This document shows, piece after piece, positions 1 through 64,000 of a stretch of 64,000 nucleotides of DNA; positions within the stretch are counted from its first letter, which is position 1; each line of letters begins with the position of its first letter. This stretch comes from Steroidobacteraceae bacterium. Lineage in GTDB: Bacteria > Pseudomonadota > Gammaproteobacteria > Steroidobacterales > Steroidobacteraceae. The position numbers were made by a program, and so were the translations under genes. Under the pieces are notes generated by a model. The model saw nothing but the letters and a program-made list of their open reading frames with translations. It did no database searches and had not been told where the DNA came from. The DNA is taken from positions 282-64,281 of the forward strand of contig DATMIB010000067.1 of the NCBI GenBank assembly GCA_035554635.1. The letters run 5' to 3'.

Positions 1-558
1 CGTCGGCACCGTGAATGCCGACGGCAGGCTGAACCATTCGGCGCCCTGCGCGAGCAGCGCACGGAACAGTTCCGGGAAGCGCACGTCGTAACAGGCGGCG
101 AGGCCGAGACGGCCTACCGGCGTGTCGAGCACCACGGGCAGCGAACCGGGCCGCACGGCTTTCGACTCGCGGTGGCTTTCGAGCTTGCCAGGCACGTCGA
201 CGTCGAACAGGTGGATCTTGTCGTAGCGCGCCACCTGTTCGCCCTGCGCGTCGAACACGAGCGAGGCGGCCGCGACGCGCGCTTCGCCGTCGACCTTGAG
301 CGGGATCGTGCCGCCGACGATCCACAGGCCGAATTGGCGTGCGCACTGCGCGAGGAACTCCTGGATCGGCCCGGCGCCCGGCTTCTCGGCGACCGCGAGC
401 TTCGCTTCCTCCCCGCGACCCATGAAGGCGAAGTTCTCCGGCAGCACCGCCACGACCGCGTCCTGCGCACGCGCGCCGCGCAGCATGCCGCGCGCGACTT
501 CGAGGTTGGGCGCGATGTCGGCGCCGGAGGTCATCTGGATCGCAGCCACCTTGTTCAC
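1..558 (-). CDS. carbon-nitrogen hydrolase (nitrilase superfamily), N-terminal part; gene runs off the window start
   Basis: Manual minus-strand translation from GTG at 558 gives VNKVAAIQMTSGADIAPNLEVARGML..VLPENFAFMG..RYDKIHLFDV..RLGLAACYDVRFPELF. These are the Glu/Lys/Cys triad contexts of nitrilase-superfamily amidases. The GTG overlaps the TGA of yhdP (GTGA). Not in the ORF track because the frame is open at the edge. Confidence 0.85.
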   Translation of the reverse strand, partial: MNKVAAIQMTSGADIAPNLEVARGMLRGARAQDAVVAVLPENFAFMGRGEEAKLAVAEKPGAGPIQEFLAQCARQFGLWIVGGTIPLKVDGEARVAAASLVFDAQGEQVARYDKIHLFDVDVPGKLESHRESKAVRPGSLPVVLDTPVGRLGLAACYDVRFPELFRALLAQGAEWFSLPSAFTVPT

Positions 559-3500
559 TGTCCACTCCCTGTCTGGCCTGCGTCCGCCTGGGCGGACGCG
601 GTGTTGGCGCTGGTCGGCGCCGAAATGCGTTCGACGACCGGTGCCGACCACGGACCCGCGACGTGGTAGTAGACGCGGGTCAGGCCCTGCAACTGGTCCT
701 TGAACAGCTGTGACAGCACGAGCACGCCGGCGCCGACCACCGGTCCGGCGGCGAGCGCGCCGGCCACGGCCAGCGGCCCGCTCGTGTTGCTGCTGACGAC
801 GACGGTCTGGTCGTAATCCTCGGCCGCGAGACCGGTGCGACCGACGATGCCGACGTCGACGACCGGGCCCTCGAGCAGCAGGTTCTGCGTATAGGCGTTG
901 CCCGCGCGCACCTCGAAGTCGCCCTGGATCGTGTTGAAGGCGAGGCCCTCGTCGGTCACGTCACGGAAGTCGAGCGCGAGCCGGCGCGGCAACTGGGCGA
1001 CGCTCAGCAGCCCGAGCATGCGTCCGGCTCCGGGCTCGATGTCGCGCATCTGGCCGTCCTCGAGCGCCAGGCGCATCGTGCCGTTCAGGGTCTTCATCGC
1101 GTCACCGGACGGCCCGCCGGGCCACCAGACGTCGGCTTCGATGTGAGCCTTCTTGGCGTCGACCGCCGCGCGGTAAGCCAGCGCGCCGGTCGTGGCCGCA
1201 AAGTCGGTGCTGTCGAGCTTCGCCCGCAGCCGCGTGCGCGTGCCGGCCGGCTCCGCGAGCCAGCTGCCGCTGCCGTGGATCTCGAACGCCGGCGCGACGG
1301 CACTGAGCGTCTCGAACCGGAGCCCGAGCGGGTCGCGCACGACGACGGCTTCGAGACGCCCGAGCCGGCGTTGTTCCCACGCGAACTCCTGGGCGCGCAC
1401 GGTCAGCGCGGGCAACTTGCGTGGGTCGGTCGCCGGCGTCGACTCCGGCGGCGCGGCACCGGGCGTGGCAGCGGCCGTGTGCAGCAGCAGCCGCTGCATG
1501 TCGAGCACGATCGGTTCGCCGCGCGAGAAGTCGTCGGGCACGGTCACGCGCCCCGCCGCGCCCGGCCCGCTGACCTCGACGCGCCAGCCGTCGGCCTCGC
1601 CGCGGAGCTTCGCCACGATGTTGGTGAATTCGAAGCCGAAGACCGTCGCGCGCGCGAGGTGGACGTCGATCGGGCCGAGCCAGTCCTTGAGCCGCGGGCC
1701 CTGCCCGCCGGCGGCCGACGGCGCGTCCGTCGATGTGTCGCCGAGTGCGAGCCATTCAGCCAGGTCGAACTGCGGCCAGTCGCCGGTCACGAGCAGGCCC
1801 GGTTGTGCGGTGAGCTCGGCCGGCGCGCCGTCGAAGCGTGCGGTGCCGCGCTCGAGCTGCCAGCGGCCATCGCGCTCGTCGAACCGCAGTTTCGCGCGCG
1901 CAGGCCCCGAACCGATCGTGACGTCGCTGGCCAGCGCGCCGGGAATCTCGAGCCGCACGTGCGTCGCGCGCGGTTCGGGCGGCGCCTTCGTGAACGGCGC
2001 CGGTGCATCGATCTGCAGGCCGACGAGGTTGCTCGTGACGTCGAACACGAGCGGCCATTCGCCCTCGCCGCGATGCTCGATGCGACCGCGCAGTTCCCAG
2101 GCGGCCGATCCGCCCATGCGGATCGTCGAGGGCAGGCCGATGTAAGCCGGCAGCCTCGCACCGGCGAGTCGGCCGCGGGCGGTGAGGTCCACGGCCGCGG
2201 AGACCTCGCGTGACAGTCGGCCCGGGCTCGCCTTGAGTTCGAACGGCCCGTCGAGCAAGGTGCCCTGCAGCGCCGGCACGGTGACCTGCTCGTTGTGCAA
2301 CTCGAACGTGCCGACGAGCCGCTGCACCGGTGCGCGCAAGGCAGGCAAGGCGACCGTGGCGCCGTCGAGCCGCGCCCGAACGAAGTAGTCGAGCTTGGGC
2401 GCCGGCGTCTCGAGGCCCTGCAGCGTCTGCTCCGACATCGCCGGCAGCAGCAGCTTCACCTCGTAGTGCGCGCGGCCGTTGCCGTGCAGCGCCATGAACT
2501 GGCTGCCGATGCGCGGCCCGAGAGGGCTCGCCTGCACGTACGCGAGCGCCTTGTCCAGGTTGCCGGCGGCGCTGGCGTCGATCGTGAGCAGCGGTGCCCA
2601 GTAGTCGCTCAACTCGAAATGCGTGCGACCGAGCTTGAGACCGCCGACGTCGCCGCCTTCGAGGTCGGCGACGATCGACTCGTTGTGGAACGTGACGGTT
2701 CCCGAGGCGTGCGTGAGCGGCGCGAAACCGGGGTAGTAATCGATCGTCGCGTCATGCGCACGCGCGGTGGCCCTGAAGTCCCCTTCGCCGTCGCGGAACG
2801 GGAACTTGCGCACCGGGCCGCGGTACGACAGTTTGCCGTCGAGCACCTGCCCCGCAATGAACGCGCGATCGAGCCAGGCGATCGTGCGTTCGTGCAGCCG
2901 GCCGTAGGGGACGAACTGCGGCACCGAGGCGACCTCGGCCGAGTCCACCTGCGCCTCGACCACCAGGTACGGCGACACGCCCGGCTTGCGGAACAGGCGC
3001 AGTTCGGCGTTGGCCGAGCCGCGCCCCTGCGGGTGCTCGACGCGCGCGCCGCGCGTCGCGATCACCCAGTCCTCGCCGTCACGCCGCCAGGTCACGTCGG
3101 CGTCCGTGCGCACGATGCGGATCGGTTGCGCGAACATCCGCGGCCAGTCGAGCGCGCCGTCGCGGGCGCGCAGTTCGAGCTTGCCGCCCTGCTGGTTGCC
3201 GGCCAGCGAGGCGGTGATGCCCGTCACGCCGGGGAGCCGGTCGTGCGGCGCGAGGCCCAGCCCCTTGACGTCCGCGGTCACGGTGAAGTCGGGCACGAGG
3301 CCTGCGCGCTCCCGCACTGCCTGCAACCGCAACGCCGTGACCTGCCCCCGCGGCGCGAGACCGGCCCAGCGATCGAACGTGCGCGGCGCAAACGCGAGCG
3401 CCAGCGGCCACAGCTGTTCGACCCCGGCGTGGTCGACCTCAAGCGTGAGCCCGAAGCGCGACACGGGTCGGCCCCACCAGGAGCCCGCGATGCGCGTGGG

Positions 3501-4604
3501 TTCACCGGAGCGAGCGACACGTGGCTGCGTGCGCAACTCTTCCGCGCGGAAGGTCCACTTGTCACCCTCGCGGCGCAGGCGCAGGTCACCCGCGAGCGTG
3601 TCGTAGTGCACCTGCTGCGGCAGCGGCGCGGCAGGCCGCATGAGCATCGTCTTCGTGATGGTCGGGTGCGCAATGAAATTTCCGGCCGCGCGTTCGAGCC
3701 GTGGGTTGTCCACGCGCACGGCCTCGACGGGCGGCACCGACCGGGCCGGCAGGTCGAGCGTCACGTTGCGCAGGTCGATTTCCACCCGCGCGTTCGACAA
3801 CTGTCCTTGAGTAAGCGCGACGATCACGTGCACCGGGCCGCGCCCCGACCGCGGCCGGGCGGTTTGCGGCGGCAGGAAGTCCTGGAGCCCCGCCAGCCGC
3901 AGCGAGTCCGCACGCAGCTCGAAGCGCGCGTCGAGGTGCTCGCGCTCGTCGAGCGAGCCCTTGAGCCGGACTTCGAAACTCGCGCGCGACCCCAGCGCCT
4001 CCGGCAGGCGCGCATCGCCTTCGATCAGCACCTGGTCGCGGTCACGACGCAGCACGCCGTCGAGGTCCTTGAGTTCCAGCGGTGGCTGCTCCGGATGCCG
4101 CAGGTCGCGGAACACGACCGTCGCGCCCTCGAGTTCCAGCCGGCCGGCCGGCAGCCGGTCCAGGTCGAACGGCGGACGATCGGCCGGACGCTCGCCGAGG
4201 CCGAGCAGGCGGATGCGGCCGTCCGGCAACCGCACGAGCGTGACGCGCGGCCGGTCGATGTGCACGCGACCGGCGATCAGCTGCCCGGTACGGAAGAAAT
4301 TCCAGAGGTCGAGACCGACGCTGCCCTCGCGCGCCGTGAACAGTGTCTGCGAGCCGTCGTCGGCCATGACCCGGAGTTCACGCAGCACGAGTTCGGGCCC
4401 GAACCAGCGCAACCGTGCATCGAGACGGCTGTACTGGAAGCGCATTTCGGTCTGCGCTTCGACCCAGGCGCGCAGCGTGTCGGCGTGTTGCGGCAGGTAA
4501 GCGATCGCGATGCGCAGCGCCGTGATCAGCAGCGCGGCCATGACCAGCAGCCCCGCGAACGTGCCCGCGACGATGCGCCAGAGGCGGAACGAGCGCTTGC
4601 GCAC
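555..4604 (-). CDS. yhdP: YhdP/AsmA-like large inner-membrane protein (TIGR02099-like)
   Basis: Lies within the 1489-aa ORF 555..5024. N-terminal anchor is RKRSFRLWRIVAGTFAGLLVMAALLITALRIAIAYLP; large beta-rich body; position downstream of maf-rng as in many proteobacteria. The ORF-track start at 5024 would overlap rng by 268 nt. I place the start at GTG 4604; alternatives are GTG 4631 or GTG 4760 (GTGA overlap with the rng stop). Confidence 0.8.
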   Translation of the reverse strand: MRKRSFRLWRIVAGTFAGLLVMAALLITALRIAIAYLPQHADTLRAWVEAQTEMRFQYSRLDARLRWFGPELVLRELRVMADDGSQTLFTAREGSVGLDLWNFFRTGQLIAGRVHIDRPRVTLVRLPDGRIRLLGLGERPADRPPFDLDRLPAGRLELEGATVVFRDLRHPEQPPLELKDLDGVLRRDRDQVLIEGDARLPEALGSRASFEVRLKGSLDEREHLDARFELRADSLRLAGLQDFLPPQTARPRSGRGPVHVIVALTQGQLSNARVEIDLRNVTLDLPARSVPPVEAVRVDNPRLERAAGNFIAHPTITKTMLMRPAAPLPQQVHYDTLAGDLRLRREGDKWTFRAEELRTQPRVARSGEPTRIAGSWWGRPVSRFGLTLEVDHAGVEQLWPLALAFAPRTFDRWAGLAPRGQVTALRLQAVRERAGLVPDFTVTADVKGLGLAPHDRLPGVTGITASLAGNQQGGKLELRARDGALDWPRMFAQPIRIVRTDADVTWRRDGEDWVIATRGARVEHPQGRGSANAELRLFRKPGVSPYLVVEAQVDSAEVASVPQFVPYGRLHERTIAWLDRAFIAGQVLDGKLSYRGPVRKFPFRDGEGDFRATARAHDATIDYYPGFAPLTHASGTVTFHNESIVADLEGGDVGGLKLGRTHFELSDYWAPLLTIDASAAGNLDKALAYVQASPLGPRIGSQFMALHGNGRAHYEVKLLLPAMSEQTLQGLETPAPKLDYFVRARLDGATVALPALRAPVQRLVGTFELHNEQVTVPALQGTLLDGPFELKASPGRLSREVSAAVDLTARGRLAGARLPAYIGLPSTIRMGGSAAWELRGRIEHRGEGEWPLVFDVTSNLVGLQIDAPAPFTKAPPEPRATHVRLEIPGALASDVTIGSGPARAKLRFDERDGRWQLERGTARFDGAPAELTAQPGLLVTGDWPQFDLAEWLALGDTSTDAPSAAGGQGPRLKDWLGPIDVHLARATVFGFEFTNIVAKLRGEADGWRVEVSGPGAAGRVTVPDDFSRGEPIVLDMQRLLLHTAAATPGAAPPESTPATDPRKLPALTVRAQEFAWEQRRLGRLEAVVVRDPLGLRFETLSAVAPAFEIHGSGSWLAEPAGTRTRLRAKLDSTDFAATTGALAYRAAVDAKKAHIEADVWWPGGPSGDAMKTLNGTMRLALEDGQMRDIEPGAGRMLGLLSVAQLPRRLALDFRDVTDEGLAFNTIQGDFEVRAGNAYTQNLLLEGPVVDVGIVGRTGLAAEDYDQTVVVSSNTSGPLAVAGALAAGPVVGAGVLVLSQLFKDQLQGLTRVYYHVAGPWSAPVVERISAPTSANTASAQADAGQTGSGQ

Positions 4605-4756
4605 TCTTCCCTCACCCCCACCCTCTCCCACGGACGTGGGCGAGGGAGCAGGACCCCAACCCTCTCCCGCCGCGGCGGGAGTGGCCGCAGAACCTCGACC
4701 CCCTCCCGCTGGCGCAGGAGAGGGGGCAGGCGCCCCGCCCTCTCCCGTCGGGAGTG
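4605..4756. repeat. cluster of about 4 REP-like GC-rich stem-loops (CCCTCTCCC-loop-GGGAGRG type)
   Basis: ccctctcccacggacgtgggcgaggg, ctcccgccgcggcgggag (18-nt perfect palindrome), ccccctcccgctggcgcaggagaggggg and ctcccgtcgggag lie back to back between the rng stop and the yhdP membrane anchor. Confidence 0.8.
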
Positions 4757-6226
4757 TCACATGAGCACCACGTCGTACTGGTCGTGCAGGTACAGCGACT
4801 CGGTCTGCAGGCGGATCGGCTTGCCGACGAGCACCTCGAGTTCGCCGAGCGCGGCGGACTCCTCGTCGAGCAGCCGTTCGATGACGTCGGAATGCGCCAG
4901 CACCATGAGCTGCTGGAAGTCGAACTGCCCGGCCTGGCGCAGCACCTCGCGGAAGATCTCGTAGCAGACCGTCTCGGGCGTCTTGGCGAAGCCGCGACCC
5001 TCGCAGGCCGGGCACGGCTGGCACAGCTGGTGCGCGAGGCTTTCGCGCGTGCGCTTGCGCGTCATCTCGACGAGGCCGAGCGGCGAGACGGCCGAGACGT
5101 GGGTCTTGGCGTGATCCTTGGACAGCGCCTTCTCGAGCGCCTGGAGCACCTGCTTGCGGTGCTCCTCCTCTTCCATGTCGATGAAGTCGATGATGATGAT
5201 GCCGCCGAGGTTGCGCAGCCGCAGCTGCCGCGCGATCGCGACCGCCGCCTCGAGGTTGGTGCGGTAGATCGTCTCCTCGAGGTTGCGGTGGCCGACGTAG
5301 GCGCCCGTGTTGACGTCGATCGTCGTCAACGCCTCGGTCTGGTCGATGATCAGGTAGCCACCGGACTTGAGCGGCACCTTGCGGTCGAGCGAACGCTGGA
5401 TCTCCTCTTCGACCGCGTGCAGGTCGAAGATCGGGCGGCTGCCGGTGTAGCGTTCGACGCGCGCACCGAGCGCCGGCATGAACGTCGTCGCGAACTCCTG
5501 CATGCGCTCGCAGGTGCGCTCGTGGTCGACGAGCACGCGGTCGACGCCCTCGCCGACGAGGTCGCGCATCAGGCGCAGCGGCAGCGGCAGGTCTTCGTGC
5601 ACCAGCGTGCCGGCGCGCGCGCCCGCGGCTTTTTTCGAGAGCACTTCCCAGAGCTTGCGCAGGAACAGCATGTCGGCCCGCAGCGCTTCGCCCTCCGCGC
5701 CTTCGGCGGCGGTGCGGACGATATAGCCGCCCGGCTCGCCCGGCGAGACGAACGACTGCATGAGCTCGCGCAGCCGCGTGCGCTCCTCCTCGGCCTCGAT
5801 GCGCGCCGAGATGCCCACGCCGTGCCCGAACGGCATGTAGACCAGGAAACGCGACGGGATCGTGATGAACGTGGTCAGGCGGGCGCCCTTCGTGCCGAGC
5901 GGGTCCTTCAGCACCTGAACGAGGATGTCCCCGCCTTCGTTGACGAGCTCGCGGATGTTTTCCGTGCGGGGCGCATCGCCGGAACTCTCGGCGTCGGCGG
6001 GCTGCACGATGTCGGAGACGTGCAGGAACGCGGTCCGCTCGAGCCCGATGTCGATGAACGCGGCCTGCATGCCCGGCAGCACGCGCGAGACGCGACCCTT
6101 GTAGAGATTGCCGGTGAGGCCCATGCGACTCGCGCGTTCGACGAACAGTTCCTGCAGGACGCCGTTCTCGAGCAGTGCAGCGCGCGTCTCGCGCGGGCTC
6201 ACGTTGACGATCATTTCCGTGGTCAT
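4757..6226 (-). CDS. rng: ribonuclease G
   Basis: MTTEMIVNVSPRETRAALLENGVLQELFVER..GNLYKGRVSRVLPGMQAAFIDIGLERTAFLH (S1 domain), then an RNase E/G catalytic core. ATG at 6226 verified (cat 6224-6226). Overlaps the maf stop by 4 nt. Confidence 0.93.
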   Translation of the reverse strand: MTTEMIVNVSPRETRAALLENGVLQELFVERASRMGLTGNLYKGRVSRVLPGMQAAFIDIGLERTAFLHVSDIVQPADAESSGDAPRTENIRELVNEGGDILVQVLKDPLGTKGARLTTFITIPSRFLVYMPFGHGVGISARIEAEEERTRLRELMQSFVSPGEPGGYIVRTAAEGAEGEALRADMLFLRKLWEVLSKKAAGARAGTLVHEDLPLPLRLMRDLVGEGVDRVLVDHERTCERMQEFATTFMPALGARVERYTGSRPIFDLHAVEEEIQRSLDRKVPLKSGGYLIIDQTEALTTIDVNTGAYVGHRNLEETIYRTNLEAAVAIARQLRLRNLGGIIIIDFIDMEEEEHRKQVLQALEKALSKDHAKTHVSAVSPLGLVEMTRKRTRESLAHQLCQPCPACEGRGFAKTPETVCYEIFREVLRQAGQFDFQQLMVLAHSDVIERLLDEESAALGELEVLVGKPIRLQTESLYLHDQYDVVLM

Positions 6227-6822
6227 GCCGCGCCTTCCCGTCCGTTGAGACCGAGCAGCGGGGCGAGCAGTTCCCACGTCTCGTACAGGGGCAATCCCAT
6301 CACGCCCGAATAACTGCCGGCGAGGTGCCGGATGAAGATCGCGCCGTGGCCCTGCACTGCGTACGCCCCGGCCTTGTCGGCCGGTTCGCCGGTGCGCCAG
6401 TACCACTCGATCTCCGCCTCGGTCAGTTCACGGAACGTCACCGTGCTCGTGCTGACCCGCGCATCGGCGCCGCCCTCGTGCAGCAGCGCGACGGCCGTGT
6501 GCACTTCGTGTTCGCGCCCCGACAATCGCGCGAGGATGCGTGCCGCGTCGTCGCGGTCCAGCGGCTTGCCAAGGATCTCCAGCCCGAGCGCCACGGTCGT
6601 GTCGGCCGCGAGCACGGGCCGCCGTTCGGTCGGCTCGAGCCGCTGCCACAACGCCCGGGCCTTTTCCTCGGCGAGCCGCAACGCGTACTGGGCCGGACGC
6701 TCCCCGGTGCGCGGCGCCTCGTCGATGTCGACGGGACGAACGTCGTGGTCGACGTCGATCTGCCGCAGCAGCGCACTGCGTCGTGGCGAGGCGGAAGCGA
6801 GCAGGATCGGCGGCCGTGCCAT
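6223..6822 (-). CDS. maf: Maf-like nucleoside triphosphate pyrophosphatase
   Basis: MARPPILLASASPRRSALLRQI...GAYAVQG motif set; 199 aa; upstream of rng. Confidence 0.9.
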   Translation of the reverse strand: MARPPILLASASPRRSALLRQIDVDHDVRPVDIDEAPRTGERPAQYALRLAEEKARALWQRLEPTERRPVLAADTTVALGLEILGKPLDRDDAARILARLSGREHEVHTAVALLHEGGADARVSTSTVTFRELTEAEIEWYWRTGEPADKAGAYAVQGHGAIFIRHLAGSYSGVMGLPLYETWELLAPLLGLNGREGAA

Positions 6823-6834
6823 CGCGCGCGCCGG

Positions 6835-7269
6835 TCAGCCTACGACGACCGTGGGGTCCAGCCGCGATTCGGCGACCAGCGAATTGGTGATCAGGCAGAC
6901 CTGCTCGGCTTTCTCGAGCAGCTTGGTCGCGCGATCCTGGTCGACACCCGACGGCACGCGCAGCGTCGCGTGCACGACCAGCTGCGTGAAGTGCGTCTTG
7001 CCGTCGACCTTGTCGAGCTTGCCCTCGACACGCGCCTCGAGCGCCAGCCAGTCGAGCCGCGACGCGCGTGCGACGGCGCGGAAGCTCAGGATGAAGCAGT
7101 CGGCGACCGCGGCGCAGAGCAGCGTCTCCGGCGACCAGCGGTCACCGGGGCCGTCGAACTCCGCCGGCGGCGCGGTGCGCAGCGTCGGCAGGCCTTCGGC
7201 GGCGACTTCGACGTCACCCGTCGTTTCCGACCGGGCGTGGACGATGTAATGGTGCGGGTACGGGTGCAT
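6835..7269 (-). CDS. OsmC/Ohr-family protein
   Basis: MHPYPHHYIVHA..WSPETLLCAAVADCFILSF..VCLITNSL carries the two conserved Cys contexts of the OsmC family. ATG at 7269 preferred over the track start at 7296. Confidence 0.75.
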   Translation of the reverse strand: MHPYPHHYIVHARSETTGDVEVAAEGLPTLRTAPPAEFDGPGDRWSPETLLCAAVADCFILSFRAVARASRLDWLALEARVEGKLDKVDGKTHFTQLVVHATLRVPSGVDQDRATKLLEKAEQVCLITNSLVAESRLDPTVVVG

Positions 7270-7353
7270 GCGGGGCCTCGCGCGGACAGCATCCAAACGG
7301 GCATTGAAACGTGGCGTGCCCGGTCCTGTCCATGACGGATTGCTCAGGCCCGA

Positions 7354-7821
7354 TCACGCGCGATGGTACGGTAACCCCTTGATCAGGCTGACCGCGCGGT
7401 AAAGCGCCTCGGCGACGACCACGCGCGCCAAAGCGTGCGGCAACGTCAGGGCCGACAGCGACCAGCGCAACCGCGCGCGCGCATCGACCTCGGGTGCCAG
7501 CCCGTCCGGGCCGCCGATGCAGAACACCGGCTGGTCGCCCTCGGCCGCGCGCGTCGCGAGCCACTGGGCCAGCTGCTCGGTCGTCAGCGCGCGCCCGCCG
7601 ACCTGGAGCGCCACGAGGTGACAGCGCTCGCCGGCCGCCGCGAGCATGCGTTTGCCTTCCGTCTCCACGGCACGGCGCACGTCGCCGCCGCCGCGCTCGC
7701 CCAGCGCGATCTCGGTCAGTTCGAGCCGGTAATCGCCGCGCAGGCGGCCGGCGTAGTCGTCGAAACCGGCCTCGACCCAGGCGGGCATGCGGGTGCCCGC
7801 CGCCAGCAGTCGCATGCGCAT
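7354..7821 (-). CDS. rlmH: 23S rRNA (pseudouridine1915-N3)-methyltransferase RlmH
   Basis: LLAAGTRMPAWVEAGFDDYAGRL...IGGPDGLAPEV...SLSALTLPHALARVVVAEALYRA..LPYHR aligns end to end with E. coli RlmH. The start could be the 3rd codon (7815). Confidence 0.93.
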   Translation of the reverse strand: MRMRLLAAGTRMPAWVEAGFDDYAGRLRGDYRLELTEIALGERGGGDVRRAVETEGKRMLAAAGERCHLVALQVGGRALTTEQLAQWLATRAAEGDQPVFCIGGPDGLAPEVDARARLRWSLSALTLPHALARVVVAEALYRAVSLIKGLPYHRA

Positions 7822-7849
7822 GCGCGTGATGTCCGTCCGGTGACGGCCC

Positions 7850-8467
7850 TCAGGCGCGTCGGGCCGCCGCGGCCGCGCCGCTGCCTTCCCAGAGCTTCTC
7901 GAGCGCGTAGAACTCGCGCACGCGCGGCAGCATCACGTGCAGCACGAGGTCGTTGAGGTCGAGCAGCACCCATTCGCCGTCGCGTTCGCCTTCGAGGCCG
8001 TACGGCCGGAAGCCCGCTTCCTTGCAACGCTGCACCACACGGTCGGCAATCGACTTGACGTGGCGGTCCGAGGTGCCGCTCGCGACGACCATGGTGTCGG
8101 TGATGTCGGTGATGCCGCGCACGTCGAGCGCCTTGACGTCGACCGCCTTCATGTCGGCGAGCGCGTCGAGCACGACCTGTCGGAGCGTCGGCTGCGCTCG
8201 CGTCTTCGTCGCCTTGGCGGTCTTGCGCGCTACCGCATGCGCGGGCTTCGCCGCGGCCCCGGCGACCTTGCGCGGCGTCTTGGCCGGTGCAGCGCTGCTA
8301 GCGGGCGCCCTGCCCTTCGACGGCGCCTTCGACGCGGCCCTGGCCGGTGCCTTGGCCTTGGTGGCGACGCCATGACCCTTCGCGACCGGGCGCTGGGCGG
8401 GCCGGGCGGACGCCGGGCGGGATTTCGCGGACTTCGACGTTGCTTGCGACGATCGCTTGACTGCCAT
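7850..8467 (-). CDS. rsfS: ribosome silencing factor RsfS with a roughly 95-aa Lys/Ala/Pro-rich N-terminal extension
   Basis: C-terminal 110 aa LRQVVLDALADMKAVDVKALDVRGITDITDTMVVASGTSDRHVKSIADRVV..WVLLDLNDLVLHVMLPRVREFYALEKLW is RsfS/iojap. ATG at 8467 verified, 2 nt after the nadD stop. The track ORF start at 8821 overlaps nadD and is rejected. Confidence 0.88.
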   Translation of the reverse strand: MAVKRSSQATSKSAKSRPASARPAQRPVAKGHGVATKAKAPARAASKAPSKGRAPASSAAPAKTPRKVAGAAAKPAHAVARKTAKATKTRAQPTLRQVVLDALADMKAVDVKALDVRGITDITDTMVVASGTSDRHVKSIADRVVQRCKEAGFRPYGLEGERDGEWVLLDLNDLVLHVMLPRVREFYALEKLWEGSGAAAAARRA

Positions 8468-8469
8468 GC

Positions 8470-9138
8470 TCACCTCGTGGGTCGTGAAACAGAATAGCAA
8501 CCCGTCCGCCGCAGGACGTCGCGGACGGCATCGGGCACCAGGTAGCGCGGGTCGCGGCCGGCGGCCAGCAACGCACGCAAATCGGTCGAGGAGATTTCCA
8601 GCTGCGTGACCGGCTGGATATAGATGCTTCCGGCGCTTGCGCGATGCAGCGCGTCGGGGCTGGCGGCGCGACGTGCGGCCAGCAGGTCGCCGAGCACGCC
8701 GTCCGCGGGGGCGACCCAGCCCGGACGCGGCGCGACGACGACGTGCGCGAGCTCGAGCAGTTCCTGCCAGCGATGCCAGGTCGGCAGGCCGAGGAACGCG
8801 TCCATGCCGACGATCAGGCACAGCGGCGTGGCCCGCAGTTCGCGACGCAGTTCGCCAAGGGTGAGCACGCTGTAGGAAGGCCCAGCGCGTCGCACCTCGC
8901 GGTCGTCGACCGTGAACCCCGGCTGGTCGGCGACGGCGGCGCGCACGAGTTCGAGCCGGCGCGTGGCATCGACCTGCGGCGGCGCGCGGTGCGGCGGGTC
9001 ACCGGCCGGCACGAACCGCACTTCGGCGAGGCGTAGCGCCTGCAGCATCTCGTACGCGGTGCGCAGGTGCCCGAAGTGGACAGGATCGAACGTGCCGCCG
9101 AAGACCCCGATCGCCGCGCCGTGACCCGGTGCTGTCAT
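8470..9138 (-). CDS. nadD: nicotinate-nucleotide adenylyltransferase
   Basis: IGVFGGTFDPVHFGHL (HxGH motif) and ..ISSTDLR (SxxxxR). ATG at 9138 verified; ATGA overlap with the holA stop. Confidence 0.92.
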   Translation of the reverse strand: MTAPGHGAAIGVFGGTFDPVHFGHLRTAYEMLQALRLAEVRFVPAGDPPHRAPPQVDATRRLELVRAAVADQPGFTVDDREVRRAGPSYSVLTLGELRRELRATPLCLIVGMDAFLGLPTWHRWQELLELAHVVVAPRPGWVAPADGVLGDLLAARRAASPDALHRASAGSIYIQPVTQLEISSTDLRALLAAGRDPRYLVPDAVRDVLRRTGCYSVSRPTR

Positions 9139-10187
9139 GCGGCAGCCAGTGGCACGCCGGCGATGCGCGCCACGAGACCGGTCAGTTCGACCCAGGCATC
9201 GCCACGCAGGCTGCCCTTGGCGACGCGGTCGGCACGCGCGGCCGCGGCGATCAGCGCGTCGACGTCCGCGCGTCGCAGCCGCCGCACCGCCGTGCGCAGC
9301 GGCCCCTGCCGGCTGCCCCAGACCTGCTCCGCGCGGAAGATTCCGTCGAGGTTGCGCTCGTCGGGTTCGTGCTGCAGCACGCGCGAGAGCGCGCGCAGGT
9401 CGTTGAGCAGCGCCCACAGGATCAACGGCGGCTCGCGGCCTTCGCCGCGCAGGCCGTCGAGGATGCGCAGGGCGCGCGGGCCATTGCCCGAGAACGCGGC
9501 GCTCGCCAGTTCGAAAACGTCGTAGCGCGCGTTGTCGGCAACGAGTTCGGCCACCGCGTCCGCGTCGAGACGCGCACCGGGCTTCAGCAGCGCGATGCGG
9601 TCGATTTCCTGGCGCGCCGCGAGCAGGTTGCCTTCGACGCGGTCGGCCAGCAGTTCGGCCGCCTCGCGTTCGATCGCGACGTCATGCTGCCGCAGGCGTT
9701 GCGTGATCCACTCGGGCAGGCGATCGCGTGTGAGCTCGGCCGCGACGACCACGAGCCCCTGGCGCTCGAACTCGTTGACCCACGCCGACTTCCACGACTT
9801 GGGCTCGAGTTCGCCGCTCACGAGCAGCAGCGTGTCCTGCGGCGGCTCCGCCGCAAGCCTGGCGAGGTTCTTCGCGGCCGCGGCGTCGGGCGCACTGCGG
9901 AACTTGAGCTCGATGAGACGCAGGTTGGCGAACAGCGACAGGCTCGCCGCGTCCATCATCAGCGCGTCCCAGTCGAAGCCCTTTTCGAGGAAATGCACTT
10001 CGCGGTCGCCGTAACCGGCCTCGCGCGCTTTCGCACGCACGAGCGTGCAGGCTTCGTCGATCAGCAGCGGCTCGGCGCCGGTCACGAGGCACGACCGTGG
10101 CAGCGGCCCCTTGGCGAGGGTCGCCGGAAGCGCATCCGGGGTCGTCCTCACCGGGAGGTTCGACCTGGGGTCCGGGCCCGCGTGCAA
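9135..10187 (-). CDS. holA: DNA polymerase III delta subunit
   Basis: LVTGAEPLLIDEA...LSLFANLRLIELK...NLLAARQEIDRIALL matches the HolA domain pattern, and the position lptE..holA-nadD fits. Start uncertain: TTG 10187 or GTG 10151, neither with a clear SD. Confidence 0.85.
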   Translation of the reverse strand: MHAGPDPRSNLPVRTTPDALPATLAKGPLPRSCLVTGAEPLLIDEACTLVRAKAREAGYGDREVHFLEKGFDWDALMMDAASLSLFANLRLIELKFRSAPDAAAAKNLARLAAEPPQDTLLLVSGELEPKSWKSAWVNEFERQGLVVVAAELTRDRLPEWITQRLRQHDVAIEREAAELLADRVEGNLLAARQEIDRIALLKPGARLDADAVAELVADNARYDVFELASAAFSGNGPRALRILDGLRGEGREPPLILWALLNDLRALSRVLQHEPDERNLDGIFRAEQVWGSRQGPLRTAVRRLRRADVDALIAAAARADRVAKGSLRGDAWVELTGLVARIAGVPLAAA

Positions 10188-10237
10188 CGGGGGCCCTGTG
10201 GATGGCGGTGGCGCATGTGCGGCCGATTATGCCGACT

Positions 10238-10260
10238 CCTCTCCGCGAACGGGAGAGGTG
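10238..10260. repeat. single REP-like stem-loop CCTCTCC-gcgaac-GGGAGAGG
   Basis: cctctccgcgaacgggagaggtg in the divergent holA/pip spacer. Near-identical to the middle unit at 32351-32375. Confidence 0.8.
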
Positions 10261-10286
10261 TCCGGTGCGTCACGCTACAATCGCGC

Positions 10287-11282
10287 ATGGCCAAGCAAAA
10301 ACCCCGACCGAACGCTCCCGTCCCCGCGGCTACCCGCCGCGAGCTCTACCCCGAGATCGAGCCCTATCGCAGCGGCTGGTTGCAGGTCTCGCCGACGCAC
10401 GAGATCTACTGGGAGGAATGCGGCAACCCTCGAGGCAAGCCGGCCGTGTTCGTGCACGGCGGCCCGGGCGCCGGCGCCGACGCCCGCTCGCGGCGCTTCT
10501 TCGACCCGCGCAAGTACCGGATCGTCGTGTTCGACCAGCGCGGCTGTGGCCGCAGCCGCCCGCACGCGAGCCTCGAGGACAACACGACCTGGCACCTGGT
10601 CGCCGACATGGAGCAGTTGCGCAAGTTCCTCGGCATCGAGCGCTGGCTGGTCTTCGGCGGCTCGTGGGGCTCGACGCTCGCACTCGCCTACTCGCAGACG
10701 CACCCGAAGCGCGTCACCGAGCTCGTGCTGCGCGGCATCTTCATGCTGCGGGACTGGGAGATCCACTGGTTCTACCAGCACGGCGCCCACGCGATCTTCC
10801 CCGACCGCTGGGAGCACTACATCGCGGCGATCCCGAAGGCCGAGCGCGACGACCTCGTGCAGGCGTTCTACAAGCGGCTCACGAGCCGCAACCGCGCGAC
10901 ACAGCTCAAGGCCGCCAAGGCCTGGGCGGTGTGGGAAGGCTCGACCAGCTACCTGCACGTCAACGAAAAGAACATCGACAACTGGAACGTCGACGACTTC
11001 GCGATCGCCGTGGCCCGCATCGAATGCCACTACTTCGTCAACCACGGCTTTTTCGAGACCGACGACCAGCTGCTGCGCGGCGTGCGCAGGATCCGCAAGA
11101 TTCCCGCGGTGATCGTGCAGGGCCGCTACGACGTCGTCTGCCCGATGCGCAGCGCCTGGGACCTGCACCGCGCCTGGCCGGAGGCCGACCTGCGCATCGT
11201 GCCCGACGCGGGCCATTCCGCGCTCGAGGCCGGCAACACGCACGAACTGGTGTCGGCGACGGACCGGTTCGCGACGCGCTAG
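10287..11282 (+). CDS. pip: prolyl aminopeptidase (proline iminopeptidase)
   Basis: ELYPEIEPYRSGWLQVSPTHEIYWEECGNPRGKPAVFVHGGPG..FDQRGCGRS..FGGSWGSTLALAY (GxSxG nucleophile)..PDAGHS. ATG at 10287. The track ORF from 9129 is an antisense-holA extension. Confidence 0.92.
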   Translation: MAKQKPRPNAPVPAATRRELYPEIEPYRSGWLQVSPTHEIYWEECGNPRGKPAVFVHGGPGAGADARSRRFFDPRKYRIVVFDQRGCGRSRPHASLEDNTTWHLVADMEQLRKFLGIERWLVFGGSWGSTLALAYSQTHPKRVTELVLRGIFMLRDWEIHWFYQHGAHAIFPDRWEHYIAAIPKAERDDLVQAFYKRLTSRNRATQLKAAKAWAVWEGSTSYLHVNEKNIDNWNVDDFAIAVARIECHYFVNHGFFETDDQLLRGVRRIRKIPAVIVQGRYDVVCPMRSAWDLHRAWPEADLRIVPDAGHSALEAGNTHELVSATDRFATR

Positions 11283-11380
11283 GACCGGAGGTCACTGCGT
11301 GCATGCGCTAGCCTCGACACCGCGAGGCCAGCGCAAGCACGCCAAGGTGTTCGCGCGTCGGGCCGGTCGCCCCGGTTGGC

Positions 11381-12049
11381 TCAGTGCTCCGTGGAGGAGG
11401 TCAACCGCGCAATGAGGCCCTTGCCCGCGTCCTTCGCACGCCCGAGGCTCTTGAGCAGTTCAGGGGAGGACTCGATCTCCGCCTTGCGCTCCGCGAGCCG
11501 CTCGCCGAGGGTGACGAGGTCCATGCCGGAGCTGCGCGCCTTGGCGAACATGCCGTCGCGCTGCTCCTCTTCCTTGACGTGGTGCTTGATCATTTCCGAC
11601 AACACGGTCACGCGCGCGTCGTAGTACTCGTCGTCCGGGCCCGAGGACTCGATCTCGGCGATCAGTTTCTTCGCGCCGTCGTGTTCGACGATCGCCTCGT
11701 GGTGGATCTCCTCGTCGCCCGACGCTTCGTAGAACGCCGGGTAGAAGATCTCCTCCTCGATCTGCGTGTGGACGCGCAGCGCGTCGCAGACCTTCGTCGC
11801 GAGGTCACGCTTGCGGTCGCTGGTACGCGCCTTCTCGAACTGCTGGAACAGCCCCTCCACCTCGCGGTGATCGGCCTTCAGCAGAGAGATCGCGTCATTG
11901 CGCGCCTGGCTGCCTCGACGGCGCGTGCTGGTTCCACGTGTGCTCTTTGCGCGCGCGCCTGTGGCGCTCGTGCTCCGAGTCCTTCGCGCTGCAGCCTTGC
12001 GCGTTGCTGTCTTGGTCCGGGTCGTGGTTCGGGTCTTCGCTCGTGCCAT
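11381..12049 (-). CDS. hemerythrin (HHE cation-binding) domain protein with a basic Thr/Arg/Lys-rich N-terminal tail
   Basis: AISLLKADHREVEGLFQQFE...HTQIEEEIFYPAF...HHEAIVEHDGAKKLI...MIKHHVKEEE are His/Glu ligand motifs of the hemerythrin fold. ATG at 12049 (MARAKTRTTTRTK..) verified. Confidence 0.8.
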   Translation of the reverse strand: MARAKTRTTTRTKTATRKAAARRTRSTSATGARAKSTRGTSTRRRGSQARNDAISLLKADHREVEGLFQQFEKARTSDRKRDLATKVCDALRVHTQIEEEIFYPAFYEASGDEEIHHEAIVEHDGAKKLIAEIESSGPDDEYYDARVTVLSEMIKHHVKEEEQRDGMFAKARSSGMDLVTLGERLAERKAEIESSPELLKSLGRAKDAGKGLIARLTSSTEH

Positions 12050-12303
12050 GTGCGTGCGCTCCTTGCAAGATCGGGTCACCGTAGCAACGGGCGCCCGCAA
12101 GGAAACAGCACCGATCCCGCAACGTTGGCGTCAGGCGCGGTCCTGCGCGGCTGTTGCGGAACCGCTGACTCGCCTCGGTCGATCCGCACGTCGAAGTCGG
12201 ACATGGGGCGCCCGCTGCGCAGCGCGCGGCAGCGTCGGAATCGCCGGCGTCGCGCGTGCCAGCGCGTGCCAGCGGGTCAGCGCGGTCAACGTGGTCAACG
12301 TGG

Positions 12304-13677
12304 TCAGCGCGCGAGTTCGCGCAGCATGCGCTCCCAGATGTCGATCTGGTCGTGGAACGCCTGCACGCCGACCCGTTCGTTCAGGCCGTGTGCGCCCGAC
12401 GTCTCGCCGACGAAACTCCAGAGGCCGCTGACGCCGTACGTCGGGATGCCGGCGCCGCGGATGTAGACGGCGTCGGTCGCCCCGGCCGACATGCCGGGCA
12501 CGATCGGCGCATCGGGGAAGCGCTGCGTCACGGCGTTGCGATATGCCGTGAGCACGTCGTCGCGCAACGGGCTCGGCGCCGACCAGTCGCCGCCCATGGC
12601 GATCTCGACCTTGACGTCCTTGCCCGCGATCGCCTGCAGTTCCTGCAGCACGTCGGTCGGCTTCACGCCGGGGAAGATGCGGCAGTTGACGTTGGCCTCG
12701 GCGCGTTGCGGCAGCGCGTTGGGCGCGTGGCCGCCGGAGAGTTCGGTCGCGACACAGCGCGTGCGCGTGTAGCCCGGCTCGTTCATCTCGACGCTGTCGG
12801 CCTTTTCGAGATTGGTCGGGTCGTCGAGCCACGCCTTGACCAGCTCGCCGTAGGCGCCCTGGTCCTTCGCGGCCACCAGTTCGAAATAGGCGCGCGTCGC
12901 GTCGTTGAGCATCGGCGCAAACCGGTATTCCTCGAGCGCCTTGAGCGCGCCGGCCAGCTGGTAGATCGCGTTGTCCGCGCGCGGTGCCGAGCTGTGCCCG
13001 CCGCGATTGGTGGCGACGAAGCGGAAGTCCGCGTAGGTCTTCTCGGCCACCTGGATGCTGAAGGATTCGACGCGGCCGTCCTTGTACACGCTGCCGCCGC
13101 CCGCGTCGGAATTGAGCGCGAACTCGGCGTCGATCAGCGACTTCCAGTCCCGGGCCGCGAGACGCGAGCCGTTGCCGGCAGTCTCCTCGTCTCCGGTGAA
13201 CAACACGACGATGTCGCGCGACGGCTCGAACCCGGCCTGTTTCAGCCGTACGAGGCTCGACACGATCGCGACCATGCCCGCCTTGTTGTCGCTCGCACCG
13301 CGCGCCCAGTAGTAGCCGTCGGCCTCGCGGAACGTGAACGGGTCGTGGGTCCAGTCCGCACGCCGCGCCTCGACGACGTCCATGTGCGCCATGAGCAGCA
13401 TCGGCTTCTTGCCGGACGGCTTCGCCGCCGGCCAGCGCACGATCATGTCCTCGGTGTCGTCGTAAGGCTTCACCGTGATGTCACGGATCCCTGCCTTGCG
13501 GAACTGCGCCGACAGCAGCTTGACCAGGCGTGGCATCTCGCCACGACCGGCGACGGTGGGAATCTCCACCACCTGCCGGAACAACTCGCGTTCGGCAGCC
13601 TGCCGGGCCGCATTGTCGGCGGCCTGGGCCTGTGTGGAACCGAGAACGATGCCGAGAGCGACGCACCAGCCACGCAT
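12304..13677 (-). CDS. secreted M20/M25/M40-family metallopeptidase
   Basis: Signal peptide MRGWCVALGIVLGSTQAQAAD; LLMAHMDVV..; ASDNKAG; FTGDEETAG; GGHSS are typical M20 metal-ligand motifs. Confidence 0.85.
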   Translation of the reverse strand: MRGWCVALGIVLGSTQAQAADNAARQAAERELFRQVVEIPTVAGRGEMPRLVKLLSAQFRKAGIRDITVKPYDDTEDMIVRWPAAKPSGKKPMLLMAHMDVVEARRADWTHDPFTFREADGYYWARGASDNKAGMVAIVSSLVRLKQAGFEPSRDIVVLFTGDEETAGNGSRLAARDWKSLIDAEFALNSDAGGGSVYKDGRVESFSIQVAEKTYADFRFVATNRGGHSSAPRADNAIYQLAGALKALEEYRFAPMLNDATRAYFELVAAKDQGAYGELVKAWLDDPTNLEKADSVEMNEPGYTRTRCVATELSGGHAPNALPQRAEANVNCRIFPGVKPTDVLQELQAIAGKDVKVEIAMGGDWSAPSPLRDDVLTAYRNAVTQRFPDAPIVPGMSAGATDAVYIRGAGIPTYGVSGLWSFVGETSGAHGLNERVGVQAFHDQIDIWERMLRELAR

Positions 13678-13723
13678 GGACGACCCCTGGTTTGGAGAAT
13701 CCGGTTTTTGGGACTTGTCAGGA

Positions 13724-14266
13724 CTATGGTTGCCCGGCCGGAGGCGCGACGGCGGACGGCGCCTCGACCGGCAACGACTCGAGCCTGCGCACGACCAGCA
13801 GCGCGAGGTCGCGCGCCATGGCCTCGCGCAGGATCGCTTCCTCGCGATTCTTGGCGAGCAGCTGCGACTCCTCGAAGCTCAGGTTGCGGATCAGCTCGAG
13901 CGGCTGGCGCTCGACGATCTCGCGGCCGGCACGCTCGACCGTGTACTCGACGGCGTAGAACACCTCGTATTCCTGCGGCGTGTTGCGCGCCGAGACCGAC
14001 AGTACGCGACGACCGCTGCGGTCGCGCTGGATGCGCACGACGGTGTCCGCCGCACCGGAGCTGCGCGCGATCGTGCCACCCGACTGTTCGATCGCGCGAC
14101 GCAACTCGACCGCGAACGGCGTCACCTCGTCGGAAGTGGCGACGTAGAGGTTGCGCGCGCCCTCGGGCAGCGCGACGCCGCCACGGAGCTGGAACCCGCA
14201 GCCGCCGAGCGTCGCGGCGAGGGTCGCGACCACGACGAGCCGCGCGAGACCGGAGCGCAGGTTCAT
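13724..14266 (-). CDS. lptE: LPS-assembly lipoprotein LptE
   Basis: Lipobox LAATLGGCGFQLRG; 180 aa; immediately downstream of leuS as in most proteobacteria. Confidence 0.88.
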   Translation of the reverse strand: MNLRSGLARLVVVATLAATLGGCGFQLRGGVALPEGARNLYVATSDEVTPFAVELRRAIEQSGGTIARSSGAADTVVRIQRDRSGRRVLSVSARNTPQEYEVFYAVEYTVERAGREIVERQPLELIRNLSFEESQLLAKNREEAILREAMARDLALLVVRRLESLPVEAPSAVAPPAGQP

Positions 14267-14279
14267 GACGGCGACGGCC

Positions 14280-17063
<2,784 letters not shown>

Positions 17064-17072
<9 letters not shown>

Positions 17073-18149
17073 CAGGAAGCGAATGCGCCCCTGCGCGTCG
17101 ACCTGCCGCTCGAGGTCGCCCGCATGCCAGAGGCAGTTCAGGTGCGCGACCGTCTCCCCCACCGCAAGGAAGCGGTGGAAGCCGCGCAGTGGCCGGCCGT
17201 ACATCACGGCCAGCAGTTCGTAGGCACTGCGGGGCTGGTCGCGACAGGCCTCGCGCAGGGCCTCGAGCTGCTGCAGGTGGTGCGAACGCAGCACTTCGAT
17301 GCGACGGTGCAGTCCGCGAAACGGCCGGCCGTGCGACGGCAGCACGAGCGTGCCGCGGGCACAGTGTTGCGCAAGCCGTCCGAGCGACTCCAGGTACTCG
17401 GCCAGCGGGTTCGCATCCGGACGCGAGGCCAGCACGCTGACGTTCGGTGAGATCGTCGGCAGCACCTGGTCGCCGCTGATCAGCACTTCGTGCTCGGCGT
17501 CGTACAGGCACAGGTGTCCGCGGCAGTGCCCACTGGTCTCGATGACCTGCCAGTTGCGTCCGCCCGCCTCGAGCACGTCGCCGCCCGCGGTCGGCCGCCC
17601 GAGCGGTGGCAAGCCGCCATACCACCGTCCGTGCTCGTCGCCGGCGGAACGCTGCTGCGCCTCGGCCGAGACGTCCATGCCGTGCGCGGCGACGAATGCG
17701 AAGCGCCGCGCGTGCACGGCTTCGCCGGTCATCGCCAGGTACTCGGCGGTCGAAGCGTGACCGATCGGGGACATCCACACCGGCGCGCCGTGGCGTTCGT
17801 GCAGCCAGCGCGACAGGCCCATGTGGTCGGGGTGGTCGTGCGTGACGACGATGCGACGCAAGGGCCGGCCCTGCAGCACGCCTGTTTCGAGCGTTTCCCA
17901 CGCCGCGCGACAGACCTCTTCCGCGAGACCCGTGTCCACGAGCAGCCAGCCGTCGGCTTCCGGCATCAGCCACACGTTGATGTGGTTGAGCTCCATCGGC
18001 AGCGGGATGCGGGCCCACACGAGGCCCACGTCGATCGCCATGGCGTGCGCCGGCTCCGGCGGCGGCAGCTCGAGGTAGTCGAGCGCGTGCCGCGGCGAGG
18101 GATAGAGCTCGCCCTCGGCGGTGATCTTGTCGCGGTCTGCGCGGGTCAT
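17064..18149 (-). CDS. MBL-fold metallo-hydrolase
   Basis: LLVDTGL...IVVTHDHPDHMGL (HxHxDH)..ETSGHCRGHL..SGD..LPSHG. ATG at 18149 makes an ATGA overlap with the lnt stop. The track ORF to 19508 is an out-of-frame upstream extension over lnt. Confidence 0.85.
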
Positions 18150-19696
18150 GCGACGGCCGCCTGCCGTGCCCTGCGCTGCCTGGCGAACACGCCGAGCACC
18201 AGGCCGAACGCCAGCAGCACGACCGGCACGTTGCCCCAACGCACGTAGGGCGTGAGCCCGGTGCGCGGCTGCACCTCGCCGCGGAGCACGCCCGGCTGGA
18301 ACTGCGGCAACGTCGCGCGCAAGGCACCGTCGGCGGCGATCAGCGCGGTCATGCCGTCGTTGGTCGCGCGCAGCATGTCGCGCCCGCTTTCGAGCGAACG
18401 CATGCGGCTGATGTCGAGGTGCTGGTGCGGCGCGGTCGAATCGCCGAACCACGCGTCGTTGGTGACGTTGACCAGCAGCGTCGACTCGCGCACGAGCCGC
18501 AGTTGCTCCGAGCCGTAGGCATCCTCGTAACAGACGGTCGGTGCGAGCGTCTGCGCGGCCGCGCGCAGCGGCGCCTGCTGCTCGCTGCCCGACTGGAAGT
18601 CCGAGTACGGCAGGTTCATCAGCCGCATCCACTCGCGGACGCGTGCCGGCACGGGGAAGAACTCCCCGAACGGCACCAGCCGCCGCTTGTCGTACCACTG
18701 CGGTTGCGGCCGCGAGTCGTGCGTCCAGCCCGCGATCGAGTTGTAGTGGGCACCGTTCGTCGCGTCGCGACGGATCAGCCCCATCACCAGCGACGAGCCG
18801 CTCGCGAGCGCCGCACCCGACACCTGCGCGAGGTACGGCCGGATGTACTCCTCGAGCGACGGCACCGCCGATTCCGGCCACACGATGATGTCGGCGCCGA
18901 GGTGCGGCGCGGTGAGGTCGACGTAGAGCTGCATCGTGCGCTCGCGCTGCGACGCTTCCCACTTCATTGCCTGCGGCACGGCGCCCTGCACGAGCGCCAC
19001 CTGCACAGGGCCGTCCACGGGGCGTGTCCACGGCACGACCACGAGCAATGCGCCGACCACCCACAGGGCGACGGCGGTGCCGCCCGCCGCGATGCGCTCG
19101 CGGCGTGTCGTGGCGAGCACCAACGCCGCCAGCGCGCCGGCCGTGATCGCGACCGCGAGGCTCACGCCGTAGACACCAAGCACCGGCGCATAACCGCGCA
19201 ACGACGTCGCGAGTTGCGTGTAGCCGAGCGCGAGCCACGGGAAGCCGCTCATGAGCCAGCCGCGCAGCCACTCGGACAGCACCCACAGCGACGGCAGCAC
19301 GAGCAGCCAACGCGTCAGCCCCACGGCCGGTGCCCAGCGCGCGACGACGTAGCCGACCAGTGCGCTGTAGGCCCCCATGATCGCCACGAGCCCGAGCATC
19401 AGGAACAACGCGATCCACACCGGCGCCTGACCGACGAGGTGGATGCTGTGGTAGAGCCAGTAGGTGGCCGCGAGGAACGTGCCGCCGGTGAACAGGAAGC
19501 CACGCCACGCGGCTTCGCGCGGGCCGACGCCGTGCCAGAGCACGAACAGTGCCGCCGGGCAGGCCACGGCGAGTGGCTGCCAGGCCGTCGGCGCGAATGC
19601 CAGCGCGAGCAGCAGGCCGAGCGGCAGCGCGAGCCAGCGTCCCCAGGCGAGGACGCCGCGCAGCGACGCGGGCCGGCTCACGGCCTCAACGGCCAT
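18146..19696 (-). CDS. lnt: apolipoprotein N-acyltransferase
   Basis: 516 aa; multi-TM N-terminus followed by a C-N hydrolase domain (VALVQGAVPQ..WPESAVP..YDKRRLVPFGEF..VCYEDAY); downstream of corC. Confidence 0.92.
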   Translation of the reverse strand: MAVEAVSRPASLRGVLAWGRWLALPLGLLLALAFAPTAWQPLAVACPAALFVLWHGVGPREAAWRGFLFTGGTFLAATYWLYHSIHLVGQAPVWIALFLMLGLVAIMGAYSALVGYVVARWAPAVGLTRWLLVLPSLWVLSEWLRGWLMSGFPWLALGYTQLATSLRGYAPVLGVYGVSLAVAITAGALAALVLATTRRERIAAGGTAVALWVVGALLVVVPWTRPVDGPVQVALVQGAVPQAMKWEASQRERTMQLYVDLTAPHLGADIIVWPESAVPSLEEYIRPYLAQVSGAALASGSSLVMGLIRRDATNGAHYNSIAGWTHDSRPQPQWYDKRRLVPFGEFFPVPARVREWMRLMNLPYSDFQSGSEQQAPLRAAAQTLAPTVCYEDAYGSEQLRLVRESTLLVNVTNDAWFGDSTAPHQHLDISRMRSLESGRDMLRATNDGMTALIAADGALRATLPQFQPGVLRGEVQPRTGLTPYVRWGNVPVVLLAFGLVLGVFARQRRARQAAVA

Positions 19697-20555
19697 CCGG
19701 CGCAGGACGCACGTCCGGCGTCGTCACCCGCAGCGTCTCGATGCGGCGGCGATCCGCCCGCGTCACCTTGAGCTCGAGGCCGCCGATCTGGATCGCCTCG
19801 CCGCGTCGCGGCATGCGGCCGAGTTCGTGCAGCACGAGACCGCCGATCGTGTCGGCCTCCTCGTCGGAGAACCGCGTGCCGAAGGCTTCGTTGAATTCCT
19901 CGATGCGCGTGAGCGCGGGCACGGTCCAGGCGCGGTCGGCCTCCTTGCGGATGCCCTCGCCTTCGTCGACGTCGTACTCGTCGCCGATGTCGCCGACGAT
20001 CTGCTCGAGCACGTCCTCGATCGTGAGCAACCCGGAGACGCCGCCGTACTCGTCGACGACGATCGCCATGTGGTTGTGGCTCACGCGGAATTCCTTGAGC
20101 AGCACGTTGAGGCGCTTGCTCTCGGGGATGAACACGGCCGGGCGCAGGCACTCGCGGATGTCGAAATGGTCGCGGCTTTCCTCGACGAAGAACCGCAGCA
20201 GGTCCTTCGCGAGCAGGATGCCGACGACCTCGTCGCGGTCCTCGCCGACGACCGGGAAGCGCGAGTGGCCGGACTCGATCACCACCGGCAGGATCTTTTC
20301 GGGCGGGTCCTCGCGGTGGATCACGACCATCTGCGAGCGTGCCACCATCACGTCCCGGACCTGGATCTCGGAGACCTGCAGCACGGACTCGAGCATCTCG
20401 AGCACGTCGCCGTCGATCAGCCCGCGCTCGCGCGCGTCGGCGAGCACGTCGCCCAGCTGCTCGAGATCCCGCGGCTCGCCCGTCAGCGTCTCGGCGAGGC
20501 GCCGCAACCAACCGCCGCCCGAGGACGACGAACCCGTATGCCCGTTATTACTCAT
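19686..20555 (-). CDS. corC: HlyC/CorC-family (CBS-domain) magnesium/cobalt efflux protein
   Basis: [40 protein letters not shown] (CBS pair), then a CorC_HlyC C-terminal domain. ybeZ-ybeY-ybeX-lnt synteny. Confidence 0.9.
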
Positions 20556-21168
20556 ACCTTGCCGTGGTGACCCTGGTACGGGTCATCAAACCCCAATCGC
20601 TGCAGGATTTCCACTTCGAGCTTTTCCATCTTGCCCGCGGCGCGCGGCTGCTCGTGGTCGTAACCGAGCAGGTGCAGCGTGCCGTGCACGACCATGTGCG
20701 CCCAGTGCGCCGACAGCGGCTTGCCCTGCTCGCGCGCCTCGCGCGCGACGACCGGCGCGCAGACGACCAGGTCGCCAAGCGCGCCTTCGTAGCGGCATTC
20801 CTCCGTCGATGCGGGGAATGAAAGCACGTTGGTCGGTTTGGGCTTGCCGCGGAACCCTTCGTTCAGTCGATGACTTTCGGTGTTGCCGACGACTCGCACG
20901 CAGACTGTCGGCGCGACGCCCTGATCCGGTGCGCGGGCACGCTTGCGACTGCGTGGCAGCGCGGTCGAACCCGCGTCCCAGGCCGCGCGCGCCCAGCGAC
21001 GCAACAGCACCGGGCCCGGCACTCCGGCCGGCCGCCGCGCGTACTGCACGTCGACCCGCAGGTCCGCACCGCTGCGATCGGCGGTCGCGGCACGCGCCGT
21101 CGCGCGCGACGACGTCGGCCTGCGCGCAGGGGGAGGTTCGGCGGAACGCGACTCGGTGCCCTTGCGCA

Positions 21169-21169
<1 letters not shown>
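20552..21169 (-). CDS. ybeY: rRNA maturation endoribonuclease YbeY (long form, Arg-rich N-terminus)
   Basis: [12 protein letters not shown]...[15 protein letters not shown] (HxxxHxxxxxH zinc motif). The ATG at 21169 overlaps the phoH TGA by 1 nt. 205 aa against about 155 typical, so the true start may be further in. Confidence 0.88.
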
Positions 21170-22181
<1,012 letters not shown>

Positions 22182-22185
<4 letters not shown>

Positions 22186-23570
22186 CCAGCCACTCTCCTT
22201 GCCGTGTCGACGCCGGTGTCGCGCGTCGACTCCAGTTCCGTGCTCGCGCCGCCGACGAGCCGGCCGCGCAGCGAGTTGCGCAGCGCCTCGGTGACCTGCA
22301 CGTCGACGAAACGGTTGATCAGCGATGCCGGGCCGTCGAAATTGACCCAGCGGTTGTTCTCGGTGCGACCTGCGAGCTGGCGCGCGTCCTTTTTCGCCGG
22401 CCGCTCCACGAGCACGCGCTGCACGGTGCCGACCATCGCTTGACTGATCGCCTCGGCCTGCTGCTGCAACTGCGCCTGCAGCCGTTCGAGCCGTGCGTGC
22501 TTTTCCTCGAGCGTCACGTCGTCGGGCAGCGAGGCCGCCGGCGTGCCGGGACGCGCGCTGTAGATGAAGCTGTAGCTCTGGTCGAAGCCGACATCGCGCA
22601 CGAGGTCGAGCGTCGCCTGGAAGTCACGTTCCGTCTCGCCCGGGAAGCCCACGATCAGGTCGGTCGAGATGCAGATGTCGGGCCGCGCCTGGCGCAGCTT
22701 GCGGAGCTTCTGCTTGTACTCGAGCACGGTGTGGCCGCGCTTCATCAGCGCGAGCACCCGGTCGGAGCCGCTCTGCACCGGCAGGTGCAGGTAGTTCGCG
22801 AGCTTGGGTACGTCGCGATAAGCCTCGACGAGGCTCTCGCGGAACTCGACCGGGTGCGAGGTCGTGAAACGGATGCGCTCGACGCCGGGCACCGCCGCGA
22901 CGAAGTAGATCAGCGCGGCGAGGTCGGCATGCCCGCCGTCCGCCATCGCGCCGCGATAGGCATTGACGTTCTGGCCGAGCAGCGTGACCTCGGAGACGCC
23001 CTGCTGCGCGAGCACGCGCACCTCGGCCATGACCTGTTCGAGCGGACGGCTGACTTCCTCGCCGCGCGTGTACGGCACGACGCAGAACGTGCAGTACTTG
23101 CTGCAGCCTTCCATGATCGAGACGAACGCGGTGGCGCCTTCGGCGCGCGGCTCCGGCAGCCGGTCGAACTTCTCGATCTCGGGGAAGCTCACGTCGACGA
23201 CCGAGCGGCCATTGCCCTTCAGCTGCGCGATCATCTCGGGCAGCCGGTGGATCGTCTGCGGCCCGAAGACGAGGTCGACGAACGGCGCCCGGTCGGTGAT
23301 GCCTTCGCCCTCCTGGCTCGCGACGCACCCGCCGACGCCGATGATGACCTCGGGCCGGCGGCCCTTGAGCGCGCGCCAGTGCCCGAGCTGCGAGAACACC
23401 TTCTCCTGCGCCTTCTCACGCACCGAGCAGGTGTTGAGCAGCAGCAGGTCGGCCTGCTCGGGGTCGTCGGTCGGCTCGTAGCCGCCCGCTGCACGCAGCA
23501 CGTCCGCCATGCGGGCGGAGTCGTACTCGTTCATCTGGCAACCGAAAGTCTTGAGGTAGACGCGTGGCAT
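22182..23570 (-). CDS. miaB: tRNA-i6A37 methylthiotransferase MiaB
   Basis: [30 protein letters not shown] (N-terminal Cys cluster) and [13 protein letters not shown] (radical-SAM CxxxCxxC). ATG at 23570 verified. The track ORF to 24860 is an antisense-kinase extension. Confidence 0.95.
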
Positions 23571-23674
23571 CGACTTGCCCGGAGGCGGCTGTTCGTTTCG
23601 AGGGGGGCGGCCGACCGGGCCGACGGGGTGCCGATTGTACCTGCTCGCGTCCCGGGGCGGGCGGGACCGGGCCT

Positions 23675-26122
23675 TCAGTGCGCTTCGGTAGACTTCCGCG
23701 GGGGGTGGGCCAGCAGGGCCTCCAGGACCTCGATTTCGACGGGCTTGACCAGGTGCGCGTCGAATCCGCCCTGGGCCGACCGGCACCGGTCGGCGGCCTG
23801 GCCGAAACCGCTCAGCGCGACCACGCTCAGGGCGGCGCGCCCCGGCAGCGCCCCGATGCGGCGCGCCACTTCGTAGCCATCCATGCCGGGCATGCCGAGG
23901 TCGAGCAGCACGATGTCCGGCGCGTCGCGCGCCACGGCCTCGAGCGCTGCGGCACCGTCGTGCGCGAGCCGGACCTGGTGACCCAGAAGCTGCAGCAGTG
24001 CGCCGAGGGATTCGCCCGCGTCGCGGTTGTCGTCGACCACCAGCACCCGCCGGGCGGCGGCGGCGCGGCGAGGGACAGCCTGCGACGCGTCGGCGGCCAC
24101 GGCCTTCGGTCCGATGGGCAGCCTGACCTCCAGCGCGCTGCCGCGCCCGCTGCGCCCGGCCGAGGCGCGGATCGAGCCGCCGTGCAGTTCGACGATGCTG
24201 CGCGCGAGGGCCAGGCCGAGGCCGAGGCCCCCGTAGCGCCCGCGTCGCGCGACCGGCTCGAGCTGCACGAACGGCTCGAAGACATGCTCGAGCATGTCGG
24301 GCGGGATGCCGAAACCCTCGTCTTCGACGACGATGATCGCCTCGCCCCCCGCCTCCCCGCGCAGGGACACGCCGATACGGCCGGCCGGCGCGTTGTAGTG
24401 CGCGGCGTTGTTGAGCAGGTTGGTCAGCACCTGGGTCACGCGTATCGGGTCGACGTGCACCAGCAGCGGGCGCGCCGGCAGGTCGACCTGGACTTCGTGG
24501 TTGCCGGCGTCGAGGAGCGGCCGGCTGGTCTCGAGCGCGTTGCGCACCACTTCGGCCAGGTCCACCGGCTCCCGGTGCAACTCGAGCTTGCCGCGCGAGA
24601 TCCGCGAGGTGTCGAGCAGGTCGTCGAGCAGCCGGACCATCTGGTCGACCTGGCGCTGCATCATTTCGCGTGTCCGCCGCGCGCGTTCGTTGCCCGACGG
24701 GTCGCGACGCAGCACTTCGAGGCCGTTGCGCAGCGGCGCGAGCGGATTGCGCAGCTCGTGTGCCAGCACGGCGAGGAAGTCGTCCTTGCGCCGGTCTGCG
24801 GCAGTCAGGCGCTCCTGCGCGATCTTGAGGTCGTGGACGTCGGTGGCCGTCCCGAACCACTGTCGCGCGCCGGCCGGTCCGACCCGGTGTGCGCGACTCA
24901 GGTGCCAGCGGAAGTGGCCGTCACTCATGCGCATTCGATGCTCGCACTCGTAGGTCCCGCCGTTCGCCACCGCGTGTCGCCAGGCGCGGACGGTCCGGTC
25001 CTCGTCGTCCGGGTGCAGGCTCGGATGCCAGTTCCAGGTGCCGTCGTCGTTCTCACTCAAGCCGGTGTAACGCGTCACCTGCGTGTTGTAGTAATCCACC
25101 GTGCCGTCGGCCGTCGCGGTCCAGACGAGTTGCGGCATCGCATCGGCGAGCCGGCGAAACCGCATTTCGCTGTCGCGCAGCGCGCCTTCCGCCATGCGCT
25201 GCTCGGTCAGGTCGTGAACGGAAAGGAACACCAGTCCCTCGCCGCTCGGCATCGACACGCGCGCGCCGGAATACGACACGATGCGCTCCCAATGCTGTGC
25301 AGCGGGACGCAGCCGCAACTCGAGCCGGTCGATCGTCTCGCCACGGCGGATGCGCGGAATCGGCCACTCGCTGCGTTCGAGCCGTCGTGCGCCGTCGGCA
25401 CTCCACAGCTCGAACGGCATCGACGCGAGCGGCCCGAGGCCGTCGGCGACCTCGGTCATGCAGTGGATGCGACGCGCCGCGGGATTCCAGTAGATCAGTT
25501 CGTCGTGATCGTCGGCGATGATCGCGCCCTCGCCGAAATGCTCCAGCGCGGCGTTCCAGCGCTCCTCGCTGCGCTGCAGCGCATCGGCCGACTGGCGACG
25601 ACGCTCGGCGTCGCGCGCCCTCTCGGTGATGTCCTTGAACAGGATCGCGACGTGGGCCTGGGCCGGCTCGTCGACGCGGTACGCGTACACCTCGTACACG
25701 CGACCGAGGGCCTTTGCCACGCTCTCGAACTGTGCGGGTTCGCCCGTGCGGGCCACGCGGCCGTAGCGCTCGAACCAGATCGGTTCGTGCTCGGGCGCGA
25801 TCTCCCGCATGCGCCGGCCGGCCGCGCCGACGATGCCCGTCTGCGCCTCGAACGCGGGGTTCGTCTCGAGAAAGCGGTAGTCGACGGCCTCGCCTGACGC
25901 GTCGAAGATCATCTCGACCACGCAGAACCCGCGGTCGATGAAACGCAGCAGCGTGTCGTACCGGCTGACGCTCGCCCGCAAAGCGGCCGCCGTGTTCTGC
26001 AAGGAAGCGAGCGCAGCCTCCGCTGCGTCGGCGACGGAATCGGCGTCGCCACGATGGAGCGCTTCGATCGTCGCTTCGGCGGCGGCGAGGCGCTGCTCGA
26101 TGCCCGGGACGGGTTCAGGCAT
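23675..26122 (-). CDS. hybrid sensor histidine kinase / response regulator with about 3 PAS domains
   Basis: PAS-like blocks (e.g. [28 protein letters not shown]); His[18 protein letters not shown]; HATPase_c (N, G1 DEGFGI, G2 GLGLGLA); C-terminal receiver [31 protein letters not shown]. Confidence 0.9.
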
Positions 26123-26305
26123 CAGGGGTGACCTCGCGGGGCAGCAAATCGAGCGGCGGCGTTTCGGTGGGCATGGGGCATGGGACGTCGTACCGTGCAG
26201 CGTGCGGGTCGTGTTTGCGCCACGACATCAGCGCGGCCCTCGCGACGGTCGCCAGCCGGCTCACTGGTCGGCAAAGGTCGAGGAACCACGGCTATAGGGC
26301 TTGGC

Positions 26306-27439
26306 CTACCGACCCGTCGCGGCAATCGATCGCCTGGGCAGGGTCACCGTGAACACGGTCTGGCGGTCTTTGGATGTGGCAGCGATCGTGCCGCCGTGCG
26401 CCTTCGCGATCTCGCTCGCGATATACAGGCCCAGGCCCAACCCGGCCTCGTTGCTGGTCGGGCCGCCGTGCCCCCGACGCAGGGGCTCGAACAGGTGCGC
26501 GAGCGCTTCGTCTTCGATCGTTTCGCCGGTGTTGGCGACGGTCAGGCGGACGCCGGTTTCAGCTCCATGCAGCGCGACACGGATCGTCCCGTCGGGCGCG
26601 CCGTAGTGCAGCGCGTTCAGGATGAGGTTGTCGAGCACCTGCTGCACGCGGTCGGGGTCCCACGAACCAGTGCAATTCCCGGAGACTTCCAGCTCCACGG
26701 CGCGTTGCGGGTAGGTCGCCTGGAACTGCTCGACTTCCTCCGCACAGACCTTGCCCAGGTCGACTTCGCGGGGCGTCACCCGGATTCCCAGGCCGAGTTC
26801 GGTGCGATTGAAGTCGACAAGGTCGTCGAGGAGCTTCTGCATGCGTGCACCACTGCGGACGATGCGTTCCGTGGCGCGCCCGAGGTCGTCGTCGGCTGCC
26901 ATGGCCTGCAAATGCCTGGCCGTCATCTGGATGGCATGCAGCGGGCTGCGCAGGTCGTGGCTCAGCATGCCGAGCAGCAGGTTGCGCGCGCGTGTCACGT
27001 GCACGGTGAACGACGCGATGGACTCCGCCAGCGCCTGGTCGATCGCCTCGTTGAACCGTATGAGGTCGTCGATGCCCGGCGGCTCGGGCAAACATGCCTC
27101 CATCCAGCTCTTCAGCACGCTGGCCCGCAGCGCGCGATATTCGGAGGCAAGCTGGTCGATGTTGAAGCCGCTTTCCGCCCGCAGGATTGCGTGCGTCTGG
27201 GCCGCCGTCCTGGAGGCGCCGCTGACCGCCGGAGCGAGGCCCATCGACTTCGCCGTTTGTTCGTCCGGGCTCTGGGCGGTCGCGAGGTCGGCGACGATCG
27301 CCTGCAGGATCTCCGGGCCGTGGTCGCGCAGCGAGCGCGAAGACATGTGCTCGGCCGCCGGCAAGCGTGTCGTCGCGAACGCCTCCCACCGCTGCAGGAT
27401 GGCCTCCATGTCGCGCAGGATGAAATCGCCGAGACGCAT
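26306..27439 (-). CDS. cytoplasmic sensor histidine kinase (N-terminal RsbRD-like sensing region)
   Basis: No TM segment seen. HisKA LGMLSHDLRSPLHAI; HATPase_c (LDNLILNALHYG, NTGETI, GLGLGLYIA). Strong SD GGAGG precedes ATG 27439. Confidence 0.88.
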   Translation of the reverse strand: MRLGDFILRDMEAILQRWEAFATTRLPAAEHMSSRSLRDHGPEILQAIVADLATAQSPDEQTAKSMGLAPAVSGASRTAAQTHAILRAESGFNIDQLASEYRALRASVLKSWMEACLPEPPGIDDLIRFNEAIDQALAESIASFTVHVTRARNLLLGMLSHDLRSPLHAIQMTARHLQAMAADDDLGRATERIVRSGARMQKLLDDLVDFNRTELGLGIRVTPREVDLGKVCAEEVEQFQATYPQRAVELEVSGNCTGSWDPDRVQQVLDNLILNALHYGAPDGTIRVALHGAETGVRLTVANTGETIEDEALAHLFEPLRRGHGGPTSNEAGLGLGLYIASEIAKAHGGTIAATSKDRQTVFTVTLPRRSIAATGR

Positions 27440-27527
27440 GCGGCCTCCGTAGCGAAGGGCGATCGGGCCCTCATGGTACGCCGCACGAAGCCGACCTGGG
27501 CGTCAGCGGCCTATACGGCGCCGCAAG

Positions 27528-27557
27528 CAGAAAGCCCCCGAAACCGGGGGCTTTCTG
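27528..27557 (-). terminator. 13-bp GC-rich hairpin downstream of ssb
   Basis: cagaaagcccccg-aaac-cgggggctttctg, 40 nt after the ssb stop. Only a weak T tract follows on the minus strand. Confidence 0.6.
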
Positions 27558-27596
27558 GAATCAGAAACTGGGCAGTCAGTCCTGCAGATATGGACT

Positions 27597-28082
27597 TCAG
27601 AACGGGATGTCGTCGTCGAACTCGGTCGGGCCCGAGTCGCTGACCGGCGCACGACTGCCGCCAGCCGACGCAGGTGCCTGGCGCGACCGCGACTCGCCGC
27701 CGCCGTAGTCGCCACCGCCGCCACCGCCCATGCCGCCGCCACCCGGGCGGCCGCCGAGCATCTGCATCTCGTTGGCGTTGATCTCGGTCGTGTAGCGGTC
27801 CCGGCCTTCCTTGTCCTGCCACTTGCGCGTGCGCAGCTTGCCCTCGATGTACACCTGCGAACCCTTCTTGAGGTACTCGGCGGCGATCTCGGCGAGGCGG
27901 TCGTACATGACGATGTTGTGCCACTCCGTCTGCTCGCGCTGCTCGCCGGTCTGCTTGTCCTTCCAGGACTCGCTCGTGGCGATGCTGAAGTTCGTGACCG
28001 CCTTGCCGTTCGGCATGTAGCGGGTCTCGGGGTCCTTGCCCAGGTTGCCGACGAGGATGACTTTGTTGACGCCGCGTGCCAT
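27597..28082 (-). CDS. ssb: single-stranded DNA-binding protein
   Basis: [43 protein letters not shown]..; Gly-rich linker; acidic tail DDDIPF. Confidence 0.97.
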
Positions 28083-28166
28083 GTGAGGGGAGTCCGTGTT
28101 TCTGCAGGGAAAGGTGGGGGATTTTACGGCAAGCCGGCGCCTGCCGCCGGGCGTTAATGGCCGGGT

Positions 28167-29348
28167 TCAGCCCGAAACGGGCTCGCTGACCGGTTCGCCC
28201 GAGCGGCCAGCCAGCAGGGCCCAGCCGAAGGCCAGCACGGCGCAGCCCCAGAAGACGCCCACGAGGCCGAACTGGCCCAGCAGGACGCCGCCGATCGCGC
28301 CGCCGGCGAACGCGCCCAGGAACTGCGCGGTCGCGAATACGCCGAGCGCGGCGCCCCGGTCCGCGGTGGGCGCCGCCTGGGTCAGCAACGCGGGCAACCG
28401 GGCCTCGAGGAAGTTGAACACCGCGAAAAACAGTGTCAGCGCCGCCAGCACCACCCAGAGGTGGTGATGGTCGAGTCCGAGGACGGCTTGGGCGAGCCCG
28501 GTCAGCGCGACAGCCAGCACGAACAGGAACCCTGCCCGCCCGCCTCGCTCCGTCCGCAGCACGAGCGGCAAGGTGCCGGCGATCGACGCCACGAACACGC
28601 CCAGGTAGACCATCCAGTGGTCCGCGCTCGCGATCCCGAGGTGGGTTTCGAGCACCTGCGGCACCGACAGGAACGTGGCCGTCATGATCGAGTGCAGCGC
28701 GAACATGCCGAAATACAGCGGCCGCAGCTGCGGCCGGTTCACGAGCTCCAGCATGCCCGACAGTCGCCTGCTCTCGGCGCCGCCGTGGCGCGGCGGCTCG
28801 GCCGGCACGGCGAAATGCAGCAGCACCAGCCCGAGCAGCGCCATCGCCAGCATGATGCCGAAGATTCCGGGCACGCCGATCGCGGCGTCGAGCGCAGGCG
28901 CCGCCACCAGCGCGACGATGAACGACGCCCCGATGCTGATGCCGATGATCGCCATCGCGCGGGTACGGACTTCGGTGCGCGTCAGGTCGGCGAGCAGCGC
29001 GCTGACCGAGGCCGACACCGCGCCCGCGCCCTGCACACCACGCGCGATCGCGAGCATCACGAGGCTGTCGGCGACCATGCCGAGGACCGAGCCGGCCACG
29101 AAGAACAGCAATCCCAGCGTGATCAAGGGCTTGCGACCGTAGCGGTCGGACCAGCGGCCGAACGGGATCTGCAGCACGGCCTGGGTCAGGCCGTAGGCAC
29201 CCATCGCGATGCCGAGCAACTGCGGCGAGTAGTCCGGCAGCGTGTGCGCGTACAGCGCCAGCACGGGCAACAGCAGGAACATGCCGAGCATGCGCGACGC
29301 GTAGATCGCAGCCAATGCGCCGACCGACCGGCGTTCGACAGGAGTCAT
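28167..29348 (-). CDS. MFS transporter
   Basis: 393 aa, about 12 hydrophobic segments, GRWSDRYGRKP motif between TM2 and TM3. Sits between ssb and divergent uvrA. Confidence 0.85.
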   Translation of the reverse strand: MTPVERRSVGALAAIYASRMLGMFLLLPVLALYAHTLPDYSPQLLGIAMGAYGLTQAVLQIPFGRWSDRYGRKPLITLGLLFFVAGSVLGMVADSLVMLAIARGVQGAGAVSASVSALLADLTRTEVRTRAMAIIGISIGASFIVALVAAPALDAAIGVPGIFGIMLAMALLGLVLLHFAVPAEPPRHGGAESRRLSGMLELVNRPQLRPLYFGMFALHSIMTATFLSVPQVLETHLGIASADHWMVYLGVFVASIAGTLPLVLRTERGGRAGFLFVLAVALTGLAQAVLGLDHHHLWVVLAALTLFFAVFNFLEARLPALLTQAAPTADRGAALGVFATAQFLGAFAGGAIGGVLLGQFGLVGVFWGCAVLAFGWALLAGRSGEPVSEPVSG

Positions 29349-29405
29349 CGCCGGCCTCTGGACAGGATCGCGGGGTCGGATGGTCTTTGCCTCGAAACGG
29401 GAGCG

Positions 29406-29421
29406 CTGCCTATATTAGCAG
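29406..29421. promoter_or_regulatory. possible LexA (SOS) box or -10 region upstream of uvrA
   Basis: CTGCCTATATTAGCAG lies 46 nt before the uvrA ATG. It is CTG-N10-CAG with an AT-rich core, resembling CTGT-N8-ACAG with symmetric T>C / A>G changes. It is the only AT-rich patch in the divergent MFS/uvrA spacer. Confidence 0.35.
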
Positions 29422-29466
29422 GCTGCCCCCAGCGGCCCCACGCACGAACGCAGAGCTGACTCCCGC

Positions 29467-32292
<2,826 letters not shown>

Positions 32293-32296
32293 TCGT

Positions 32297-32428
32297 CACC
32301 TCTCCCACGCGTGGGAGAGGTGAAGAGCCCTCACCCGCCGCTGCGCGGCGACCTCTCCCGCGAACGGGAGAGGTGAAGAATCCTCAGCCGCCGCTCTGCG
32401 GCGACCTCTCCGGCGAGCGGGAGAGGTG
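32297..32428. repeat. three tandem REP-like units (CACCTCTCCC-N6-GGGAGAGGTG plus GCCGC..GCGGC)
   Basis: cacctctcccacgcgtgggagaggtg (32297-32322), acctctcccgcgaacgggagaggtg (32351-32375), acctctccggcgagcgggagaggtg (32404-32428), separated by gaagaNcctcaNccgccgctNNgcggcg spacers. Starts 5 nt after the uvrA stop. Confidence 0.85.
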
Positions 32429-32932
32429 TGGGCGGACTTCGGTGCGGAAGCGGTGGCGGATCTCGCCGCCGGCGCGAGTCTCGGTGTAACGCCCACCCGT
32501 CTGCACCGCGATCACGCGACGCCAGAACTGCAGCGCGGGACGGTTGTGCTCGTCCTCGATGACTTCCCAGTCACCCGAAAACCGGTGGAACAGCAGCGCC
32601 GCGGCGCTGGCACCGACACCGCGCCGACGCGCCGCGGGTTCGACGAAGAATTCCGACATGCGGTAGTCGTACGGCACGCGCGGGAACAGCGGTGGCCGCG
32701 CTACGCGCGCAAACCCTGCGCGCTCGCCGTTGACCAGGATCACGAACGGGTGCGAGCCGGTGTCGCTGAACCAGCTGGAGAGGAATTCGTCCTCGCGCGC
32801 GTCCCATTCGCCGAGCACCGGGAACAGGCCGGTCCGGGAGGTCGAGAGATCGGCGAGATAGCCACGATAAACCGCGCGAATCCATTCGCGGTCCTGAGGT
32901 GCGTTGCGTGCGTCGCGAATCGAGACGGACAC
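32384..32932 (-). CDS. GNAT-family N-acetyltransferase
   Basis: FVILVNGERAGFARV..MSEFFVEPAARRRGVGASAA (acetyl-CoA R/QxxGxG/A motif). Start placed at GTG 32932 (VSVSIRDARN) and is uncertain. The last roughly 15 codons and the stop lie inside the REP units. Confidence 0.7.
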   Translation of the reverse strand: MSVSIRDARNAPQDREWIRAVYRGYLADLSTSRTGLFPVLGEWDAREDEFLSSWFSDTGSHPFVILVNGERAGFARVARPPLFPRVPYDYRMSEFFVEPAARRRGVGASAAALLFHRFSGDWEVIEDEHNRPALQFWRRVIAVQTGGRYTETRAGGEIRHRFRTEVRPHLSRSPERSPQSGG

Positions 32933-33096
32933 TGGTGACCCACTCGCCTCCAGCGGCAGATCGTGCGGGGTCGGGCGTCGCGGTGGCGACGGACTCCCCC
33001 GGGGGCTGGTCGGGAGCCGTGACTCCCGCAGGGTCAGGATGGAGCGGACCCCAGCCGGGATCCGCTCCACCCGAGACTACAAACTAACCTTGGAGA

Positions 33097-33378
33097 TTAG
33101 TTCGCGGCCGGGGCAGTGCCTTCGGCCGGGGCAGCAGCGGCGTCGGCCGGGGCAGCGGCCGGGTCGACCGGGGCAGCCGGGTCGACCGGGGCGACGGCGG
33201 CGTCGACGGCAGCAGCGGCGTCCGTGGCGGCAGCGGCGGCGTCCGTGGCGGCCTGGTCGGCAGCGGCAGCGGCTTCAGCAGCGGCGTCGGCAGCGGCTTC
33301 AACCGGCTCTTCCTTCTTGGCGCAGCCGGCGAGGGCGAGGGCGGCGAGGGCGGCGGCGAGGGCGATCTTCGCGTTCAT
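33097..33378 (-). CDS. small Ala/Asp/Pro-rich lipoprotein
   Basis: MNAKIALAAALAALALAGCAKKEE (lipobox LAGC), followed by a low-complexity AAADAAAEAAAAADQAATDAAAAATDAAAAVDAAVAPVDPAAPVDPAAAP. ATG at 33378 verified. Confidence 0.6.
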   Translation of the reverse strand: MNAKIALAAALAALALAGCAKKEEPVEAAADAAAEAAAAADQAATDAAAAATDAAAAVDAAVAPVDPAAPVDPAAAPADAAAAPAEGTAPAAN

Positions 33379-33666
33379 GGATGAATACCCCAATACAGTC
33401 GTTCGGTAAGTGATGTCGATCATTGGCCATCTGGGGCTGGTGTCGGCGGAGCCGTGCCAGCCGGATGCGCGGAGGGGATTCTAGGGCGACGCCTACAGGG
33501 GGGAACCGTCGAAACTGTCTCTGAATGGCGACAGCGCGTTCCGCTGTTGCTCGAGCAGGGCATCCGCGCACGAGACTGGCTCCAGCCAACGTGTGCAGCC
33601 GGATCCCGCGCCGGGCCTCGCATCTCCTATCATCGCGGCTGCGTTCACGACTGCGAGCAGCCGACC

Positions 33667-35010
33667 ATGACCGATTCCCTCGACCTGACGTTTCCGGCCC
33701 ACATCGCACACGTCCGCGCGCTCGCTGACCGCGCGCTCGAACTTGCGGGCTGCGACGGCCTCGTCGTGTATTCGGGGCACCCGGGACTGCATTTCCTCGA
33801 CGACCATGGGCCGCCGTTCAAGGCCAACCCGCATTTCCTGCACTGGGCGCCCCTGCTCGAAGCGCCCGACAGTTTCGTGCGCTACCTGCCGGGGCAGCGG
33901 CCCGAACTCGTGTTCCACCAGCCGGCCGACTACTGGCACAAGCCGCCGGAACTGCCCGCCGGCGAGTGGACGCGCGAATTCGAGATCAAGGTGATCCGCG
34001 AGCCGTCGCAGGCGCGCGAACTGCTGCAGGCCGGCAACCGGCGCCTGGCGTTCGTCGGTGAACCCGCGCCCGGCTTCGAGGACTGGGGCTTCGGCGCGAC
34101 GAACCCGCCCGCGCTGCTCGCATACCTGCACTATCACCGCGCGGCGAAGACCCCCTACGAACTTGCCTGCATGCGCGAGGCCTCGCGGCTCGGCGCACGG
34201 GGCCACGTCGCCGCGACCGCGGCCTACCATGCGGGCGCATCGGAGTTCGAGGTGCACCAGGCCTACTGTTCCGCGGTCGGGCTGCGCGAACAGGAACTGC
34301 CGTACGGCAACATCGTCGCGTTCGGCGAAGGGGCCGCCATCCTGCACTACACGGCGCTGGGTCGCCGTCGCGACGTGCCGCGCCCGACGTTCCTGATCGA
34401 TGCCGGCGCGCAGTGCCGCGGCTACGCGAGCGACATCACGCGCACGCACGTCGCACGCGCGGGCGTCGACGCGCAGTTCGTCGAACTGCTCGCGGCGATG
34501 GAGACGCTGCAACTGCAGATCTGTGCCGCCGTGCGTCCCGGTGTCGATTACCGCGACATCCACCTGCTTGCCCACCGGCTGATCGCCGAGGCGTTGATTC
34601 GCGCGGGCGTCATCGTCGGCTGCGATGCGGACGCCGCGGTGAGCAGCGGGCTGTCGAACGTCTTTTTCCCGCACGGCATCGGCCACCTGCTCGGCCTGCA
34701 GGTGCACGACGTCGCGGGCCTCGCGGCGGACGAGCACGGCCGCGAACAGATCCCGCGTCCGGCCGGGCACCCGTACCTGCGACTCACGCGCACGCTCGAG
34801 CCCGGTTTCGTAGTCACGATCGAGCCGGGACTCTACTTCATCGACCTGCTGCTCGACGCGGCGCGGACCAACGGCCTCGGCCGCCACATCCACTGGGACA
34901 CGGTGCAGCGCTTGCGGCCTTACGGCGGCATCCGCGTCGAGGACGACGTCGCGTGCACCCAGGCGGAGCCGGAGAACCTCACGCGCGACGCGTTCGCGTC
35001 GCTCGACTGA
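33667..35010 (+). CDS. pepQ: Xaa-Pro dipeptidase
   Basis: MTDSLDLTFPAHIAHVRALADRAL..; M24 metal ligands (IDAGAQCRGYASDITRT, HGIGHLLGLQVHD, TIEPG, RVEDD). ATG at 33667. Confidence 0.9.
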   Translation: MTDSLDLTFPAHIAHVRALADRALELAGCDGLVVYSGHPGLHFLDDHGPPFKANPHFLHWAPLLEAPDSFVRYLPGQRPELVFHQPADYWHKPPELPAGEWTREFEIKVIREPSQARELLQAGNRRLAFVGEPAPGFEDWGFGATNPPALLAYLHYHRAAKTPYELACMREASRLGARGHVAATAAYHAGASEFEVHQAYCSAVGLREQELPYGNIVAFGEGAAILHYTALGRRRDVPRPTFLIDAGAQCRGYASDITRTHVARAGVDAQFVELLAAMETLQLQICAAVRPGVDYRDIHLLAHRLIAEALIRAGVIVGCDADAAVSSGLSNVFFPHGIGHLLGLQVHDVAGLAADEHGREQIPRPAGHPYLRLTRTLEPGFVVTIEPGLYFIDLLLDAARTNGLGRHIHWDTVQRLRPYGGIRVEDDVACTQAEPENLTRDAFASLD

Positions 35011-35026
35011 GAAGACCCCGCGTCGG

Positions 35027-35422
35027 TCAACGCGGGTGCTTCAGCAGGTCGCGGATTTCGGTCAGCAGCACCACGTCCGGGGCCGGCGCCGGGTCGGCCG
35101 CCGGCGGTGGCGGCGTCTTGAGCTTGTTGATGACCTTGAGCGCCATGAAGATCGCCGCGGCGATCACGAGGAAGTCGAACACGTTCTGCAGGAACACGCC
35201 GTACTTGACGAGGATCGGCGTGCCGGCCGGATCGTTGCCCAAGCTCCACGCGAGGTCCTTGAAGTTCACGCCGCCGATCAGCTTGCCGAGTGCAGGCGTC
35301 ACGACGTCCGCCACGAGCGACGACACGATCTTGCCGAAGGCTGCGCCGATCACGACGCCGACCGCCATGTCGAGCACGTTGCCCTTCATGGCGAATTCCT
35401 TGAATTCCTTGATCAGGCTCAT
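35027..35422 (-). CDS. mscL: large-conductance mechanosensitive channel
   Basis: [43 protein letters not shown]..; 131 aa. ATG at 35422 verified. Confidence 0.95.
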
Positions 35423-35567
35423 GTCGCTTGCCCCTTCGCCGCTGCCGGATCGACTGGCGGCCTGGTTGTTCTGCATCTCGCAGCGTCGCGCCTGCGCACG
35501 ACGACGCGTCCCGCCGGCGACGATATTTCACGTCGTGCCAAAAGAGAAGCGACGGGCCTCGTGTCGC

Positions 35568-37709
35568 TCAGTCCGGGACGATGCGCGTGCCGTTGAACGT
35601 GCTGCTCGTCAGCGCATCGCCCACGACGCTGAACTCCCACGCACCGGCGTGATTCGACAGGCCAGCCGTGCCGTTGGTATCGACGGGACCGTCGGCCCCG
35701 GGAGCCGGCGCGAGACAGGTGGCGCTGAAGTCGGGTGACAACGTGCCGCCGGCGGGGCTGCCCGCGAGCGCACCGCACGCGTACTCGAGGCCCGCGACGC
35801 GATCGAGCGACGTCGCGCCCGGGTCGGCTTGCGTCTCCGTGTTCAGGAAATTGACGCCACCGCCACTCGCCTGCAGGAACAGCCAGAAGTTGCGGTGGTA
35901 CGCATCGGCGAAGCTGCCGAACAACTGACCCGGGATCGACAGCACCGGCACCAGGAACAAGACGTCGCCGCCACTGGAGAGGGTCAGGCTCAGGACCGTA
36001 CCCTGGCCGGCACCGCTCACGACCAGCGTGCCGTCGAAGCGCGAGTTGTTGTGCCAGACGCCACAGCCGCCGTTGGTGTCGACCACGACATCCTTGATCG
36101 AGAACGCACCGGTGGCGGCGTCGTAGTCGTAGACGCCGTATTCGATGCCGTTGCCGTCGGGCGAGTTGCCACACCCGTTCGTGTTCTCGATGCCCGCGTA
36201 GATGAATACGCCGTCGGGGAAGAATGTCAGGTACACGTAACGCGTGTCGGACGCGGACGCTGCGGGCACCGTGTAGGTGCCGCTCAGCGGGCTGGTCACG
36301 TTGTCGACACAGGTGACGCGGATGTCCGCCACGTCCGCGCTTGCGACAGCGCCCTGCGAACGCGTGATCAGACACGTCTGCCCGACCGGTTGCGTCGCGA
36401 TGCCGACGTCGTAGGCGGCGCCGTTCTCGAGTTCCTCCGGCAACGTGAAGCCCGTCGCGCCGGCTTCGGGCGTCACCGCACCGGCGGGGCCACCCTCGAG
36501 CCTGAGCCCTGCCCCGCCGAGGCCCGAGATCGTGCCGCCGACCGCGTACGTCACGGTCGTCGTCGCGCAGGCGACCGACACGTTGGTCACGTTTGCGGTT
36601 GCGGTGCCGCTGCCGTTGGTGATCGAACAGGTCTGGCCGGATGGCTGCGTCAGGATGCTGACGACATAGCTGTCCCCGGCGTCGACCCTGTCGGCGCCGA
36701 ACGAGAACTGCCCGTTCGCGGTCACATCGATCGTGCTGCCCGAGCTGCCCGCGTGCTGCAGGCGGAGTTGCAGCGTCGCGCCTGTCGCGAGCCCCGCGAC
36801 GGTGCCGCCGATCGAGTACGTGACGACCGGCGTCGGATCGTCTGCGCACGTGACGGCCACGTTCGTCACTGCGGCGCCCGGCATGGTGCCGCTGCCGTTG
36901 GCGACGCTGCAGGTCTGGCCCGCCGGCTGCGTCACGACGCTCACGGCGTACGGCTGGCCCGTCGCGACACGCTCGGGGTCGAAGTTGAAGGCGCCGTTCG
37001 CGGTGACGCTGATGGCTCGCGTGACGTCGCCGGAATGACGCAGGCCGAGTTGCAGCGTCTTGCCGGACCCGAGTCCGCTCACGGTGCCGCCGACTGCGTA
37101 GCTCGTTGCGGGCGGCGGCGGGTCGTTCGTACACGTGACGGCGACGTTGGTGACGTCGGCCGCGGGCATCGTGCCGCTGCCGTTGGCGACGCTGCACGTC
37201 TGCCCGGCGGGTTGTGCCGCGACGCTCACGGCGTACGCGGCGCCTTCGGGAATTCGATTGATGAAGACGAACCCGCCGTCCGCGGCGACCGACAGTGTCT
37301 CCGTGCCGTTGCGCAGGATCACGGTGCCGGCAAGCCCGGACACGGTGCCCCGCAGCTCGTGCGTCGCGTTGTCGAAGCATGTCACGACGACGTCGGTGAC
37401 CTCGCCGCTCACGTTGCCGGTCCCGTGCACGACGTTGCAGACCTGGCCGGCCGGCTGGGTTGCCACCGTGACCGCATACGGCCTGCCGACCTTGATCGGC
37501 GTGGCGAACGTGAACCGCCCGGGCGAGGTGACCACGAGGTCGTCCACCCCCTGGTTCTGCAGGACGACGGTGCCCGCCAGCCCGGCGACGGTGCCGCCGA
37601 CGTGATAGCGCTTGTTGTCCTCGCCGTCGCCGCCGCAGGCGCTCAGCAGCGCGGTCGCGGCCAGAAAGACGGCCAGGCGGCCCGGCAAGGCACGGTCGTG
37701 TCGCTTCAT
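35568..37709 (-). CDS. large lipoprotein with five tandem roughly 85-95-aa Cys-pair domains and a distinct C-terminal domain
   Basis: Lipobox LLSACGG. Five repeats of GGTVxGL..(L/V)xL....F.F......G..Y.V.V..QPxGQxCxVxNGxG......V.NVxVxC, then a roughly 235-aa Gly/Cys-containing C-terminal region. SD GGGGAG precedes ATG 37709. Confidence 0.8.
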   Translation of the reverse strand: MKRHDRALPGRLAVFLAATALLSACGGDGEDNKRYHVGGTVAGLAGTVVLQNQGVDDLVVTSPGRFTFATPIKVGRPYAVTVATQPAGQVCNVVHGTGNVSGEVTDVVVTCFDNATHELRGTVSGLAGTVILRNGTETLSVAADGGFVFINRIPEGAAYAVSVAAQPAGQTCSVANGSGTMPAADVTNVAVTCTNDPPPPATSYAVGGTVSGLGSGKTLQLGLRHSGDVTRAISVTANGAFNFDPERVATGQPYAVSVVTQPAGQTCSVANGSGTMPGAAVTNVAVTCADDPTPVVTYSIGGTVAGLATGATLQLRLQHAGSSGSTIDVTANGQFSFGADRVDAGDSYVVSILTQPSGQTCSITNGSGTATANVTNVSVACATTTVTYAVGGTISGLGGAGLRLEGGPAGAVTPEAGATGFTLPEELENGAAYDVGIATQPVGQTCLITRSQGAVASADVADIRVTCVDNVTSPLSGTYTVPAASASDTRYVYLTFFPDGVFIYAGIENTNGCGNSPDGNGIEYGVYDYDAATGAFSIKDVVVDTNGGCGVWHNNSRFDGTLVVSGAGQGTVLSLTLSSGGDVLFLVPVLSIPGQLFGSFADAYHRNFWLFLQASGGGVNFLNTETQADPGATSLDRVAGLEYACGALAGSPAGGTLSPDFSATCLAPAPGADGPVDTNGTAGLSNHAGAWEFSVVGDALTSSTFNGTRIVPD

Positions 37710-37970
37710 CTGGGTGGGCTCCCCCGCAGGTCCGGAGCCGCGAGCTTGCGGACAGCGGCTACGGTTCGCCCCGCTTATAACGCGACAGCCGTGCCACCCC
37801 AGCCGGTGCAGCGGCGGCTACGCGACCCCGCCACGCACGTCGACTGCTCGGTGCTTTCGTACACCGGCGTCGGACGGCGTCCCCAGCGGCGGTGGGTGGA
37901 ATCGGACTGCATCGCGGCACGTGGCGGGCCCGCCGTTCTACGGGGCGGCCGCGCGTGCCGCCCGCAAACG

Positions 37971-37997
37971 AAAAAGCCGGGCAATGCCCGGCTTTTT
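37971..37997. terminator. bidirectional rho-independent terminator after rplQ
   Basis: aaaaagccgggc-aat-gcccggcttttt: an 8-bp GC stem flanked by an A run and a T run, 38 nt after the rplQ stop. Confidence 0.85.
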
Positions 37998-38034
37998 CTT
38001 CGATGGGCCTGGCGTCGTCAGACGCCCGGCGTCA

Positions 38035-38589
38035 TCAGGCTTCGTCGGTGGACGCCGCAGCCTTCTTCTTGCGCACGGTCTTCTTCTTGGCCGGCGCCTC
38101 GGCGGCAGGAGCAGCGGCCTCATCGGCCGGCGCCGCTTCCGGGGCCGCCTTCTTCTTGCGCGCCTTCGGCTTGGCCTTCTCGCCTTCGTCGGCGGCCGGA
38201 GCCGGGGCCGGGGCCTCGACGGCGGCCGGGGCAGCACGGTCGACCAGCGCCATCAGCGCCATGTCGGCGTTGTCGCCCGCACGGTTCGCCATGTGCAGGA
38301 TGCGCGTGTAGCCGCCCGGGCGCGCCTTGAAGCGCGGGCCGAGCTCGTCGAACAGCTTGGTGACGACGTCCGCGTCACGCAGCCGCGAAAACGCGAGCCG
38401 GCGGTTTGCTTCGCTGTCCTTCTTGCCGAGCGTGATCAGCGGCTCGACGAACCGACGCAGTTCCTTCGCCTTCGGGATCGTCGTCTTGATGGTCTCGTGA
38501 CGCAGCAGCGAGGCCGCCATGTTGCGCAGCATCGCCGCGCGGTGCGTCGAATTGCGGCTCAGCTGCCGCCCCGTCAGTCCGTGTCTCAT
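38035..38589 (-). CDS. rplQ: 50S ribosomal protein L17 with a roughly 60-aa Ala/Pro/Lys-rich C-terminal extension
   Basis: [54 protein letters not shown]..; 184 aa against about 127-130 typical. Confidence 0.96.
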
Positions 38590-38603
38590 GTCTGTTCTCT
38601 TTT

Positions 38604-38634
38604 CCGACTAGCCACTGGCCACTAGTCACTGATC
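38604..38634. repeat. solo half-copy of the heptad element (4 x CACTRRY-type heptads)
   Basis: ccgactagccactggccactagtcactgatcg fills most of the 50-nt rpoA/rplQ spacer. It shares CCGACTAG and CCACT heptads with the elements at 51961-53804. Confidence 0.7.
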
Positions 38635-38639
38635 GATTC

Positions 38640-39644
38640 TTAGAGGATGTCGCGGTCGTCGTCGCGCTTGAGGCCCGTGGGCGGCCAGTTGTCGAGACGC
38701 ATGCCGAGCGTGAGGCCGTGGCTCTCGAGCACTTCCTTGATCTCGGTGAGCGACTTCTTGCCGAGGTTCGGCGTGCGCAGCAGCTCGACTTCGGTCTTCT
38801 GCACGAGGTCGCCGATGTAGTGGATGTTCTCGGCCTTGAGGCAGTTCGCGCTGCGGACCGTGAGCTCGAGCTCGTCGACCGGACGCAGCAGCAACGGGTC
38901 GAAGTGGTGATCGGCCGGACGCGACTTCTCCTCGTCCTGGCCCTGCAGGTCGACGAAAACCGACAGCTGGTCCTTGAGGATGGAGCCGGCGCGACGGATC
39001 GCCTCTTCGGCGTCGATCGTGCCGTTGGTCTCGATGTCGATGATCAGCTTGTCGAGGTCGGTGCGCTGTTCGACGCGCGCGGCTTCGACGTTGTAGGTGA
39101 CCTTGCGGATCGGGCTGAACGACGCGTCGAGCAGCAGGCGGCCGATCGGGCGGCTCGCCTCCTCGAACGCGAGGCGCTGGCCGGCCGGGCGGTAACCGCG
39201 GCCCTTCTCGACCTTGAGCGTCATGTTGAGTTCGCCGGCCTTGGTCAGGTTGGCGATCACGAGCTCGGGGTTCAGGATCTCGACGTCGTGGTCGGCCTGG
39301 ATGTCGCCGGCGCGGACCGGGCCCGGGCCCTTCTTCGACAGGCGCAGTTCCGACTCCTCGCGCGCGTTCAGGCGGATCGCGACGAGCTTGAGGTTCAGCA
39401 GGATGTCGACGACGTCCTCCTGGACGCCCTCGATGCTGGTGTACTCGTGGAGCACGCCGTCGATCTCGACTTCCGTGATGGCGCTGCCGGGCATCGACGA
39501 GAGCAGCACGCGACGCAGCGCGTTGCCGAGCGTGTGGCCGAAGCCCCGCTCGAACGGCTCGATCGTGATCTTGGCGTGACGCGGCGACGACGGGGTCACC
39601 TTCACCACGCGCGGACGGAGGAATTCCGCAACGGCTGACTGCAT
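38640..39644 (-). CDS. rpoA: DNA-directed RNA polymerase alpha subunit
   Basis: [39 protein letters not shown]..; C-terminal domain ..[25 protein letters not shown] at 39644 with SD AAGGTG 6 nt upstream. The track start at 39653 is a GTG. Confidence 0.97.
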
Positions 39645-39717
39645 GTAAGTCACCTTGCCTGGTGGCCTTGAATTTTCGAGGCCCGGTCGGCGGTGGCCGA
39701 CCGGGCCGGGGAATGGA

Positions 39718-40341
<624 letters not shown>

Positions 40342-40367
40342 TTACTTTTCCTCGACCGGAGCGCGCG

Positions 40368-40769
40368 TCAGACGCGGCGCTTCTTGGGCGGACGGCACCC
40401 GTTGTGCGGGATCGGCGTCACGTCCTCGATGCTGGTGACCTTGAGGCCAGCGGCGTTCAGCGCGCGCACGGCCGATTCGCGACCCGGGCCCGGGCCACGG
40501 ACCTTCACGTCGACGGTGCGGACGCCGTATTCCTGCGCGGCCACGCCGGCCTTCTCGGCAGCGACCTGCGCCGCGAACGGCGTGCTCTTGCGCGAGCCGC
40601 GGAAGCCGCAGCCGCCCGAGGTCGCCCACGAGAGCGTGTTGCCCTGGCGGTCGGTGATCGTGATGATCGTGTTGTTGAACGACGCGTGGACGTGCGCCAC
40701 CGCGTCGGTCACCACGCGCTTGACCTTCTTGCGGGGCTTCGCTGCGCCAGACTTCTTGTCGTCAGCCAT
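40368..40769 (-). CDS. rpsK: 30S ribosomal protein S11
   Basis: ..[37 protein letters not shown]. Confidence 0.97.
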
Positions 40770-40811
40770 TCGAGTACAACCTTGTCGTGATCAGTGCCGG
40801 CCGGAGGCGGA

Positions 40812-41192
40812 TTACGCCTTGCCCGGAGGTGCGTTCAGCTTGACCGCGGCCTTGCGCGGGCCCTTGCGCGTGCGCGCATTGGTGCGCGTGCGCTGGCCAC
40901 GCATGGGCAGGCCCTTGCGGTGCCGCAGGCCACGGTACGAACCGAGGTCCATGAGGCGCTTGATGTTCATCGCCACTTCGCGGCGGAGGTCGCCCTCGAC
41001 CGGGAGCTTCGCGACCTGCGAACGCAGCGCGGCCACCTCGGCCTCGGTCAGGTCCTTCACCTTGGTGTCGGGCTTCACGCCAGCCGCCTCGCAGGCCAGC
41101 TTGGCCTGGGTGCGACCGACGCCATAGATAGCGGTCAGCCCGATGACGACGTGCTTGTTCATCGGGATGTTGATGCCGGCTATACGGGCCAT
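40812..41192 (-). CDS. rpsM: 30S ribosomal protein S13
   Basis: [30 protein letters not shown]... Confidence 0.97.
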
Positions 41193-41225
41193 TTTTGGCT
41201 CACTCCGGGGCGCGAAAAGCGCGCG

Positions 41226-41254
41226 ATAGTATCAAAAAAACCAGGGACGATCAA
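41226..41254 (-). promoter_or_regulatory. possible internal promoter for the alpha operon (rpsM onward)
   Basis: Minus strand reads TTGATC-N17-TACTAT in the AT-richer rpmJ/rpsM spacer, followed by a small hairpin gcgcgcttttcgcgc and SD GGAG before the rpsM ATG. Confidence 0.35.
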
Positions 41255-41270
41255 TGCAAAAGCCGGGCCA

Positions 41271-41384
41271 TCAGCCCTGCCGCTGCTTGTGACGCTTGTC
41301 GCTGCAGATCACGTAGACCACGCCGCGACGCCGGACCACCTTGCAGTTCTTGCAGATACGCTTGACCGAGGGACGAACTTTCAT
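41271..41384 (-). CDS. rpmJ: 50S ribosomal protein L36
   Basis: Not in the ORF track (37 aa). Manual translation gives [37 protein letters not shown], 30 nt after the secY stop. Confidence 0.95.
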
Positions 41385-41414
41385 GGATTCACTCTCCGTT
41401 GCAGCCGGCGCGTC

Positions 41415-42758
41415 TCAGCGCACCTGGCCGGGCCGGCCGTAGCCGCGCAGGTTGGCCTTCTTCATGAGCCCCTCGTACTGGTGCGACATCAGGTGCGCCT
41501 GCAGCTGGGACATGAAGTCCATGATCACCACGACGATGATCATGAGCGAGGTGCCGCCGAAGTAGAACGGCACCTTGAACTGGGAAATCAGGATCTCGGG
41601 GATCAGGCAGACGAGCGTCACGTACAGCGCGCCCCACACCGTCAGGCGGGTGAGGACCTTGTCGATGTACTCGGCCGTCTGCTGGCCCGGACGGATCCCG
41701 GGGATGAACGCGCCCGACTTCTTCAGGTTCTCCGACGTCTCGCGCGAGTTGAACACGAGCGCGGTGTAGAAGAAGCAGAAAAAGATGATCAGGCCCGCGT
41801 ACAGCACCATGTGCACCGGCTGGCCGATGCCGAGGCTCGCGGCCACGTTCTGCAGCCAGGCGAAGTTCTCGTTGGTGCCGAACCAGCTCGCGATCGTCGC
41901 CGGGAACAGCAGCAGGCTCGAGGCGAAGATCGGCGGGATCACGCCCGACATGTTGAGCTTGAACGGCAGGTGCGTCGTGGTGCCGGCGAACACGCGGCGG
42001 CCCTGCTGGCGCTTGGCGTAGTTGACCGGGATGCGACGCTGGCCGCGCTCGACGAACACGACGAAGTACGTGACCGCCGCGATCATCAGGATCAGCAGCA
42101 GCGCGAGCGCCGGGTTGATCTCGCCGTTGCGGACCAGCTCGAGCGTGCCGCCGATCGCCGCCGGCAGGCCCGCGACGATGCCCGCGAGGATGATCATCGA
42201 GATGCCGTTGCCGAGGCCGCGCTCGGTGATCTGCTCGCCGAGCCACATCAGGAACATGGTGCCCGCGACGAGCGTGATCGTCGCCAGGAACACGAACTGC
42301 GGGCCCGGGGCGATCACCACGCCCTGGTTCTGGAACGCGACGGCCGCACCGGCGCCCTGGAACGCCGCGAGCGCGACGGTGCCCATGCGCGTGTAGCTCG
42401 TGAGCTTGCGCCGGCCCGCCTCGCCTTCCTTGCGCAGCGCCTGCAGCTGCGGCACGACCACGGCCATCATCTGCACGATGATCGAGGCCGAGATGTACGG
42501 CATCACGCCGAGCGCGAAGATCGACAGGCGCTGCAGCGCGCCACCCGAGAACATGTTGAACATGCTCAGGATGGTGCCGGCCTGGTCCTGGAAGAAACGC
42601 GCGAGCGCGACCGGATCGATGCCCGGCACGGGGATGAACGTGCCGATGCGATAGACGATCAGGCCGCCGATCAGGAAGAAGAATCTCCTCCTGAGCTCGG
42701 TCAACCGGGTCGCCTCGCCAAAGGCGGCGACCGGGTTGTTGGAGATCGGGTTGGCCAC
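41415..42758 (-). CDS. secY: preprotein translocase subunit SecY
   Basis: 447 aa, 10 TM pattern, ..[27 protein letters not shown].. Confidence 0.97.
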
Positions 42759-42798
42759 GCGTGAGTCCTGGTTGAGTTCGGTTGCGAGGGGCGAAGGC

Positions 42799-43245
42799 TC
42801 AGGCCGCCGCCACTTCCACGACCTTGCCGCCGGCCGCTTCGATCGCTGCCTTGGCGCCCTTGGTCACGCCGACGCCGCTCACCGTGTACGCCGCCTTCAC
42901 GTCGCCCGAGAGGACGATCTTGGCGTGCAGCGTGTCGGCCGGAACGAGGTTCGCGGCCTTGAGCGTGGCGAGGTCGACGTTGCCGCCCTCGACCTTGTGC
43001 AGCTCGGAGAGACGCACTTCGGCCGTCCGGCGGCCCAGCGCCGAGCGGAAGCCGATCTTCGGCAGGCGGCGCTGCAGGGGCATCTGGCCGCCTTCGAAGC
43101 CGACCTTGTGATAGCCGCCCTTGCGCGCGCGCTGGCCCTTGACGCCGCGGCCGCAGGTCTTGCCCTGGCCGGCGGACGCGCCGCGGCCGACGCGGGTGCG
43201 CGCCTTCTTGCTGCCCGGGGCCGGGCCGATGCTGTTCAGTTTCAT
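42799..43245 (-). CDS. rplO: 50S ribosomal protein L15
   Basis: [38 protein letters not shown]..; ATG at 43245 verified. Confidence 0.96.
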
Positions 43246-43252
43246 GGTTCGA

Positions 43253-43447
43253 TCACGCCTCTTCGACGCGGAACAGGTGCCGCGACGCATTCAGCATGCC
43301 GCGGATTTCCTTGGTGTCCGGAACGGTCACCGTCTGGTTCATGCGGCGCAGACCGAGGCCACGCACCGTGGCGCGGTGGCGGGCGATCTGACCGTAGGGG
43401 CTCTTCACGAGCGTCACCTTGACGCTCTTGACGCTTTCGTTGGCCAT
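43253..43447 (-). CDS. rpmD: 50S ribosomal protein L30
   Basis: [40 protein letters not shown]..; ATG at 43447 verified. Confidence 0.95.
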
Positions 43448-43458
43448 GTCGGTGTCAC

Positions 43459-43965
43459 TCAACCAGTGATTTCGGCGATCGACTTGCCGCGCTTGGCGGC
43501 AATGCGATCGGGCGACGGCACGTTCGTGAGCGCGTTCATCGTCGCGCGCACCACGTTGATCGGATTGCGCGAGCCGTACGACTTCGCGAGCACGTTGCGC
43601 ACGCCGGCGCACTCGAACACCGCGCGCATGCTGCCGCCCGCGATGACGCCCGTACCGTCGGCGGCCGGCTGCATGTACACCTTCGAGGTGCCGTGCTTGC
43701 CGACGACCGCGAAGTGCAGCGTGGCATTGCGCAGGCTCACGTTGACGAGGTTCTTGCGCGCCTGCTGCATCGCCTTCTGGATGGCGACCGGCACTTCACG
43801 AGCCTTGCCGTAGCCGAAGCCGACGCGGCCGTTGCCGTCGCCGACGACGGTCAGCGCCGTGAAGCCGAACTGCTTGCCGCCCTTCACGGTCTTGGACACG
43901 CGGTTGACGGTCACGAGCTTCTCGATGAACTCGTCCTGGGCCGCGACTTTTTCGATCCTAGCCAT
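43459..43965 (-). CDS. rpsE: 30S ribosomal protein S5
   Basis: ..[44 protein letters not shown].. Confidence 0.97.
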
Positions 43966-43988
43966 TGCTGCTCCTGGAACCTTGCGGC

Positions 43989-44339
43989 TCAGAACTCGAG
44001 ACCGGCTTCACGCGCGGCATCGGCGAGCGCCTTGATGCGCCCGTGGTACTTGAAGCCCGAACGGTCGAACGCGACCTGCGTGACGCCCTTGGCCTTCGCC
44101 CGTTCGGCGATGACCCGGCCCACGGCCTTGGCGGCCTCGATGTTGCCGGTGCCCTTGAGGCCCTCGGCGACGTCCTTCTGCAGGGTCGACGCGCTCGCGA
44201 CCACGTTCGACTCCGGGTCGAACACCTGCGCGTAGATGTGCTGCGCGGTGCGGTGCACCGAGAGGCGCATCGCGCGCAGCTCGTGGATCTTGGCGCGCGC
44301 CGGGCGGGCGCGCTTCAGACGGCTGACTTTCTTTTGCAT
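43989..44339 (-). CDS. rplR: 50S ribosomal protein L18
   Basis: [39 protein letters not shown].. aligns with E. coli L18 from residue 1. An alternative ATG at 44354 overlaps the rplF TAA by 1 nt. Confidence 0.95.
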
Positions 44340-44353
44340 GGTCGCTGCACCCA

Positions 44354-44887
44354 TTACTTCTTCTTCGTTTCCTTGAGCTCGATGCGCTCACCGGAATAAC
44401 GAACGCCCTTGCCCTTGTAGGGCTCCGGGGCACGATAGGCGCGGATTTCCGCGGCCACCTGGCCGACCTGCTGCTTGTCGGCGCCCTTGACGAGAATTTC
44501 CGTCTGCGTGGGCGTCTCGATCGTGATGCCTTCCGGCACGTCGTACTCGACCGGGTGCGAGAAGCCGAGCGTGAGGTTCAGCTTCTTGCCGGCCGCGGCG
44601 GCGCGGTAGCCGACGCCGACGAGCTCGAGCTTCTTCTCGTAGCCCTTCGACACGCCCTCGGCGCAGTTGGCGATGTGCGCGCGCAGCGAACCGGCGTGCA
44701 TCAGCGCTTCCTTGGTGCGCTCGGCGATCTCGACGCGCACGCTCTGCCCTTCCTGCACCAGGCTCAGGCCCGCGCGCAGCGGGAGCTTGAGGGCGCCCTT
44801 GGCACCCTTGACGGTGACGGCGCCGCCGTCGACCGTGGCGGTCACGCCCTTCGGCAGTTCGACCGGCCTCTTAGCAACTCGTGACAT
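44354..44887 (-). CDS. rplF: 50S ribosomal protein L6
   Basis: [27 protein letters not shown].. Confidence 0.97.
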
Positions 44888-44917
44888 GGTCTTGTGTCCT
44901 GTATCCGTGCCCGTGCC

Positions 44918-45313
44918 TTACGACACGATGCAGAGCACTTCGCCGCCGTGGCCGGCTGCACGGGCTTCGCGGTCCGTCATCACGCCCTTGGAGGTCGAGA
45001 TGATCGCCACGCCCATGCCGCCGAGGATCTTCGGCAGCTCGTCCTTCGCCTTGTAGACACGCAGGCCGGGGCGGCTGACGCGCTCGAGGCGGTCGATGAC
45101 CGGGCGGCCCTGGTAGTACTTCAGGCGTACGCGGACGGTCGGCTTCGCCTCGCCGTCGTCGACGGCGAAGTCCTCGATGTAACCTTCGTCCTTAAGCACC
45201 TTCGCCAGGGCCAGCTTGATCCGCGACGAGGGCGCGGCGATCTCGGGCTTGCCCGAGAGCTGGCCGTTGCGGATGCGGGTCAGGAAGTCCGCGATGGGGT
45301 CCGTCATGCTCAT
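44918..45313 (-). CDS. rpsH: 30S ribosomal protein S8
   Basis: [17 protein letters not shown].. Confidence 0.97.
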
Positions 45314-45334
45314 GCTGTTGCTCCAGTACCCGGC

Positions 45335-45640
45335 TTACCAGCTGGCCTTGCCGAGGCCCGGGATGTCGCCGCGCATCGTCGCTTCGCGCAGCTTCTGCCG
45401 CCCGAGACCGAACTTGCGGTAGACGCCACGGGAGCGGCCGGTGATCGCGCAGCGCTTGCGCACGCGCGAGGCCGCCGAATCGCGCGGCAGGGCGTTGAGC
45501 TTGCGCTGCGCCTCTTCCCGCTCGGAGTCGGTCGACTTCGGGCTGCGGATGGTCTCCTTGAGCTGGGCGCGCTTGGCAGCGTGCTGCTTCACGAGCTTCT
45601 CACGGCGCTTCTCGCGCTCGATCATGCTGGTCTTCGCCAT
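45335..45640 (-). CDS. rpsN: 30S ribosomal protein S14 (long, non-zinc form)
   Basis: [44 protein letters not shown]; 101 aa. Confidence 0.96.
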
Positions 45641-45655
45641 CTCTTTGTTCCTGTC

Positions 45656-46195
45656 CTACTTGCGGAACGGGAAGTTGAAGGACTCGAGCAGCGCGCGACC
45701 TTCACGGTCGTCGCGTGCCGAAGTCGTGATCGTGATGTCCATCCCGCGGATCGCGTCGACCTGGTCGTAGGCGATCTCGGGGAAGATGATCTGTTCCTTG
45801 ACGCCGAACGTGTAGTTGCCACGGCCGTCGAACGAGCGGGCCGACACGCCGCGGAAGTCGCGGATGCGCGGCATCGCCACGTTGATGAGGCGGTCGAGGA
45901 ACTCGTACATGCGGGCGCCGCGCAGCGTCACGCGCGCGCCGACCGGCACGCCCGCGCGCAGCTTGAACGACGCGATCGCCATGCGCGACTTGGTCACGAC
46001 CGGCTTCTGGCCGGTGAGCGCGGTCAGGTCCGACACGGCTCCGTCCATGGCCTTCTTGTCGGCCACGGCCTCGCCCACGCCCATGTTCACCGTGATCTTG
46101 GTGATCCTGGGCACCTGCATCGTGTTCGCGACGCCGAGGCTCTGCTTGAGCTCGGGCACGACCTTCTCGCGGTAAATCTGCTGCAGCCTTGCCAT
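45656..46195 (-). CDS. rplE: 50S ribosomal protein L5
   Basis: [33 protein letters not shown].. Confidence 0.97.
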
Positions 46196-46211
46196 CTCAG
46201 ATGACCTCGGA

Positions 46212-46526
46212 TCAGGCGTCCACGACTTCGTCGTTGGACTTGAAGTAGCGCACGCGACGGCCGTCGGCGAGCGTGCGGATGCCGACGCGATCGCCCTTCT
46301 TCGCGACCGGGTTCCAGAGCTGCACGTTCGAGAGCTGGAGGGCAGCCTCCTTCTCGACGATGCCGCCCTGCGTGCCCTTCTGCGGGTTCGGACGCGTGTG
46401 GCGCTTGACCATGTTGATGTTCTCGACGAGCACCTTCTCGCCGAGCACCTTGATGACGGTGCCGCGCCGGCCCTTGTCGCGGCCGGTGATGACGACGACC
46501 TCGTCGCCCTTGCGGATCTTGTTCAT
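46212..46526 (-). CDS. rplX: 50S ribosomal protein L24
   Basis: [24 protein letters not shown].. Confidence 0.97.
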
Positions 46527-46551
46527 GTCCTGTTCCTCGATCCCTGCGCGC

Positions 46552-46920
46552 TCAGAGCACTTCCGGCGCGAGCGAGATGATCTTCATGAACTGCGCCGTG
46601 CGCAGTTCGCGGGTGACCGGTCCGAAGATACGGGTGCCGATCGGCTCGAGCTTGTTCGTGAGCAGCACCGCGGCGTTGCCGTCGAAGCGGATCAGCGAAC
46701 CGTCGGGGCGGCGCACGCCGAAGGCGGTGCGGACGACGACGGCGTCGTAGACCTCACCCTTCTTGACCTTGCCGCGCGGTATCGCGTCCTTGACGCTGAC
46801 CTTGATCACGTCACCGACGGTGGCATAGCGGCGCTTGGAGCCGCCGAGCACCTTGATGCACATGAGACGCTTGGCGCCGCTGTTGTCGGCGGCCGCGAGC
46901 ATGGTACGCATCTGGATCAT
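46552..46920 (-). CDS. rplN: 50S ribosomal protein L14
   Basis: [28 protein letters not shown].. Confidence 0.97.
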
Positions 46921-46951
46921 TGCTGGAGTCCTCTGCTCTTGCTGCTGCGGC

Positions 46952-47236
46952 TCAGACGGCGCCGGCGGGCTTGACGACGCGCACGACCTTCCAGGACTTG
47001 CGGGCCGAAAGGCGGCGGCACTCGACGATGTCGACGACGTCGCCTTCCTTGCACTCCGAGGCCTCGTCGTGGGCGAGGAGCTTGGTCGTGCGACGCACGT
47101 ACTTGCCGTAGCGCTCGTGCTTGACGAGGCGCTCGACCGTCACGGCGACCGTCTTCTGCGCCTTCGCGCTGACGACCGTGCCGGTCAGCGTGCGCTCGGA
47201 CGCCTGCTGCTGGGCCTGCTGCTGCTCGCTCATCAC
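46952..47236 (-). CDS. rpsQ: 30S ribosomal protein S17
   Basis: ..[44 protein letters not shown].. Confidence 0.96.
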
Positions 47237-47448
47237 TTGCCACCCTTGTTCGCGACCGCGGCGCGCGCCTGCTCGCCGAGGATCGTCTTCACGCGCGCCA
47301 CGTTGCGGCGCACCTTGCCGAACTGGTCAGGCTTCGCGGCCTGGCCGGACGCCTGCGCCATGCGCAGGTTGAACTGCTCGCGGCGCAGCTTGAGGAGTTC
47401 CTCGCGCAGGTCCGACGGGCTCTTGCTACGGAGATCTTTCGCCTTCAT
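47233..47448 (-). CDS. rpmC: 50S ribosomal protein L29
   Basis: [36 protein letters not shown]..; the ATG at 47448 overlaps the rplP TGA by 1 nt; its stop overlaps the rpsQ start (ATGA). Confidence 0.95.
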
Positions 47449-47861
47449 CAGCGCACCTGTCGCTTGACGAACATCGTCTCGACCGAGAGCTTCGACGCGG
47501 CCAGGCGGAACGCCTCGCGCGCGATGTCCTCGGTCACGCCTTCCATCTCGAAGAGCACCTTGCCGGGCTGCACGCGCGCGACGTAGTACTCGACGTTGCC
47601 CTTGCCCGAGCCCATGCGGACTTCGAGGGGCTTCTTGCTGACCGGCACGTCCGGGAACACCCGGATCCACACCTGGCCGCCGCGCTTGACGTAGCGCGTC
47701 ATCGCGCGACGGGCGGCTTCGATCTCGCGCGCCGTCATGCGGGCGCGGCTGGTCGCCTTCAGTCCGAAGTCGCCGAACGCGACGCTCGAGCCGCGCTGGG
47801 CCAGGCCGCCGTTGCGGCCCTTGAACTGCTTGCGATACTTGGTTCGCTTGGGTTGCATCAT
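47448..47861 (-). CDS. rplP: 50S ribosomal protein L16
   Basis: [24 protein letters not shown].. Confidence 0.97.
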
Positions 47862-47891
47862 GGCTTGGTCACTCCGTCCGGGTCAGCGGCC

Positions 47892-48590
47892 TCAGGCCGT
47901 CTGCTCCGCGGCAGGGGCGGCCTCGGCCTCGGCGCCCTGCTGGGACACCGGCTGGTCGAACACCTCGCCCTTGAAAATCCACACCTTCACGCCGATCACG
48001 CCGTAGGTCGTGCGCGCTTCGGCAGTGCCGTAGTCGATGTCCGCACGGAACGTGTGCAGCGGAATGCGGCCTTCGCGCGTCCACTCGGTGCGCGCGATCT
48101 CCGAACCGTTCAGGCGGCCCGACAGGCGCACCTTCACGCCCAGGGCGCCGCTGCGCATCGTGTTCATCACGGCGCGCTTCATCGCGCGGCGGAACATGAC
48201 GCGGCGCTCGACCTGCTGCGCGATGCCTTCGGCGACGAGCTGCGCGTCGACCTCGGGCTTGCGGATCTCGGCGATGTTGAGGCGGACGTCGTTGACGCCC
48301 ATCTTCATGCGACGCGCGACTTCGCCGCGCAGGCGCTCGATGTCCTCGCCCTTCTTGCCGATCACCACGCCCGGGCGGGCCGTGTGGATCGTGATGTTCG
48401 CCTTGCGGGCGGCACGCTCGATGTGGATGCGGCTGACCGAAGCCTCGGACAGCTTCTTCTTCAGGAACTCGCGCACCTGCCAGTCCTGCAGCAGGAAGCT
48501 GGGGAAGTTGCGCTTGTTCGCATACCACTTCGACGTCCAGTCACGGGTGATGCCGAGACGGATGCCGACCGGATTGACCTTCTGACCCAT
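47892..48590 (-). CDS. rpsC: 30S ribosomal protein S3
   Basis: [24 protein letters not shown]..; ATG at 48590 verified. Confidence 0.97.
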
Positions 48591-48603
48591 GAGCCCTGCT
48601 CCC

Positions 48604-48945
48604 TCAGTCCTTGCGGCCGTCGCCGACGAGGATCGTGATGTGGCTGTTGCGCTTGACGATGCGGTTGCCGCGGCCCTTGGCGCGGGCGTGGAACCGCTTG
48701 AAGCGCGGCGCCTCACCGATGTCGATGACGTCGACCTTCAGCGTGTCGATGTCCGCGTTGTGGTTGTTCTCGGCGTTGGCGATGGCCGACTCGAGCACCT
48801 TGCGGACCAGGTCCGCGCCCTTCTTCGGGGTGAAGCGCAGCGTCGAGAGCGCCAGGCCCACGGGCTTGCCGCGGACCATGTCGGCGACGAGGCGGCACTT
48901 CTGCGGCGAGATGCGCGCGTACTTGAGCTTTGCAGCGACTTGCAT
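48604..48945 (-). CDS. rplV: 50S ribosomal protein L22
   Basis: [29 protein letters not shown].. Confidence 0.97.
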
Positions 48946-48948
48946 GGC

Positions 48949-49227
48949 TTACTCCGAGGACGCCTTCCGGTCGCCCGAGTGACCGCGGAACGTGCGGGTC
49001 GGGGCGAACTCGCCGAGCTTGTGGCCGACCATGTTCTCCGAGACGAGCACGGGCACGTGCTGCTTGCCGTTGTGCACGGCAATCGTCAGGCCGACCATGT
49101 CGGGCAGGACCATCGAGCGGCGCGACCAGGTCTTGATCGGGCGACGGTCGTTCTTCTCCGCAGCGACCTGCACCTTCTTGGCGAGGTGCGCGTCGATGAA
49201 CGGGCCTTTCTTGACTGAACGGGGCAC
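48949..49227 (-). CDS. rpsS: 30S ribosomal protein S19
   Basis: (V)[34 protein letters not shown]; GTG start at 49227 preceded by SD GAGAGGAG. Confidence 0.95.
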
Positions 49228-49247
49228 TGTGGCAGCTCCTCTCAGGC

Positions 49248-50072
49248 TCAGTTGCGGCGCCGGACGATGAGGCCGGCAGTGCGCTTGTTGGTGCGGGTCT
49301 TCTTGCCCTTGGTCTTCCAGCCCCAAGGCGAAACCGGGTGCGGGTTGCCCTGGCCGGACTTGCCCTCGCCACCGCCGTGCGGGTGGTCGACCGGGTTCAT
49401 GACGACGCCGCGGACCGTCGGACGGATGCCGCGCCAGCGCTTCGCGCCGGCCTTGCCGTAGACGATCAGGTTGTTCTCTTCGTTGCCCACCTCGCCGATC
49501 GTGGCGCGGCAGTCGACGTGCACCTTGCGCATCTCGGTCGAGCGCAGGCGGATCGTCGCGTAGAGGCCTTCGCGCGCGACCAGCTGCACCGAGGCACCGG
49601 CGCTGCGGCCGAGCTGGCCGCCACGGCCCGGCTTCAGCTCGACGTTGTGCACGAGCGAGCCGATCGGGATGTTGCGCAGCGGCAGCGCGTTGCCCGCCTT
49701 GATCGGGGCATCGACGCCCGAGACGATCGCATCGCCGGCCGTGACGCCCTTCGGCGCCAGGATGTAGCGACGCTCGCCGTCGGCGTAGAGCACCAGCGCG
49801 AGGTAGGCGTTGCGGTTCGGGTCGTACTCGAGTCGTTCGACCTTGCCCGGCACGCCGTCCTTGTTGCGGACGAAGTCGACGACGCGATAGCGGTGGCGAT
49901 GGCCGCCGCCCTTGTGGCGCGTCGTCTGGCGGCCCATGTTGTTGCGGGCGCCCGTGCGCTTCTGGCTGGACGTGAGGCCGTGCACCGGCTCGCCCTTGTG
50001 CAGGTGCGAGCGGTCGGCCTTCACGACGAAGCGGCGGCCCGGCGACGTCGGTTTGGTCTTGATGAGAGCCAT
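49248..50072 (-). CDS. rplB: 50S ribosomal protein L2
   Basis: [29 protein letters not shown].. Confidence 0.98.
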
Positions 50073-50104
50073 TGGTTAGCTTCCGTCTGCTTTGCCGGTG
50101 CCGA

Positions 50105-50407
50105 TTACTTTTCGACGCCGGCGAAATCGATCGTCTGGCCCTGCGCGAGCTTCACGTAGGCCTTCTTCCAGTCGGAGCGCTTGCCGGGACGACCGCCGAA
50201 GCGCTTCGTCTTGCCGCCCACGTTCACGACCTGCACCGCGTCGACCTTGACTTCGAACATCAGTTCGACCGCGGCCTTGATCTCGGGCTTCGACGCGTCG
50301 CGGACGACGCGGAACACGACCTGGTTGCCGGCTTCGGCGACGCGCGCGCTCTTTTCGGAGACGTGCGGCGCGACCAGCACCTGCATCAAACGCTCTTTGC
50401 TGCTCAT
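50105..50407 (-). CDS. rplW: 50S ribosomal protein L23
   Basis: [25 protein letters not shown]..; ATG at 50407 makes an ATGA overlap with the rplD stop. Confidence 0.95.
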
Positions 50408-51015
50408 GCCAGCTTCTCCTCGAGCATGCGGACCGCAGCGACCGTCGCGAGCACGCGCTCGTGGCGGATCAGGCTGACGGGATCGACCGCCGTGACCGGC
50501 AGCACGGTGACGCCGAGCAGGTTGCGCGAGGCAAGCTCGAGCTTCTCGTCGTACGCCTCGACGACGATCAGCACGTCGTTGAGGCCCATCTCCTTGAGGC
50601 GGGTCGCGAGCAGCTTGGTCTTCGGCGCCTCGAGCGTGAACGACTCGACGACGGTGAGGCGGTCGAGACGCACGAGCTCGGACAGCAGCGCGGTGATCGC
50701 GCCGCGGTACATCTTGCGGTTGACCTTCTGCGAGTAGTCGCGCGGACGCGCAGCGAAGGCACGGCCGCCGCCGACCCAGATCGGGCTGCGGATCGAGCCG
50801 GCGCGGGCGCGACCGCCGCCCTTCTGCTTCCACGGCTTGATGCCGCCGCCGCGGACTTCGGCCTTGCTGAGCTGGCGCTTGGTGCCCGCGCGGCCGGCGG
50901 CCATGTAAGCCGTGACGACCTGGTGGACCAGCGCCTCGTTGAATTCGCGGCCGAAAGCCTGCTCTGAGGCTTCGATCGTGCTGCCGCCCTGCTGGAGCTT
51001 CAGTTGGGTTGCCAT
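50404..51015 (-). CDS. rplD: 50S ribosomal protein L4
   Basis: ..[40 protein letters not shown].. Confidence 0.97.
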
Positions 51016-51032
51016 GTGACTCTCCGGGGCGG

Positions 51033-51731
51033 TTACTTCTTCGTCTTCGCGGCGGGCTGCTTCGGCGCCAGCGTCTTGCGCTTGGCGAGACGCGCGGCCT
51101 TCAGCGACGGGCGAACGACGACTTCACCGCCCGGGGCGCCCGGAACGGCGCCACGGATCAGGATCAGGTTGCGCGCGGTGTCGACGTCGACGACCAGCAG
51201 CTTCTCGATCGTGCGGCGCACGTCGCCCATGTGACCGGACATGCGCTTGCCCTGGAACACGCGTCCCGGGGTCTGGCGCTGGCCGATCGAGCCCGGGGCG
51301 CGGTGGAACACCGACGCACCGTGCGAGGCCGGGCCGCCCGCGAAGTTGTGGCGCTTCATCGTGCCGGCAAAGCCCTTGCCGACGGTGGTGCCGGTCACGT
51401 CGACCATCTGCCCCTTGGCGAAGATGTCGACCTTGAGCTCGGAGCCCGTGGCGAGCTCGGCGCCTTCGCCGTCGGCGAGGCGGAACTCGACCAACGACTC
51501 GCCCGGCTCGACCTTCGCCTTGGCGTAATGCCCGGCGACGGAGCGCGAGAGGCGGGAAGGCTTCTTGCTGCCATAGGTGACCTGGACGGCGCGATAGCCG
51601 TCACCCTCGACACCCTTGACCTGGGTGACGCGGTTGGGCAGAGCCTCGATCACCGTCACCGGGATCGACTCGCCCGCGTCCGTGAAGACGCGCGTCATGC
51701 CGGCCTTGCGGCCAATCAGACCGATCGTCAT
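51033..51731 (-). CDS. rplC: 50S ribosomal protein L3 (with a short basic C-terminal extension)
   Basis: [29 protein letters not shown]..; ATG at 51731 with SD GAGGA. C-terminus is ..[22 protein letters not shown]. Confidence 0.96.
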
Positions 51732-51925
51732 CGTTGTGTCCTCGTACACCGCCCGTGCTGCGATTGGCCCGGGCTGCAAACCGAACGAATTCGTCCCTGC
51801 AGCCGCAAAAAACCGGCGCAGGGCTCGTCAAGAACTGTTGCTGAGAGGAGCGACCTGCCAGGAGGCGGTCGCGCCGCTCGAGCGGTACCGGCAATACCGG
51901 CCAGGCCTCGGCGAGAGAGCCCGCG

Positions 51926-51953
51926 ATTATAGCGAGCCGAAAAAGGAATGCAA
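51926..51953 (-). promoter_or_regulatory. near-consensus sigma70-type promoter inside the rpsJ-rplC spacer, reading toward rplC
   Basis: Minus strand reads TTGCAT-N16-TATAAT (atgcaa at 51948-51953, attata at 51926-51931). A structured leader of roughly 190 nt follows before the rplC ATG. Confidence 0.55.
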
Positions 51954-51960
51954 CAAGAAA

Positions 51961-52064
51961 GTGGCTAGAGTTTAGAGTTCAGAGTCTAGTCGGAGCGCTG
52001 CGCGGCGGCCGCCGAGGGGCGGCCTCCGAATCCGACTAGACTCTAACCACTAGACTCTAGCCAC
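51961..52064. repeat. heptad-palindrome element copy C (rpsJ/rplC spacer)
   Basis: Left arm GTGGCTA GAGTTTA GAGTTCA GAGTCTA GTCGGA. GC-rich centre gcgctgcgcggcggccgccgaggggcggcctccgaa. Right arm TCCGAC TAGACTC TAACCAC TAGACTC TAGCCAC. The arms are largely reverse-complementary. Confidence 0.85.
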
Positions 52065-52073
52065 TTCCTATGG

Positions 52074-52385
52074 TCAGTTCAGCTTGATCTGGACGTCCAC
52101 GCCGGCCGGCAGTTCGAGCTTCATCAGCGCGTCCACCGTCTTGTCGGTCGGGTTCAGGATGTCCATCAGGCGCTTGTGCGTGCGCATCTCGTACTGGTCG
52201 CGCGCGTCCTTGTCGGCGTGCGGCGAGATCAGCACCGTGAAGCGCTCCATCTTGACCGGCAGCGGCACCGGGCCGCGCACCGTGGCGCCCGTGCGCTTGG
52301 CCGTCTCGACGATCTCGCGGGCCGAGTTGTCGATGAGCCGGTGGTCGAACGCCTTGAGGCGGATGCGGATGTTCTGGCGAGCCAT
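52074..52385 (-). CDS. rpsJ: 30S ribosomal protein S10
   Basis: [34 protein letters not shown].. Confidence 0.98.
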
Positions 52386-52397
52386 TGTTGAATCCTA

Positions 52398-52486
52398 GCG
52401 GTTAGTGGTCAGTGGCCGGTGGTCAGTGGGAGAGGAGCGCGCGGTGCGCGCTCACTAACCACTGACCACTAACCACTAACCACTTG
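52398..52486. repeat. heptad-palindrome element copy B (tuf/rpsJ spacer)
   Basis: GCGGTTA GTGGTCA GTGGCCG GTGGTCA GTGGGAG; central perfect hairpin gagcgcgc-ggt-gcgcgctc; then ACTAACC ACTGACC ACTAACC ACTAACC ACTTG. GGTCAGTGG/CCACTGACC pair perfectly and the outer heptads pair with a few mismatches. Confidence 0.88.
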
Positions 52487-52495
52487 ATTGATTGC

Positions 52496-53686
<1,191 letters not shown>

Positions 53687-53707
53687 GACCCAATACCTCT
53701 AGAACAA

Positions 53708-53804
53708 GTGACTAGTGACCAGTGGTTAGTGGTTAGCGCACAGCGGCAGCGAGAACCCCGGCGTCCGGTTCTTCACTAGCCACTGACCACTAGCCACTAA
53801 CCAC
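53708..53804. repeat. heptad-palindrome element copy A (tRNA-Thr/tuf spacer)
   Basis: GTGACTA GTGACCA GTGGTTA GTGGTTA; GC-rich centre containing gagaacc..ggttct; then CACTAGC CACTGAC CACTAGC CACTAAC CAC. Confidence 0.88.
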
Positions 53805-53814
53805 TTCCTCGAAC

Positions 53815-53890
53815 TGGAGCCCACGAGCGGGATCGAACCGCTGACCTCGTCCTTACCAAGGACGTGCTCTACCGACTGAGCTACGTGGGC
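53815..53890 (-). tRNA. thrT: tRNA-Thr (anticodon GGT)
   Basis: Reverse complement GCCCACGTAGCTCAGTCGGTAGAGCACGTCCTTGGTAAGGACGAGGTCAGCGGTTCGATCCCGCTCGTGGGCTCCA. Cloverleaf folds by hand; anticodon loop TTGGTAA; encoded CCA. Confidence 0.97.
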
Positions 53891-53934
53891 CGCCTCTCAA
53901 AAAACCTTTTCGTCCCCGGCGGGCTTCCTGCGGT

Positions 53935-54008
<74 letters not shown>

Positions 54009-54082
54009 AGCGCCGCCGGTCCGGTGCCCCGCGTCGGCCTTTCCTCGCGAGACCCACGCCTCTCCGCTAGTCTCTGTGGTTC

Positions 54083-54168
<86 letters not shown>

Positions 54169-54184
54169 CTACAGAGAGCCGCGT

Positions 54185-54213
54185 ATTCTCGGGGGCCGGA
54201 CGGGCCGTGTCAA
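54185..54213 (-). promoter_or_regulatory. promoter of the tRNA-Tyr/Gly/Thr-tuf operon
   Basis: Minus strand reads TTGACA-N17-GAGAAT followed by a GC-rich discriminator (acgcggc), about 17 nt before the tRNA-Tyr 5' end. This is typical stable-RNA promoter architecture. Confidence 0.6.
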
Positions 54214-54256
54214 TCCGATCCGGTCCACCGCCCCGTCTTAGCCTGGAGAAATCGTC

Positions 54257-55261
54257 TTGCAAACCCGTCCGCTCGGCCGCCAGGGCCTCGAAGTGTCCGC
54301 CTTGGGTCTCGGCTGCATGGGCATGTCCTCCTTCTACCGGACCGGTGCCGACCGGGCCGAATGCGAGGCCACGCTGATCGAGGCACTCGACTCCGGGGTC
54401 ACCCTGTTCGACACCGCCGAGGTCTACGGGCCGTACACGAACGAGCAACTGGTCGGTGGCGTCCTGACCGGAGCGCGCCGCGACCGGGCCATCCTCGCGA
54501 CCAAGTTCGGCTTCGACTGCGCGAACCCGACCCAGCCGTGGGGGCTCAACAGCCGGCCCGCGCACGTCCGCCAGGTCGTGGACGAATCCCTCGGACGGCT
54601 CGGCACCGACCGGATCGACCTGCTCTACCAGCACCGCGTCGACCCCGCGGTGCCGATCGAGGAGGTCGTCGGCGTCATGGCAGACCTCGTGCGCGCCGGC
54701 AAGGTGCGCTACCTGGGCCTGTCCGAGGCGAGTCCCGACACGTTGCGGCGTGCGCACGCCGTGCACCCGATCAGCGCCTTGCAGTCCGAGTACTCGCTCT
54801 GGGAACGCGGCGTCGAGCAGGCGGTGCTGCCCACCTGTCGCGAGCTCGGCATCGGCTTCGTGGCCTATTCGCCGCTCGGCCGCGGCTTCCTGGCGGGCCA
54901 GCGCGCGCAGGCCGGCGATTTCCCCGAAGGTGACGCGCGCCGCAGCCATCCGCGTTTCGAGGCGGCCAACTACGAGGCCAACCTGCGACTGCTCGCGAAG
55001 CTCGAGGAGGTCGCCGCGCGCAACCGTGCAACCCCCGGCCAGGTCGCACTGGCCTGGCTGCTCGCGCAAGGCCCGGACGTGGTGCCGATCTTCGGCACGA
55101 CCCGCCGCGCCCGTCTGCGCGAGAACCTCGCGGCGACGTCCGTGCGGCTGGCGTCCTGCGACCAGTTCCTGCTCGAGCAGGTGTTCGCACCGGGCGCGAC
55201 GGCCGGCGAACGTTACCCGGCCGCCTCGCTCGCCTTCCTCGACCGCGGCCAGCGCCACTGA
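54257..55261 (+). CDS. aldo/keto reductase
   Basis: (TTG start) [50 protein letters not shown]..; SD GGAG 8 nt upstream. Confidence 0.9.
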
Positions 55262-55292
55262 CCACCCACCCGCGACCACGACGTCAACACCG

Positions 55293-56315
55293 ATGCCCCA
55301 CGATCTGCTGCTGTTTCCGTTCGCCGAGTACTGGTGGTTCTACGGCGCCTTCATGCTGTTCGTGCTCGGCGTGCTCGCGCTCGACCTCGGCGTGTTCCAC
55401 CGCGAGGCCCACGAGGTCTCGGCGCGCGAGGCGGCGGCCTGGAGCGTGGTCTGGGTCGCACTCGCACTTGCATTCAATTACCTGTTTTATCGGTACATGC
55501 TCGGGCACTTCCCGGAGCAGCCGGCGCTCGCCGGCCTGGACCACGTAGCGCTCGCACGCGATTCAGCGCTCGAGTTCCTGGCCGGTTACGTCGTCGAGAA
55601 AGCGCTCGCGGTCGACAACATCTTCATCTTCGTCGCCGTGTTCAGCTACTTCGCGGTACCGCTGCGCTACCAGCATCGCGTGCTGTTCTACGGCATCCTC
55701 GGCGCGCTGGTGTTCCGCGCGCTGTTCATCTCGCTCGGTTCGGTGCTGATGCAGTACAAGTGGATCGTGATGGTCTTCGGCGCGTTCCTGATCTTCACCG
55801 GCATCAAGATCCTGTTCCTGCCGGAAAAGCCGGTCGAGCCGGGAAAGAACCCGATCATCCGCCTCGTGAAGCGCTTCGTGCCGATCTGGCCGCAGCTCGA
55901 GGGCGACCGCTTCTGGATCCGCCACGAAGGCATCCTCTACGCGACGCCGCTGCTGGTGGCGCTCGTGTTCATCGAGTTCTCCGACATCATCTTCGCGATC
56001 GACTCGGTGCCGGCGATCTTCGCGCTCACCAACGAGCCGCTGATCGTCTTCACCTCGAACATCTTTGCGATCCTCGGCCTGCGCGCGATGTACTTCCTGC
56101 TCGCGAGCGCGGTGCAGTACTTCCAGTACCTCAAGTACGCGCTCGGCGTGATCCTGGTGTTCGTGGGCCTCAAGATGGTGTGGCTCAACGAGGCGTTCGG
56201 CGGCAAGTTCCCGATCTCGTGGTCGCTCGGCATCATCGGCGCACTGCTCGCCGTCTCGATGCTGGTCAGCGTCGCGGCCCGCCGCGACGGCCGCGCGGAA
56301 CTGCCGCCGCCCTGA
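55293..56315 (+). CDS. TerC-family integral membrane protein
   Basis: ..LEFLAGYVVEKALAVDNIFIF..VFIEFSDIIFAIDSVPAIFALT..IFAILGLRAMYF are the two TerC signature repeats. ATG at 55293. The track ORF from 54750 is an out-of-frame upstream extension. Confidence 0.9.
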   Translation: MPHDLLLFPFAEYWWFYGAFMLFVLGVLALDLGVFHREAHEVSAREAAAWSVVWVALALAFNYLFYRYMLGHFPEQPALAGLDHVALARDSALEFLAGYVVEKALAVDNIFIFVAVFSYFAVPLRYQHRVLFYGILGALVFRALFISLGSVLMQYKWIVMVFGAFLIFTGIKILFLPEKPVEPGKNPIIRLVKRFVPIWPQLEGDRFWIRHEGILYATPLLVALVFIEFSDIIFAIDSVPAIFALTNEPLIVFTSNIFAILGLRAMYFLLASAVQYFQYLKYALGVILVFVGLKMVWLNEAFGGKFPISWSLGIIGALLAVSMLVSVAARRDGRAELPPP

Positions 56316-56367
56316 GTCGCGAGATGGCTGCCGCTGCCGCGTCCGTGGCGACGCGGAGCGGGACGCG

Positions 56368-57255
56368 TCAGGTCGCTGCCGCCGTGGCCATGGGTGCCGG
56401 CGCCAGGTCGACGATCTCGACGTCGGCGGGCGCAAGCGGCCGCCCGAGAAACACCGCGCCGACGCGGGCGAAGCGTTCCGCCCCGTCGGTGGCGAGCAGG
56501 GTCAGGCGACCGTGACCCGGGCCGGGCGCCCGGCACAGGCCGCGCGACGCGAGCACTTCGGCGAGCGAACTTGCGGTGGTCGCGGCCGAATCGACGATGG
56601 CGATGCCCGGCCCCAGCACGCGCGCGAGTGTCGACGCGAACACCGGGAAATGGGTGCAGCCGAGCAGCAGCGTGTCGGGGTGCGTCGCTTCCGCGCCCGC
56701 GACGAACAGGTCGTCGAGGTAACGGTGCATGACGCCCTCGACGACGGGGCCGTCCGTCCAGCCTTCCTCGGCCAGGGCGACGAACAGCGGACAGGCCTGT
56801 GCGCTGACGACGGCGTGCGGGAGGCGTCGTACGATCGCCGCCTGGTAGGCACCGCCGCGCACGGTGCTCTCGGTCGCGAGCACGGCAATGCGTTCGTTGC
56901 GCGTGGCGCGACAGGCCGCGGCCGCGCCGGGTTCGAGTACGCCGAGCACGGGCACGGGCGCGAACTCGGCCGTGAGCACGTCGAGCGCTGCGGCTGAGGC
57001 CGTGTTGCACGCGACCACCAGGCACTTGACGCCGCGCTCGTGCAGCCGGCGCGCCGCCTGCAGCGAGTACTGGCGGATCGAACCGGGGCTCTTGGTGCCG
57101 TAGGGCAGCCGGGCCGTGTCGCCCAGGTAAACGAAATCCTCGTGCGGCAGTCGCTCGAGCAGCGCCCTGAGGACCGTGAGCCCGCCGACGCCGGAATCGA
57201 ACACGCCGATCGGGGCGTCGGCGCGCGGCAAATACGTCGCTGCTGGTGTCTGCAT
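56368..57255 (-). CDS. murI: glutamate racemase
   Basis: IGVFDSGVGGLTVL..YLGDTARLPYG..VVACNTAS..LGCTHFP (both catalytic Cys contexts). ATG at 57255 verified. Confidence 0.93.
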   Translation of the reverse strand: MQTPAATYLPRADAPIGVFDSGVGGLTVLRALLERLPHEDFVYLGDTARLPYGTKSPGSIRQYSLQAARRLHERGVKCLVVACNTASAAALDVLTAEFAPVPVLGVLEPGAAAACRATRNERIAVLATESTVRGGAYQAAIVRRLPHAVVSAQACPLFVALAEEGWTDGPVVEGVMHRYLDDLFVAGAEATHPDTLLLGCTHFPVFASTLARVLGPGIAIVDSAATTASSLAEVLASRGLCRAPGPGHGRLTLLATDGAERFARVGAVFLGRPLAPADVEIVDLAPAPMATAAAT

Positions 57256-57401
57256 GTAAGGTTTCCCGACGGGCGCGCAGCATACCGCACGCATCGCGCG
57301 ACATAACGCGTGCCGGCGTGTTTGCAGGCCCTTCACTCCCGCAACGCGAGGTGCATAATGGCGCGGAACAGCCACCCACCTCAGAACGAGAAGAGCTGCA
57401 C

Positions 57402-57674
57402 GTGGAGAGAAGACTCACGACGCGTCACCGGGCCCGCACCAGCGTCTACGTGCTGCTGCCGGGCCGGCGCCATCGTCTCTGCCGCGCCCGCAACCTGAGC
57501 GCCACGGGCGTCTTCGTCGAGACCGGCGACATGGGCCTGCGCAAGGGACAGACGGTCGAACTCGCCTTCGCCATCAGCCTCGGCACCGTGACCAAGCTGC
57601 ATCGACGCACGGCCATCGTCGCGCACGTCTCGCGCGGCGGCACCGGGCTGATGATGCAGAACCACGCCAGCTGA
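57402..57674 (+). CDS. small PilZ-domain protein (about 90 aa)
   Basis: VERRLTTRHRARTSVYVLL..CRARNLSATGVFVET carries an RxxxR-like motif plus N-x-S-x-x-G, the c-di-GMP-binding signature of PilZ. The start (GTG 57402) is uncertain. Confidence 0.6.
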   Translation: MERRLTTRHRARTSVYVLLPGRRHRLCRARNLSATGVFVETGDMGLRKGQTVELAFAISLGTVTKLHRRTAIVAHVSRGGTGLMMQNHAS

Positions 57675-57675
57675 C

Positions 57676-57698
57676 CGCCCGCGTCCGCGACGCGGGCG
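57676..57698 (+). terminator. perfect 10-bp GC hairpin just after the PilZ gene (no T tract)
   Basis: cgcccgcgtc-cgc-gacgcgggcg starts 2 nt after the stop codon. Confidence 0.4.
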
Positions 57699-57805
57699 AC
57701 TCGCGGATCCCGCAGCCGTCCTAGGCAGTTCTGCGGATTCGGGGCACCTGCGCCGGGCCTAATGTCCGCTCAGGAGACGCGCTGCACGACCAGGCGACCC
57801 GCCTC

Positions 57806-58165
57806 GTGCCGTGCGGCGCGGATGCGCCGATGGCACCGCGGACGCCAGACAGCACAGTCGCCGACGCGATCGATCGCGTCCTGCAGGCCGAGCAAGCGAC
57901 GGCCGAGGCGATCCACGCAGCCGAAGAATCCGCCGCCGCCACGATCGCCGCCGCGCGCGAAACGCGCCGCACCCTGCTCGAGACCGCCCGCCGGCGCAGC
58001 GTGCGCATGCACGAACGCGCGCAGGCGCTGCTTGCACGTCGCCTGAGCGAACTCGACGGCGCCGCCGCTACGGCGCAGGTCCGCGACCGCGGCGAGCTCG
58101 CCGCAAGCGTGACGACCGCGATCGACCGCATCGCCGCGCAACTCACGACGGAAGAGCCGGCATGA
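57806..58165 (+). CDS. coiled-coil protein, probable V/A-type ATPase peripheral-stalk subunit (G/H-like)
   Basis: Ala/Glu/Arg-rich helical sequence ADAIDRVLQAEQATAEAIHAAEESAAATIAAARETRRTLLETARRR... First gene of the operon; its stop overlaps the next ATG (ATGA). Start is GTG 57806 or ATG 57830. The assignment rests on composition and position only. Confidence 0.5.
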   Translation: MPCGADAPMAPRTPDSTVADAIDRVLQAEQATAEAIHAAEESAAATIAAARETRRTLLETARRRSVRMHERAQALLARRLSELDGAAATAQVRDRGELAASVTTAIDRIAAQLTTEEPA

Positions 58166-58929
58166 CCGGCGTCCACGGCACTTTCGGTTACGCGCAATCG
58201 CGCATGCAGGCCCGGCTCGGCCGGCAGGCGGGCGTGCCCGGCCTGGTGCAGATGCGCGAGGCACGCACCCTCGTCGCGTACCTGCAGCAGGTGCGCAGCT
58301 CGCCCTGGTCGCGGCACGTCGCGCGTCTCGCACCGGACATGGATGCCCACGACCTCGAACGGCGGCTCCGCGAGGAGTGGCACTCGGCGGTCGAGGAAGT
58401 TGCGCGCTGGCAGCCACGCGAATGGCAAGCTGCCGTGCGCTGGCTCGGCTGGCTGCCGTGGCTGCCGGCGTTGCAGAAACTCGCGCGCGGCGGCCGCACA
58501 CCGGCCTGGACCCGCGAGGACGAGGTCCTCGCGCGCATCGTCGCCGCCACGCGCGAGACGCGTGCCGAGCGGCTCGAAGCCACGCCGTTGTACCCGCTGC
58601 GGCAGGCGGTCGCCGGCCACGGCGACGTCGTTGCCGCGTGGCTTGCGCATTGGCGTGGCCTCTGGACCGCCGACGCCGACGAACACGCCGGACTCGAGGG
58701 ACTGGTCGCCTCGACGCGTCGCGCCGTCCGGCTGCTCGCGAGCGACGACGCCGGCAACGCGACCGAGCTTGCACTACGGTCGTACGCGCACGCGTTGCGC
58801 CGGTCGTTCCGTCGCCATCCGCTCAGCGCGACGGCGGCCGTCGCGTACCTGGGTCTCGTCGCGCTCGACCTGCTGGAACTGCGCGGCGCCGCTGCCGTGC
58901 GCGCGGCGCTGCCGGCGATACCAGCATGA
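58162..58929 (+). CDS. V/A-type ATPase subunit C (eukaryotic d-like), short form
   Basis: N-terminus FGYAQSRMQARLGRQ.. resembles the YxYxNARVRAM start of the AC39 family. All-helical, 255 aa. ATGA overlaps at both ends. Confidence 0.55.
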   Translation: MTGVHGTFGYAQSRMQARLGRQAGVPGLVQMREARTLVAYLQQVRSSPWSRHVARLAPDMDAHDLERRLREEWHSAVEEVARWQPREWQAAVRWLGWLPWLPALQKLARGGRTPAWTREDEVLARIVAATRETRAERLEATPLYPLRQAVAGHGDVVAAWLAHWRGLWTADADEHAGLEGLVASTRRAVRLLASDDAGNATELALRSYAHALRRSFRRHPLSATAAVAYLGLVALDLLELRGAAAVRAALPAIPA

Positions 58930-60758
58930 TGCTGCGGGCCGACACGGCGCGCTGGTTCGAGCTGCTCACCTCGCGCGAGGAACTCGGTGCGGCGCTGGAG
59001 ACACTGGCGCGGACCCGCTCGGTGCAGCTGCAGTCGCACAGCGAGGCGACGACGCGGCTGCCGCTCCAGGACCTGCGTGAGCTGTTGTCGCGTTACGAAA
59101 CCCTCGCACGACGTCACGCGCGCTGGTGGCCCACGCCGCAGTTCCGTGCAGCCGGCCCCGGACGGGTGCTTCTCGAGACGCCGCGCGCGGCCCTCGACTC
59201 CGTGCAGGCGTGGGCACGCGCCGCCGAGCCGGTCGTCGCGGAACTCGAAGCGCTCGCGGTCGAACAGGAAGACCTCGCCGCGCTCGCCCGGCTCTGCGCC
59301 GACTCCCCCGCCGCCTTGCCGCGCCTCGACCGCGTTGCGACGGCGGGCCCGGTGCTCGCGAGCCGGCTGTACCTGCTGCCGCGCGGCACCGGCGTGCCGC
59401 CGTTGCCGCCGGCCGCGCTGGCACAGTGCTGTGCCGGCCTGCAGGCCGAGGAGACCTTCCTGCTCGTCGTCGGACCGCAGGAGGACCTGCCCGGTCTCGA
59501 CGCTGCGATTTCGGCGCGCCGGGGCCGACGGATCCCGCTGCCGACGAACCTGCCCGGCGGGCGGACGGAGTTGCCTGCCGCGATCGCGGACCGGGCCGCT
59601 CGGCTGCAGGCGCGCGTCGCGCACGCCCAGACGGCACTGCGGCGCCTGGACGAACTGCACGCGCTGGCACCGGCGCTCGGCGACCTCGCCCGTACGGCAT
59701 GGCTCGTCGCCGCCGTGCCGGAACTGCCCGTGACCGAGCACTTCGCCTGGATCACGGGCTGGTGCGCCGACGCGGACGATGCGGGGCTGCGTGCCGCACT
59801 CGACGCGCGCGGTCTGCACTACCTGTTGCACACACCCGCTGCGCCGTCCGGCGTCACGCCGCCCTCCGTGCTGCGCAATCCCCGCTGGGTACGGCCGTTC
59901 GAGGGCATGACGGCGATGATGGGCCTGCCGGCCAGCGGCGAAGCCGACCCGAGCGTGATCGTCGCGATCATCGCGCCGCTGATGTTCGGCTACATGTTCG
60001 GCGACGTCGTACAGGGCGCGATCATCGCGCTGCTCGGCGCCTGGCTCGGCGCCCGTGTGCCGGCACTGCGGCTGCTGGTGCCCGGCGGCCTCGTGGCGAT
60101 CGTGTTCGGCTTCGTCTTTGGCAGTGCCTTCGCGCGTGAGGACCTCGTCGCTCCGTTGTGGCTGCACCCGCTCGAGCAACCCTTGCCCGTGCTCGTCGTG
60201 GCGCTGTGCTTCGGCGCGGCGACGCTGCTGCTCGGTCTCGGGCTCGATGCGTTGCAACGCTCGTGGCAAGGCGGCCTGCGGCGATGGCTCGCGACCGACG
60301 CGGGCCTCGTGCTCGCCTACCTTGGCAGCGTCGGCGCACTGGTCGACGCACGCGCGCTGTGGGCCCTGCCGCTCGGCATCGGCTGGACGCTGCTCGGCGC
60401 CGCGACAGCGCGGCCGGAAGCACGCGCGAGTGCGGTCGTGCAGGCGGCCGGCACGACGCTCGAGCGGCTGCTGCAGCTAGCGGTCAACACGCTGTCGTTC
60501 GTGCGCGTCGGCGCCTTCGCGCTCGCCCACGCCGGCCTGTCCGCGGCCGTGGTCGGCATCGCCGAGATCGCAGGCGCGGGGTACTGGCCCGTGCTGGTGC
60601 TCGGCAACGTCGCGATCATCGCGCTCGAGGGCCTGGTCGTGAGCATCCAGACCACGCGCCTGGTGCTGTTCGAATTCTTCATTCGTTTCCTCACGGCGCG
60701 CGGCCGTCCGTTCGAGCCGCTCGCGCCGCCGCCCGCCCTGCCCGGAGGCACTACATGA
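58926..60758 (+). CDS. ntpI: V/A-type ATPase subunit I (a)
   Basis: 610 aa: a soluble N-terminal half and a roughly 290-aa polytopic C-terminal half with the stator-arginine helix NTLSFVRVGAFALAH and a terminal ALEGLVVSIQTTRLVLFEFFIRF motif. Confidence 0.85.
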   Translation: MMLRADTARWFELLTSREELGAALETLARTRSVQLQSHSEATTRLPLQDLRELLSRYETLARRHARWWPTPQFRAAGPGRVLLETPRAALDSVQAWARAAEPVVAELEALAVEQEDLAALARLCADSPAALPRLDRVATAGPVLASRLYLLPRGTGVPPLPPAALAQCCAGLQAEETFLLVVGPQEDLPGLDAAISARRGRRIPLPTNLPGGRTELPAAIADRAARLQARVAHAQTALRRLDELHALAPALGDLARTAWLVAAVPELPVTEHFAWITGWCADADDAGLRAALDARGLHYLLHTPAAPSGVTPPSVLRNPRWVRPFEGMTAMMGLPASGEADPSVIVAIIAPLMFGYMFGDVVQGAIIALLGAWLGARVPALRLLVPGGLVAIVFGFVFGSAFAREDLVAPLWLHPLEQPLPVLVVALCFGAATLLLGLGLDALQRSWQGGLRRWLATDAGLVLAYLGSVGALVDARALWALPLGIGWTLLGAATARPEARASAVVQAAGTTLERLLQLAVNTLSFVRVGAFALAHAGLSAAVVGIAEIAGAGYWPVLVLGNVAIIALEGLVVSIQTTRLVLFEFFIRFLTARGRPFEPLAPPPALPGGTT

Positions 60759-61108
60759 ACGCTTCGCGCCCGCGCTGGACCTTCGCCCTGACGCTCGTCA
60801 CCGCCACGACCCTCGTCGTCGCCACGCTGGCCCTGGTGCTGGCGTGGCCGGCGCTGGCCCAGTCGGTCGAGCCGCGCATCGTCGCGCCCGAAGTCGTGCG
60901 CTGGGGCTTCGCCGCGGCGGCGCTCGCCGCCGGCCTCGCGGCCCTCGGCGCGGGGTATGCGGTCGCGCAGGTCGGCACGGCGGCACTCGGCACGCTCGCC
61001 GAGAAGCCCGACCTGTTCGGCCGCGTGCTCGTGCTGGTCGGCCTCGCCGAGGGCATCGCCATCTACGGCCTGATCGTTTCGATCCTGATCCTGAACCGGC
61101 TCGGCTGA
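60755..61108 (+). CDS. ntpK: V/A-type ATPase proteolipid subunit K (c), single hairpin
   Basis: Gly/Ala-rich helix GLAALGAGYAVAQVGTAALGTLAEKPDLF plus a second helix VLVGLAEGIAIYGLIVSILI with the conserved carboxylate. Preceded by a signal-peptide-like segment. Confidence 0.85.
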   Translation: MNASRPRWTFALTLVTATTLVVATLALVLAWPALAQSVEPRIVAPEVVRWGFAAAALAAGLAALGAGYAVAQVGTAALGTLAEKPDLFGRVLVLVGLAEGIAIYGLIVSILILNRLG

Positions 61109-61109
61109 C

Positions 61110-61412
61110 ATGGCACGCGTCCTCTATCTCGGCGACGAAGTGACCGCCGCGGGCCTGCGGCTCGCCGGCGTCGATACGCTCGTGGTCGCCCCGGGCAACG
61201 CGGTGGCCGAGACACTGCGCGAAACGCTCGAAGACGACTGCGACTGCGTGCTGCTGTCCGCCGCGCTGGTGCCGTGCATTCCTGCGCCACGACTGCAGGA
61301 CGCGCTGCGATGCGGGTCGCCATTGCTGGCCGTCGTGCCGGACGTGCGCAGCGAGGAGCGCCTGCCGGACCTCGCGGCGGAGGTGCGCGACGCGCTGGGG
61401 CTCGAGGCATGA
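61110..61412 (+). CDS. V/A-type ATPase subunit F
   Basis: MARVLYLGDEVTAAGLRLAGVDTLVV.. is the typical subunit-F start (IAVIGDxDTVxGFRLAG pattern); 100 aa. Confidence 0.75.
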   Translation: MARVLYLGDEVTAAGLRLAGVDTLVVAPGNAVAETLRETLEDDCDCVLLSAALVPCIPAPRLQDALRCGSPLLAVVPDVRSEERLPDLAAEVRDALGLEA

Positions 61413-62068
61413 ACGCCGTCACCGTGCTCGAAACACAGACCCGGGCGCTGCTCGAGCGGCTGGCCAGGGAACAGGCTGCCCGGACGCAACGGCTGCGCGA
61501 CGAGGCCGCGGCACAGGCACGCGACATCGTGCGGCATGCGCGCACCGAGGCGCGCGAGCGCATCCACGAGGCCGTGCAGCAGACTCGACGCGAGCACGCG
61601 ACCGCGTTGCAGCGCCGTCGCGCGGCACTCGACACGCAACGCCGACGCGAGCACCAGGCCGCGCTGCGACGCTGGCTCGAGGACGCCTGGCAGCGGCTGC
61701 CCAGCGCCCTCGAGACGCGCTGGCTCGACCGCACGCAGCGCGAAGCCTGGTGCCGCGCCGCCTGTCGCCAGGCGGTGCAGAGCCTCGTGCACGGCGACAG
61801 GCTCGTGGTCCGGATCGATCCGCGCTGGCAGGAAGAATTGCGCCCGGTCGTCGAGCGCAGCTTGCCGGCCACCGGGAACGGCACGCTCGACGTCGTGCCG
61901 GTCGCGGGCCTCGGCGCCGGGCTCACGATCACGGGCGGCCGCGCCCAGGTCGACGCCACGCTCGCCGGCCTGCTGGCGGCGCGCGAACGCATCACGGCCG
62001 CGTTGCTGGCGGAAATCGAGACGGCCATCGAACCCGTGCATGATGCCGGGCAGAGCACCCCCGCATGA
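61409..62068 (+). CDS. V/A-type ATPase subunit E
   Basis: Long Arg/Glu/Ala-rich N-terminal helix followed by a C-terminal globular part ending ..GGRAQVDATLAGLLAARERITAALLAEI (the GG..xDxTlexll pattern of vATP-synt_E); 219 aa. Confidence 0.7.
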   Translation: MNAVTVLETQTRALLERLAREQAARTQRLRDEAAAQARDIVRHARTEARERIHEAVQQTRREHATALQRRRAALDTQRRREHQAALRRWLEDAWQRLPSALETRWLDRTQREAWCRAACRQAVQSLVHGDRLVVRIDPRWQEELRPVVERSLPATGNGTLDVVPVAGLGAGLTITGGRAQVDATLAGLLAARERITAALLAEIETAIEPVHDAGQSTPA

Positions 62069-63822
62069 GCACGGCACGCATCACCTGGATCGGCGGGCCG
62101 GTGCTGCGCGCCCGCACCGAGGGCTCGTTCGGCATCTTCGAGGCGGTCGCGATCGGCACACGCGGCCTGCTCGGCGAAGTGATCCAGTTGCGCTCGGACG
62201 AACTCGTCGCCCAGGTCTACGAGGACACGACCGGGCTCGAACCGGGCATGACGGTCACCGGGCTCGCGCGACCGCTGTCGGTGCCGCTCGGGCCCGGCCT
62301 GCTCGGCGGCATCTTCGACGGCTTGCTGCGACCGTTGACGGGCACCGACGACTTCCAGGTGCTGCCCGGCGCACAGGCCCGACTCGACGTGCAATGCGAG
62401 GTTCGCTTCGGCGTGCAGCCGGGTGATCGACTCGAGCCCGGCACCGCCTACGCCGAGGTGCACGCCGCGGGGGCGCGCCAGCAGTGGTTGCTGGTGCCGC
62501 CGGACGCGCGTGGGGTCGTGCACGAGGTTGCCGCGGACGGCGTGCATGGCAGCGACGAGGTGCTGCTCTTGCTGGTCGCGGACGACGGCACGCGTCACGG
62601 GCTCAAGCTGCACCACGACTGGCCGGTGCGCAGGCCGCGTCCCGTCCGTGAGCGGCTGGGTGCGCACGCCCCGATGATCACGGGGCAGCGCATCCTCGAC
62701 ACGCTGTTCCCGGTCGCGCGCGGCGGGCGCGCGGCGCTGCCCGGCGGCTTCGGCACCGGCAAGACCGTGCTGCAGGAAGCACTGGCGAAATGGTGCGACG
62801 CCGACGTGATCGTTTACGTCGGTTGTGGCGAGCGCGGCAACGAAATGGCCGAAGTGCTCGACGAGTTCCCGCAGCTGGAGGACCCGCGCACGGGGCGGCC
62901 GCTCGCCGAACGCACCGTGATCATCGCCAATACCTCGAACATGCCGGTGGCCGCGCGCGAGGCCAGCATCTACACGGCAATCACGGTCGCCGAATACTTC
63001 CGCGACCAGGGGCTGCACGTCGCGCTGATGGCGGACTCGACCAGCCGCTGGGCCGAAGCCCTGCGCGAAGTGTCGGGACGGCTCGGCGAGTTGCCGGGCG
63101 AGGCAGGGTACCCGGCGTACCTGAGCTCGCGGCTCGCGGAGTTCTACGAGCGCGCCGCGCGCGTGACGACGCTCGGCGGCCAGGAAGGCTCGGTGACGAT
63201 CATCGGTGCAATCAGCCCGCCCGCCGGCGATTTCTCCGAACCGGTGACGCTGCACACCAAGCGCTACGTGCGCTGCTTCTGGGCGCTCGACCGGCAGCGT
63301 GCGCAGGCCCGCTTCTATCCGGCCGTGCACCCGTTGCTGTCCTACGGCGCCGACACGGGCGAACTTGCCGACTGGTGGAAGGCCGCGGGCAATCCCGACT
63401 GGATGACGCAGCGACGACGCGCGCTCGAACTGCTCGAGGCACAGGCCCACCTCGAGCGCATGGCACGCATCGTGGGTCGCGACGCGCTGCCGTCGCAACA
63501 GCAGGTGAAGCTGCTCTGCGCCGACCTGCTCAACGAGGGCTTCCTGCGGCAGTCCTCGTTCTCGCCGGTCGACCGCTACTGCTCGCCGGCGCGCCAGGTG
63601 GCGATGCTCGCCGCGCTGCTGCACTTCATGGACCGCGCCGAGGCGGCGGTGGCCGCAGGCGTCGAACCGGCGCGCATCGCGGAAATCCCGCTGCTGCGCA
63701 CGCTGCAACGGCTCGGCGAGGAACTCGGCGAGACCGACCTGCCGCGGCTCCGCGAGCTGCCGCGCGAGATCGACCTGCAGTTCGATCGCCAGCCCGCACC
63801 GGAGACGGCCCATGCGCGCTGA
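62065..63822 (+). CDS. ntpA: V/A-type ATPase catalytic subunit A
   Basis: ITWIGGPVLRAR..; PGGFGTGKTVLQ (Walker A); VYVGCGERGNEMAEVL; VIIANTSNMPVAAREASIYTAITVAEYFRDQG; LMADSTSRWAEALREVSGRLGELPGEAGYPAYL. 585 aa with the A-subunit-specific insert. Confidence 0.95.
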   Translation: MSTARITWIGGPVLRARTEGSFGIFEAVAIGTRGLLGEVIQLRSDELVAQVYEDTTGLEPGMTVTGLARPLSVPLGPGLLGGIFDGLLRPLTGTDDFQVLPGAQARLDVQCEVRFGVQPGDRLEPGTAYAEVHAAGARQQWLLVPPDARGVVHEVAADGVHGSDEVLLLLVADDGTRHGLKLHHDWPVRRPRPVRERLGAHAPMITGQRILDTLFPVARGGRAALPGGFGTGKTVLQEALAKWCDADVIVYVGCGERGNEMAEVLDEFPQLEDPRTGRPLAERTVIIANTSNMPVAAREASIYTAITVAEYFRDQGLHVALMADSTSRWAEALREVSGRLGELPGEAGYPAYLSSRLAEFYERAARVTTLGGQEGSVTIIGAISPPAGDFSEPVTLHTKRYVRCFWALDRQRAQARFYPAVHPLLSYGADTGELADWWKAAGNPDWMTQRRRALELLEAQAHLERMARIVGRDALPSQQQVKLLCADLLNEGFLRQSSFSPVDRYCSPARQVAMLAALLHFMDRAEAAVAAGVEPARIAEIPLLRTLQRLGEELGETDLPRLRELPREIDLQFDRQPAPETAHAR

Positions 63823-64000
63823 CCTGCTGCTGCACGACGTCGTCACCCGCATCGAGGGGCCGCTGCTGTTCGCGCGACGCGAGGCGCACATCGGCCTCAA
63901 CTGCGCCGTCGAGGTGTTGCAGCAGGGCCGGCCCGCGCGGCTCGGACGCGTCGCCGCGCTCGACGACGCGAGCATGGTCTTCGAGGTGCTCGAGGAGACC
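63812..64000 (+). CDS. ntpB: V/A-type ATPase subunit B, N-terminal 63 codons (runs off the window)
   Basis: MRADLLLHDVVTRIEGPLLFARREAHIGLNCAVEVL.. is the N-terminal beta-barrel pattern of B subunits. The ATG at 63812 overlaps the end of A by 11 nt. Confidence 0.75.
   Translation, partial: MRADLLLHDVVTRIEGPLLFARREAHIGLNCAVEVLQQGRPARLGRVAALDDASMVFEVLEET

Follow-up and report, generated by a model that had tools for sequence, protein, structure and literature searches.

Identity, conserved order and likely function of an A/V-type rotary ATPase operon with a shortened subunit d in Steroidobacteraceae

The stretch of DNA analyzed here (the window, 64,000 nucleotides) ends in a run of plus-strand genes, some of which are readily recognized as parts of a rotary ATPase while the first two are not. 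It raises the questions of which enzyme is encoded, whether it is complete, and in which direction it would run. A sequence-only reading had described positions 57806-64000 as eight translationally coupled genes for a G/H-like protein, d (C), I (a), K (c), F, E, A and the start of B, and every coordinate and junction of that description was reproduced. There are ATGA start/stop overlaps at 58162, 58926, 60755, 61409 and 62065, a 1-nt gap between the end of K (61108) and the start of F (61110), and an 11-nt overlap between the end of A (63822) and the start of B (63812). Only the first gene (ORF1) needs a correction, as its GTG start at 57806 (119 aa) is unlikely. The ATG at 57830 (111 aa) is favored because the homologues align from that Met, and the identical Logan contig, whose genes were called independently, also has 111 aa here.

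The region represents the first eight of the nine genes of a G/H-d-I-K-F-E-A-B-D operon (Table 1). With a probability of about 75%, we consider the product to be a complete and intact rotary ATPase of the A/V (V/A) type, proton-coupled and of the Thermus/archaeal build, a reversible ATP synthase that was not recently acquired. The enzyme had been taken for a working one, and indeed all seven complete reading frames in the window are uninterrupted and carry all motifs, including the hallmarks LSFVRVGAFALAH, GLAEGIAIYG and GGFGTGKT. Every subunit assignment was upheld by profiles, fold and relatives, even the weak ones of the first two genes. Those of E and G/H combine weak profile matches with gene position, and an intact B and D are deduced from the relatives only, with the window ending inside B.

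Table 1. Features of the ATPase operon and its upstream spacer in the window
Feature	Position	Strand	Size and evidence
Conserved non-coding block, candidate promoter/operator	57720..57765	+	14-locus spacer alignment
G/H-type peripheral-stalk subunit	57830..58165	+	111 aa; family profile matches and position
d (bacterial C, AC39) rotor-adaptor, shortened	58162..58929	+	255 aa; predicted fold, sub-threshold family AC39 matches
Subunit I (a), membrane stator	58926..60758	+	PF01496, NF004434, Arg527
Subunit K (c), proteolipid	60755..61108	+	117 aa; PF00137, NF004888
Subunit F, central stalk	61110..61412	+	PF01990; position common to all loci
Subunit E, peripheral stalk	61409..62068	+	weak PF01991/NF002629; family profile vs Pyrococcus E
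Catalytic subunit A	62065..63822	+	NF003220, four Pfam domains
Subunit B, N-terminus	63812..64000	+	cut by window end; NF003235

Subunit A matches NF003220 at 2e-211 (703 bits against a cut-off of 470) and contains the Pfam domains PF16886 (the A-specific barrel-sandwich insert), PF00006, PF02874 and PF22919. With Walker A GGFGTGKT starting at residue 227 and the catalytic GERGNEM at 255, the P-loop, the catalytic Glu and the non-homologous insert of a catalytic A subunit are all present. The score against TIGR01043 is 671 bits, under the equivalog cut-off of 972. The best PDB relatives are the A subunits of Pyrococcus (589 bits), Thermus (538 bits) and Enterococcus (488 bits), in this order. 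The 63 aa of B inside the window match NF003235 over residues 10-63 with an E-value of 7.8e-4, which is weak alone; in every relative reaching far enough, a full 463-aa B is followed by D (PF01813), at the position where D had been sought. An F-type or N-type identity was considered and rejected, as A scores 118 bits against the F-type beta model (cut-off 463) and 133 against the alt-F1F0 beta model (cut-off 752). A profile search found no F-type subunits within the operon.

The stalk subunits are more divergent. F matches PF01990 (6.6e-07, 30 bits against a cut-off of 23.5) and NF003047 (0.002). The window protein E alone stays under the curated cut-offs (PF01991 0.011, NF002629 0.0038), but the profile of its family (alignment A3) matches subunit E of Pyrococcus horikoshii (2dm9) over nearly the full length with an E-value of 1.8e-4, and PF01991 is matched by 9 of the 24 family members. 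In a single-sequence model of E, an N-terminal helix of 95 residues leads into an alpha/beta domain; a Foldseek search with this model was uninformative. Both the central-stalk pair of d/C (AC39) and F and the peripheral-stalk pair of E and G/H are therefore accounted for, d by its fold and relatives rather than its own sequence, E by the family profile and G/H by its relatives.

In the membrane sector, I matches PF01496 (8.6e-12, 44 bits, cut-off 30.7) and NF004434 (1.6e-37), both noted as far below equivalog cut-offs, and finds a/I subunits of Thermus, Enterococcus and eukaryotes among the PDB sequences. Its motif LSFVRVGAFALAH contains Arg527, which corresponds to the essential Arg that a stator subunit I/a carries in its penultimate helices. 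The motif core S-F-x-R-x-G-A-F is invariant across all related loci, with minor substitutions elsewhere. K, the proteolipid with the ion-binding carboxylate, matches PF00137 (3.9e-18, 65.9 bits, cut-off 24) and the subunit K model NF004888 (4.9e-19). It is built of an N-terminal hydrophobic helix and a single helical hairpin with one carboxylate, and its residues 27-116 align with residues 9-99 of the 102-aa Thermus subunit K (8ywt_O). GLAEGIAIYG is invariant among all informative loci, Glu included. The assembled enzyme would comprise an A3B3 head, a central rotor of D, F and d, peripheral stalks of E and G/H, the stator I and a c-ring of single hairpins with one Glu each. The path of H+ would run between the c-ring Glu and Arg527 of I, and its passage would turn the rotor (c-ring, d, D and F) relative to A3B3.

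The direction of running and the physiological role are what we infer from this build. Each hairpin has its own carboxylate, an arrangement shared with the Thermus and archaeal enzymes that synthesise ATP. The ion-to-ATP ratio should therefore suffice for synthesis, and for this reason we regard the enzyme as a reversible ATP synthase rather than an obligate pump. The nearest solved relatives, the Pyrococcus A-type and Thermus V/A enzymes, are also ATP-synthesising. It should be mentioned that, according to PMC9171764, c-subunit architecture by itself does not settle the direction of operation. The alternative that survives best, a real possibility though below even odds, is that the same enzyme runs mainly in reverse, as an ATP-driven proton pump auxiliary to a conventional F-type synthase encoded elsewhere, which would keep pH or the proton-motive force steady, for instance when energy is low or conditions are anoxic. 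The main ATP synthase of a cell usually shows a higher codon adaptation than the mid-range 0.54-0.63 of these ATPase genes, against about 0.69-0.93 for the ribosomal and EF-Tu genes (K, at 0.82, is the operon maximum). Gammaproteobacteria normally carry atpIBEFHAGDC, which we count for the auxiliary pump, and a connection with low-potential or anaerobic respiration is hinted at by the MenA-type prenyltransferase and MtrB/PioB porin that lie beside the operon in relatives. Such an auxiliary pump is quite possible because F-type genes are also kept by 19 of the 23 bacterial phylum-level lineages that have A/V-type ones (PMC10656485), and V-type operons of other Proteobacteria and of Nitrospira have been read as acid- or ion-homeostasis pumps (PMC6119699, PMC13109103).

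The synthase-type c subunit and the synthases as closest relatives argue against the auxiliary pump, as do the core-genome position fixed over a wide clade and the case of Thiohalobacter thiocyanaticus HRh1. This cultured gammaproteobacterium, for which an H+ V-type ATP synthase and an N-ATPase have been reported and no ordinary F-type enzyme (PMC6504805), apparently depends on such an enzyme. No F-type alpha or beta genes were found in about 1 Mb made up of the window (64 kb) and up to 10 kb on either side of the relatives' operons, a result that applies to these surroundings of the operon and not to the genomes as a whole. That the A/V-type enzyme has replaced the F-type as the main or only H+ ATP synthase in this uncultured lineage or its short-d clade, as is reported for Thiohalobacter, is doubtful, as are a new mode of rotor coupling through the 255-aa d and a co-regulation of the operon with the PilZ-like protein or the menaquinone/MtrB-PioB module. 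Should some lineages prove to be without F-type genes, they would be the second bacterial case of wholesale ATP synthase replacement, after Thermus and Deinococcus.

In the preferred reading, the first two genes encode G/H and d. ORF1 is, by inspection, mostly a single long Ala/Arg/Glu-rich helix. It matches TIGR02926 AhaH with an E-value of 0.0058, below the curated cut-off. In its family alignment (A2), V-ATPase_G_2 (PF16999) is matched by 11 of 20 members (best 2.4e-5), V-ATPase_G by 8 and ATP-synt_B by 6, and most related loci hold an ORF at this position. The second gene (ORF2) gave no match in Pfam, NCBIfam or PDB sequence searches with the window protein. Its AlphaFold model (pLDDT 87.4, pTM 0.87) is all-helical with six long helices, and the best 13 Foldseek matches in the PDB are all V-ATPase subunit d (probability 0.96-1.00, TMq 0.45-0.67), from yeast, human, bovine, rat and Thermus (8ywt_M). 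vATP-synt_AC39 (PF01992) is matched by 15 of 70 family members, with a best E-value of 9.5e-6 that is under the gathering cut-off of 29 bits.

The sequence-only reading had suggested that the two ORFs could be new accessory subunits; in the corresponding alternative, neither is related to a known subunit of rotary ATPases, and the complex would be without G/H and d. The silence of ORF2 in sequence searches and the matches of all 20 ORF1 family members to generic coiled-coil families such as DivIVA speak for it. We nevertheless hold it to be very improbable, because subunit d is the sole company of ORF2 in the fold search, AC39 alone recurs widely among its relatives (the next Pfam family, DUF6415, is matched by 3 of them), V-ATPase_G_2 recurs among those of ORF1, and the operon offers no other candidate for G/H or d. 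ORF1 thus appears from its family matches to be a divergent but orthodox G/H-type stalk subunit, and ORF2, as judged from its predicted fold, a divergent but orthodox d/C (AC39) rotor adaptor. With 255 aa, ORF2 is short compared to the about 322-350 aa of d in solved enzymes. Clustering at 50% identity divides d proteins of this short kind into about 750 groups, and any name that a source gives them is "hypothetical".

For the coupling ion, we infer H+ from K, because Gly, and not Ser/Thr, comes directly after the Glu and the helix-1 Gln varies between loci (Q/N/K/M). That the operon encodes a V-type ATPase translocating Na+, as the Ntp enzyme of Enterococcus hirae does, is hardly credible: some proteobacterial V-type enzymes are among the Na+ candidates of PMC2359735, but K has no Na+ motif. 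The duplicated four-helix K with Thr/Gln plus Glu as Na+ ligands is absent, relatives have N, K or M in place of the helix-1 Gln in an otherwise invariant site, and Thermus and Pyrococcus provide closer counterparts of K, A and I than Enterococcus does.

To what extent the operon is shared was assessed in 52 genome loci from Steroidobacteraceae and uncultured gammaproteobacterial MAGs. In every complete locus, the genes run G/H-d-I-K-F-E-A-B-D, so that D follows B, and the same nine genes are found in this order in four distant loci (L058-L061) with a GC of 0.50-0.70 and A subunits 58-66% identical. Most of the 52 loci retain the flanking genes of the window, including PilZ (77-95%), MurI (about 68-88%), AKR and TerC, which suggests an old, vertical inheritance and bears out the earlier claim that the acquisition is not recent. 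Among the Steroidobacteraceae-like loci sharing these flanks, intact A subunits are about 72-83% identical to that of the window, and B is 64-91% identical to that of locus L002. The site of the operon is fixed in many Steroidobacteraceae-like genomes, after AKR-TerC-MurI-PilZ and near the ribosomal-protein region. The operon is under strong purifying selection, the core residues of the c-ring and stator motifs being invariant. A recently transferred or decaying island, non-functional in its host, is most improbable: the GC of the operon is slightly above the rest of the window (0.74 versus about 0.69) and A or I is broken in some long-read MAG loci, but the window frames and motifs are intact, GC3 and codon use are host-like, the same locus with its flanks recurs across dozens of genomes, and the breaks are scattered among MAG assemblies, mostly of the MFD bin series, where they may be assembly errors.

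Compared to known systems, the enzyme resembles in build the Thermus thermophilus V/A-ATPase, with which it shares the nine-subunit inventory, a very similar A, a d fold and a c of about 100 aa with an N-terminal helix and one single-Glu hairpin. H+ coupling and reversible synthase function would be expected for both. The locus is not of the Thermus/Deinococcus type (atpG-I-L-E-C-F-A-B-D, C/d about 320 aa), since here d precedes I and F precedes E, and d is about 70 residues shorter than the 322 aa of Thermus d, escaping sequence profiles. I is very divergent from full-length Thermus I (phmmer E 1.5e-4), and the host is a mesophile-like, high-GC gammaproteobacterium. The archaeal A1AO ATP synthase provides the best-scoring solved A and the match to E (both Pyrococcus) and the weak AhaH match to ORF1; the Methanosarcina operon (ahaHIKECFABD) has another order, and the present d is shorter and its host bacterial. 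Superfamily and subunit set are also shared with the Na+ V-ATPase of Enterococcus hirae (ntpFIKECGABD), which differs in order and in its duplicated K with a Na+ site. The gene order is thus unlike all three operons, as had been noted. The N-ATPase (alternate F1Fo, atpDCQRBEFAG), a second rotary ATPase beside the main enzyme in many Proteobacteria, is F-type; its c matches K with an E-value of 0.0064 only. In Thiohalobacter, a halophilic sulfur oxidiser, the locus tags of I (14700), K (14705), two unlisted genes, A (14720) and B (14725) fit I-K-F-E-A-B, and only four subunits were recognized by the annotation, as would happen here (PMC6504805). Its gene order suggests that this enzyme belongs to the same clade.

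Enzymes of this kind are well known, and finding one in a bacterium is no surprise. A/V-type enzymes have been reported in 46% of bacterial phylum-level lineages and are already documented in Bacteria, Proteobacteria included (PMC10656485, PMC2359735, PMC6504805). The gene order and the d shortened to about 255 aa mark a widespread, mainly gammaproteobacterial clade; they are standard in this large, poorly annotated group, a modest variant not peculiar to this genome. Close relatives do have the same operon in the same order, but in them it is neither fully annotated nor characterized, which makes up only half of what the earlier reading had named as grounds for setting its claim aside. With two "hypothetical" genes becoming the missing G/H and d subunits, a large and mostly uncultured clade (about 750 d clusters) is seen to carry a complete nine-subunit enzyme. 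As Pfam and NCBIfam models recognize only part of it, metabolic reconstructions of these soil, sediment and wastewater bacteria probably show an incomplete V-type ATPase, in parallel to the "4-subunit" Thiohalobacter description. The shortened d is a natural minimal rotor adaptor, useful for structural work.

The proteobacterial housekeeping context ascribed to the window is real. According to Pfam gene calls on syntenic relatives, genes for EF-Tu and ribosomal proteins lie upstream of this AKR-TerC-MurI-PilZ block there too. The window genes come from a heuristic gene call, and the minus-strand N-termini, named by eye, we take to be those of ribosomal-protein, SecY, RpoA, EF-Tu, SSB, UvrA and LeuS genes. 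GC is 0.71-0.74 within the operon and 0.64-0.72 elsewhere in the window. Between PilZ and ORF1, TTCTGCGGATTCG (57729-57741) and CCTAATGT (57758-57765) are conserved in the aligned spacers. A sigma-70 scan called no promoter at the block containing them and Rfam gave no match for it; its conservation makes it a candidate promoter or operator of the operon. The PilZ-like protein is always adjacent to the operon and highly conserved. It is also noted that, in relatives, the operon adjoins genes for a MenA-type menaquinone prenyltransferase and an MtrB/PioB porin.

The eight plus-strand reading frames of the operon were found exactly where the sequence-only reading had placed them, its identification of an A/V-type ATPase operon is real, and its interpretation is supported. 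All five ATGA start/stop overlaps (58162, 58926, 60755, 61409 and 62065) are present, as are the one-base spacing between K and F, the overlap of 11 bases between A and B, and the motifs LSFVRVGAFALAH in the membrane stator I (Arg527), GLAEGIAIYG in the proteolipid K and GGFGTGKT in A. The catalytic GERGNEM is also found in A. ORF1, the first gene, lies at its proposed place with a different start: the alignment of its homologues begins at Met 57830, and on an identical Logan contig the gene was called with a length of 111 aa, so that the GTG at 57806, proposed earlier, is probably not used. The window d gene (ORF2) has an identical copy only in a 3.7-kb Logan contig from SRR23059839; the best d match among species-representative genomes is merely 55-56% identical, and an exact-match look-up of the A subunit returned no identical sequence. 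The features are collected in the table below. It should be mentioned that two long antisense ORFs overlie the operon, which we take, by inspection, to be artefacts of the 72-74% GC and not genes.

Features of the operon, its flanks and related loci (window positions unless a locus label, L002 to L061, is given)
Feature	Position	Strand	Match or description
PilZ-like ORF	57402-57674	+	90 aa
Inverted repeat	57677-57699		GC-rich; CGCCCGCGTC-CGC-GACGCGGGCG
Non-coding block	57720-57765		TTCTGCGGATTCG, ~16 nt, CCTAATGT
ORF1	57830-58165	+	G/H-type subunit
ORF2	58162-58929	+	Shortened d subunit
I		+	PF01496, 8.6e-12
K	60755-61108	+	PF00137, 3.9e-18; NF004888 subunit K, 4.9e-19
F		+	PF01990, 6.6e-07, above its cut-off
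A		+	NF003220, 2e-211; all four Pfam domains, the A-specific insert among them
Antisense ORF	61063-63975	-	970 aa, over A/E/F
Antisense ORF	58188-60269	-	693 aa, over d/I
MenA-type gene	L002 17728-18699	+	TIGR00751, 115.6 bits (cut-off 102)
MtrB/PioB porin gene	L002 18748-20768	-	Convergent, next after the MenA-type gene
Flanking genes of distant loci	L059 112-588; L060 10439-11134; L061 8700-9512		cNMP-binding or Crp/Fnr-family regulators, or universal stress protein

The profile matches of E, of the 63-aa start of B and of ORF1 are weak when taken alone, and the I subunits of the window and of the four distant clade members tested fall below the cut-off of every NCBIfam subunit-I equivalog model. 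For E, a family profile of 24 sequences matches subunit E of Pyrococcus horikoshii (2dm9) at 1.8e-4 over almost the whole length, and PF01991 is matched by 9 of the 24 members; a single-sequence model (pLDDT 79.7, pTM 0.43) gave meaningless Foldseek matches. Members of the ORF1 family match PF16999 V-ATPase_G_2 (11 of 20, best 2.4e-5), V-ATPase_G (8 of 20) and the F-type b family (6 of 20). Based on these matches, a match to the AhaH profile at 0.0058 and the position of the gene, ORF1 is assigned as the G/H-type partner of E.

The identity of ORF2 required structural comparison. The window protein itself has no Pfam or NCBIfam match, and family profiles of 35 and 70 sequences found no V-ATPase among PDB sequences, so that homology to subunit d had to be sought in the predicted fold and in sub-threshold Pfam matches of relatives. 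The model, built on an alignment of 35 homologues, is all-helical with six long helices (pLDDT 87.4, pTM 0.87). Its best 13 Foldseek matches in the PDB are all subunit d, from the V-ATPases of yeast, human, cattle and rat or from Thermus, with probabilities of 0.96-1.00 and TMq of 0.45-0.67; later matches, all with probabilities of at most 0.41, are unrelated, except that two more chains of subunit d stand at ranks 17 and 25 (E above 1). PF01992 (AC39) is matched by 15 of 70 diverse family members, mostly by the first 100 residues against the start of the model. The best of these matches (9.5e-6, 25.6 bits) does not reach the gathering score of 29, and among the 70 no second family is matched with similar frequency. 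From the fold matches and these recurring sub-threshold matches, ORF2 is a shortened d (bacterial C) subunit: it has 255 aa, where the chain of Thermus has 322 and the eukaryotic chains of the match list have as many as about 350. Solved d subunits have three helix-pair domains, of which the six-helix model would be a plausible trimmed form. The first two ORFs, whose assignment had been noted as weak, are G/H-type and shortened d subunits and not the new accessory subunits that had been thought possible. The enzyme does not represent a novel type of machine: its nine subunits are those of a standard A/V-type enzyme. The operon is rearranged, and the trimmed d subunit escapes current profiles.

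The rearrangement is not peculiar to this genome. A search with the d family returned 259 proteins, all of about 255 aa; none has a Pfam domain, and any source that gives a name calls them "hypothetical". The contigs with d homologues have the order small ORF, d, I, K, F, E, A, B, D. Upstream neighbours in the relatives are those of the window (aldo-keto reductase, TerC, glutamate racemase, PilZ-like gene), and downstream there are a UbiA-family gene and an MtrB/PioB porin gene. When one genome per species was scanned, 52 loci emerged, all from Steroidobacteraceae or unclassified gammaproteobacterial MAGs; by tblastn, every complete locus has the identical order, and most also keep the flanking genes. 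The order is again identical in four loci that are more distant, with GC of 0.50 to 0.70 and A only 58-66% identical. The gene order proposed as non-canonical is therefore rearranged and fixed as G/H-d-I-K-F-E-A-B-D in a large clade, with D following B. Within the Steroidobacteraceae-like group, the operon has apparently been inherited vertically at one chromosomal site. The A, B or I genes are split or partial in L003/L019, L041, L047 and L055, mostly of the MFD bin series, and intact in the other loci; assembly indel errors rather than pseudogenes may be the cause. An exhaustive d profile search gave 752 clusters at 50% identity, of which 613 lie below 1e-10; almost all are 240-280 aa long. 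Named carriers are MAGs only (Steroidobacteraceae, Thiohalomonadaceae, Gammaproteobacteria, Pseudomonadota), and when cultured or named organisms with the short d gene were sought, only MAG entries and "hypothetical protein" labels were found.

The surroundings of the operon resemble ordinary core genome, as first described, in the heuristic gene call of the window and in Pfam calls on relatives. By eye, the N-termini of the window gene call presumably belong to ribosomal-protein, SecY, RpoA, EF-Tu, SSB, UvrA and LeuS genes, and in syntenic relatives the Pfam gene calls place genes for EF-Tu and ribosomal proteins upstream of the shared block of flanking genes. The GC content is 0.71-0.74 in the operon and 0.64-0.72 in the rest of the window. 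In nearly all loci of the Steroidobacteraceae-like group, the PilZ-like ORF immediately precedes the operon, and its identity of 77-95% there is far above that of subunits H, d, F and E (about 40-60%); in more distant loci it does not adjoin the operon. It has no NCBIfam match, and Pfam PilZ is merely "weak" in precomputed tables. Just 3' of its stop codon, the inverted repeat, which lacks a T-run, may be a terminator dividing the PilZ-like gene from the ATPase operon. The non-coding block between the PilZ-like gene and ORF1 is common to 14 aligned loci, and a sigma-70 scan recognizes no promoter in it. No Rfam family was found upstream of the operon, no sigma-70 consensus directly before ORF1, and no FNR-type box upstream of or near the window operon; near-matches to the FNR palindrome are commoner in the window than in shuffles (14 versus 3.7 expected).

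The ion specificity was considered from the K sequence. K aligns along its length, including the N-terminal helix, with the 102-aa Thermus subunit K, and GLAEGIAIYG is invariant across all informative loci, as is the S-F-x-R-x-G-A-F core of the stator motif of I. The helix-1 Gln of K would act as a Na+ ligand; at this position Q, N, K and M are found across loci, and the residue after the Glu is Gly, not Ser or Thr. Both features suggest that the window enzyme would be H+-coupled. The c-ring would consist of single hairpins with one carboxylate each, as in the ATP-synthesizing enzymes of Thermus and archaea and in contrast to the duplicated, site-poor c subunits of Enterococcus and eukaryotic pumps. 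One carboxylate per hairpin would make ATP synthesis thermodynamically feasible, which does not prove the direction of operation. As a crude stand-in for an A/B phylogeny, bit scores of A against PDB sequences rank Pyrococcus (589) and Thermus (538) ahead of plant V-type (~494), Enterococcus (488) and yeast V-type (~476).

A role as the main ATP synthase is argued against by codon adaptation relative to the ribosomal and EF-Tu genes of the window, which is only mid-range for the ATPase genes (0.54-0.63), K excepted (0.82). The high value of K fits a multi-copy stoichiometry, and a composition rich in Ala, Gly and Leu may add to it. That the A/V-type enzyme has replaced the F-type one in these lineages, the one reading that would raise the importance of the operon, is considered unlikely. 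F-type alpha/beta genes were sought in the window and in all 61 loci, with A-to-B cross-matches as the only outcome, a result that says nothing on whole genomes. Among 50 phylum-level lineages of bacteria, A/V-type enzymes are reported in 23, and 19 of these also have the F-type (PMC10656485).

Recorded V-type operons of Proteobacteria include those of Nitrosococcus, Anaeromyxobacter and Geobacter (PMC2359735), and one is also on record for a methanotroph related to Methylobacter (PMC6119699). The case closest to the window is Thiohalobacter thiocyanaticus, a cultured gammaproteobacterium described as having a "4-subunit" H+ V-type ATP synthase (locus tags: I 14700, K 14705, A 14720, B 14725) together with an N-ATPase, a pairing that its authors call rare (PMC6504805). 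Two unlisted genes lie between K and A, at the place of F and E in the window; judged from locus tags and not sequences, the Thiohalobacter operon would thus fit the same type with the same annotation gaps. No description of a shortened d subunit or of this gene order was found in the literature, and Steroidobacter or Steroidobacteraceae appear with V-type ATPases in incidental mentions only.

Many relatives, among them L002, L004 and L051, have a gene for a MenA-type 1,4-dihydroxy-2-naphthoate prenyltransferase after subunit D, and next to it a convergent gene for an MtrB/PioB outer-membrane porin. Loci L050-L054 also have a MenA-like gene close to the operon, and L059 has a UbiA-family gene there. 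From these neighbours, the ATPase operon may be linked to menaquinone or extracellular electron transfer. Regulator or universal stress protein genes flank the operon in three of the distant loci (L059-L061).
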